A stretch of 64,000 bases of DNA from NCBI GenBank assembly GCA_030141605.1, contig JAQGDQ010000882.1, positions 20,644-84,643 on the forward strand. The letters are read 5' to 3'. The translations under genes and the position numbers were made by a program. How positions within the stretch are numbered: the stretch's first letter is position 1; every line of letters begins with the position of its first letter. Below, piece after piece: positions 1 to 64,000 of the stretch. The notes beneath the pieces were generated by a model. It searched no databases. It saw only the letters and a program-made list of their open reading frames with translations, and was not told where the DNA came from. The DNA is from Tubiluchus corallicola. Its lineage: Eukaryota > Animalia > Priapulida.

Positions 1-168
1 GCAGTGAGCTGATTGTTATTTTTCCGCCACACACTGGCATAGAGGGCGGAAGTGAGCGTGTGGCACTGAATTGAATTAAATCGTGGCGTTCAACATGTGG
101 TCAATCGCTGTTCACCTATAGGATAAGAGAATACTAAAAAATCATTGGAACTATGCGTGCACTTTCCT

Positions 169-613
169 CAGGGATGAGAATGACAAATTGCAAAAAACTC
201 TGAAACAGGTTGAGGGTTTTAGGGCCGGCAAGAAATTACAATTTTGTGACCATAGAGAGCCTCTAAATGAACTTACAATATCAATTACCTTGTTTCATGC
301 ATAATTTAAAATACCCAACTATCAAGGATACATGATACCTAATTTTCTCAAAAACACCTAAGTACTGGCCGCTCCTATGCAAAAGTATGTAAAAACTGTC
401 TGCAGTTGACTCAAATAATTCTGCACAATTGATTCTATATTTTTATACATAGAGATATACACGTGGTTACACTGATGTACGTGATGTAAACAAAGTGACG
501 GCCTGCCAACTAGCAAAAATTTTCTCAACGAATTTACGCGATTTACAAAAATGGCACTACTGGTCTTCCAAAAACTAGGAATTCCGCGTATCCGCGGAAA
601 ATTCTCATCCCTG
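169..613. mobile_element. MITE with 13-bp TIR CAGGGATGAGAAT; inverted copy at ~23746-24232
   Basis: CAGGGATGAGAAT at 169 and ATTCTCATCCCTG ending at 613. The body is the reverse complement of 23746-24232. No clear TSD. Confidence 0.75.
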
Positions 614-2996
614 CTAAAAATGATCAATATTGTCTTAGTGACTGCAAGTATATGCCAGTGTGTTTTGTCTTAGACGAATGGAGCTTTAACTTTCAAATTC
701 AAATTCAAAACGTGCATTGATTTCCACATTCATCATATAACTGAGGCAAGTAAATGTATTTAATTATCACAATGGAAATAGGATGGCGAAAGACCAAGAA
801 GGTCAACTAGTCAAGCCATCCTTCAATGGATGTGTGTGATTATTGGGATGACACTGTAGCTATTTCACTCATGAATAGTAGTGAAATGACATTATTACTA
901 TCTTACTTAGCAACTTGATCTGTTTAAAATTCTCTAATCAACTTTGAATAATTGAAGGATGAAAATGCGATCAAAGATATCTAAAAATACAGGCAAATGA
1001 TAAACAAAAAGCAATGGTAAGCAAAACCCCAATAAAGTGGTACAAATGAATATAAAAATGATCAAGACATTTCAATACAAGACGCTTCAAGACAATATAT
1101 AAGCAAGAACAGGCATAGCTCAGAGCGCTGTGTGTTAAAATCAGCAGTTAGTCATACTTGGTAAGCAGATACTGGTTTATCATCATCGCTATGCACTGTT
1201 CACTATTCAAATACAGTTTTCAATTATGTGAAGATATAAATGTAAATGACCAATCATAAAACGACTCAGAACAATGTGTCAGCTTTTTCATCATATGTTT
1301 CCTGAGCGGATTTTAGCGACACAAAATCCTGTCAGCCTGACTCTAAAAATTGTACTTAAATAATTCGTATAGTTAGCGCCACCACCTACTAGAATATTCA
1401 ACATAAATAATGCACCCAGAGAAGACTGGAGGGGTCATTTATGCTTAACCCCTAACCACGCTGTAAGCTGAGACGCTAAATATATTGCGGCGAAGATAAA
1501 ACAGCAGAATATTCAAAAAAATTGCGTTTTAATTGTTGTTGTAAGCACCATAAAGAAATCAGTCAGTTATGTATTACATTTGTTAATCCTGAAATAAATA
1601 ATTTTAAGGCTTACTAGAGCTAAACTTTTCGAAGAACATGAACAAAAAAATCGGCAAAAGCACATTGACAGACTTCGGAAATAATAAAAGTAAGCTCCGA
1701 TTTTAAAACATACAACTGCAGTCAAGCCAATGATTGCAGGACAATTCTGTTTTGCCTGCGCCTGGACCAAAGATAAAATTCCATATTCACCCTAATAGTC
1801 AGCTCGCACTGTTTTCAAACTTACTGATTATCATTTTTTGCTCGAGTTACTTTAGAGACCACACTCGAGTACCCAAATTATTACTACTAGCCACAGATTG
1901 AGATGAAGCGCTTGCACACAAACTCATCCAAATCTGTGCTACTAGCTCAAACGATTGCAGCTTTGTTATCCCTATATTTATTTTTTAACGATATTTTTTA
2001 TTGTCCTAATTATTTATAATTTAGTCTATAATTTTATATTGTGCAATATTGTACACCATGATTTGTTTCTTGTCCTAATTATTTAATGACTTGCTTTTTT
2101 ATAATCTATTTATAATAATATGTTTGGTAGACTACTGATTTCAATGAAACTCATGTAGAAGCCTTGACAAATCTGTATACTTCAATAAGCCTGTAAACAT
2201 ACAGATGTCATTGGTAAAATTTACTTCAATTCTGCCTCTACAGAAATATGGTATGCATATCACGCTTGTAACATAATTAGTTTTCTATGTTCTTGGTAGA
2301 TTAATTTTTGCATAAATTTGAGTTGTTTACTCACACATTATCTCCACAAAGAGGTCTTGGTCTTGTAACAAATTTTCAGTCAGTTTTGATATTGTGATGT
2401 AGCATTAAACTATTATCCGTATTCTTGTTACTTATAGCGGAATAGATGGCTACTAGTTTTACTCGAGATTTATAGGAACTAGCATAAGCATACGAGCTAT
2501 GTCCGTGTTTATAAATATAAGTTGGTGAATTTCACATGTTTAACTGTGCTAGAACAAAGGAAATAAGAAAAAATTTAACGATTTGCACTTTACCAAAAAA
2601 AATTTGACAATTGACAATTTTTTTGACAATTGAAATGACAATGTCCATGTGTAAATCTGCTCATATGATTTTAAACGTGTATCGATAATTGCTATCAAAA
2701 ATATTGTTATTGATTTACATATAATTATCAGCTGCACTTCGATTCATCCTCCCGTTGTTTCTAGAGGCTTTTTTGTAAAATCTGCTGTAATGATTCATTT
2801 ACTGTGTTAACAAAACTACTACTACAACAACGCCAGAGAGTAACTCAATGCTTCGCATTCCTTACTACATGAAGCAGACGTTTGAAACACACAAATGCAA
2901 CACACATATTTCCAAGGCAAGCCACATTCGATGGGTTCGAATTTATTTAAGCTATAATCAATAAAATACAATAATCAATCAGCCCATTGTTGTTTT

Positions 2997-8867
<5,871 letters not shown>

Positions 8868-8957
8868 TTCTACAACGTGCTGGAAGCAAAAGGCCGTTCC
8901 CAAAATGCATTGCCGTCTCGTTGGTTCTCGAAACGAGAATACGAGATTTTGGTAAAA
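8868..8957. promoter_or_regulatory. Compact bidirectional promoter RPS23/ATP6AP1 with TCT/5'TOP-like initiator
   Basis: The two ATGs diverge with 90 bp between them. The minus strand reads CCTTTTGCTTCC at 8893-8882, a pyrimidine initiator typical of ribosomal protein genes. Imperfect palindrome TCTCG..TTCTCG-AAA-CGAGAA..CGAGA at 8916-8946. Confidence 0.75.
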
Positions 8958-11900
8958 ATGGCGAGCGTGATTTTGGTAAAAGTGGTCTGTCTTGCCGTAT
9001 TTTCCGTCGGCTTTTCGTCATCTACAGAAATCACACCTGTAGCTATATGGGGATCAAACAGGTAAACGTTTTCTAAGTATTTGTTATAGTGAAGATGCCT
9101 CTCAGAAGTTTGTAAATGAAAATGCGTCACAACGTTTTCCTTCAAGTTCAGAAATGACTAATGTCAGTAATGGTAATGAGGTGTTCTGCTTCATAACCAA
9201 TAAATTGGGACACATTTTTGTTTTTACCGCACATCGCTAATTTGGCGTGTTGCTTTGCTTACTTTAAAATTACCGTTTCCCTACTGTCCCGGTTTTTTCC
9301 TTTAAATTTAAAATTACGGTACCTATTGATATAACAAAATAATAACGAATAAATAATTATTAACTTCGTTTTACCATAATTACAATCAAGTAAAATTAAA
9401 CTAACAATTCTTTACTATACAATACATAAAGCAATTTTACAACTTTAATCAGACAAAGAATAATGAAGTATTCAATGGGTGATCATTTTTAGTCATAATT
9501 AATATTATGTGGCAAGTTGTTCAGCTCACAAGCCAAAGCTTGTACGAGAGACTCTGACAATGAAACAGAGATCTGTTAGTACAAAAGGAGATGTGGATGA
9601 AGTTGCTAGTGACATTGACAAGAGTAGAGATATGACAATATGTAACACAGCAGTAAACCTGATTTTGTTAAGTAAAATTAAAATAAATACAACGTCAAAA
9701 GAAGGATGACAAAAAGTAAATAGTTATGCAATTAGTCACCTCATAATTAGAATACAAGTAGGAGATTTGTGTTCTTGTAGTAAGGTCACGAAAAATTGTA
9801 ATCAAAAATCATATTAACAATTCTTTCCTCATAACCAGGTCTATTTACAGGGTTCCCGCGGTCAGGGAAAATTCTTGAAAATGCTGGCTATCCTGGATAG
9901 TCAGGGAAAATATAATTTGGTAAAAAGTTAGGGAAAATGATGAAAATGGGGTGGAAGGTCGGGGAATTTTTCAGCGATTCTTGTCCAAATATAATTTTGA
10001 TATTACAGGCTCCCAGTTGCAATTTCTGTTCAATAATAACGATTGGTGGACACATTATGTAGCAATATACGTATGAATGTCCATACACAAAAATGTTTGA
10101 AAATGTCATGGAAATTTATTCTAAAGGGGAACCATGTATTTAGCAAAGTACAGTTGTCTTTAGAACCATATCTGATGTTGAATAAAATGAGAAAGCCGGT
10201 TTTTTGCACAAGCAACGACAGTCTTTCTATATCATTTTTCAACATGTATTTTTGGTACAGGGTGTTCCAAAAGGACCACACACACACACATATATATATA
10301 TATGTATATACTTAACACTCGACTGTAGTTCTTTGTGATTTTGTCAGCCTGCTTCAGCTGATTTCTACTACTATTTCTTTAGGAACACCCTGTATAAAGG
10401 TTATTTTGGAGGTGACACACAGACGCGCACGCATGCACGCACACACATACACACACACACACACACACACATATATACTTAACACTCGACTGTAGTTCTT
10501 TGTGATTTTGTCAGCCTGCTTCAGCTGATTTCTACTACTATTTCTTTAGGAACACCCTTTATGAAGGTTATTTTGGAGGTGAGTGTGTTAGATTATATCA
10601 CTTGTCATTGAGATCCTTGCAAAACCAGAGAGCGGACAAAAATACTTTGCTTTTTTATTTTTAATGATTTATTCTTTTCTGGTTTTGCAGGGATCTCGAT
10701 TGACGAAGTGTACCCGTGCGCCAGTGTGTTAACACACTTCGCTCACTTTCTGTATTTTGACGACGCTCCGTATCTCTAAAAGTTGTGATACGTCATCATT
10801 TACTCTGATACTTCTTCATTAGGATCTCTAAGTTGTGGAAGTCTCGTGTCTGTGAAGTCTAGGACGTTTAGCTATCACCTTTTCAACTTGTTGCTACATT
10901 GAATGTGAGTTTATGCTCCGTATCTCTAAAAGTTGTGATACGTCATCTTTTACTCTGATACTTCTTCATTAGGATCTCCAAGTTGTGGAAGTCTCGTGTC
11001 TGTGAAGTCTAGGACATTTAGCTATCACCTTTTCAACTTGTTGCTACATTGAATGTAAACTCTCAAAAGTTAGTTACCGCTGTTTCAGTTTGGTGACTCA
11101 GTGCCTGACAATTTAAATCACGTCCCTCACGCGAGGTTCAGATCTTCTTGCGTAAGCAAGCATAGAGTTCATATTAGGTTTCTCCTCAAGCTATAGACGT
11201 GTTGAATGTGTACTAACCATCTTCCCGAACATCGTTTCAGTTTGGTGAGTTAGAGCCTGTCAATTTAAATCACGTCTGTCACGCGAGGTTCCGATCTTCC
11301 TGCGTAAGCAAGCACAGAGCTGATATTAGTTTTCTCGTCAAGCTATAGACGTGTTGAACCTGTACTAACCAAACATTGTTTCATCGCTACGAATGATGGA
11401 TGTAACGGCTTTGTTCAAGGCTTGCGTAAAGACTGTAAAAATGCGCAACAAAGCGCTTGGCATTGGCAATGATGTCGATAAAAGCATTCTGAATAGAAGC
11501 AGGAAATGTGAATTTTCTCAAACTGCCAAGGAAGTGGTAAAGGACGTCGGAGAACTTCGCGCATTTTTGCTCAAACACAGAAAGGATTATGTCAATGTGG
11601 GGCACTTGACGTCGGAAACCGGTCACATGACTGACGTTCAGAGAGACCAGATTGATTCCGCTGCTACCGAGTTTGTACGTAAATGTACGGCAAGGATTAT
11701 GCAGTTAAAGAATCAAGTAGCGATGAAGGGCCTGTCCAAACAAGCGGTGGAGCATCGCCAGCGCGTTCTTGATCTCATCCAGGCGTACTTAAAACTGGTT
11801 TGTAAGATTTTTAGTGAACAGCGTGCAGTCAGGATAAGACGGAGCGAGGACCTCCGGCGTATTATGCGATTTGAACCGGGAAAGTCTCCAAGTCTGAAAG

Positions 11901-14900
11901 CTCAGGCGTCTTCGTCGGCCGGGAATTCGAAAGAAGGAACCCCTCCAGAGAGTTTGTCTAAAGTTTCAGACAGGCGTAAGGAAGATTTGGAGAAAACAGA
12001 ACGGCCCTCGAAGGTGGCAAAAATGGCTTCAGGTATGGATGACGAAGAATCCGGGTTGTCTCCGGAAGAAATTGCTCAGTTTGAGCAGGAAAACACTTAC
12101 CTGTATCGGGACATGAACAACATAGTGGAAGAGGTTCGGCAGATTGAAAGCTCGGTGGTGGAGATCACGCGGCTACAGGAAGTCTTCACGGAGAAAGTTC
12201 TGGAGCAGGAGAAGGACATTGACAGAATTTACGATGCCGTCGTAGGTACGACGGAGAACGTAAAGGAGGGGAACGAACAGATTAGAGAGGCGATGAAAAA
12301 CAATGCGGGATTTAGAGTTTGGATATTGTTCTTCCTGGTCGTGATGTCACTGTCGCTTCTTTTCTTAGACTGGTACAATGCCTAAATAAAAGTGAACCTG
12401 TCTACTTGGACACAACGTCGAATTTGTAAATATTAGTGATAGATTGTTTGATAATCGGAGTCAGTGATTGGTTGAATTAGTGACAGATTGTTTGATAATC
12501 GGAGTCAGTGGTTGGTTGAACTAGAAAAAGGTGATTTGGAATGACACTAACTGATGCCTGTTTTCTATTAATTGAATTACTAGTATTTAGCAATGGGCGA
12601 TTAATAGATTAATCGAATTAATCACGATTACAACCATGTATAAATCAATTTATTCGATGATTGAACAGTAATTCGATTAATCGACATTAACCGAGAGTAA
12701 AATATACGTCAATCAATCAATCAGTTTATTTCACTCCATCAATACATATACAATACATCAACATACAATTCGGACCAGTGCAGCAAGCTCACTGACTCCG
12801 GCAGCTCCTGCAGCCAACCTGGTGCCAAACGTATCGCTCCGTTTTCCTTTGGACTACACCGGGGAGGAAGAGAGGGGATTCCTGTTGTCTGGGCAACTCA
12901 GGATCTCCATACACCTTGCCCAGGCGTGCACCCTGGAGACGTTCAAGGATCGCACTGCTCAGCCACAGTCGACGCTGCAGCTTCATCAATGTGATCAATA
13001 ACTGACTCTCTTGGTGCACACTCCATTGTCTTCCGAGACAGAAGGATGCCAACCAATAATGTGATTTAAAAAAAGAAACAGTGTAGGTAAAAAGCGTTGA
13101 TGAAGTCAAATCAACCAAACTGCTGTAAGTGTCACTGACAAAAAGGCAGTATGTTAGCACAAATAAATGGAATTTTTTCATTTTTTCTTAATTTTTCTCA
13201 TCTTCCACAATGCACACAATCATGAACCACAGTGTTGCAAACTGTGGGCTTCAAATTCAATGACACGCGATGCTTGTAGTGACATAGTCATTGAGTAGTT
13301 AACAAAAGATCATGTATTATGCGCCTATAAAATAGTTTCCGAGTACAGAAATGGCAGGCAACGGTGAAGCTGTGAAGACATTATAGGTTATATTTCACTG
13401 CTGTCATAGAAAAATATGGCTAAAACATGGAGAATTAATGTCAATTGGAAATTTCATTTATGACTGTATGCATAGATTTGTGAATTAAATAGTATAACTT
13501 TGTTAGCGGACGTATAACCGCATGACTATGATTATCGTATAGGTAAAATATTTGTTTATGAAATGTCGTACAAATGCTTAGTAAATAGTTGTTTTCTCTT
13601 CATAGAGTTTACAACTAAATTTGTATATTTGTATATATATATCTTGTGCAGCTATGTTGAGTCAAATTGTTAGTATGATCTATAAATCATTACCCGAGCT
13701 CTGCCCGCTGATAAAACCATCGGGTATGCGTCGAGTTTGTAATTCTCATGTTGAAAATTTGATTTTCAGAAATAAAATATCTATCTATCTAATTATTGAA
13801 TTACAAGAACAGGATTATAATCAAATTGCAAATTTCTTAATCACTCATCAATACTAGTATTACCATCACATATATTTGATACTAGTCATTTAAAAGTGAC
13901 AGTCTTAACTGGCAGGCGTGTCTTCATGAGTTACTTCATGAAACGTGCAACATTGCCATCTGGATCGGCTCTGTGGTGCTGATGATTCTGGAGGTTAGAC
14001 GTCTATCGAAAAAATTGAATTTGATGCCAAATACCTTTAAAGAGAAGGAGAGAGCCTGCTCTGATCGTGCACTGTTAACACTAATTTATGTCTAATTTAT
14101 TGCAGTCAGAAAGGTTGCATTACGCTTAAACCTTAGTGGGTATTGATTGACTTACTCTTACCTGTGATTTTGCATTAATTGTGCTGTGAAAATAATCCAG
14201 TCAAAAATAGTCATTAGAGAAACATAACGAACGATTTGTATAAATTGTGGCCACACCAATAATACACTTTATTAACAAAATTCAAATTTAACTGTTACAC
14301 TTTACATTTTAAATGAAGTTACAAATCATAAGAAAAATAATCACATAATTCACAGCACTTTAAATGAATAATCTCATATATAGACCTATATAAAAAACAA
14401 GAAAAAGGGGACCACCTTTTGTGGTACCTGCTGATAGGTGGTCACCGATCAGCGGTGACACTTCCTTTTTCTAGGCAAAGTTAACTATGCATGAATGAAG
14501 CATACGATCTAAATAATATTGTAAGGCCAGCAAAGAAGCCAGGCTTGGTTTAAAGCGGATTTTCCGACAACGTCGACTCGTGTAGCCTGTAGTTTGTTTC
14601 GACTGCCGATAATTATTCTGTTTAAATTCTGTGAATGTTGACCTTCGGGATTTACTGCATTCTTCTCTAAAATTGTAACCAATGAGTTTGGTTTCTGTAA
14701 CCAGTTATATTATTTATACTCAATATCTGTGATCTATGTAGTGTAACTTAATGAATTTTTAGTAAGAAATGATGCTGGGGAAGTAATTGGTGCAGTGCTG
14801 TCTTTACTTCCGCATTTTGTACATTTGATTTTGTACCTGTATTTGTATGTGGTGATTTGGCAGATCAGTTAATAAATCGATAAAATCTTTCATTATCATA

Positions 14901-17900
14901 TTATATCTCTTTGTTTGTGTACAATTCAGGTACTGACCGATGGCCTTCTTGCTCTGACAGAGTTGGGTGTTTTAATTTAATTTTGATTTGAGTTCATATC
15001 CAGGGCGCTTCCGGATGAGCCGAAGTCCTGCTGTAGTATTTCCGGAGTCCTGCTGCATTCATTTGTCCACATTTATAGAATTTTGTGCACCTAAATTCAA
15101 GCAAAAATAATTTTATAAACCGACAAGAAACCATGGTAACAGCTAAAATAACACAAAAATGATGCAATCAGAGAAATATTCAGTTTCATAATTTCAAGTT
15201 TTGGTTGCTAATCTCCTGCCCTGCTGCTTAATCGGATGCGGTCAGGTGAATAAACTGTCATCAGCTGACCACTCCTGAGATATTTAGATGTTTATTTATT
15301 AGTGTCAAAAATACATACAAGACATACATACAATTTCAATTTTGAAATATACAAAAAAAACAGGACATATATATATATATATGGTTACCGTATTGTCTGA
15401 GTTGAAAAAGAGGACTTTTTTAGGCCAAAATGACCAGTCTAGGTCATCCACTTCAACAAATTCGCAGTATTCTTTCACATGTTCGGTTTGAATATGCTGA
15501 GTATCGACAGCGGTGTGAGTCGTGTGACCCATAGTGATGTGCGCATCGCTTACTTTTGTTCAGTAAATATGTACACAAAGCTTTTACAAGGGTTGCATTT
15601 TGAGATGTTAGCAACATCTTGTATTGAAAATTAATGAGCTTTTCTTTGTCTCATATTATCGTACGCCTCCGCAGTTGGCAACATCCATACATACTTACGG
15701 ATTGAGGCAAAACCCTGACAAACTGCCGATGTTTTGAAAACCCGCCAGGACAGAGCCGTAAAAAGAGGATGTGTTCGGGGAAACCTGGACGTATGGTAAC
15801 CCTACATATATACAATTTCAATTATGAAATATAATGACACGATAATTATACAAACAAAACAATTACTAATAAAACAAATATTGTTAAATCTTCCTGTTAG
15901 CTATATTAGTTATTTGATGAAAAGTTTAATGATCAGTATTGAAAATAAATTGTCATTCATTTAGCCTCATTTTCAATGATATGATCATTACATAGTATAT
16001 TGTTCATCATGTGTTAAAAACGCTTTTTCAACATAATCAATAAATACCTTAATTACTTCTAAATCATTACTTCCCATGAAGAAAAAAAATTATCAACATC
16101 GTTCACAAGGAAAAATTCTGGAGTGATTACATTGATGTGATTATACGTATAATTTTTCTATAAGATCATTGAGTATGGGCAGGCTGCATAAGATTATGGA
16201 TATCCATAAAATAAGACCAAAAATCCATAAAATAAAATTTCAGAAATCCATAAAATTAGAAATGCATAAAATAAAAAAATATTTTTTTTGTGATTTTTTG
16301 TACAAAATAAGGCAATCAAAACTGAATACAGGCATTGGATCGGAAACTTCAGCCTAGAGGGCATTCTACATTCGTACCAAACGGATGAATTATTTAAACT
16401 GAAGTGATGAATTACAAGGCATTGTCTCGTAAAATTTGATTAAATTTGAAGTGATATGAAACCGATAAAATTAAAACTAAGTCCTGCATGTTTAAAAACA
16501 CGTTTCAAGCCTCCTGTTTTTACTTTTTAATTGATTTCCCCCTGGGCATCTCGTTCCAGATATAGTCTATTTCTTATTTTATTGATATCCATAAAATAAA
16601 ATTTTAAAAATCCATAAAATAAGTTATTTTATTTATTTTATACATATCCATAATCTTATGCACCCTGAGTATGGGTATTTTATAACAACGAGTAATTCGT
16701 CTAAGTTTACTCACATTATCACGATACGGGTGCACTTTGGCAATATGCATTTCATGATACAAGATATCACGATGCATTGATGCGCTGATGTATCGATACA
16801 ATTCCACGACTAATATTGCCACATTCTAGTCACATATGATTCTCATTGTTTTAGCAAAGCGGCACCAAAATTGTGCACTGATTAGCCAATTCATGCGCGT
16901 AAAATCAATAATGCTCAAAAGTTCAGATCATTTTTTAAAACTTATTTTTATAAATAAGCCTTTTTAATTAATTAGAAATTTATATGGACTTACGGATTTA
17001 ATTATGGCTGATTTCTAGTGATTTTTATATACATAAATGATGATTGTAGTTTTATCCATAATAGCTTATTGTGTATGTACTGTTTATGTGTAAATATGTT
17101 ATGTATGTAAAATGTATGTACTGTTTATGTGTAAATATGTTATGTATGTAAAATGTATGTACTGTTTATGTGTAAACATGTTATGTATGTAAAATGTATG
17201 TACTGTTTATGTGTAAATATGTTATGTATGTAAAATGTATGTACTGTTTATGTGTAAATATGTTATGTATGTAAAATGTATGTACTGTTTATGTGTAAAC
17301 ATGTTATGTATGTAAAATGTATGTACTGTTTATGTGTAAACATGTTATGTATGTAAAATGTATGTACTGTTTATGTGTAAATATGTTATGTATGTAAAAT
17401 GTATGTACTGTTTATGTGTAAATATGTTATGTATGTAAAATGTATGTACTGTTTATGTGTAAATATGTTATGTATGTAAAATGTATGTACTGTTTATGTG
17501 TAAATATGTTATGTATGTAAAATGTATGTACTGTTTATGTGTAAACATGTTATGTATGTAAAATGTATGTACTGTTTATGTGTAAATATGTTATGTATGT
17601 AAAATGTATGTACTGTTTATGTGTAAATATGTTATGTATGTAAAATGCATTTGTCCATTTTAATGTTAATCCATTTTAAATATTTACCAAATTATTATTA
17701 TTGTTGCCGTTGTTGTTGCTGTTGTTGTGGTTGCTGCTGCTGTTGTTGTTGTTGTTGTTGTTGTTGTTGCCATTGTTGTTGCTGTTGTTGTTGTGGTTGC
17801 TGTTGCTGCTGCTGTTGTTGTTGCTCCTGTTGTTGCCGTTGTTGTTGCTGTTGTTGTTGTGGTTGCTGTTGCTGCTGCTGTTGTTGTTGTTGCTCCTGTT

Positions 17901-20900
17901 GTTGCTGTTGTTGTTGTGGTTGCTGTTGCTGTTTTTGTTGTTGTTGTTGCTGTTGCTGTTCCTGCTGCTGCTGTTGCTGTTGCTGCTGCTGCTAATCTAC
18001 TATTGTTATACTGCAGTAATGCTCAGTGGCAATCTCCTGGTTTACTGATGTTTACTATTATTATTATTGCAGTGTTGGTGAATTGAGTCCCAGAGCAGTC
18101 GGGGAGCTTGTCTCATTAGAGACATTTATGTCAAATTTCGTTGATAAAATTCTGGACCAAAGAGATGGAGCCATTGTTTTCTTTGTACAGGATGTGGTAA
18201 GGATAATTATTACAAAATATCTTTAGATGCTCAACAAAATCTTTGCAATTACAAAGCCTGTGTTGTAGTGGAGCATTTGTTGATATGATATGTGCACTAC
18301 AGTTAAACGACCAGAGTTGATAGTGTGTCTGGACTTTTAGTTTAAATAGGATTTTATTTTGTGTTTTATTTTTGAAAATGTAGCTGCTTGAATAAGTGGT
18401 CAATACTGCTTGAATAAGTGGTCAGTACTGCTTGAATAAGTGGTCAATACTGCTTGAATAAGTGGTCAGTACTGCTTGAATAAGTGGTCAATGTCAATAC
18501 TGCTTGAATAAGTTGTCAATACTGCTTGAATAAGTGGTCAATACTGCTTGAATAAGTTGTCAATACTGCTTGAATAAGTGGTCAATGTCAATACTGCTTG
18601 AATAAGTTGTCAATACTGCTTGAATAAGTGGTCAATACTGCTTGAATAAGTGCTCAATGTCAATACTGCTTGAATAAGTTGTCAATACTGCTTGAATAAG
18701 TGGTCAGTACTGCTTGAATAAGTGGTCAATACTGCTTGAATAAGTGGTCAATACTGCTTGAATAAGTGGTCAGTACTGCTTGAATAAGTGGTCAATATTG
18801 CTTGAATAAGTGGTCAATACTGCTTGAATAAGTGGTCAATACTGCTTGAATAAGTGGTCAATACTGCTTGAATAAGTGGTCATTACTGCTTGAATAAGGG
18901 TCAGTACTGCTTGAATAAGTGGTCAATACTGCTTGAATAAGTGGTCAATACTGCTTGAATAAGTGGTCAATACTGCTTGAATAAGTGGTCAGTACTGCTT
19001 GAATGAGTGGTCAAGGAGTGACTTATTTTTTCAGCTTAGCATCGAGGACATCACTAAATACGGGGATGTGTACAACGTGAACGGCAACGGCGGTTCTTTC
19101 AAGAATCTAAAGGTACGGCATTTTTTTTGAAGGAATAACCAACCCTCGAATAACATTTATTGCATTTTAATATACAATTAACGCTATTGAAACCAGAACA
19201 CAATACACGCGCATAGAATGCTCTGCTTAAAAATGTAAAAGAAATTTAAATATTTTTTATCTCCCGCCAAACGAACGTTGATGCCGACGTATTTAAAAAA
19301 TGACGTAAGCTGGTGTCTGCTGGGCAGCGTGAATGCTGTGAAGGTAAGTTGTGATGAAGGTACGCGTTGAGAAATTTCTACAGTCCAGTCAGAAGTTCAG
19401 TTATTCTAGCGTTGTATTTAAATGTGCTTTTGTAAAAATTAGTCATTTGATCAATTATGACCAAGATTAAGGTGGTTACGAAGCTTTAAACCACAGGATT
19501 GTATCACGTAAAATCTTTATGTAATCAACATAAAATGTGTAAATGTAATTAATTTACAGATTTTTGTTGACTTTTAAAAACGCACATAATGCTGCCAGCA
19601 CGTAGTAGGTGACGGGTTGGTTACTTAGCTTATAGAGTTCGCTCTATGAGTTTAAAAAGGGTCATGGCTTTTGCTTTAACTCGGAATTTGGTTGGTCCAT
19701 CCGACTGGGTCTCTCCAGTTTGTCCTCTTCAAGCGTTAGTATTAAATTCAGTCTGAATGACTTGTCACTGCCACCACCAATTACATGGATATGGTTATTA
19801 ATCGTATTTTAATATACAATTAGAAATATTGAAATCACAATGCAAAATACGCGCATAGAATGGTTTGCTTACAAATGTAAAAGAAATTTAAATATTTCTT
19901 ATCTTCCGCCAAACAAACTTTGATGGCGGCATATTTAAAAAACGATGTAAGCTGGTGTCTGCTGGGCAGCGTGAATGTTATGAAAGTACGCGTTGCAAAA
20001 TTTCTACAGTTTGCTTAGAAGTTTCGTTATTCTAATGTTGTGTTTAACTGTGTTTATCTAGAAATTAGTTATTTCATCAATTATGATCAAATTTAAACTG
20101 GTTACATTGCTTTAATCTTCAGGATTACACCTTAAAATGTGTAAGTAATTAATATTAATTGTGTAAATAATTAATTTACAGATTTTTGTTGACTTTTAGA
20201 TACACATGTAAACTTGCCAGCACGTAGTAGGTTCCGAGTGGATTACTTAGTTTATAGAGTTCGCTCTATAAGTTAAAAAAGATTCTGAAGCACTTGGCGG
20301 GATAAGTGTTTATATTGCAAGGAAACCAGATGACACCATTTTTCGTCCAAGCGTAAAGTTGACTTTAAGTTGATTTTACTAATTACACGAGATGCTTAAT
20401 ACAATTTTCCCAAATAATAAAATGAGGTCAGCTTCCCGAGAGACTTGGCTTTTGCTTTGATGGTCGTAAAAATTTGTTTAAACCGTTATTGAAAAATCGT
20501 CTTTTTTGTGCGATTCCAAATTAATTTTTTGAGCAACTTTATTTCATTCAGAAAAGCAAATTCCTTTTTTAGTAAAAATGTGTAAAAATAATTACGTCAT
20601 ATGCTATTTTTAGAAACATTTGGATGACGCCGGCACCGCCAGGTTCCTGTCGGCGGTCGTTGCTCCAGCACGGGCCGCGATACATCTTAAGGAAAAATTT
20701 TCAGGACGTGTGGAGGTGGTGAAGCCGGACGACGTTCGTGACGGGATCAAGCCAAAAGATGGCGTACTGTATTTAATCAAGCTGCCGGACACTAGCCCGA
20801 GCGATCGTGGAGCGTCTTTACGTGAAAATGGTTCGTTATCGCCTCGTTCATTTCTCTGTCAGTTTATATATCCTCTTGTATCTACATATGTAATTAGTAG

Positions 20901-21240
20901 TTTGCGTGGGATGTAAATTCAATTCAATTTCGTCTTTCTCATTTTGTTTGTGTTGTGTTTTGTTTTTCTCGGAAGGTTCGTAGAGAAAACCAGAAAACAC
21001 TTCACCAGATTAAACTAGTTTATTAAGCGAGAATTCTACAACACAAAAGTATGAAGGAACGCGAAATGATTACACTAAACGTGAAAATCTGGAAAACGTT
21101 TAAGTGTATCTGAAAATACAAGTATACAAGAGAATGTGTAAGTGGCTCCCGTGTGAATCTGCGTGTGTGCATCTCAGCGGCCTGCTTCGCCTTTCTCTCT
21201 CTCTCTCCCCTCTCCCTCTTTCTCTCTTTCTCTCTCTCCT

Positions 21241-21287
<47 letters not shown>

Positions 21288-21312
21288 TTCTCTCTTTCTC
21301 TCTCTCTCTCTT

Positions 21313-21390
<78 letters not shown>

Positions 21391-24300
21391 GTCTCTCTCA
21401 GCGGTCTGCTTCGCCTTATATTGGGTGCCAGGGAACATTGTAGACGTTTCTTTCTAGAAATTCTACAAGGTAAGACGATTATTCTAATGGAACATTCTAC
21501 AATGTTCTATTTAATTCTAATAGATGCCAGCGATCTCCACAACAGTTTGCTTCAACTCTACGACGAATTTGAAAATGAAGCGAAATAAGAAATTAGGCAA
21601 CAGTAGCTGTCGTGCTTGAATAATGTATGAAATGTTTATAATGTATGAAAACAAACAGAATAAAAATGAAGCAATAATGTATGAAGCAAACAAAATAAGA
21701 ATGATGAAATTGAATTGATTTTACTCTTACGCAAACTACTAATTTTGTAGATATAGATATATATACCGGGTTTCGCATAACTATAACAAAGCCTAGCTAC
21801 ATTAGCAAATTTAGCAAACATGGTAACCATGTCCTGTTTAAAAATTGTACAGTAATTTCAGGGTTTTAAGAAGATTTCTTCTCTTGTTTTTTTATGTGGT
21901 TGTTTTTATAGCTGATTGAAATCTAGAAGAATTTGTCTATTGCATATTTGAAGTTTCTATTTGTATAGTTTACTTTTTGCTAATAGAAGGCACCAGTTCA
22001 TTTGATTGTATAGTAGTGAGAATGTTTTGTTTCTACACCTTTACAGTTCTTTGACTTTTGATTGTGTAGTAGTGACAATGTTTTGTTTCTACACCTTTAC
22101 AGTTCTTTGACTTTTGATTGTATAGTAGTGAGAATGTTTTGTTTCTACACCTTTACAGTTCTTTGACTTTTGATTGTATAGTAGTGAGAATGTTTTGTTT
22201 CTACACCTTTACAGTTCATTGACTTTTGATTGTATAGTAGTGAGAATGTTTTGTTTCTATATCTTATAGTTTTTGACTTTTGATTGTATAGTAGTGACCA
22301 TGTTTTGTTTCTATACCTTACCATTTTTTACTTTTGATTGTATAGTAGTGAGAATGTTTTGTTTCTCTACTTTACAGTTTTTTGACTTTTGATTTTATAG
22401 TAGTAGCAATGTTTTGTTTCTATACCTTACAGTTTTTTACTTTTGATTGTATAGTAGTGGTAATGTTTTGTTTCTACACCTTACAGTTTTTTGACTTTTG
22501 ATTTTATAGTAGTGAGAATGTTTTATTTCTGTACCTTGGCAGTAATAATGTTCTGTTTTTATACCATGCAGTTTTTTGAATTTGATACAGATCAGCTGAT
22601 TGGTCAAGTGACAGATTCCCTAGAGAAGGCCGGAGTAAAGTACACGGCTTTCTATACTGGAGTCCAGAATTCGAGACTCGATCGGGTGTGTTTCTTGTTT
22701 CTTTCTATTTTTTAATTATTTAAATTTTTTTATTGGCGTAGGAATGCACCAAATATTCGCATCACCGAATTTTTTCCCCGAATATCAGTATGAAAATTCA
22801 GCCGTGTAAACTTCAGTTGTAATCAGTAAAGGTTTGGCGAACCTAGTGTATAATTTTCTGTTAATCTTATAAAAATTTAGACGAAGAAAACTGATAGTAA
22901 ATAGCAAACGCGATACAACGGCCGCCATTTTGTTTTTACTAAGAAAACTGATAGTAAATAGCACACACAACACAACAGCCGCCATTTTGTTTTTACTAAG
23001 AAAACTGATAGTAAATAGCAAATGCAACACAACGGCCGCCATTTTGTTTTTACTAAGAAAACTGATAGTAAATAGCAAACACAACACAACAGCTGCCATT
23101 TTGTTTTTACTAAGAAAACTGATAGTAAATAGCACACAGAACACAACGGCCGCCATTTTGTTTTTACTAAGAAAACTGATAGTAAATAGCAAACACGACA
23201 CAACAGCCGCCATTTTGTTTTTACTAAGAAAACTGATAGTAAATAGCACACACGACACAACAGCCGCCATTTTGTTTTTACTAAGAAAACTGATAGTAAA
23301 TAGCAAACACGACACAACAGCCGCCATTTTGTTTTTACTAAGAAAACTGATAGTAAATAGCCAGCATGACACAACAGCCGCCATTTTGTTTTTACTAAGA
23401 AAACTGATAGTAAATAGCAAACACGACACAACAGCCACCATTTTGTTTTTTGCTTCTGAATGATAACTTAAAGAATGCGATGCATCATCGGTACGCTCAT
23501 CGTGTCAATGCGCAGTGGCGTTGCTCATATATGACGAAATAAATCCATGAGAGTTTTGAAAACCCGAACTAGAAAACGATTATACAATTGTAATTTTACT
23601 TAAGTACTGTTTTTATTCATCGTACGAAATAGTTTAAACAGCTTTTGAAAGAATTAGGGCTGCTTTTAAGATGCTTAATACTTTACTACATAAACTGAGC
23701 ATTAAATACAAACAAAGAAATCAAATCAGAACAATTCTGCGAAGTCGGGGATGAGAATTTTTCGCGGATACACGGAATTCCGAGTTTTTGGAAGACCAGT
23801 AGTGCCATTTTTGTAAATCACGTAAATTCGTTGAGAAAATTTTTACGGACCCAGCACATTATTTCACAAGCTGACCGCTAGTTGGCAGGCCGTCACTTTG
23901 TTTACATCACGTACATCAGTGCAACCACGTGTTTATCTCTATGTATAAAAATATAGAATCAATTGTGCGGAGTTATTTGAGTCAATTACAGACAGTTTTT
24001 ATATACTTTTGCATAGGAGCGGCCGGTACTTAGGCGCTTTTGAGACAATTAGGTATCATGTATCCTTGATAGTTGGATATTTTAAATTATGCATGAAACA
24101 AGGTAACTGATATTTTAAGTCCACTTAGAGGTCCTTTATGGTCACAAAATTGCAATTTGTTGCTGGCTTCAAGGGGCCTCCCAACCCCCGGCCTGTTTCA
24201 GAGTTTTTTGCGATTTGTCATTCTCACCCATCACCACTAATAGAGTTTTTAAATCCTTTCAGTTGGAATTCTAACAAAATTCGTTTCAATTTCCACAAAA

Positions 24301-27300
24301 AATTGGTTTGGCTTCTGTCCCGTCTTCCAATTTAACTTGATGTTTTCGTTTCGGCAGCCCCAGCCGATCAGGTGGTTCCTAAGCGTAAAAAATTTGGCTT
24401 TAGTTCGATTGATGAAAATGTGCACTCTTAAATTGGGAGATCAATTTCTCGCTTTAGCCGTTACTGCTAAAGTACTTCTACGTTTTGCCAATAGGTGGAG
24501 CAGCTGCAGCACAAGATTCGAGTCGCTCGGCAGTTGTTGCAAACGGAAGACGAAGACGATCCAATTTTAATAAAAGACACGTGTTTACTGTTCTACACGA
24601 CTCAAGTGAAGCTACAGCTGATACCTGCCGTAGCGAACTCGACTTACGAACTGCCCAATGATAAAGCTGAACAGAGTTCTAGCTGTGGTGGAGAAAATGG
24701 TACACGTAACAGGTACGAAAACCGAAAACAAAGCGAACAGCTCGTTCGGAGCACTAACTTTTATTGTGATATCTGTGGAAGTTGGAATTGTACATTGTAG
24801 TTAGGTGCTGCCATCTATGTGCTAATCCTGTTACATTCTACCAGCTGACTTACCTTCTGTGTAATTGTATGGTCCAGTGAATGCATACACACTGGTCCTC
24901 TCCTTATCTAAAGTTAATGGTTGTTGTGAAGCCTGTGCAACTCTGCATAGGTCAAGTTCTATACCTGTATACTGACTGTGAAACAGGTTTTACTGACTGT
25001 TTTTTTGCTTTCTAGTTTTTGCTCAATGTTCAGTGCAGCAGTTTTGCTACTCATGTTTTCTGTAGTTCAATAAACACTTTTCTGCTGTGTGCAGTGCAAA
25101 TATTTATTAGAGATTTTTGGTTCCTATCCATACTTCTCTGTGCCTAAACTCAATCATAACAAAGAGACTGAACAACAACTTCAAAAATGACTTTCACAAT
25201 ATCAAATCAGTTAGCTTTACTAGACTAAAGTGTCGCCATCTATTGTTAAAATTCAAATATGAATGTGACATCTTTGATTTCAAATCTAATTGGATTTGAT
25301 TCTCTCATGTCAATGATTCTATGTGTCAGCGGAAACACGAATTTTGCCAATACACTCGTATCTCGGTTTGCCGGGGACATCACTTTTACGAATATCGGAA
25401 AATTCAGAGGAAATCTGAGCCGTGCAAAAGTCCCGCATACTACGGACGCAGTCTGTTGTTTCGCGAGCTGACCGCTAGTTGTCGGGCCGTCAGTTTGTTT
25501 ACAGCCGACAAGCAGGTGGCGACACGTGTGCTGCTTGTATGTCAGCGTATTTAGTGCTTTAATCAATGTGAGCGGTTTAGAGTCAATTATGCGGAGTTAT
25601 CTGAGTCATTTGCTGACAGTTTTTATATATTTTTGCTTAGAAGCGGTTTTAGAGACAATTAGGCAATTGATTCTGCATTACCATGAGTGTAATACATTGT
25701 GCCTATTATATTACCTTAATATCAGGTAACACGGACGCAGGGTAAATTCGGACCGACGTCTCCCTGGTTTTGTCCGGCAAACCAAGATATAAGTGTAGCT
25801 CATTCTTGAAAGTTGAATGACGAAAGGCTAACCACTTTAAGGTTTCTTGAGATGTCTTTAAAAAGTGACAAACTTGACCAGAACTGTGCTTCTAGTTTAT
25901 TAGTTGCAATTTTCCGTGCGTTACAAAATTTTGTGCGTTACAAAATTTTCCGTGCGTTACCAAATTTTCCGTGCGTTACAAAATTTTCCGTGCGTTACAA
26001 AATTTTCCATGCGTTACAAAATTTTCCATGCGTTACAAAATTTTCCGTGCGTTACAAAATTTTCCATGCGTTACAAAATTTTCCGTGCATTACAAAATTT
26101 TCCGTGCGTTACAAAATTTTCCATGCATTACAAAATTTTCCATGCATTACAAAATTTTCCATGCATTACAAAATTTTCCATGCATTAGAAAATTTTCCGT
26201 GCGTTACAAAATTTTCCATGCATTACAAAATGGAAATTTATTTGAAATTGAATTGTCAAAAAGAAAATGCGTGTTCAAATTTGAACTTCTGATAAAATTG
26301 ACCGCATAAGTTTCATTAAGTATTTATGAATGGCAATAGTCTCGTTGAGTAATGTTTGAAGTTTGTAATATTGAAAGGAAATAAAATATTTATCTATCTA
26401 AAAATTTCGCCATTTATCGAGCGTAACTTTCATTTACTTCCGTTGTCTTTAATTACTTCTTTCTCTTTTTCAGCATTCAGTTGACGTACAAGAATGTGGG
26501 CAAGATTGAGAAACTTGTGTTTAAACTCAGCGCCGTGAAGTCAGTCGCCGACTATGGCTGGTGGAGCGTTTCCAGCGCCACAGTTGCCATCACGGGAAAA
26601 CTGGGTGAGTCTTCGTTTTAATCTTCTAACTTAATATTGGAATTTATGTCGCTTCAGAACGGATTTACTCTGGATGTAGTTCGGTCAGAGATTAGGTTTG
26701 GTTATATACGTATCGTTCTCCATAACAGTTCTTGTCTGTGTCCACATTGCAGGGGTGTATTAACCATTAGACTGACTAGACTATAGACCAGAGCGCCAGG
26801 CGTCACATTTTAGGAAAAAATCGTATTCTCCTTCGAAAATGTGTAAAATTTCATCTTCATGTAAAAGGTGCATTTTATAACACGCCACAGGCATTTACTG
26901 AATGCAGCTTTTATATAAGTGCCACATAACGAACAGGTGCAAAGTATTATACAGCAAGCAGTTGCTCAGCCTGCTTGTATGTAAATGCTATATGCAAATA
27001 CATGTAATTAATAAAGACCGCATAGAAACTAGGTTAATAGTGTTTCTAATACACCACAAGTAATTGTTTAATCTGCTCATTACATAAACAACCATAAATT
27101 CATACTAGAGATGGGCGGGGCAGAACTATCAATCTAGGGTGTCATAAAGTGTTGATACGCCCCTGCCGCAGGGTCATTAAGTCAGGTAAGGCTGGAGACA
27201 AGAGACAAAACGTTAAGTTAATAATCTACATTCAGCTGGTACTTGATGAATTCGATGAGATTTTTCAAAATTTGTTTGAGAAATTCGGCAGACAGTGGCT

Positions 27301-29669
27301 AAAGCAATAATTTCTACATGCAAAAAAACAGGTAAACAGATGCAAATCGAACAACGATTAGTTTTGATCATAGTATTCATGTAAAATATGTAACGAATAT
27401 TTTTTAATTTGTACATGCTTTTAGAATAATAATATTAATGCTAAGAATGGTCTCATGTCGTGATGGAGCATGAGGATTGATGGTTACAGCATTTGTTAGG
27501 GCAGGTAGCTAACCCTCAGCTGTCTTTCTTCCTCCGTCAAATTAAACTAGTTTATTAAGCGAGAATTCTACAACACAAAAGTATGAAGGAACGCGAAATG
27601 TTTACAGTAAACGTGAAAATCTGGAAAACGTTTGAGTGTATCTGAAAATACAAGTATACAAGAGAATGTGTAAGTGGCGTCCGTGTGAATCTGCACGTGT
27701 CTGTCAGCAGCCTGCTTCGCCTTATATAGGGTGCCAGGGAACATTCTAGACGTTTCTTTCTAGAACATTCTACAAGGTAAGATGATTATTCTAACGGAAC
27801 ATTCTACAATGTTCTATTTAATTCTAATAGATGCCAGCAATCTCCACAACACTAAGTGATCAGGCAACAACGCTGAGTAGGCTTGAAAACTCCGACGTGA
27901 GTTGGATTCGAACCGACAACCTCCGCGTCAACACTTTTTCCGTAACCGCTAAGTGAGGTGGCCTTCCGTAACCTGTTTTGTGCAGGCATTATTGCATTTT
28001 TTGCTTTTTAGGACCGAATACAACGTTTGACGGCGGGGAGAGGAAACTTGTTTCAACCAGTTGGACATCACCGCTTGGCTATTCGTACCACTGTAGCGAC
28101 GACATGCTGAATCAAGATCGAAACCAACAAACAAACGCCACATTTACAAACGAAGTTGCGATAAAGTTTGAAGGATTACAGGTAGAGAATGAATTCCTGT
28201 GAAGGAGTAATCCTTTACTGGATGGCAGTTTTAGTATCGTGTACCATTTCTAATATTGCAAACTGGCAATTTAAAGGAAAGATCAAGCTTTCTGGGACGT
28301 TAGGCTTATTTCGTTGTTTGCAAAAGTGCCTGAAAAATTTAGTAATAAAAGTGTGATACCCGCTTAGTAAAATCACTTTGAAGTGACGGCTCCCATTTTG
28401 AATGCCCATTCGTCCACCAATGACATCATTCGTCAGCTGAAGAACAACAGTGATTTGTTAATTTCCGTCAAAAGTATGAAGTTTTTACAAATAATTAGAC
28501 GAGTAATTTAGTGATAATTTTTCCATGAACATTAGGTAAGCTGCAAATGTTTCACTTAGTCTAAACGACACGCACTTACTGAAAGCCGTTCACTTGCATA
28601 AACGATATCGTATATATTAATTTCGCTGGTATATATATATATATAAGATTTGAGGCTACAGCTCCGACGACGGCACCATTAGCGGCGATCTATACATCAA
28701 ACGAAAGATCTCGATCAAGTGTCGTGCCATTGGGGGTTTATTTTTCGAATCTGATGTGATGAAAGATAACGTGATGAATTATCAAGTTTTTTGATACAGA
28801 ACATGATAACGTGATGAATTATCAAGTTTTTCTTAAAACTACCAGTGATGAATCAATTCTCGCTGGGCTCAGTAACAATGTAATTTTTTAAAACTGCGCT
28901 ACTGGGTGTTGCAAAAAAAACTGTGACGATCAAGTGTCGTGCCATTGGGGGTTTATTTTTCGAATCTGGCCCACCGGGAGGACCGGGAGACGTAAAACCT
29001 CCAAAAATGATCGATGACAAATTTTTTTTGGCCGTTTTTTGCAAAAGTTATATGTCTGAGATCTGGAGAACGGGAATGGGCTGGGGGCGGCGCCCGCCAT
29101 AGATAGATAGCCCGTTCAGCGGTTGGCGTATATAGAATTCGCGAGAGGGCCACGGCATTTTTGAAATTTTGACCAAACAGCCTGCGGAAAAAACGTTATA
29201 GCAGCGCCTGGTGGGACTCTCTGAAGGAGATATATAGCTCTTTAGAAAGCTGAAGAACAGGGCTACACGATGATGTGAGCTATATTTTAGGACAGGTCCA
29301 CCAAGAGGAGTGCCAATGAGTTAATTAGATGTTCTATTCTTGGCAGTTTTCGCTTGGAAAACTGCTGACGCAAAGCCATTGTTCTGACGTCATCCATTAT
29401 ACTCTGCCTATAATCTTATAACTTTAATTCACTAAAGCTGCTACTGGCTTTGCGTTTTAAATGAGGACTATGCAGGATGTTTGCGTATTATTGATTATAA
29501 GTGGATTTATAAGCAAAATTTTTTGCAGGGCCTTTTCTAGTCTATATATTAATTCTCTTGGTATGGGCTTAATATATAAGATTCGAGGCTACAGCTCCAA
29601 CGACGGCACCATTTGCGGCGATCTATATATGAAACGAAAGGTCTCGATCTAGTGTCTTGCCATTGGGGG

Positions 29670-29711
<42 letters not shown>

Positions 29712-29974
29712 GTATGATTTTGCAAGAAGTATGTTCTTTTTATTTCCAGATGCAGTTTTTCATGAGCTCTGGCAGTAACAGCACCATGAAGTTTGGACCG
29801 CCTGACGATTGCGTCGGTTTCTTCACCATAGCTATATGGATGGGCATCTTCACCACTTTGATCATAATCACCATTCTGTCATTTGGCATATTCGTGTTAA
29901 TGTCCATCAAGACAATGGACAGGTTTGACGATCCCAAAGGCAAGACGATAACGGTTCCGGCAACGGAGGGATAG
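8958..29974 (+). CDS. ATP6AP1: V-type proton ATPase accessory subunit S1 (Ac45); 9 exons: 8958-9061, 18073-18196, 19035-19112, 20614-20830, 22591-22685, 24495-24712, 26474-26604, 28012-28181, 29750-29974
   Basis: The exons join in frame (1362 nt, 453 aa). Signal peptide MASVILVKVVCLAVFSVGFS; motifs FVQD-LSIED, DQLIGQV..YTA, furin-type RVARQLLQ, YSYHC; C-terminal DCVGFFTIAIWMGI-TM-IKTMDRFDDPKGKTI, the Ac45/VOA1 signature. Confidence 0.95.
10258..10392. mobile_element. Small Tc1/mariner-type MITE
   Basis: TA-CAGGGTGTTCC ... GGAACACCCTG-TA. The right part is tandemly duplicated at ~10470-10580. Confidence 0.65.
11393..12385 (+). CDS. STX18: Syntaxin-18 (ER Qa-SNARE), single-exon, nested in ATP6AP1 intron 1
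   Basis: 330-aa ORF. N-terminal [41 protein letters not shown] motif [66 protein letters not shown] with tail anchor. AATAAA directly at the stop. Confidence 0.96.
   Translation: [330 protein letters not shown]
15380..15804. mobile_element. hAT-type MITE
   Basis: Degenerate TIRs TA(T/G)GGTTACC.TA / TATGGTAACCCTA; 8-bp flanks TATATATA / CATATATA. Confidence 0.6.
16180..16667. mobile_element. hAT-type MITE; second copy at 34305-34864
   Basis: TIR CAGG(C/G)TGCATAAGATTATGGATAT at both ends; perfect 8-bp TSD AGTATGGG (16172-16179, 16668-16675). Confidence 0.9.
17072..17646. repeat. 41-bp minisatellite (~14 copies)
   Basis: Unit TGTATGTACTGTTTATGTGTAAATATGTTATGTATGTAAAA. Confidence 0.95.
17701..17992. 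repeat. (GTT/GCT)n trinucleotide microsatellite
   Basis: Seen directly; explains the poly-C, poly-L and poly-V ORFs. Confidence 0.95.
18385..19012. repeat. 22-bp minisatellite
   Basis: Unit TACTGCTTGAATAAGTGGTCAA, running up to the acceptor of ATP6AP1 exon 3. Confidence 0.95.
19150..20280 (+). repeat. Diverged ~500-bp direct duplication (19150-19660 / 19800-20280)
   Basis: Shared blocks such as GTAAGCTGGTGTCTGCTGGGCAGCGTGAATG and TATAGAGTTCGCTCTAT occur in both halves. Confidence 0.8.
21009..21543 (+). repeat. Interspersed repeat interrupted by (CT)n; uninterrupted copy at 27541-27850
   Basis: ATTAAACTAGTTTATTAAGCGAGAATTCTACAACAC...GATGCCAGC.ATCTCCACAACA is nearly identical in both places. 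Confidence 0.9.
22003..22540. repeat. ~55-bp minisatellite
   Basis: Unit TTGATTGTATAGTAGTGAGAATGTTTTGTTTCTACACCTTTACAGTTCTTTGACTT. Confidence 0.9.
22884..23449. repeat. 60-bp minisatellite (~9.5 copies)
   Basis: Unit AGAAAACTGATAGTAAATAGCAAACACGACACAACAGCCGCCATTTTGTTTTTACTA..; explains the repetitive ORFs. Confidence 0.95.
25353..25795. mobile_element. TA-flanked MITE with ~22-bp TIR; second copy at 62809-63252
   Basis: TA-CACTCGTATCTCGGTTTGCCGG ... CCGGCAAACCAAGATATAAGTG-TA. The same ends occur at 62809 and 63252. Confidence 0.8.
25908..26230. repeat. 19-bp minisatellite
   Basis: Unit AAATTTTCCGTGCGTTACA. Confidence 0.95.
26750..27165. mobile_element. hAT-type MITE; inverted copy at 45347-45768
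   Basis: TIR CAGGGG(T/C)GTAT ... ATACGCCCCTG. The 45347-45768 copy has a perfect 8-bp TSD, GAGTTACT. Confidence 0.8.
27885..27960 (-). repeat. tRNA-derived SINE head remnant
   Basis: The minus strand has B-box GGTTCGAATCC followed by a T-run; no complete cloverleaf. Confidence 0.45.
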
Positions 29975-30073
29975 CGCCGAGAGGGAGGATTGTCAGACGG
30001 GTTGATTAGTTGTTAATAATGTGTCAAATTATTTACTTAATGTTCCTGCATGGTAATGATGTTGTAAGGTAAA

Positions 30074-31238
30074 TGTGTGTGTAAAGGTAACTTATTATAC
30101 ACACATTATGCACACTATATGTGTATAATGTGTGTTTAAAGGTAACTTATTATACATGCATTATGCACACTATATGTGTATAATGTGTGTTTAAAGGTAA
30201 CTTATTATACATGCATTATGCACACTATATGTGTATAATGTGTTAAGGTAACTTATTATACACGCATTATATATATGTGTATAATGTTAAAGGTAACATT
30301 ATACATTATGCACACATATTATAATGTTTTAAAGGTAACTTATTATACACGCATTATGCACACTATATGTGTATAATGTGTGCATAAAGGTAACTCATTA
30401 TACACGCATTATGCACACTATATGTGTATAATGTGTGTTTAAAGGTAACTTATTATACATGCATTATGCACACTATATGTGTATAATGTGTGTTTAAAGG
30501 TAACTTATTATACACGCATTATGCACACTATATGTGTATAATGTGTGTTTAAAGGTAACTTATTATACACGCATTATGCACACTATATGTGTATAATGTG
30601 TGTTTAAAGGTAACTTATTATACATGCATTATGCACACTATATGTGTATAATGTGTGTTTAAAGGTAACTTATTATACACGCATTATGCACACTATATGT
30701 GTATAATGTGTGTTTAAAGGTAACTTATTATACATGCATTATGCACACTATATGTGTATAATGTGTGTTTAAAGGTAACTTATTATACACGCATTATGCA
30801 CACTATATGTGTATAATGTGTGTGTAAAGGTAACTTATTATACATGCATTATGCACACTATATGTGTATAATGTGTGTTTAAAGGTAACTTATTATACAT
30901 GCATTATGCACACTATATGTGTATAATGTGTGCATAAAGGTAACTTATTATACACGCATTATGCACACTATATGTGTATAATGTGTGTTTAAAGGTAACT
31001 TATTATACATGCATTATGCACACTATATGTGTATAATGTGTGTTTAAAGGTAACTTATTATACATGCATTATGCACACTATATGTGTATAATGTGTGTGT
31101 AAAGGTAACTTATTATACACGCATTATGCACACTATATGTGTATAATGTGTGCATAAAGGTAACTCATTATACACGCATTATGCACACTATATGTGTATA
31201 ATGTGTGTGTAAAGGTAACTTATTATACACACTATATG
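30074..31238. repeat. 55-bp minisatellite (~21 copies) just downstream of the ATP6AP1 stop
   Basis: Unit AAAGGTAACTTATTATACACGCATTATGCACACTATATGTGTATAATGTGTGTTT. Confidence 0.95.
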
Positions 31239-32406
31239 TTGCAGTTTAACTGACTGGCCATTGGCATAGTTGTGTCTAGTCTTTCGCTGGATTACCGCTG
31301 TGTTTACTGGTCTTGAGGGAAAATTTCATTTTAGAATTCTGTCGGCTCAATATCTATAATGGATGTAACAGGCATTACGAAAGTGTAAACTTTTGCCATT
31401 GGTGTTTTATTCATACATAATTGTTTATCGAAGATATAGGTTAGCATAATTAGGTCAAATTAGGTAACAAATAATTGGATAGTTCAGCTGATTATAATAA
31501 CTCATTCCGACAATGTTTGGAACAGCCATATTTTCTTTACTTTTGGTTGTATGAAGTAAAATGTATCGATTAGCACGGAGTAGTATCGCAAACGTTTGTA
31601 CACTTAATACATTTTAAAAAGTATTTTATTAAAGATGGAGAATATTAGTTGTTTTCAGCTAAAATCATTTCTCAAGAGTCTAGCAATTTAAACGAGTAGA
31701 AGATGCTGTTATGCACAAGACTGTCTTTTCTTACCGCATCTTTTAAACTCTGAGTCACTTTGCATTATTATGTTAAGCAAATTTCTTTTGAACTGTCTAT
31801 CCGTTATTGCACTGTGAATTCCTTTAGTTTTCATGCCATTTTTGTAATCATGTGATGTGAATTTGTGTTGCATTTTGTACGTAGTTTGTTATTTTGGCTA
31901 AAGTTTACCATTCTCCCGCACACAAGGAATTTGTTTGTGAAGCTCATTAGGGTGAGGGTGAGGGACCATCCACACATATAACAATATCGAGTTTTCAGCC
32001 GATTTTGAGGACCCTACCTGTCTTGCGTTGTAACGGCATTATCACTGCCCCCTATTGATTGACATGGATATCCCACCTATGTACCTTTCGTACACCTTCC
32101 TCCTCCTTCCAAGGACAGGTACCAGCATCACTTGTTGATTAACGGCAAAACCATCAGCGGATTCTAATTTCACTCCGCCGGGATCAGGGCCCTTGTAGGG
32201 TCGTCTGCTGCTGGCACGCACAGGTGTCATGAGTAAATCATGTCTGCTTGCCCTGCTGCGTGAATTCTGCAGCGTTACCATGTCTCCTATCACCAATCTC
32301 CTACCCTAAACTTGATATGTGGATAGTCAGTTAGGGTTAGGATTAGGGGTAGGGTTGGGGTTAGGGTATTTAAGTTGTGGGGATTGTTAAACTCCTTCCG
32401 TTATAT

Positions 32407-32906
32407 CAGAGGTGTGCAAATTGCGGCCCGCAGGCCACTTGCGGCCCGCCGAGAGAATTTGTGCGGCCCGCAAAGAGATTTGTCAACCTAATGAAAGTGC
32501 GGCCCGGGCGATTAATTGAGTGTATCCTGCTGAAGTTCGTGCCACGATCCCAAAGATAGTGCGGGTAGTTTTTTCTACTAGATCGGATGCCATTAACCCT
32601 TACAAGACGGTTGTTGCTTAATGTCACTGTACTACACAGACTGTGTGATACACATTACTAATATGCATTGTTATGAAATTACCACTATCTGTCCTGAAAG
32701 TAGAAATATATGGTTTGTAATATAAATTTTAATAACTTCTAAAATAGTTTCTTGAGTGTAGTAGTAATGATGTACGCAGGTCGGATGCAAAAAAATCGTT
32801 ATTAGGCCTTTCTGTACTTGGCTCCTTGATCAAACTGTCAGTGGCCTACAGGAATTGCGGGAAAGTTTAATGTGGCCCTGCTAGTCAGATAATTTGCACA
32901 CCCCTG
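32407..32906. mobile_element. hAT (Charlie-like) non-autonomous element
   Basis: TIR CAG(A/G)GGTGTGCAAA / TTTGCACACCCCTG; subterminal GCGGCCCG repeats; TSD CGTTATAT/GGTTATAT (7/8). Confidence 0.88.
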
Positions 32907-33415
32907 GGTTATATTGTCATTTTGGCCTTGTGAATTCCATGTTTCAGTTGCTAGCTGTTTGTGTTGAACATTTCAGTCTTGTCAAAATAAACGTTATCAA
33001 TTATGCTGATTTTGCCTTTTGGTCGTTTTTTGCGTCGTCAAAGTTAATAACATATTGATTTTATTCGAGGTGATTTTATTCATACAACCAAGCAAAGAAG
33101 CCGGATTTAAAAAGAGATACCAAACACGTAAAAATCTATTTGTTTCAATCTTTTTTATTGCTTCAGTATAATTTAGTATTAGCAGCACACATTCGCTATA
33201 AAGCTTACAACACCTAGATAAATGATAGACGTCATGCAAAATTGAATTATTTATTATTTATTCAATTAATTATGAATTGACATTGTAACCCAGAATTCAG
33301 CAGTAACACAACACGGTCAATCTTAAAGATGTGTTCAAACCAGAGAGTTACTTTCCGACAGTAATCGAGAGCTGTCGAGAGTAACTCACAAAGTAACTAG
33401 CTGATGTGTTCACAC

Positions 33416-33765
33416 TAGGGGTGAGCATTCTCAACTAGAAAACGAATTCGAATCGAATTTGTAACTTTCGAATTCGAACCGAGTTCGAAAGATTTTCGAA
33501 CAAATAATATAAAGCGGTCTTACAAAGATTATGCATATTGATTGATTTTGTTCTGCAGTAAAACCACTAATAGTTTGTTAAAATTTTGCACAGAAACTGC
33601 GGCTAAATTGTGCTAGTAACTGCGCGCTATTTCAAACATTTTAACGATAAAGAACGTATGTGGCCGAAGTGCTGAATTATTCGAATTTGTGATTTTAGGT
33701 TCGAATCGAATTCGAACTGAAAAAGCTCGTTTGAATTCGACGCGGACGTTCGATGCTCACCCCTA
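33416..33765. mobile_element. hAT-type MITE nested in an older TIR element (~33326-33893); second copy at 61248-61619
   Basis: TIR TAGGGGTGAGCAT / ATGCTCACCCCTA; TSD GTTCACAC/GTTCATAC; internal TTCGAA repeats. The outer element ends CTAGTGTGAACGCACC (Harbinger-like). Confidence 0.85.
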
Positions 33766-35219
33766 GTTCATACTAGATAACAGCTCGCGGCAACTGTCGA
33801 ACTGTTTGCAAACTCTTGCCGACAGTAATTTGCAAGCAGTTCACACTTGCGAGTTTACCGTCGGAGAGTAAACTTTCTAGTGTGAACGCACCATTAGAGA
33901 TACTACAAAACCTCTTTGCCATGAATGGCTGTGTTAAATGAGCATACCAAAGCATTAGCTAACCAGAGTAGGTTTAAGTACGACTGCCGAAGAATATTGG
34001 GAGGTAGAGGGCAGCACAAATCACGTATTAAGTTACGGTAAGATTCCGAGAGAGGCAAAAGTTGATTTTCAAATTGAGAGACCGACTGATGCTAAAAAAA
34101 TTATAATTTTTAACATCCAATCATATCAAAATTTAATTACTGCCGAAACAAAATATTAATACTTCAACTATTACACAAAAAGTTCTGGCCACTTGGAAAT
34201 GATGATAGTGAAAATTTGCACTTATGACAGAGAATAATAAAGCCCTGATCTTGGTAGTAGATTTTCACAAATACAAGGCATTTTAGCCTCGTATTGCACA
34301 TAAACAGGCTGCATAAGATTATGGATATCCATAAAATAGACCAAAATAAAATTTGAAAAATCCATAAAATAAGAAATGCATAAAATAAACAAATATTTTT
34401 TTTGTGATTTTTTGTACAAAGTAACGAGTTGTAAGCGTTGGCAACACTGAAAACGAACGTTAGAAGGAGAGAAAGAGAAAGAAAACAAACCAACAAAAGC
34501 GCATTTCCGGATTTGCTATTTTACATTGTTTTTTCTCATTGTCTTTTTGTTATCAAGATGGCGAAGTTTCAGCCAAAGCATGAGCTGGAGTTCAGTCTGA
34601 AAACAACCGAGAGAGACCCAGCCATAGTCTCGTAAAATTTGATTAAATTTGAAGTGATATGAAACCGATAAAATTAAAACGAAACTGATAAAATTAAAAC
34701 TAAGTCCTGCGTGTTTAAAAACACGTTTCAAGCCTCCTGTTTTTACTTTTTAATTGATTTCCCCCTGGGCATCTCGTTCCAGATATAGTCTATTTCTTAT
34801 TTTATTGATATCCATAAAATAAGCTATTTTATTTATTTTATACATATCCACAATCTTATGCACCAAACAAATTCTCAATTTAATGTAAATTTAGGAACAG
34901 ACAACATGATCTACAAACTGGATGATCGTTTTTCCTACGTCGATCAATTAACTAAGCGTACAAGACACGCCACAAAAACACCAAATTTATTGTCCACGGA
35001 AATAAATAGAATTATATACGCTAATATGGTACAATACTAAACAATGGTAAACAAAGTACTATATATATATATATATATAATAAAAAAATAATGCATTAAA
35101 GAAATTCTGTACATTATGTACACGCAAATTATTGGAAAACTATTGTCCAGAGACCATAAAACAATGAGTATGGTAAAAACGAGTAAAACAAAATGAGGAT
35201 TGGGGATCTATGTGCGTAT

Positions 35220-35912
35220 TTTGATACAGAACGTGATAACTTGATGAATTATCAAGTTTTTTGATATTAAACATGATAACGTGACGAATTATCAAGTTTT
35301 TTGATACAGAACATGATAACGTGATGAATTATCAAGTTTTTTATACAGAACATGATAACGTGATGAATTATCAAGTTTTTTTATACAGAACATGATAACG
35401 TGATGAATTATCAAGTTTTTTGATACAGAACATGATATGAATTATCCAGTTTTTTGATACAGAACATGATATGAATTATCCAGTTTTTTGATATTGAACA
35501 TGATATGAATTATCCAGTTTTTTGATACAGAACATGATAACGTGATGAATTATCAAGTTTTTTTATACAGAACATGATAACGTGATGAATTATCAAGTTT
35601 TTTGATACAGAACATGATAACCTGATGAATTATCAAGTTTTTTGATACAGAACATGATATGAATTATCCAGTTTTTTGATAGAGAACATGATATGAATTA
35701 TCCAGTTTTTTGATACAGAACATGATAACGTGATGAATTATCAAGTTTTTTGTTACAGAACATGATAACCTGATGAATTATCAAGTTTTTTTTATACAGA
35801 ACATGATAACGTGATGAATTATCAAGTTTTTTTTATACAGAACATGATAACGTGATGAATTATCAAGTTTTTTTGATACAGAACATGATAACGTGATGAA
35901 TTATCAAGTTTT
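35220..35912. repeat. ~40-bp minisatellite
   Basis: Unit GATACAGAACATGATAACGTGATGAATTATCAAGTTTTTT. Confidence 0.95.
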
Positions 35913-36590
35913 TCTTAAAACTACCAGTGAGGAATCAATTCTCGCTGGGCTCAGTAACAATGTAATTTTTTAAAACTGCGCTACTGGGTGTTGCAAAAAA
36001 AACTGTGACATTGACAACCGCGACGGTCGGAATGTATAAAAAGTTACGTGACGTCTTACTAGAATCAGTTTCATAATTAAAACAGATATTAAACAATCGT
36101 TGCACAAAAACTAACAAGGCACAAAGAAAAGCAGTGCAAATGTCAAATGTTTAAATAGTCTTGTAGAGGCTCAGCTTCTGTGCTGTGTAAGACAAAGAGA
36201 GACAGAAAAATGTTTCAAGCTGCCCAGCTGCCGTTTGACGAACTGAATTCTGACGAACACACATTCGACAGCTCGTGCGTAATCACAGCAGTAAATATGA
36301 AATCTGAATTTTATCTTTAAAAAATGCCTAGTTTTGGTACAACACACTGAATATCTTACAGTAGCACTGTGCTTCAATTTTCACATTCGCATGTTTGTGA
36401 TGTAAACGATAGTTGGGCTCGTCTGTCGTTAATTAATTTTAAGTTTTTAATCTATTATTTAATTATCAGAAATGCTTTTGCAGTATTAATTGTGTTAGAA
36501 TTTGCACTATCTTCCTGTCTTCCATCGAGGTCCAGCAAACCGAGATGTGATTGTATTTTGCAGCAAAAATACTAATAATTTGTTCGAAAA

Positions 36591-36750
36591 TTGTGCAGTA
36601 AAATCACAGCTAAATTGTGCAGTGAAATCACAGCTAAACTGTGCAGTGAAATCACAGCTAAATAGTGCAGTGAAATCACAGCTAAATAGTGCAGTGAAAT
36701 CACAGCTAAATTGCGCAGTGAAATCACAGCTAAATTGTCCAGTGAAATCA
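36591..36750. repeat. 24-bp minisatellite; longer array at 53657-53960
   Basis: Unit TGTGCAGTGAAATCACAGCTAAAT at both loci. Confidence 0.92.
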
Positions 36751-36769
36751 CTACGCTTTTGCAGTACTA

Positions 36770-37210
36770 TGTGCTGATTTATTTAAACTTGTGTTGCCCC
36801 CTCTTTTCTGTTATAAACTGGTTTCCTTTTAAACAGGTCATGTGACCAGACTCTTACCTGTACACTTACCTGTAGATTGGAGTCACTCAGGCGTTCACAC
36901 ACTGCAGTGACAAATTGTTTAGCGTCAGTCATTGATTCGTTGTTATAATTTCATAATTACACTTATACAAGATCACCATGTAAGTTGATTTCTTAATTTC
37001 TTACATCTTGAACTTTTGTTTATTAAAAAGACTAAAGATTAGATTTTATAATTTGCGTAAAACTTTGTTAAAGTTAATTAGATAAATTTGGTTTAGATTT
37101 CGCAGTAAAATTGAGCAAAATTATATAAAATTATCTTATTTGTTTTCAGATTAAACAATACAAGCTACACAATTATGTTGTTGGAGTTTTTTTTATAAGA
37201 AGGTAGCACA
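36770..37210 (+). repeat. 5' LTR (441 bp)
   Basis: Direct repeat of 44014-44453. Manual comparison gives about 18 substitutions and 1 indel. TG...CA termini. Confidence 0.96.
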
Positions 37211-37431
37211 GTTTAATATGATTCTTGGTGTAATTGACATGGACGACAGCTATACGGTGTGTCCTTGAGTAAGCTGGTATCTGGGGCAACACTGCAGAGC
37301 GGTTTAACTTCGAGCTACGCTACGTGTATACCTGATAGTATTATATTGACAATGAAGCCAGAGCTGCTGTACGATACTACAGGATTTAACATTACGAGCA
37401 AGTAGAAATATATTTGGACTTTTAAAGCAAA

Positions 37432-39498
37432 ATGACTGATCCTTCAAACCAAATTCAGTTGAGAAAACTTGAACTTAAAAATAAAAAGCAAGAAGAATTA
37501 AGAGATATTCTTCGTGAAAGAGGGTTGATAGTTCATGGTAATAAAGCTGAATTAGTCACAAGGATAATTGAAGATGAGCACAGCAAGTGCATTGCAAGTG
37601 CAATGCATGAGTGCAGTGCATTGCAAGCAGCAAGCACTCATGACAAGGAAGCCGGAACTGATGCGGATGAAAAATCAGCAAAAGCAACTTCAGAGCGGAA
37701 AAGCAAGCATAGCGCAAAGGGAGCTAAGAGGGATTCTCTATTCGCATCTTCCAAGACAGCTTCAAAGATGAGTGAGAGAAAGTTACGACTTAATGAACTG
37801 AAAATACAAGAGCAGGAATTAAAGCTGCAAGCAATGAAAATAAGGCATGAACGTTTGCAGAGTGAATTCTCAGGTGAGCAGAAGTCGCAGGTAACTGACA
37901 TTAAACCAGCCTATTATGTGGCGCCACCTGTTGCCGAAAAATGGACTAAACAGAAGGTCGCTGAATGGTTGAAGCAATCTGAAGACGTATCTGCAGATTT
38001 GCAACAAATAAGTGGAAAGTTTGAAGGCTCCAATAGTACAAATAAATACAAAACGCAAGCCTTCGTAACTCTTGCAACAAATGACAAGTATGCTTTAGGC
38101 GCTCTAGTTTTAGCAAGCAGCCTGCGTCGTGTCAGTACAGCTCGTTACTTAACTGTCATGGTTACAAATAATATATCGCAAAATATGATGAGGCATCTTC
38201 GCGATAAATTTGACTATGTTCAACTAGTTGAAACAATAGATGGTAATGATCCTGAAAACCTGTATTTATTAGGAAGACCTGAGCTGAACGTAACCTATAC
38301 CAAATTACATTGTTGGCGCCTCACACAATTTAGCAAGTGTATTTTCTTGGACGCCGATACGTTGGTCCTGCAAAACATTGATGAACTCTTCCAAAGAAAA
38401 GAGTTTTCAGCAGCACCTGACGTCGGATGGCCCGACTGTTTTAATAGCGGCGTGTTTGTGTTTCAGCCAAGTATAGACACGTTCAATCAACTTGTTTCGT
38501 TTGCGACGTCTACGGCTAGCACGTTTGACGGAGTTGACCGAGGGATGCTAAACCAGTACTTTAGTAATTGGGCTACAGTGGCTCTACCTATGGGCGAGGC
38601 TAGGTACGAATCAAGAATGTTCAGCGAGTGGTTTCATATTTACAATGCTGACGTTATGCCTATGTTACATGAGCAACGTATAAGCAATGAAGCGCGATAT
38701 AATTTCCGTGATTTTAAAAACTTGCCCGCGGATGACTTAAATGTTTCAGCACCCACATTTGCCCCCGGGTTTCCAAGTAAAAGCGTGAGCCTTTGCTCAA
38801 CCTCATACGTAGGCAAACATAAACAACTGCCAGCAACGTCGGCTATAGATGAACCTACTCGCGGATTGCAATGGATGGACCAATCTCAGGACATGACAGC
38901 ATTCATGAATATCATGCGTGAAGGACAGCGTCAGCAAATGAACATGTATAATGCCATGCAGCTTCCTGCGGTTGAGCTTGAAAAATGTGATGGCAATGTG
39001 ATGCATTTCTGGCGTTTTATTAAGCGCTTCGAGGCCAGTGTAGAGAATTACACAGAAGATGAGGCAGCAAAACACACAAGGTTACTACAACTCTGCACTG
39101 GAAGAGCTAAGGCTGTCGTGGAAAGTTGGCATTATATGGATCCCCATATGGCCTTTAGACGTGCTAAGTATTTGCTAACAGAACGGTTTGGATCTCCCTA
39201 CATGGTAACTCAGGCTTGGTTGGATAAAAATAACAATTTTAGTTGTATAAAAATACAGGAGCCAGAAAAGTTACAGGAGTTCTCAGATGCACTTGTTGGG
39301 TGTATTGAAACATTAAAATGCATGAACAATTTGAGTGAAATCAATACTCAATCCGGTTTACTGCAAATTATTAGAAAGCTGCCATATAAGTTCCAAGACA
39401 AATGGAAGGATGTTGTGTGCCGGTTACTGAAGACGCAAAACAGGAACCCATCCATATATGATGCAGTTGACTTTGTGAAAAAGCAGCAGAGAAGATGA
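37432..39498 (+). CDS. Chimeric Gag: SAP motif + coiled coil + glycogenin-like GT8 domain + BEL Gag core (DUF1759-like)
   Basis: 688-aa open frame. SAP-like [33 protein letters not shown] (~37474-37572). Glycogenin motifs [88 protein letters not shown] (38056-38577). BEL gag [15 protein letters not shown]...[19 protein letters not shown]. The ORF ends at a frameshift. Confidence 0.92.
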
Positions 39499-42400
39499 AT
39501 CATCCAGTATAGGAGAATTGTATAACAATGGCCCAAAGAGAGTAAAGCAAAGCAGTGCAGCCAAAAACTTTGCCAGCATTTCTAAAAATATTGCAACTCC
39601 TGGTGCTTCTACGCAAGTTATAAGGGTGAAAGAACGCAATTTAGAAGAGAGCAAGAAGCCAGGAAACAATGCCAAACAATGCTTGTTGTGTAACTCGGCT
39701 GAGCATGTATCATTACAAAAATGCAAAAAGATTTAGCACGATGAATGACATGGAGAAATTGGCATACACAAGGAAAGAACGTTTGTGCTACAATTGCCTG
39801 GCTAAAGGGAGACACAGAGCCTACCAGTGTACAAAACCCCCCTGCGATGTGGATGGATGCAACCGGAAACACTCTTCCTTACTTCACCATGCATTAGAAA
39901 GAAATGCACAAGCACAGCAGAACAATGCAGCTAGCCAAACGGATATGGATCGGCAAAGCACAACTCGAGCAGTTTCGTGTCTAAATAAAGCTTCCCGCAG
40001 AGTCACAAAGGCGGCGTTACCAGTAGTGCCAGTCTTAGTACATGTAGAAGTGAAAAGACCTGTAAAAACATTGGCATTATTAGATCCAGGTTCTACAAAC
40101 ACCTTTTGTTCGAAAGCACTGTTTAATCAACTTGGAGCCAAAGGAAAAGAAAATGTTCTGTTGTTAACTACTATAGAGAAGAAACATAGCAGGACAGACA
40201 CAATGGTAACTAGCATGACAGTCATGAGGATGGATAGAAACAACCATATAGAGCTCCCTTGTGTATTTGTTCGGCCTACTCTCATGTTAGATGTTCAATC
40301 TCTAGCAACGCATGAAGATGTGATAAAATGGCCGCATCTCCGAGACTTAGATGATGTTCTAATGAGCATAGAGGAGAAAGATCAAATGGAATTAGGTCTC
40401 TTGATTGGTCAAGATGTCGGTGAAGCATTAATTCCCCTTGAAGTAAGGACGGGGGAAAAGGACGCCCCATATGCCATTAGAACCAAACTAGGTTGGACGC
40501 TTAATGGCCCTATAGGGGGCGGTAGAGTCAATATGTCAGTAGCAAATAACATGATTTTAACAAACGGAATGCAGAACCAGGATGAAAAACTGCAAAACCT
40601 TGTTGAGAGATTTTGGAAATTGGACAGTGTAGATGACGATGGACGTCTGTCCAGAGAAGACATTAAAGTACTAGACATTTGGGAGAAATCAATCACAAAA
40701 CGAGGTGACCATTATGAACTGCAGATACCATTCAAAGAGGAAAAATGCAAATTACCAAATAGCCGGGAGATGGCAGAAAAGAGGCTGGCTAGTTTGGGCA
40801 CCAGACTAAACAAGAATCTAAAATTACATGAAAAATACACCGAGGAAATGAATGATTTACTTAGAAAGGGATATGCGGAGAAGGTTGAAGAAGCAGACGA
40901 CCAAGATGTCACAATGAAATGGTATCTCCCACATTTTCCTGTTTATAATGAAAATAAGCCTGACAAAACTCGGATAGTTTTCGATTGTGGAGCGAAATGT
41001 GATGGCATCTCGCTGAACATATTAGCATTACAGGGACCTGATCTGACCAACACACTTCTTGGAGTATTATTGCGATTCAGGGAGAAGCCCGTTGGAATGA
41101 TGGCAGACATAGTGGGCATGTTTCATCAAGTCTTCGTTGCTCCTCAGAACAGAGACATGCTACGCTTCCTGTGGTGGCCAGATGGACAATTGGATAAACC
41201 ACCACAAACTTATAGGATGACAGTGCATTTATTTGGAGGGGTTTGGTCCCCGAGTGCAGCATCCTTTGCAGTCAGGCGCACGGCAACAGATAATGTGGAA
41301 AACTTCGACTGTGGGGCAGTCAGTACTGTGCTGCGCAATTTCTATGTTGATGACTGCTTGAAATCCGTGGATACAGCAGAGCAAGCTATTAACCTGATTT
41401 CTTGCTTGTCTGCATTACTTGCCAAGGGAGGCTTTTGTTTAACCAAATGGACCAGCAATATCAAGCAGGTTTTGGCAGAAGTCCCAGAAGAGCACAGAGG
41501 CAAACTGGTTCAAAATTTAGACTTGGCTCATGATCCACTTCCCATTGAGCGTGCCCTTGGGGTCAAATGGGAGGTCGAAGGAGACACCTTTGGAATCCAG
41601 GTCAAAACTAGGGATAAACCTCACACCAGACGAGGACTTCTAAGCTCACTGGCTTCGGTATACGATCCCCTAGGAATGGTAAACCCATTTGTTTTGCAAG
41701 CAAAATTGCTTTTCCAAGATGAATGCCGCATCAAAACGAAGTCTTGGGATGATAAATTGGAGGATGCCACTGAGAAAAAATGGATTAAATGGAAGAGCGA
41801 ATGCCAACTTCTAGAGAGTTTCAAAATGAGCCGTTGTGTGAAGCCTTGTGATTTTGGCACGGTTTTGACAAGTGAACTGCACCACTTTTGTGATGCATCG
41901 CAATATGCATACGGAGCTGTTAGTTATATACGTTTAACGAATGACTGTGGTTCAGTTCATGTATCATTCCTAATGGCAAAGTCTCGACTAGCGCCAATTA
42001 AGGGTCTCACAATACCCAGACTGGAGCTGTGTTCAGCAGTACTAGCAGCAACAATGGACAAAATCCTAAGAGACAAGTTGTCTTTATACATAGATTCCTC
42101 AACTTTCTGGACTGATAGTGTCATAGTTCTGCAATATATAAGAAACACCACAAAACGGTTTCACACGTTTGTGCAGAACAGAGTGACTCAGATTCTTGAA
42201 GTTTCATCTCCCATGCAGTGGCGTCGTGTAAATTCACTGGAGAACCCTGCTGACGACGTCTCCCGTGGGATGGATGCGGCTTCCTTGATAGCCTTGGAAA
42301 GATGGAAGCATGGACCAAGCTTTCTGCTAGAAACTGAAGAACATTGGCCGCAACTGAACATAGATGCAGAGAAAGACTGGATAGAAAACGACAAGGAAGT

Positions 42401-43930
42401 CAAGAAAGTGGTTACAGTTAACAACATTGAAGCGAAAAGTGAAGCAGATGTAGATGTCATCAATCAGCTGATAACGCATTACTCATCGCTATATCGATTA
42501 AAGAGAGCGGTAGCATGGATACTGAGAGTCAAAAGAACACTTCTAGCTAAAATTAAAGGAAAAGATCTCACTGAACTGGCTCACCTGACAAAGCCTGAAC
42601 TGGATGAAGCCTTACACGACATGTACAACGAGAATGCTTTGGTGTTGAACGTAGAGCATTAAAGTCAAAGGATCAGCATGTCGCAAAGTCAAGCACCTTA
42701 TACAGACTAAATCCATTTATGGACGAAAAGTGTGTCCTGCGTATTGGAGGCCGCCTGAAGAGATTAACCATGAATAGAGAAGTAAAGCATCCAATTATTC
42801 TACCTAAAGGTCATAGACTTTCTCGGCTTATTGTAAAACAATTCCATGAAGAGAATGGTCATGTTGGAAGAGACCATGTAATGGCATTGGTAAGAGCAAA
42901 GTTCTGGATCGTAGGCATAAGAGTGATTGCTCGACAAGTTTGCCATGAATGTAGAGAATGCCGACTACGTCATTCGCAACCTATGAAGCAGAAGATGGCT
43001 GACTTGTCGAAAGAGAGGATTGAATGCACTGATGTGTTCTCTGTGGTTGGAGTGGACTGTTTTGGTCCTTTTCTTGTCAGACGTGGCAGAGTAGAAGTAT
43101 AACGCTATGGAGCACTATTTACGTGTCTCTCAACTAGAAGCATCCACTTAGAAGTGCTATACGCCATGACAACAGACTCTTTCATCAAAGCTTTACACAG
43201 ATTCTGCAGTAGGAAAGGAAATCCCACCAAGATTAAATCAGATTGCGGAACGAATTTTGTGGGTGCAGACAAAGAGCTGAAGAAGTCACTGTTGGAATGG
43301 AATCAGGACGTAATAAGCAATGAACTACTGCAGAAAGATATTGAGTGGGAGTTTAACCCTCCAAGTGCACCTCATATGGGAGGAATATGGGAAGCTATGA
43401 TAAAAAGAGTAAAGAAAGTGTTACAGTCAGTAATGATGGAGCAAATCACCGATGATGAAGGTCTACACACACTATTTTGCATAGTGGAAAACATTATCAA
43501 TAGCAGGCCTCTAACGACACTTTCTGATGATCCTGCAGACTTTAACCCTTTGACGCCAAATCACCTTTTGCAGATTCATTGTGAAACCAGCTTACCACCT
43601 GGCAAATTTGTTTCGGCAGACATCTACAGAAAGAAGTGGCGGCAGATTCAGCATTTAGCAAATGTCTTCTGGCATCGATGGCGAACTGAGTATTTGCCAA
43701 TGTTACAGTACCGCTCTAAATGGAACAAAGAGAGAACGAACATCCAAGATGGAGATGTCGTTCTCATCATGGACAATGCTCCCAGAAATTGCTGGCTGCT
43801 AGGGCGCGTGATTGAAAGACATTTTAGCAATGATGGATTAGTCAGAAGTGTCACCCTCAAGACCAAGGATGGATTTCTACGAAGACCCATCCACAAGCTC
43901 TGCCTGTTAGAAAGTGTATATGATAATTAG
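39499..43930 (+). pseudogene. Disrupted remainder of the BEL polyprotein: Zn knuckles, aspartic protease, RT, RNase H, integrase
   Basis: Three Cys/His knuckles (CLLCNSAEH, CYNCLAKGRH..QC, CDVDGCNRKHSSLLH); protease LLDPGS; RT WYLPHF, RIVFD, FYVDD (~41343); RNase H HHFCDASQYAYG, FWTDS; integrase HEENGH..C..C, VGVDCFG, SDCGTNF, GGIWE. Frameshifts near 39480, 39510, 39727 and 42614, plus an in-frame TAA at 43100-43102. Confidence 0.93.
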
Positions 43931-44013
43931 TTTTGTTAGTAATTGACACATTACTTAAAATGTTAATTAAAGGAGAAAATGTAAATGCTAAAAGGGAGCA
44001 TTTAAGGGGGCGG

Positions 44014-44453
44014 TGTGCTGATTTATTTAAACTTGTGTTGCCCCCTCTTTTCTGTTATAAACTGGTTTCTTTTTAAACAGGTCATGTGACCAGTCTTTTA
44101 CCTGTATACTTACCTGTAGATTGGAGTAACTCAGGCGTTCACACACTGCAGTTACAGATTGTTTAGCATCATTCATAGATTTGTTGTTATAATTTCACAA
44201 TTACACTTATAGAAGATCACCATGTAAGTTGATTTATTAATTTCTTAAATCTTGAACCTTTGTTTATTAAAAAGACTAAAGATTAGATTTTATAATTTGC
44301 GTAAAACTTTGTTAAAGTTAATTAGATAAATTTGGTTTAGATTTCGCAGTAAAATTGAGCAAAATTATATAAAATTATTTTATTTGTTTTCAGATTAAAC
44401 GATACAAGCTACACAATTATGTTGTTGGAGTTTTTTTATAAGAAGGTAGCACA
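44014..44453 (+). repeat. 3' LTR (440 bp)
   Basis: Preceded by purine-rich PPT AAAAGGGAGCATTTAAGGGGGCGG and followed by TSD TACTA. Confidence 0.96.
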
Positions 44454-44932
44454 TACTAATTGTGTTAAAATGTATACTTTTTATCGGACTTGAACATGGG
44501 TTAGTATATGAAAAATCATCCTGTCTTCCTATATATCATGATAGGACTGGATCAGATGGTTTCACAACATGATCAGCTATAGATCAGCTACAATTATACA
44601 CGTTTTCTTGTCAAATGATATTGTTAGGTCAGTAGCTCCTGGGGTTAAGACATAAATTATGTCAAGATATGTATACTATATGTAAATTATGTATACTTTT
44701 TATCGGACTTGAACATGGGGTAGGATATGAAAAATCGTTCTGTCTTTCTTTAAATCATCTAAACTACCAGAAATATAATTGACCATAAACAACTGCATAG
44801 ATCATACGGCAATGCAAGTGGCTATAATGCACAGAACGCACGTGATCACACAATAAGCATTGATAAAACACACATTAGCCGGAATCACAAAGGCATCGAT
44901 TTCGTCTTCGAAACCTGAACCTAGTAACGAGG

Positions 44933-47900
44933 TCACGTCGGTGGCGACCAGGCGCCGCCTTCGCCGCTCTTTTCCGCGTCCGGTTTGCCCCAGAACTCGT
45001 CTCGGTGCTTCCGAGCACGTTTTAGCACCTCCGAAGCCAGACTGCTGCTGGAGGCGAGAGACATCGTGGAGACCGACATGACGTCTTCTCTGTTATCTGA
45101 AAGAGCAAAAACAATCACATCATGCAACTTGATATAAATAAAGTAAAGCAGTACTATTACTAGGTAGACTTCATTGGTTTCAACATTTAGGTCAATCAGG
45201 CTAATAGAATTAGTCTGGGGCGTATCAAGACTTTACGACGCCCTAGGCTAATAGTTCTGTCCCGCCCATTACAATTAAAGCAGTACTATTACTAGGTAGA
45301 CTTCATTGGTTTCAACATTTAGGTCAATCGGGCTAATAGAGTTACTCTGGGGCGTATCAAGACTTTACGACGCCCTAGGCTAATAGTTCTGTCCCGCCCA
45401 TGTCTATTGCGAATTTATTATCGTTTATGTAACAAGCAGATCAAACAATTACTTGTGGTGTATTAGAAACACTACAAACCTAGTTTCTAAGCGGTCATCA
45501 TTAATTACATGTATTTGCATAGCGCTTGCATTCAAGCAGGATGCGCAACTGCTTTGTTGCGTAATACCTTGCATCTGTTACCTTGCACCTGTTCATTATG
45601 TGGCACGGATATAGCAGCTGAGCTCACTAACTGCCTGATAAAAACTTTACATGAATATAGAGGGATACAAATTTTCCAAAAATAGGAGTTTTTTCTAAAA
45701 CGTGACACCACTGAAACTAAGGCGCCCTATGCTATAGCCTAGGTAGCCTATTGGTTAATACGCCACTGGAGTTACTTGCAACGGCCTGCTGATACTATAT
45801 TTCAATAGTTCAGAGGTGTTCAGTTGTGATGTAGTGCACACGTTTGAGAGCTCATGTGTGAGCACTGCGGTAAACTTAAAATTTCAAGCACAAACTTAAT
45901 ATTTGCTGAGCTTTTATACGGTAGTACTATATTTCAATAGTTCAGAGATGTTCAGTTGTGATGTAGTGCACACGTTTGAGAGATCATGTGTGAGCACTCT
46001 GGTAAACTTAAAATTTCAGGATTAAACTTAATATTTGCTGAGCTTTTATACGGCAGTAGTATATTTCAATAGTTCAGAGGTGTTCAGTTGTGATGTAGTG
46101 CACACGTTTGAGAGCTCATGTGTGAGCACTCCGGTAAACTTAAAATTTCAGGATTAAACTTAATATTTGCTGAGCTATTATACGGCAGTAGTATATTTGA
46201 ATAGTTCAGAGGTGTTCAGTTGTGATGTAGTGCACACGTTTGAGAGCTCAAGTGTGAGCTCTGCGGTAAACTTAAAATTTCAGGATTAAACTTAATATTT
46301 GCTGAACTTTTATATGCCAGTATCATATTTCAATTTTTGCTTTCGCAAACGCGTTCAACATGCTCTATGAACGTTTGTGCTGTTTAAAATCATGTTCAGT
46401 TGTGACGTCATCACTAACTGGTGTCAACCGCCATTAATTAAGTTTTTAACCTACTACTTAATTATCAGAAGCACTTTGGCATTATCATAGGCATTAAAAT
46501 ACGCAATATAAAAAGCGCACACAGTTTGCAGTGGCTGACCGCCACACGGGTCCGATCAATTTGCACACTCGTCTGTGATTGGTTGATTCGATCGCAGCCT
46601 ACCTACCCGTATCTAGCGGCTCGTGGAGTTCGGATAGATTTAAGTATTTATGTTCCTCAACCCTTTGCTTCTGAGGCTGCTGGGCTTTTCCAAGTGGCCG
46701 CGTGGCCGCATACAAAGGCGGTCGATGAACCTTCCTCTTCATTGGCGACCGTTTCGGACTGGCGGGCGTGGGCGCACTCGAGGCTTCCGAAAATGCATCT
46801 GTAGATCAATTATCAATCAATTGTGATTGTAAATCAATCAATCAATGATTTGGCTTGCAAACCAAAATCGTTCATAAGTCAACACAGCTAAAAGTACGTT
46901 ATGATGCTTCAAAGTAGAATGTAACAAAAACTTGGTTTAATATTAATTTCTTGTTTTTTTATATAAGCAAACTTTAAATATATTGAACATCAATATTGTA
47001 GTATCAAAATTATCAAGAACATGATAAAAAATACTAAAAATTAAATTTAATAACCGCTGCCTACTTTAACTAGTACTTTAACTCTGCCCTCTAACTAGTA
47101 CTGCAATTGTAAAAAAAACTTGTATTTTCAAACTCCGATTGTAGCTCGTGGAAGCAGTCATTTTGCTTCAGGTTTTTCCTGTTCACAAACCTAGATCCAT
47201 CAGGAAGAGCCATCTACTGGATTGATACATAAGTTCAATGTGTTCTTGTAAAGTCCCTAGCAACCAACATTTGTACGGTTGCTAAGTGTTTTGTAGAAAT
47301 GTGACAAAAACAATGGCTGACTTTAACAGTGATTTTCTCAAGATTATGTTTTTCATTGTGCAGCCTGCACCTCAACTTCAACGTGGATTATCTCAGCTTA
47401 GAAATAACACAGAGCGATGAACTTGGTATCAAAATGATCCTCATGAAATGGAGATTCAGGATATGTGAATAACTACAACAAGTTTCATTGCAGAGTTGTA
47501 GACAATTTTGCTATGCAAGAACACGCATAACCTGAAAGTCCTGATAGTTTATTCAACAGACAGTAGATGACAGCACCAACCTTACAAATCATAATAACAC
47601 AGAAATTTTATTTTCACAGGACGTTACTGTCGCCAGCTATGTAAATAAAAAACAACGAAAATTGCTAAGAACAAAACAAATACATCTAAACAAGAAAACA
47701 ACCAAACAAGTGAAGAAATGATCAGCAGGCAAACAGCTAGACAGACAGGCTAAAAAACGGAAAAATAATCACAAACCAAAAAGTGAAAAAAACAACAATC
47801 TTTAGATTTTAAAATTTGCTAAGAAATTCAAACAGCAAATCAATTTTATGGATATAATTAGTCCTATCTAAAATTATAATTTATTTTCCTATTTGTTTAT

Positions 47901-50900
47901 TTAGGTAATCAACAACACAAACAAAAATATAAACAAACACTACGCACCTTCGACGCCACAGTCACACGGTACATGAACCTCCGTAGAACTACTCGGCTTG
48001 TTTACAGAATGGTGTCGACTAGAGGGCGCTATTGCTCGCGTCGTGTCATCCGTACTGTCACTACTAACATTGGGCGTAGGCGCTGTACCGCTTGAACCGC
48101 TAGCTTCTTTCAATAATGGCGGTTTTTTATCTGAGGGAAAATGAAGATGATGAAAATGACGATGTTTAATGTTCAAACAAAGCAAATGCTTCAGAGCTGA
48201 ATTAAATACTAACTAGGGCTGTAAAGATACACCTAGGTCACGATACGATACGTATCACGATGCTAACCAAACGATACGATACGTATCTTAGCGGCAACGG
48301 CAGTTTATTAAACTTTTAAAATCTGCATCATCACAAAGTCAGATATTCTATCTGACAACGGCAATGGCAAGCTTAGAAACTTAGATTCATTGTAAAAAAG
48401 ATGAGGATGCCTTGGAAACTTAGCTTCAAGCACTAACGTTGAGAGATGTGTTGTAAAAATGTTGAGAATGCCTTAGAAACTTAGCTTCAAGCACCAATAT
48501 TGAGAATGTGTGGTAAAAATGATGAGGACGCCTTAGAAACTTAGATTCAAGCACCAACGTTGAGAGATGTGTTGTAAAAATGATGAGGATGCCTTAGAAA
48601 CTTAGATTCAAGCACCAACGTTGAGAGATGTGTTGTAAAAATGATGAGGATGCCTTAGAAACTTAGCTTCAAGCACCAACGTTGAGAGATGTGTTGTAAA
48701 AATGATGAGGATGCCTTAGAAACTTAGATTCAAGCACTAACGTTGAGAGATGCGTTGTAAAAATGATGAGGATGCCTTAGAAACTTAGCTTCAAGCACTA
48801 ACGTTGAGAGATGTGTTGTAANNNNNNNNNNNNNNNNNNNNNNNNNNNNNNNNNNNNNNNNNNNNNNNNNNNNNNNNNNNNNNNNNNNNNNNNNNNNNNN
48901 NNNNNNNNNNNNNNNNNNNNNNNNNNNNNNNNNNNNNNNNNNNNNNNNNNNNNNNNNNNNNNNNNNNNNNNNNNNNNNNNNNNNNNNNNNNNNNNNNNNN
49001 NNNNNNNNNNNNNNNNNNNNNNNNNNNNNNNNNNNNNNNNNNNNNNNNNNNNNNNNNNNNNNNNNNNNNNNNNNNNNNNNNNNNNNNNNNNNNNNNNNNN
49101 NNNNNNNNNNNNNNNNNNNNNNNNNNNGATGAGGATGCCTTAGAAACCTAGCTTCAAGCACCAACATTGAGAAATGTGTTGTAAAAATGATGAGGATGCC
49201 TTGGAAACTTAGCTTCAAGCACTAACGTTGAGAGACGTGTTGTAAAAATGATGAGGATGCCTTAGAAACTTAGCTTCAAGCACCAACGTTGAGAGATGCG
49301 TTGTAAAATGATGAGGATGCCTTAGAAACTTAGCTTCAAGCACTAACGTTGAGAGATGTGTTGTAAAAATGATGAGGATGCCTTGGAAATTTAGATTCAA
49401 GCACCAACGTTGAGAGATGTGTTGTAAAAATGATGAGGATGCCTTAGAAACTTAGATTCAAGCACCAACGTTGAGAAATGTGTTGTAAAAATGATGAGGA
49501 TGCCTTGGAAACTTAGCTTCAAGCACCAACGTTGAGAGATGTGTTGTAAAATGATGAGGATGCCTTAGAAACTTAGCTTCAAGCACTAACGTTTCACAAA
49601 GAATTGCGACAGTAATAGTAAAAAACTTACAGATAGGTCGAGGTATGGAATGTCTAGCAGCATTATCCAACTTAGACTTCTTTGGTGACATTTTCTTTGG
49701 TGAGCCTGAAAAAGCATTAAGAATTTTATAATTGCTACAAGATTATATGTCTTATGCACCGTTTAAGATGTATGCACTGTGTAAGATGTACACACTGTGT
49801 ATGTACACATTGTTTAAGATGTACACACATACTGTGTATGTACGCACTGTTTAAGATGTACACACTGTTTAACATGTAGGCGCTATTTAAGATCTACGCA
49901 CTGCTTAAGATGTATGCAATGTTTAAAATGTATGCACTGCTTAAGATGTATGAACTGTTTAAGATGTATGCACTGTTTAAAATGTATGCACTGCTCAAGA
50001 TGTATGCACTGTTTAAGATGTACACACTGTTTAAGATGTACGCACTTTTTAAGATGTATGCACTACTTAAGATGTATGCACTACTTAAGATGTATGCACT
50101 GTTTAAGGTGTATGCACTGTTTAAGATGTACACACTGCTTAAGATGTACGCACTGTTTAAGATGTATGCACTGCTTAAGATGTATGCACTGTTTAAGATG
50201 TATGCACTGTTTAAGATATACATGATGTTTAAGATATACGCACTGTTTAAGATATATGCACTGCTTAAGATGTACGCACTGTTTAAGATACATACGATGT
50301 TTAAGATATATGCATTGCTTAAGATGTACGCACTGTTTAAGATGTATTTGTAAGTACAGTAAACAAACAGCCTGATTTCTAAACAGAGCTGAAAGTGATT
50401 GATAAAAAAAGAAACCTACTTTTAGATGGCAATAACTGAGTTGGCTTCTTCAAGCGTGGATGAGTCGGCAATGCGTCTAATGAATCTATGGACATGGCTG
50501 AGAGAGTACTCACACTGAAACCACAGATAAAAAATATACGAAAGTGAAAACCACAAGAACTGGCATGAATCAGATGCCACGCTTAGCCAAATTTGAAAAC
50601 GTCACGAGGAAACCTGGTATCAAAAAAAGCACTATTACAACTTGCTAACCTCACATAATTATCGCAATATACTCATCGGTAAATTCTATAGATGGCGATG
50701 TCATCTTGGTATGCAGTTTAGGGTTTAGTCGTGCCCCAGAAAACACAGAGAGTCAAGCAAACTGAACTTAGTGAACAAATGCAAAAATAAGTGTGGGAAA
50801 TAATACATTGAAATCTACCTGGAGTGAATACTATCTCCACCGTGTAACTGGAATGGTGGCTTGACACCGTGACGCCGAACTCCACCAGATGGCATCGTTT

Positions 50901-53900
50901 GCACGCCTATATCAACGCTGCAAAATAAAGAAAATCTCAGAAAATTGTTCTTCGTACAAAAAACTTAAGCAACAATAACTCCGATGCAACACGGTTGTCG
51001 CGAAGCTTGATTCTTTTCACAACAGCCAAAATTTGCTACCAATTTCATTTCCCTGACATGTAATAAAAAGTTTTTTTTGTAATTAACCCTTTCATACCCG
51101 TTGTATCCCGTGGGATACCAGAATATTTTCTGCCTTTAAAATTAATAAAATTTTAAAACTGACAATTATTTGATCTGTTAATAGTTATTTTGATTTAAGC
51201 CAATAACAATAGACTAAAAATGGTGATAAAATGGCAAACTAGAAAATCTACATAGCATAAAAAACTGTGCAAGGTACAGTACTTTAGAGACGACTTTGTA
51301 CAGATCAGCATAGCATGCATGCTAAATGTCTTAAATACTTATTTTATTTTATTTTATACCTATAAAAAATTATCAGCAGTTGCAAAATGAAGCGCATTTT
51401 ATGCTTCCATTGAATCCCAATGTATCCTGTGGGATACAGGCTATATTTAGCACGCGGGCACAGGTAGAAAAAAATAATTATTATGTGTAAACAAGATGGA
51501 CATACTGAACAAAAGTACTAAATAAAAAAAATTCTTATTAAAAAACAATTTGGGACTGAAAGGGTTAAGAAAGATTTCTGCGGAAAAGCATGCAATTCTG
51601 AGTGGATGTTTTCCCATAATTTACGATAGATGGGTTTGTTGAAATATGCAATACGTAGTAATACGCAATCATAACATTAATATAGTGTCCTAAAAACGAA
51701 ATGTTTGATCTTCACAAAGAAAAAATTCACACAATTAATAGTCTTCTCTTAATCTTAATCTTTTCTTAATCTTCTCCGAAAGAAAAAATATGAAAAGTTA
51801 GCACGAGGCCTGGGTTTGAACCAAGGACTTTCGATTGTACAAGTCCAATGCCATGACCAATAAACCATTCAGAAATGGCAATAGTAGGAGAACTATAGAG
51901 ATTGAAATAACACCTGTGATAATTTGGAACCGAGTAGTCTGGTGGTCACAGCATTGGATTTGTAATCCAACAGTCCCTGGTTCAAAGCTCAGCATGATTT
52001 TTTCGCATTTCCTTTTTTCATTTTTTAGTCTTAAAATTCAGTAGCCGTGAGTTTATTGCAGCATTAATAAATCAAGATTGTGAACAATTAAGAAATGAAT
52101 ATTTTACCACTCTGTGGAGCCCGTTGCCAGGGACAACGCTGACATCCCGCGGGAGGAAGTTGCACGCTCCCACAGCTCCGCCTGCTGGGCCTCTAACTGC
52201 GCTAAACGTTCGCGGGAGAACTCCGTACCCCGAGCACGCTTGCGGTAGGCGTCGGCTTTGCCCCGCAGTTCCTGCACTATGCTGTACCAGGACGATTCCT
52301 CGGGAGTAGCGGGACGAACATCCTGGAAATATAACAACATTTGTCAACAGACACAGTTATTTCAGGAAAAAACTCTAGTTTGGCTTTTCATGTAACATGA
52401 TTGCTCCAGGGTAATTAAAAACTTTGGTACAAATTATTAATTACTTTATTAAAGCAAAACTGGACCCAAAATCTTAAACTGCAGGTCAGAACAATCTATT
52501 CTTTAAAATACTGAAAGGAAACGTACTATTTTTCCAAAAATGACTTACGTGAAACAATTATTACCACGCAAACACTATTTCACATTTGTGCCAATAGTTC
52601 TTTGCTATTACGTGCATTTTATCATTCACTAGTTAGACGGGCACTAGTGCCTGCATTTCGGAAATGTATTGCACAAAAACAGGTACTGTACCTCTCAGCT
52701 CTGGAGTGCTAGTTTGTGAACTACACACGTTCGACAACTCGTGCGTGAGCACAGCGGTAAATTTGAAATTTGAATTTTTATCTTGAAACCTGCCTAGTTT
52801 TAGTACAACACACTGAACAGTACTAACACTGTACTTTCGCAAATACGTGCAACACGCTCGTGGCTATTTCTGCTGTTGAAAATTATGTTAGTTTGTGATG
52901 TCAATGATAGTTGGGTTCGTCTGTCGTTAATTAATTTTAAGTTTCATATCTATTATTTAATCATCAGAAATCCTTTTGCAGTATTAATTGTGTTGGAATG
53001 TATACTTTTTTCTTGGACTTGAAAATGGGTTAGTACATGAAAATTCTTCCTGTCTTCCTTCAAGCAAGCACACATCCTTCTTTGTCCTTTGTTTTGTTTT
53101 GCTTAACACGTGTGCTCGTATGTTTATCGGTATCGTTGTATCATTTTGGATTTCTCAGACTCATTCTTTGGGTTTGCTCGCAAATAACTCTATAAAGCGA
53201 TTCATTTTGCTGTGCAGCTGTTCCCGTTGTTCATGTAATACAAAAGTTTGTCATTACTCGTTGACAACTAAACAATGTGTACAAAATTTTTCACGTGTAC
53301 AATGGATTCCAAGGCAACTGTTAACGAGTATCTAAAATCTGTCGACGGCTAGCTTATCACCATCATTTCAACCGAGTCCTTCTACACTGTCTTGATCATC
53401 ATGTCCAAACTGTGGCCTCTAGGCATCCATTTTTCAAAAAACTTATTTCCGTCTGAGAACTGAGCAACTTTTAGACGGTTACGTTTTGTTCGAGACGAAA
53501 AATTCTTCGAGTTGCTGACATCGACAATGGCACAATATTGCATTCATAATACACGCACACGTGCATCTCTTGCAAAGAAACGACAAAGATACTGCATCTC
53601 TTGCAAAGAAATGGCAAAGATATTGCATCTCTTGCAGAGAAACGGCAAAGATATTGGAAATCACAGCTAAATTGTGCAGTGAAATCACAGCTAAATTGTG
53701 CACAGAAATCATAGCTAAATTGTGCACAGAAATCACAGCTAAATTGTGCAGTGAAATTACAGCTAAATTGTGCAGTGAAATTACAGCTAAATTGTGCAGT
53801 GAAATTACAGCTAAATTGTGCAGTGAAATCACAGCTAAATTGTGCAGTGAAATCACAGCTAAATTGTGCAGTGAAATCACAGCTAAACTGTGCAGTGAAA

Positions 53901-56900
53901 TCACAGCTAAATTGTGCAGTGAAATTACAGCTAAATTGTGCAGTGAAATCACAGCTAAACTGCGCTAACTGCATTGATGTTTCAAATGTTTTAATGATAA
54001 AGAAAGTACGTAGATGAAGTACTGAATTATTCGAATCCATAATTATGGCTTCGAATTGAATTAAAAAAGTGGTTTGAATTGAATTTTTGACGCCGACTCC
54101 AGAAGTCGTCCAATGAAAACTGTTTTAGATGACAAAAGGTGTCGTGAAAAATGTAGGAAATGAACAAAAACACTCGTAGATAGGAAGACGTTTATCTTAT
54201 AAATTTAGGTAAGCACCTGTTTCCATTTGCCGTCGCTGTATCCGTAGTGCCATGGTGGCTTGTACTTTTCTAGATACTCCGATCTAATCTGCTTCCTAAA
54301 ACAAAAGTCGAAGACAATGTTTTACATAAATTCTTGCGTTTCACACTTGACTTACGCAACACGGTTGACTGTTATCCTTTTTTATGCGTCTAAAAGCGAA
54401 GCATCAAATTTGTGATGATCATCGTTTTGCACATATATACACTACAATTGTAAGTTTTACAATTACATGTTCGAGTTTCACAAATTTACAATTACAATGC
54501 AAATATTAGCAGCCGAAATTCGACTCTCAAGTCTCCTGTATTTGTATTTGTCGTTTTGTATTCCTTACTCCTTTCATAACATATTCCTTGCAAAATATTA
54601 TAACTATACATATGCAAAATTTCTCTCCATTGATACAAACCATTTTATAATTACTAATTACTTCTGCAAAAATGAGAATATAATCACCTCTCAAAAAACT
54701 AAAACTATAACGTGTAAACCTACTCCCATGACCCTCTTTCTCCAAACTGTTTTTAGCGCTATCCTGTTCTTACTGACCTACCTTACTTTTCCTTTTTCAC
54801 ATTTATTACATAATTCTTTTCTCTCTAGTACAAACTACCTGCACTAACAAATGCCAGGTGCCACTTGCTGGTCGGCCGCTGCTTTGCGATATGCTTCAGT
54901 GCAACCTAAAGACATGTGCTCTCATCTAGGATAGGCTCTGTGGTTATTGCATTTCAAGGACCAATTTTTACATTGGTTTTCATAAACAATACAGTAAATC
55001 CTCGCTTAACAATTCCTCCTTAAGCACATTTCTTTTCGTGCAATTTCTTTTTACTTTATCAGCAAATTTTTTACTTAATTTGATGCATTAGAACAGTACA
55101 CATTGAATTTTTCCGTTCTGAAAATGCACTACTAATGCAAACACTGCCATAATTACATAAATATAGGTTTTTGCTTTCCGACTGACCACTGACCACTAGC
55201 AACGCAAACACAGGCCATAATTACATAAATATACGTCTTTGCTTCCTGACTGACCACTAAGTGCTGGCTGTTTGTATCAAGCAAATCCTGGGAGCAAACT
55301 TTGTGCGAAACAATTTTGCCTGCAACTCGTCGCTATAGCAACCACACTAACTAACTAGATACAATTTGCCCCGGGGCTTGGCTTTGACTCTGCTGCCGGG
55401 TTTATTGTTTTTAACAGCTTCCTAGACTTAAATATTAATGAAAGTGAAACTGCTTGCTAAGCACTGGTACGTAAGGTATATACGTGGTTTTAAGCAAGTA
55501 GAAAAAAAAAATCAGTAGAATAGGACTTATAAAACGTTTAATTTATCGTTTTAGCAGCCCTGATTTTTGAAGTCTTGGCTTCATTTAACAACATTTTGCT
55601 GGACTGCATTAACATCGTTAAGCGAGGACTCACTGTGCACTAATTACTCAATTCTTTTGCATTACTTTCTACTGAAGTCTTGGACTCATTTAACAACATT
55701 TTGCTAGAATGCATTAACATCGTTAAGCGAGGACTCACTGTACACTAATTATCTCAATTCTCTTGCATTACTTTCTATTGAAATCTTGACTTCATTTAAC
55801 AACATTTTGCTGGAATGCATTAACATCGTTAAGCGAGGACTCACTGTGCACTAATTACTCAATTCTTTTGCATTACTTTCTACTGAAGTCTTGGACTCAT
55901 TTAACAACATTTTGCTAGAATGCATTAACATCGTTAAGCGAGGACTCACTGTACACTAATTATCTCAATTCTCTTGCATTACTTTCTATTGAAATCTTGA
56001 CTTCATTTAACAACATTTTGCTGGAATGCATTAACATCGTTAAGCGAGGACTCACTGTGCACTAATTACTCAATTCTTTTGCATTACTTTCTACTGAAAT
56101 CTTGACTTCATTTAACAACATTTTGCTGGAATGCATTAACATCGTTGAGCGAGGACTCACCGTACACTAATTATCTCAATTCAATTCGTTTTAACACAAC
56201 CGTTTTGCACTTTCTTTACTTCTCACTTTAATTCACTTTCTTTACTTACCAATCAGAAGGCTTACTCCAAACTAGATGCAGTTCCAACATCTTTCATACA
56301 TGGTTTGTATGAAATTTGAAGTTTTAATGCTGTTCTCTCTAATTCTGATCATATATCATGTTTAGAAGTCCGATCCTGCCCCCAGGGTCGCACTAACCCC
56401 CCCCCCCCCCCGACGGGGATTTGATGTTAACGTTCTAACTTTCAATCGTACCTGGTTTTCTTGATGGACGTCGGCCGTTCGATCTTTCGTCTGAGTTTCA
56501 CGGATTCGTCGTCCGTTGTGCTACTGTGATCGGTTATGTTTTGTAACTTCTCCACAACTGCGCGGACATCATCTGCTGCATTAGCCGGGGCAATGGTCGA
56601 CGGTCGAAGTGGCGACTTTGAACTGCAGAATAGAAAATGGTTTAATTAATAATATAATTTAATGAATATTTGTAATGCGTGAACGCCCCCCTATACATTA
56701 TCTTAAGTGTTTCAATGTGTGAACGCCCCCCTATACATTATCTTAAGTGTTCTAATGCGTGAACGCCCCCCTATACATTATCTTAAGTGTTCTAATGCGT
56801 GGACACCCCCTATACATTATCTTAAGTGTTCTAATGTGTGACGCCCCCTATACATTATCTTAAGTGTTTCAATGTGTGGACACCCCCTATACATTATCTT

Positions 56901-59686
56901 AAGTGTTCTAATGTGTGAACGCCCCCCTATACATTATCTTAAGTGTTTCAATGCGTGAACGCCCCCTATACATTATCTTAAGTGTTTCAATGTGTGAACG
57001 CCCCCTATACATTATCTTAAGTGTTCTAATGTGTGGACGCCCCCTATACATTATCTTAAGTGTTTTAATGTGTGAACGCCCCCTATACATTATCTTAAGT
57101 GTTCTAATGCGTGAACGCCCCCCTATACATTATCTTAAGTGTTCTAATGCGTGGACACCCCCTATACATTATCTTAAGTGTTTCAATGTGTGAACACCCC
57201 TTATACATTATCTTAAGTGTTTCAATGTGTGGACGCCCCCCTATACATTATCTTAAGTGTTTCAATGTGTGAACGCCCCCCTATACATTATCTTAAGTGT
57301 TTCAATGTGTGGACGCCCCCCTATACATTATCTTAAGTGTTTCAATGTGTGAACGCCCCCCTATACATTATCTTAAGTGTTCTAATGTGTGAACGCCCCC
57401 CTATACATTATCTTAAGTGTTTCAATGTGTAGACGCCCCCCATACATTATCTTAAGTGTTCTAATGTGTGGACACCCCCTATACATTATCTTAAGTGTTC
57501 TAATGTGTGGATGCCCCCTATACATTATCTTAAGTGTTTCAATGTGTGAACGCCCCCTATACATTATCTTAAGTGTTCTAATGTGTGAACGCCCCCCTAT
57601 ACATTATCTTAAGTGTTCTAATGTGTGGACGCCCCCTATACATTATCTTATGTGTTCTAAGGTGTGAACGCCCCCCTATACATTATCTTAAGTGTTCTAA
57701 TGTGTGAACGCCCCCCTATACATTATCTTAAGTGTTTCAATGTGTGGACGCCCCCCTATACATTATCTTAAGTGTTTCAATGTGTGGACGCCCCCCTATA
57801 CATTATCTTAAGTGTTTCAATGTGTGAACACCCCCCTATACATTATCTTAAGTGTTTCAATGTGTGGACGCCCCCCTATACATTATCTTAAGTGTTTCAA
57901 TGTGTGAACGCCCCCCTATACATTATCTTAAGTGTTCTAATGTGTGAACGCCCCCCTATACATTATCTTAAGTGTTTCAATGTGTAGACGCCCCCCATAC
58001 ATTATCTTAAGTGTTCTAATGTGTGGACACCCCCTATACATTATCTTAAGTGTTCTAATGTGTGGATGCCCCCTATACATTATCTTAAGTGTTTCAATGT
58101 GTGAACGCCCCCCTATACATTATCTTAAGTGTTTCAATGTGTGGACGCCCCCCTATACATTATCTTAAGTGTTTCAATGTGTGAACGCCCCCCTATACAT
58201 TATCTTAAGTGTTCTAATGTGTGGACGCCCCCTATACATTATCTTAAGTGTTTCAATGTGTGAACGCCCCCCTATACATTATCTTAAGTGTTTCAATGTG
58301 TGGACGCCCCCCTATACATTATCTTAAGTGTTCTAATGTGTGGACACCCCCCTATACATTATCTTAAGTGTTCTAATACGTGGACACCCCCTATACATTA
58401 TCTTAAGTGTTCTAATGTGTGGACACCCCCTATACATTATCTTAAGTGTTCTAATGTGTGGATGCCCCCTATACATTATCTTATGTGTTCTAATGTGTGG
58501 ACGCCCCCCTATACATTATCTTAAGCATTCTAATGTGTGAACGCGCCCCTATACATTATCTTAAGTGTTCTAATGCGTGGACACCCCCCTATACATTATC
58601 TTAAGTGTTCTAATGCGTGGACACCCCCTATACATTATCTTAAGTGTTCTAATGCGTGGACACCCCCTATACATTATCTTAAGTGTTCTAATGTGTGGAT
58701 GCCCCCCTATACATTATCTTAAGTGTTCTAATGCGTGGACACCCCCTATACATTATCTTGTGTTCTAATGTGTGGACACCCCCTATACATTATCTTAAGT
58801 GTTCTAAAATGTGGATGCCCCCCTATACATTATCTTAAGTGTTCTAATGTGTGGACACCCCCCCCTATACATTATCTTAAGTGTTCTAATGTGTGGATGC
58901 CCCCTATACATTATCTTAAGTGTTCTAATGCGTGAACACCCCCTATACATTATCTTAAGTGTTCTAATATGTGGATGCCCCCCTATACATTATCTTAAGT
59001 GTTCTAATGTGTGGACACCCCCCTATACATTATCTTAAGTGTTCTAATGTGTGGATGCCCCCTATACATTATCTTGTGTTCTAATGTGTGGATGCCCCCT
59101 ATACATTATCTTAAGTGTTCTAATATGTGAACGCCCCCCTATACATTATCTTAAGTGTTCTAATGCGTGGACACCCCCTATACATTATCTTAAGTGTTCT
59201 AATGTGTGAACGCCCCCCTAGACATTATCTTACATGTTCTAATGTGTAGACACCCCCAATACTTACCCTACGTGTTTAGGAATAGGATCGGATTTCACCG
59301 AATCCGACTCCACGTCCAACGGCCGACGCAAACGACTCTCGCGATGCCGATCAGCAGACGTAGACCGAGGAGCCCTCTCTGAAGTGGGCGTGTTTGCAGC
59401 CGACCAATCGCGGTACGAGGAACCGTACTCCGTGAAGGTTCTGTCCTTCATCGGGAACGAAGCCAGGATTTCCGGAGAACTCTTGTGCAATTTCTATAAA
59501 CATGAAAAAATTTAAACTAGAAAAACATTTACAGGATTAAAGTAAATGCCGAGTCATTTTTATAAATATGAAAATCAACAACGCAGGAAGAAAAGAAATA
59601 ATTAAATCGAATAATTACTTAAATACTGGGCTGTCCATGCCCACGCATTTAATGCTTTTAATGCAACAGCAGCAGCAGCAGTAGCG

Positions 59687-59727
<41 letters not shown>

Positions 59728-62700
59728 TGTCAAGGCTTTCCATGAACACACTTTTAATGCAACAGCAGCAGCAGCAACAATGACAACAACAACAACAACA
59801 ATTGTCAAGGCTTTCCATGAACACACTTTTAATGCAACAGCAGCAGCAGCAACAACAATGACAACAACAACAAAAACAACAACAACAATTGTAAAGGCTT
59901 TCCATGAACACGCTTTTAATGCAACAGCAGCAGCAGCAACAATGACAACAACAACAACAATTACCAGGGCTGTCCATGAACACGCTTTTAATGCAACAGC
60001 AGCAGCAGCAACGACAACAACAGCAGCAGTAGCAGTAGCGACAACAACAACAATTATCAGGGCTTTCCATGAACACGCTTTTAATGCAACAGCAGTAGCA
60101 GCAACAATGACAGCAACAACAACAATTATCAGGGCTGTCCATGAACATGCTTTTAATGCTACAGCAGCAGCAGCAACGACTACAACAGCAGCAGTAGCAG
60201 TAGCGACAACAACAACAACAATTGTTAAGGCTTCCCATGAACACGCTTTTAATGCAACAGCAGCAGCAGCAACAACGACAACAACAACAACAATTATCAG
60301 GGCTGTCCATGAACACGCTTTTAATGCAACAGCAGCAGCAGCAACGACAACAACAGCAGCAGTAGCAGTAGCGACAACAACTACAATTGTCAAGGCTTTC
60401 CATGAACACGCTTTTAATGCAACAGCAGCAGCAGCAACAACAACAACAACAACAACAACAACAAACAAGAATTAATTAATAAAATGCTTCAGACGTCATC
60501 AATCTGAACATCTGCGGTTCCCAAATTCTACTAAACTTCGGTTACATGTGACGAATGATGTCACGGCAGGATAAGGACAATTGTCTGAAAAGCATTATGG
60601 GATATCTGCGTCTGCGTTCATCGTGGTGACGCATCGGATTGGGCCAACGAGTTGTCGCGTGTTAAACTTTTTGCGTACAGAAGTTTGTATTTGTGCCGAG
60701 TAACTTTTTTGTACGTGTACAACAAAATGCTTAGAATTTGTGTAGCAGGGAAACGTATTACAGCAATAAGCAATGGTGGAAATCACCGAATTGCGTGTAT
60801 AAGGCAAATGGTACACTGGAAATTGATTAATTTCTTAGCTAATTAGTTAGTTATTTTACAGAAGCGATTGGAATATCATTTCAACGCATTTAGCAATTTC
60901 CCGTTTCTGTTTTGTCAGGACATGTTCCTTAAACTTTCGCAGAAAATTGCTGCTGATGCTGAAGCAGTTCAGGAGGAGGAGGAGGAGGAGGAGGAGGAGG
61001 ATGAGTTTCCATGTGATGAATTTTATTAGTTATTATAATCCCAATAATATCTGTTTTTTTTGGTAATTTTGTCTCCATTTTCCACCCAGTACAATTCAGC
61101 ACAGTGTATCTGCTGTTATGGCAATGCCTGGTATAAAAGCAGCTTCCAAAAACGCCCAACAGATGGGGCTGCAGTCCATATCTATGTGTTCAAATCAAAA
61201 TGTAAAAGAATAAATTCGACTTTTCTTCAAAGGTTGTATTTAGATTGTAGGGGTGAGCAGTCTCTACCAGGAAGCAAATTCGAATCGAATAGAATTTGCA
61301 ACTTTCGAATCGAACCGAATTTCAAAATTTTGCATCCGAATCGAATTCGAATTGAATTTGAAAGATTTTCGAACAAGTTTTCGAACCACTAGTAAAAAGT
61401 GGTCTTACAAAGATCATGCATATTACTCGATTTTGTTCTGCAATAAAACCATTGTGTGTATTTTAAAAAACTTTGCACAGAAATCATAGCTAAATTATGC
61501 TAATTGCATGACGTTTCAAACATTTTAATGATAAAGAACGTATGTGACTGAAGTGCTGAATTATTCGAATCAATAAATTTAGTATAGAATCGAATTTAAA
61601 TGTTCGATGTTCACCTCTATTAAATAGACCTAATGATTTTTATAATCTTGTCAAAAAAGCGCGCCTTAGCAATTTCCCATTTTTATTTTATCAGGACGTT
61701 GCATTATTGATCTTAAAGGCTACTAAGTTTATATATACTTACACCACACATCACAACGGTCAAGCACACTATTTAAAACCACAATGGTCAAGCACACTAT
61801 TTAAAACCACAATTGTCAAGCACACTATTTAAAACCACAACGGTCAAGCACACTATTTAAAACCACAATGGTCAAGCACACTATTTAAAACCACAATGGT
61901 CAAGCACACTATTTAAATACACAATGACACTGGAAGATCGATTAACTCTTTACCCGTTCTCCAAGAACGACAGGAAATGCATCGCTGCCCTTCCACTTGA
62001 ACTGCGTGTTGTACTCAGAAACTCGAGGCGTTTCATTCTTCCGTCTGCCTATACCGGCTCTGTACTTCAATGCCTGGTTGTCCTGTATTAATACACGCGC
62101 TCAGCATTAGGGATGTTACCAAAACAAAATTTTCGTTTACGTAACAGTTTGTGACACGCCTTTACCAGCAATGAGGCTTATCTTCAATTCTGACGACTGT
62201 GAAGTTTTAGGGTCTCCAGGCCCAATAAACCGAAATATGAAATTAAGTTTGAATTTGCTTCAGCAAAATCTCATTTAACTTCATAATTTATGAAATATAG
62301 GCAACAAAATATCTGAAAATTTATTTATTTTTAATGAAACATTGTGATCTTTAAACATTAACTGAATTAATTAATTAAACTGGACCCTGGACGTAAGTCT
62401 CATAACTCAACGACTACCTGTAATGTTAAATAATATTAGACAAGCAAAAAGATTGTATTTAAGATTGTAAATATTTTTAGTAATTGCGGTACTCACCAAA
62501 CCAGATTCAGTTACTCCACGATCCAGGTCAGTTTGAACGAAACCACTACCCTTTGCTCCGTCATTTTCACGTCGCGGTTCATCGAGAGTTTCGGCAGATT
62601 TGGACATTCTATCCGGAGCCTTGGTCAAGCCCTCCGTTGACCGGTACACGGGTCCCATCGAAGAGGAGAGCGCCTTGTCCGGCTTACTGGCTGAGATAGC

Positions 62701-63569
62701 CGGCCTGACTTCGGACGTGGCTCTACGGTTACCGTCTGTGTACGTGGTGTGAGCATGAAGATTTGGTTTAGCCGTCTGTAAAATATGAGTTAATGAAAAA
62801 AACAAGTACATTCATATCTCTGTTTCCCGGGATGTTTTTTTACGGATAACGGAAGAATCGCACAAAATCTGGACCGTTAAAAAGTCGCGCATACTACGAA
62901 CACAGTCCGTTGTTTCGAAAGCTGACCACTAGTTGGCAGGCCGTCACTTTGTTTACATCATTACATAAGTGTAACCACGTGTATATCTCTGTATATAAAA
63001 ATATAGAGTCAATTATGCAGAGTTGTTTGTGTCAATTGCAGACAGTTTTTATATACTTTTGCATAGGAGTGGCCAGTACTTAGGCATTTTTCAGACAATT
63101 AGGCAATTGATTCTACATTACCATGAGTCTAACACACGGCACCTACTGTATTAGTTTAGTATTGGTAAATACGGACAATCGGCAAATACAGATAATTGGC
63201 AAATTCGGACCGATGTCTCCCCGCTTTCCTCCGGCAAACTGAGATATGAGTGTAATAGTTTACATGAAACAGTAAAGTTTAATAGGCACCCGGTTACAAG
63301 AACTGTTACTTACGCATTAAGTAAAAGCGATGTTGATGTTAAGCTACAAGAATAGAATGAGTGACGAAGAAGCTAATGAAAGAAAAATGAAAGTGAATCT
63401 GTTTAAAATAAAACCTTCATGTATCTGATACCAGCTGCTGGAACCTCTTTAGGTTCGTCTAGTGACATCTTGCTTTTTATTGGTTTTCTTCCTCGTTCTT
63501 TCTCTTTGGCACTTCCGGCCTTTTCCACTTTTTGAGGTTCGAACTTGGGTCCCGACAATGCGGTCCAGG
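44933..63569 (-). CDS. MDM1: Nuclear protein MDM1-like (centriolar microtubule-binding), 5' partial; exons 63415-63569, 62497-62775, 61954-62082, 59267-59493, 56452-56622, 54217-54295, 52108-52322, 50819-50917, 50420-50514, 49631-49705, 47948-48130, 46607-46798, 44933-45096
   Basis: 13 GT-AG exons join in frame (~687 codons). Repeated SEY/TEY motifs (VSEYNTQFKW, FTEYGSSYRDW, RSEYLEKYKPPWHYGYSDGKW), WYSIVQELRGKADAYRKRARGTEFSRERLAQL and C-terminal SSSSLASEVLKRARKHRDEFWGK resemble vertebrate MDM1 blocks. A few donor sites have alternatives. Confidence 0.85.
45795..46335. repeat. ~130-bp tandem repeat (4 copies)
   Basis: TATATTTCAATAGTTCAGAGGTGTTCAGTTGTGATGTAGTGCACACG... repeated; related to the dispersed repeat at 36170-36510 and 52445-53060. 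Confidence 0.9.
48370..49590. repeat. ~61-bp minisatellite containing an assembly gap (N 48822-49127)
   Basis: Unit GATGAGGATGCCTTAGAAACTTAGCTTCAAGCACCAACGTTGAGAGATGTGTTGTAAAAAT on both sides of 306 Ns. Confidence 0.95.
49752..50350. repeat. 18-bp minisatellite
   Basis: Unit GTTTAAGATGTATGCACT. Confidence 0.95.
51087..51564. mobile_element. piggyBac-type MITE
   Basis: TTAA-CCCTTTCA ... TGAAAGGG-TTAA; subterminal palindrome GTATCC(C/T)GTGGGATAC near both ends. Confidence 0.85.
55570..56180. repeat. ~106-bp tandem repeat
   Basis: CATTTAACAACATTTTGCTGGAATGCATTAACATCGTTAAGCGAGGACTCACTG repeated about 6 times. Confidence 0.92.
56674..59257. repeat. 39-40-bp minisatellite (~65 copies) filling an MDM1 intron
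   Basis: Unit CCCCCTATACATTATCTTAAGTGTTCTAATGTGTGGACG. Confidence 0.97.
59625..60465. repeat. Composite minisatellite with (ACA/GCA)n spacers
   Basis: GGCTTTCCATGAACACGCTTTTAATGCAACAGC alternating with variable trinucleotide runs. Confidence 0.92.
61752..61925. repeat. 28-bp minisatellite
   Basis: Unit CCACAATGGTCAAGCACACTATTTAAAA. Confidence 0.92.
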
Positions 63570-64000
63570 CTGAAAAAGTAGACAAAAGCGACATTAGAGA
63601 AATTGCCCTAACTCATTGGAAGAAAGTTTAAAATTCTACCAATATGAAAACTACCAAAACGCAAATAAAATATGGTCGCCCTGGAAAATAAGGAACACCT
63701 CCCGGAACAGAAAGAATCATCCCTTAAATCGGGTGCCCTTTGAAATAGAACTAAATAGAATAAGTATGACGAAATAATTACAATTATGTAGCGAGGCATA
63801 GGAAATGCATGTGCCAATTTGGAAAAGATACATTAAGACTGGCATGGCAAGTTTAGCTTAATCGCCAGAGGGAGCAGCATACCGGCATACAGGTGACTTC
63901 CCCCTGTCTGTGAGCAAATTTACGCTCAATTTCCGGAAGGGCCGGCATTAAATTTGCACTCTGCCATCATCTTAGATGATTAGTTTTGATGACGAATCGG

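Follow-up and report, generated by a model that had tools for sequence, protein, structure and literature searches.

LTR retrotransposons that have captured host domains are already known, and the captured-domain cases with which we compare our locus involve RNA modification, apoptosis or ubiquitin, and nucleotide metabolism. Template switching onto cellular mRNA is documented in animals, a BEL case included, namely a mosquito retrocopy flanked by a BEL element, according to the accessible part of Tan et al. (PMC5131818). Work on orchid Gypsy elements describes it as a rare event for an LTR lineage to fix an additional domain (PMC9289625). The BEL/Pao superfamily, whose particles have barely been studied, has LTRs of 0.2–1.2 kb and genomes of 4.2–10 kb, and the Belpaoviridae profile comprises gag, pol, and env only, with no enzyme domain in Gag (PMC8742986). 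In the window, the 64,000-nucleotide stretch of DNA that we analyzed, lies an element that departs from this profile. Its Gag ORF contains, in frame, a catalytic domain that belongs to glycogenin, which initiates the synthesis of glycogen. The searches made here returned no earlier case of glycogenin inside Gag.

A glycogenin domain in frame within a BEL/Pao Gag

The element is a BEL/Pao LTR retrotransposon (Table 1). As the original prediction had it, two LTRs and a perfect target-site duplication bound the element; the LTRs measure 441 and 440 bp, the duplicated sequence is TACTA, and with a length of 7,684 bp and a target-site duplication of 5 bp, which is typical of BEL/Pao, it has the dimensions of this superfamily. 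The LTRs aligned with 422 matches, 18 mismatches, and 1 gap, a divergence of 4.2% (K2P 0.042). The pol domains follow the order PR-RT-RH-IN and include the Pao-specific PF05380 (E 1.3e-45) and PF18701 (E 2.3e-31), and Gag combines a DUF1759 core with a CCHC nucleocapsid, as expected of a BEL Gag. The element thus resembles Belpaoviridae (Semotivirus; PMC8742986) in its LTRs, size, Gag zinc knuckle, PR-RT-RH-IN order, Peptidase_A17, and DUF5641. Inspection by eye revealed no clear primer-binding site, which in Belpaoviridae is complementary to tRNA-Arg or tRNA-Gly, downstream of 37210, and no second copy of the element was present within the 64-kb window.

Table 1. Features of the element and of its fusion ORF, in window coordinates
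Feature	Position	Strand	Size, basis or remark
BEL/Pao element	36770-44453	+	7,684 bp
5′ target-site duplication, TACTA	36765-36769	+	
5′ LTR, TG...CA	36770-37210	+	441 bp
ORF SAP–linker–glycogenin–Gag core, 688 codons	37432-39498	+	Open reading frame
SAP domain, aa 15-47	37474-37572	+	PF02037, E 4.7e-8
Glycogenin GT8 catalytic core (glycogenin-1 residues ~4-179)	38056-38577	+	Pfam, similarity, alignment
DXD motif of GT8 core	38350	+	
GGDQG motif, two residues altered in window copy	38527-38544	+	
In-frame deletion point in window copy, acceptor-Tyr region gone	38578	+	159 bp (53 codons)
Probable C-terminal helix of glycogenin domain	38579-38670	+	MAFFT alignment; weak alone
BEL Gag core (DUF1759), aa 520-660	38989-39411	+	Pfam
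Protease/RT/RNase H region	39645-42662	+	DPGS motif from 40077; YVDD at 41343
BEL-type CCHC zinc knuckle	39786-39887	+	Frame differs from that of 688-codon ORF
Pao RNase H/Peptidase_A17	41625-42119	+	
Integrase: H2C2, DDE core, DUF5641	42608-43930	+	
Purine-rich tract preceding 3′ LTR, likely PPT	44004-44013	+	Sequence
3′ LTR	44014-44453	+	440 bp
3′ target-site duplication, TACTA	44454-44458	+	

When joined across the target-site duplication, the flanks resemble a second repeat copy just upstream, and the element sits within a very abundant short repeat (36439-36520 and 44454-44530). The window also contains many tandem arrays, including ones with units of 55 bp (30025-31397), 24 bp (36564-36779), and 18 bp (49748-50431). 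An assembly gap of 306 N (48822-49127), at a distance of 4.4 kb from the element, is likewise set among tandem repeats.

The uninterrupted 688-codon ORF joining SAP, glycogenin, and Gag was borne out by the open frame together with Pfam and similarity matches. All three domain matches expected of it (SAP, Glyco_transf_8, and DUF1759) were found: Glyco_transf_8 matched aa 212-321 (E 8.8e-12), and DUF1759 scored 24.2 bits when the whole ORF was scanned, below the cut-off of 25.4, and 26.5 bits, above it, only when the C-terminal part was scanned alone. Amino acids 207-384 matched glycogenin-1 residues ~3-179 with an E value of 5e-67, and a glycogenin of the bivalve Mya arenaria is 68% identical to the glycogenin region of the ORF. 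The prediction of ~200 aa of glycogenin-like sequence stood as to the strength of the match and had to be narrowed as to its extent, with ~174 of ~204 aa firmly glycogenin and an in-frame gap of 53 residues. A coiled coil between SAP and glycogenin was judged by eye only. In the linker (37930-38013), a SAM_PNT (SAM/Pointed-like) match at aa 167-194 was too weak (E 0.045) to be accepted.

In a GT8 tree of 52 proteins, which we chose from 236, the domain fell with the glycogenins of animals and apart from those of fungi (98/92); its placement within the animal glycogenins was not resolved, and its branch is long (0.59). Over the 174-aa core, its identity to the animal glycogenins in the tree is 55–69%. 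The domain is in one piece, in contrast to 18 of the 80 metagenome glycogenin loci, whose matches are split into several; by analogy with documented cases, capture from a spliced host mRNA is plausible. Absence of introns is by itself weak evidence of capture, because the window also holds an intronless ORF for syntaxin-18 (11369-12385, + strand; open, 338 codons; PF10496, E 4e-17). That ORF is either an intron-poor gene or a retrocopy, a warning that genes with few introns, or further retrocopies, may occur in this host.

The fusion in public contigs and databases

To follow the fusion beyond the window we used contigs from five DNA-type or unknown-type public runs (X1–X5), which represent three samples and three studies, X5 being the third study. 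X1–X3 possibly derive from the window's own sample, and without them two studies remain (X4 and X5). A sixth run (X6), possibly of RNA, contributed no contig, a result that says nothing about expression. Among six runs, four hold the stretch, in two studies. The 5′ junction of the glycogenin domain (38056) was bridged in X1 (37882-38268), X3 (37966-38200), X4 (37620-38174), and X5 (37987-38201), and the 3′ junction (~38670) was bridged in X1–X5, in pieces that include some 87% alike. The X5 contig at the 5′ junction has 35 differences in 215 bases, and a further X5 copy has 23 in 183 bases. One X3 contig runs from 38202, inside the GT8 core, to 39377, in the Gag core. No joint that skips the domain and no loose end at a junction occurred among 35 contigs over 37960-38760 (21 pieces listed, 16 further ones not), nor was a domain-less form of the element seen among them, with the proviso that contigs can show presence, not absence.

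The fusion is therefore a trait of the family. A misassembly, or a one-off insertion into a single copy, is an extremely improbable explanation: X1–X3 may be the window's own sample and no listed contig piece spans the whole element, but the studies behind X4 and X5 bridge both junctions, with copies only 84–87% like the window among them. We consider both possibilities largely ruled out because the junctions are bridged across samples and studies and in diverged copies. The contiguity at both junctions and the sharing of the fusion with other copies, as envisaged in the original prediction, thus hold, and none of the three outcomes that it had named as fatal (a misassembly, a missing GT8 match, or other copies without the domain) was found.

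Three further observations concern copy number and related sequences. LTR bins were far deeper than internal bins in 4 of 4 runs (in X1, ~32,000 versus ~500–1,700), hinting at many solo or related LTRs elsewhere; contig depth is not taken here as copy number. In X1 and in X4, one contig each matches only the most conserved glycogenin motif (38306-38345) and is unlike the window on both sides of it, and depth jumps there (in X4, ~4,400 versus 13–27 nearby), for which a second, more distant and abundant glycogenin-like sequence may be the source. Contigs also enter the glycogenin part from other sequence at 38134, 38215, and 38546 (33–153 loose letters), joins that could be rearranged copies or host exons.

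Searches elsewhere returned no glycogenin–Gag fusion in the proteins, contigs, and openly accessible literature covered. No BEL Pfam domain accompanied any of the 120 listed near-length matches (of 1,611) or any of 116 long matches, and no long relative of the Gag part emerged among 326 candidates. The only match to the Gag part among 372 proteins (best 150 of 7,485) was P0338, a Logan sequence of 157 aa that is 75% alike and too short to show its N terminus. Neither gag nor pol was present at any of the 80 metagenome glycogenin loci, most of them short; viral contigs yielded no related sequence, and Atlas no usable match. The exact 688-codon ORF was absent from the protein collection searched, and the accessible part of a BEL/Pao survey mentions no such domain (PMC3118150). 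Absence from these databases is weak evidence, because they hold few animal transposon proteins and do not include Repbase or Dfam.

Damage to the window copy and apparent constraint on the domain

The window copy can be neither an active enzyme nor an active element. Its Gag ORF stops at 39496-39498, upstream of the zinc knuckle, its frame changes near 42608-42662, and its integrase is interrupted by a stop at 43100-43102. Frame-breaking indels occur in the window copy and in at least some public contigs, and no intact copy was seen in either. Close to the gag-pol breaks, small indels set the public contigs apart from the window sequence, so Gag and Pol likely formed a single continuous frame in the family.

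The glycogenin domain is itself damaged. In a comparison with host glycogenins, 113 of 119 of which could be anchored, 100 of the 113 carried 53 residues more than the ORF between two anchors, and the alignment places the acceptor Tyr195 region among the residues missing at 38578. One X3 contig has 159 extra bases, or 53 codons, exactly at this position, and loose-ended contigs break off there in X1, X2, X4, and X5. An X1 contig of 93 bases shows no difference from the deleted form (its short side is 30 bases, one under the bridging rule), so the deletion is probably real but private to the window copy. The case for reading the 159 extra bases as the acceptor-Tyr segment consists of their length and place. 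Among the near-invariant glycogenin columns at which the ORF has a residue, 68 of 77 are kept in the window copy. At 3 of the 9 lost columns other copies carry the host-type residue; these 3 include both GGDQG changes, which are host-type in contigs of X4 and X5. Downstream of the gap, the alignment with the C-terminal helix gained no significance in a profile test, since 138 of 1000 shuffles reached an equal or higher score. A profile of 109 glycogen-synthase-binding tails detected no such tail (−1.7 bits; 42 of 500 shuffles as high), and direct recruitment of glycogen synthase is therefore unlikely.

To ask how the domain has evolved, we counted the 40 best-supported of 102 differences between copies; the contigs are unphased, and the counts are of sites, not of independent events. 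These 40 comprised 20 silent and 20 replacement differences. Within the GT8 core, the differences found in at least two runs were 12 silent and 5 replacement (best 40 of 102), against an expected silent share of 22–31% (p 2e-5 to 8e-4), which corresponds to a pN/pS of 0.12–0.18. At 4 of the 5 shared replacements, both GGDQG positions included, the other copies are host-type. GT8-core differences confined to a single run (best 40 of 102) were 7 silent and 10 replacement (p 0.06–0.24), as would fit decay after insertion. Apparently, then, the domain was constrained while the family transposed and has decayed since. The silent excess could partly reflect the history of the host gene if capture was repeated. 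The fusion recurs in several diverged copies whose differences are for the most part silent, so the glycogenin domain was likely useful to the element, and we are fairly confident that the fusion is a selected, family-level one. The proposal that the domain was kept as part of the capsid polyprotein is accordingly upheld at the level of the family, by its persistence and the signs of purifying selection, and fails for the window copy, whose ORF stops before the zinc knuckle and whose element is broken.

Possible roles of the domain and comparison with known systems

Our favored reading of the whole, which we put forward tentatively and at somewhat less than even confidence, is that the window holds a decayed copy from a family that captured glycogenin once and kept it as a working, enzymatic, and dimerizing part of Gag. 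A single capture from a host transcript by RT template switching would have been followed by selection that retained the domain as a working part of Gag, and intact ancestors would have translated one Gag-Pol polyprotein. In the part of PMC12267440 available, glycogenin is described as binding UDP-glucose, dimerizing, and autoglucosylating Y195, and as contacting synthase through a separate C-terminal tail. The element kept the catalytic part and, as far as the profile shows, not the tail. On our reading, the Gag-borne domain would dimerize and attach short glucose chains to itself, and glucans primed in this way would link Gag or particles with glycogen granules. Either alpha-1,4-glucan primers would sit on Gag or on immature particles, or these would associate with host glycogenin; they would thereby gather on granules in glycogen-rich cells, for example of the germ line. 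That the retroelement primes alpha-glucan on its capsid precursor, with particles that form on, or disguised as, glycogen granules and enter germ cells with the glycogen, is a more specific picture that we regard as doubtful.

The domain might instead be a tolerated passenger, captured in frame without benefit and kept open and folded only by sitting inside an essential Gag. Retrocopies mediated by LTR elements arise commonly, and many keep the frame (among young ones in Drosophila, 14 of 17, in the accessible part of PMC5131818). The 53-residue loss in the window copy also kept the frame, and the family gives the impression of few, decayed copies. Nevertheless, the 35 contigs include no domain-less derivative even though such a derivative would be spared the cost, the fusion has lasted over ~16% divergence, and other copies are host-type at catalytic-motif residues, so we think a passenger somewhat unlikely. 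The same catalytic residues bear on a non-catalytic scaffold, in which dimerization would aid Gag assembly or the domain would bind glycogenin or glycogen without glucose transfer. Glycogenin is a dimer (PMC12267440, text available in part), the domain lies N-terminal to the capsid core, where a module for assembly or targeting would be well placed, and the synthase-binding tail is absent; DXD and GGDQG are, however, apparently kept at the family level, a retention that a pure scaffold would not need, and we hold this explanation to be unlikely. We give a still smaller chance to manipulation of the host, in which the protease would release a tail-less competitor of host glycogenin that shifts UDP-glucose or glycogen metabolism where the element replicates. 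The polyprotein of Burro elements includes domains that regulate host processes (in the excerpt available of PMC6431247), and lack of self-glucosylation can turn glycogenin into a suppressor of synthase (GYG2; same partial text, PMC12267440), but the suppressing glycogenin in that account is attached to synthase, and the tail profile revealed nothing in the element that would bind it.

If our favored reading of a working, enzymatic domain is true, a carbohydrate-priming enzyme in Gag would connect the assembly of the retrotransposon, or its targeting to the germ line, with the metabolism of glycogen. The domain resembles animal glycogenin-1 (GT8; PDB 3u2t, 3t7m) in its DXD and in most near-invariant residues, and differs in being embedded in Gag without a synthase-binding tail and, in the window copy, without the acceptor-Tyr segment. 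Among LTR elements, planarian Burro/GYPSM1 Gypsy elements likewise carry host-like domains (MATH, BIR, BCL-2, SUMO-like, and ankyrin) in the polyprotein frame, but they are giant Gypsy elements whose extra domains are regulatory rather than a glycosyltransferase, and in Burro Gag lies N-terminal to them (PMC6431247, as far as its available text goes). The AlkB m6A demethylase of an orchid Gypsy lineage is also a host enzyme fixed in LTR elements with its cofactor residues conserved; it comes from a plant, occupies a separate ORF, modifies RNA, and has demonstrated activity, whereas the glycogenin described here is fused inside Gag and known from sequence (PMC9289625, accessible portion). Metazoan LTR-mediated retrocopies are like our element in that part of a host coding sequence lies within an LTR element, and are mostly young chimeras in discontinuous, non-autonomous carriers, in the portion available of Tan et al. 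(PMC5131818). Unlike them, the glycogenin element retains all gag-pol domains, and its insert displays an excess of silent differences.
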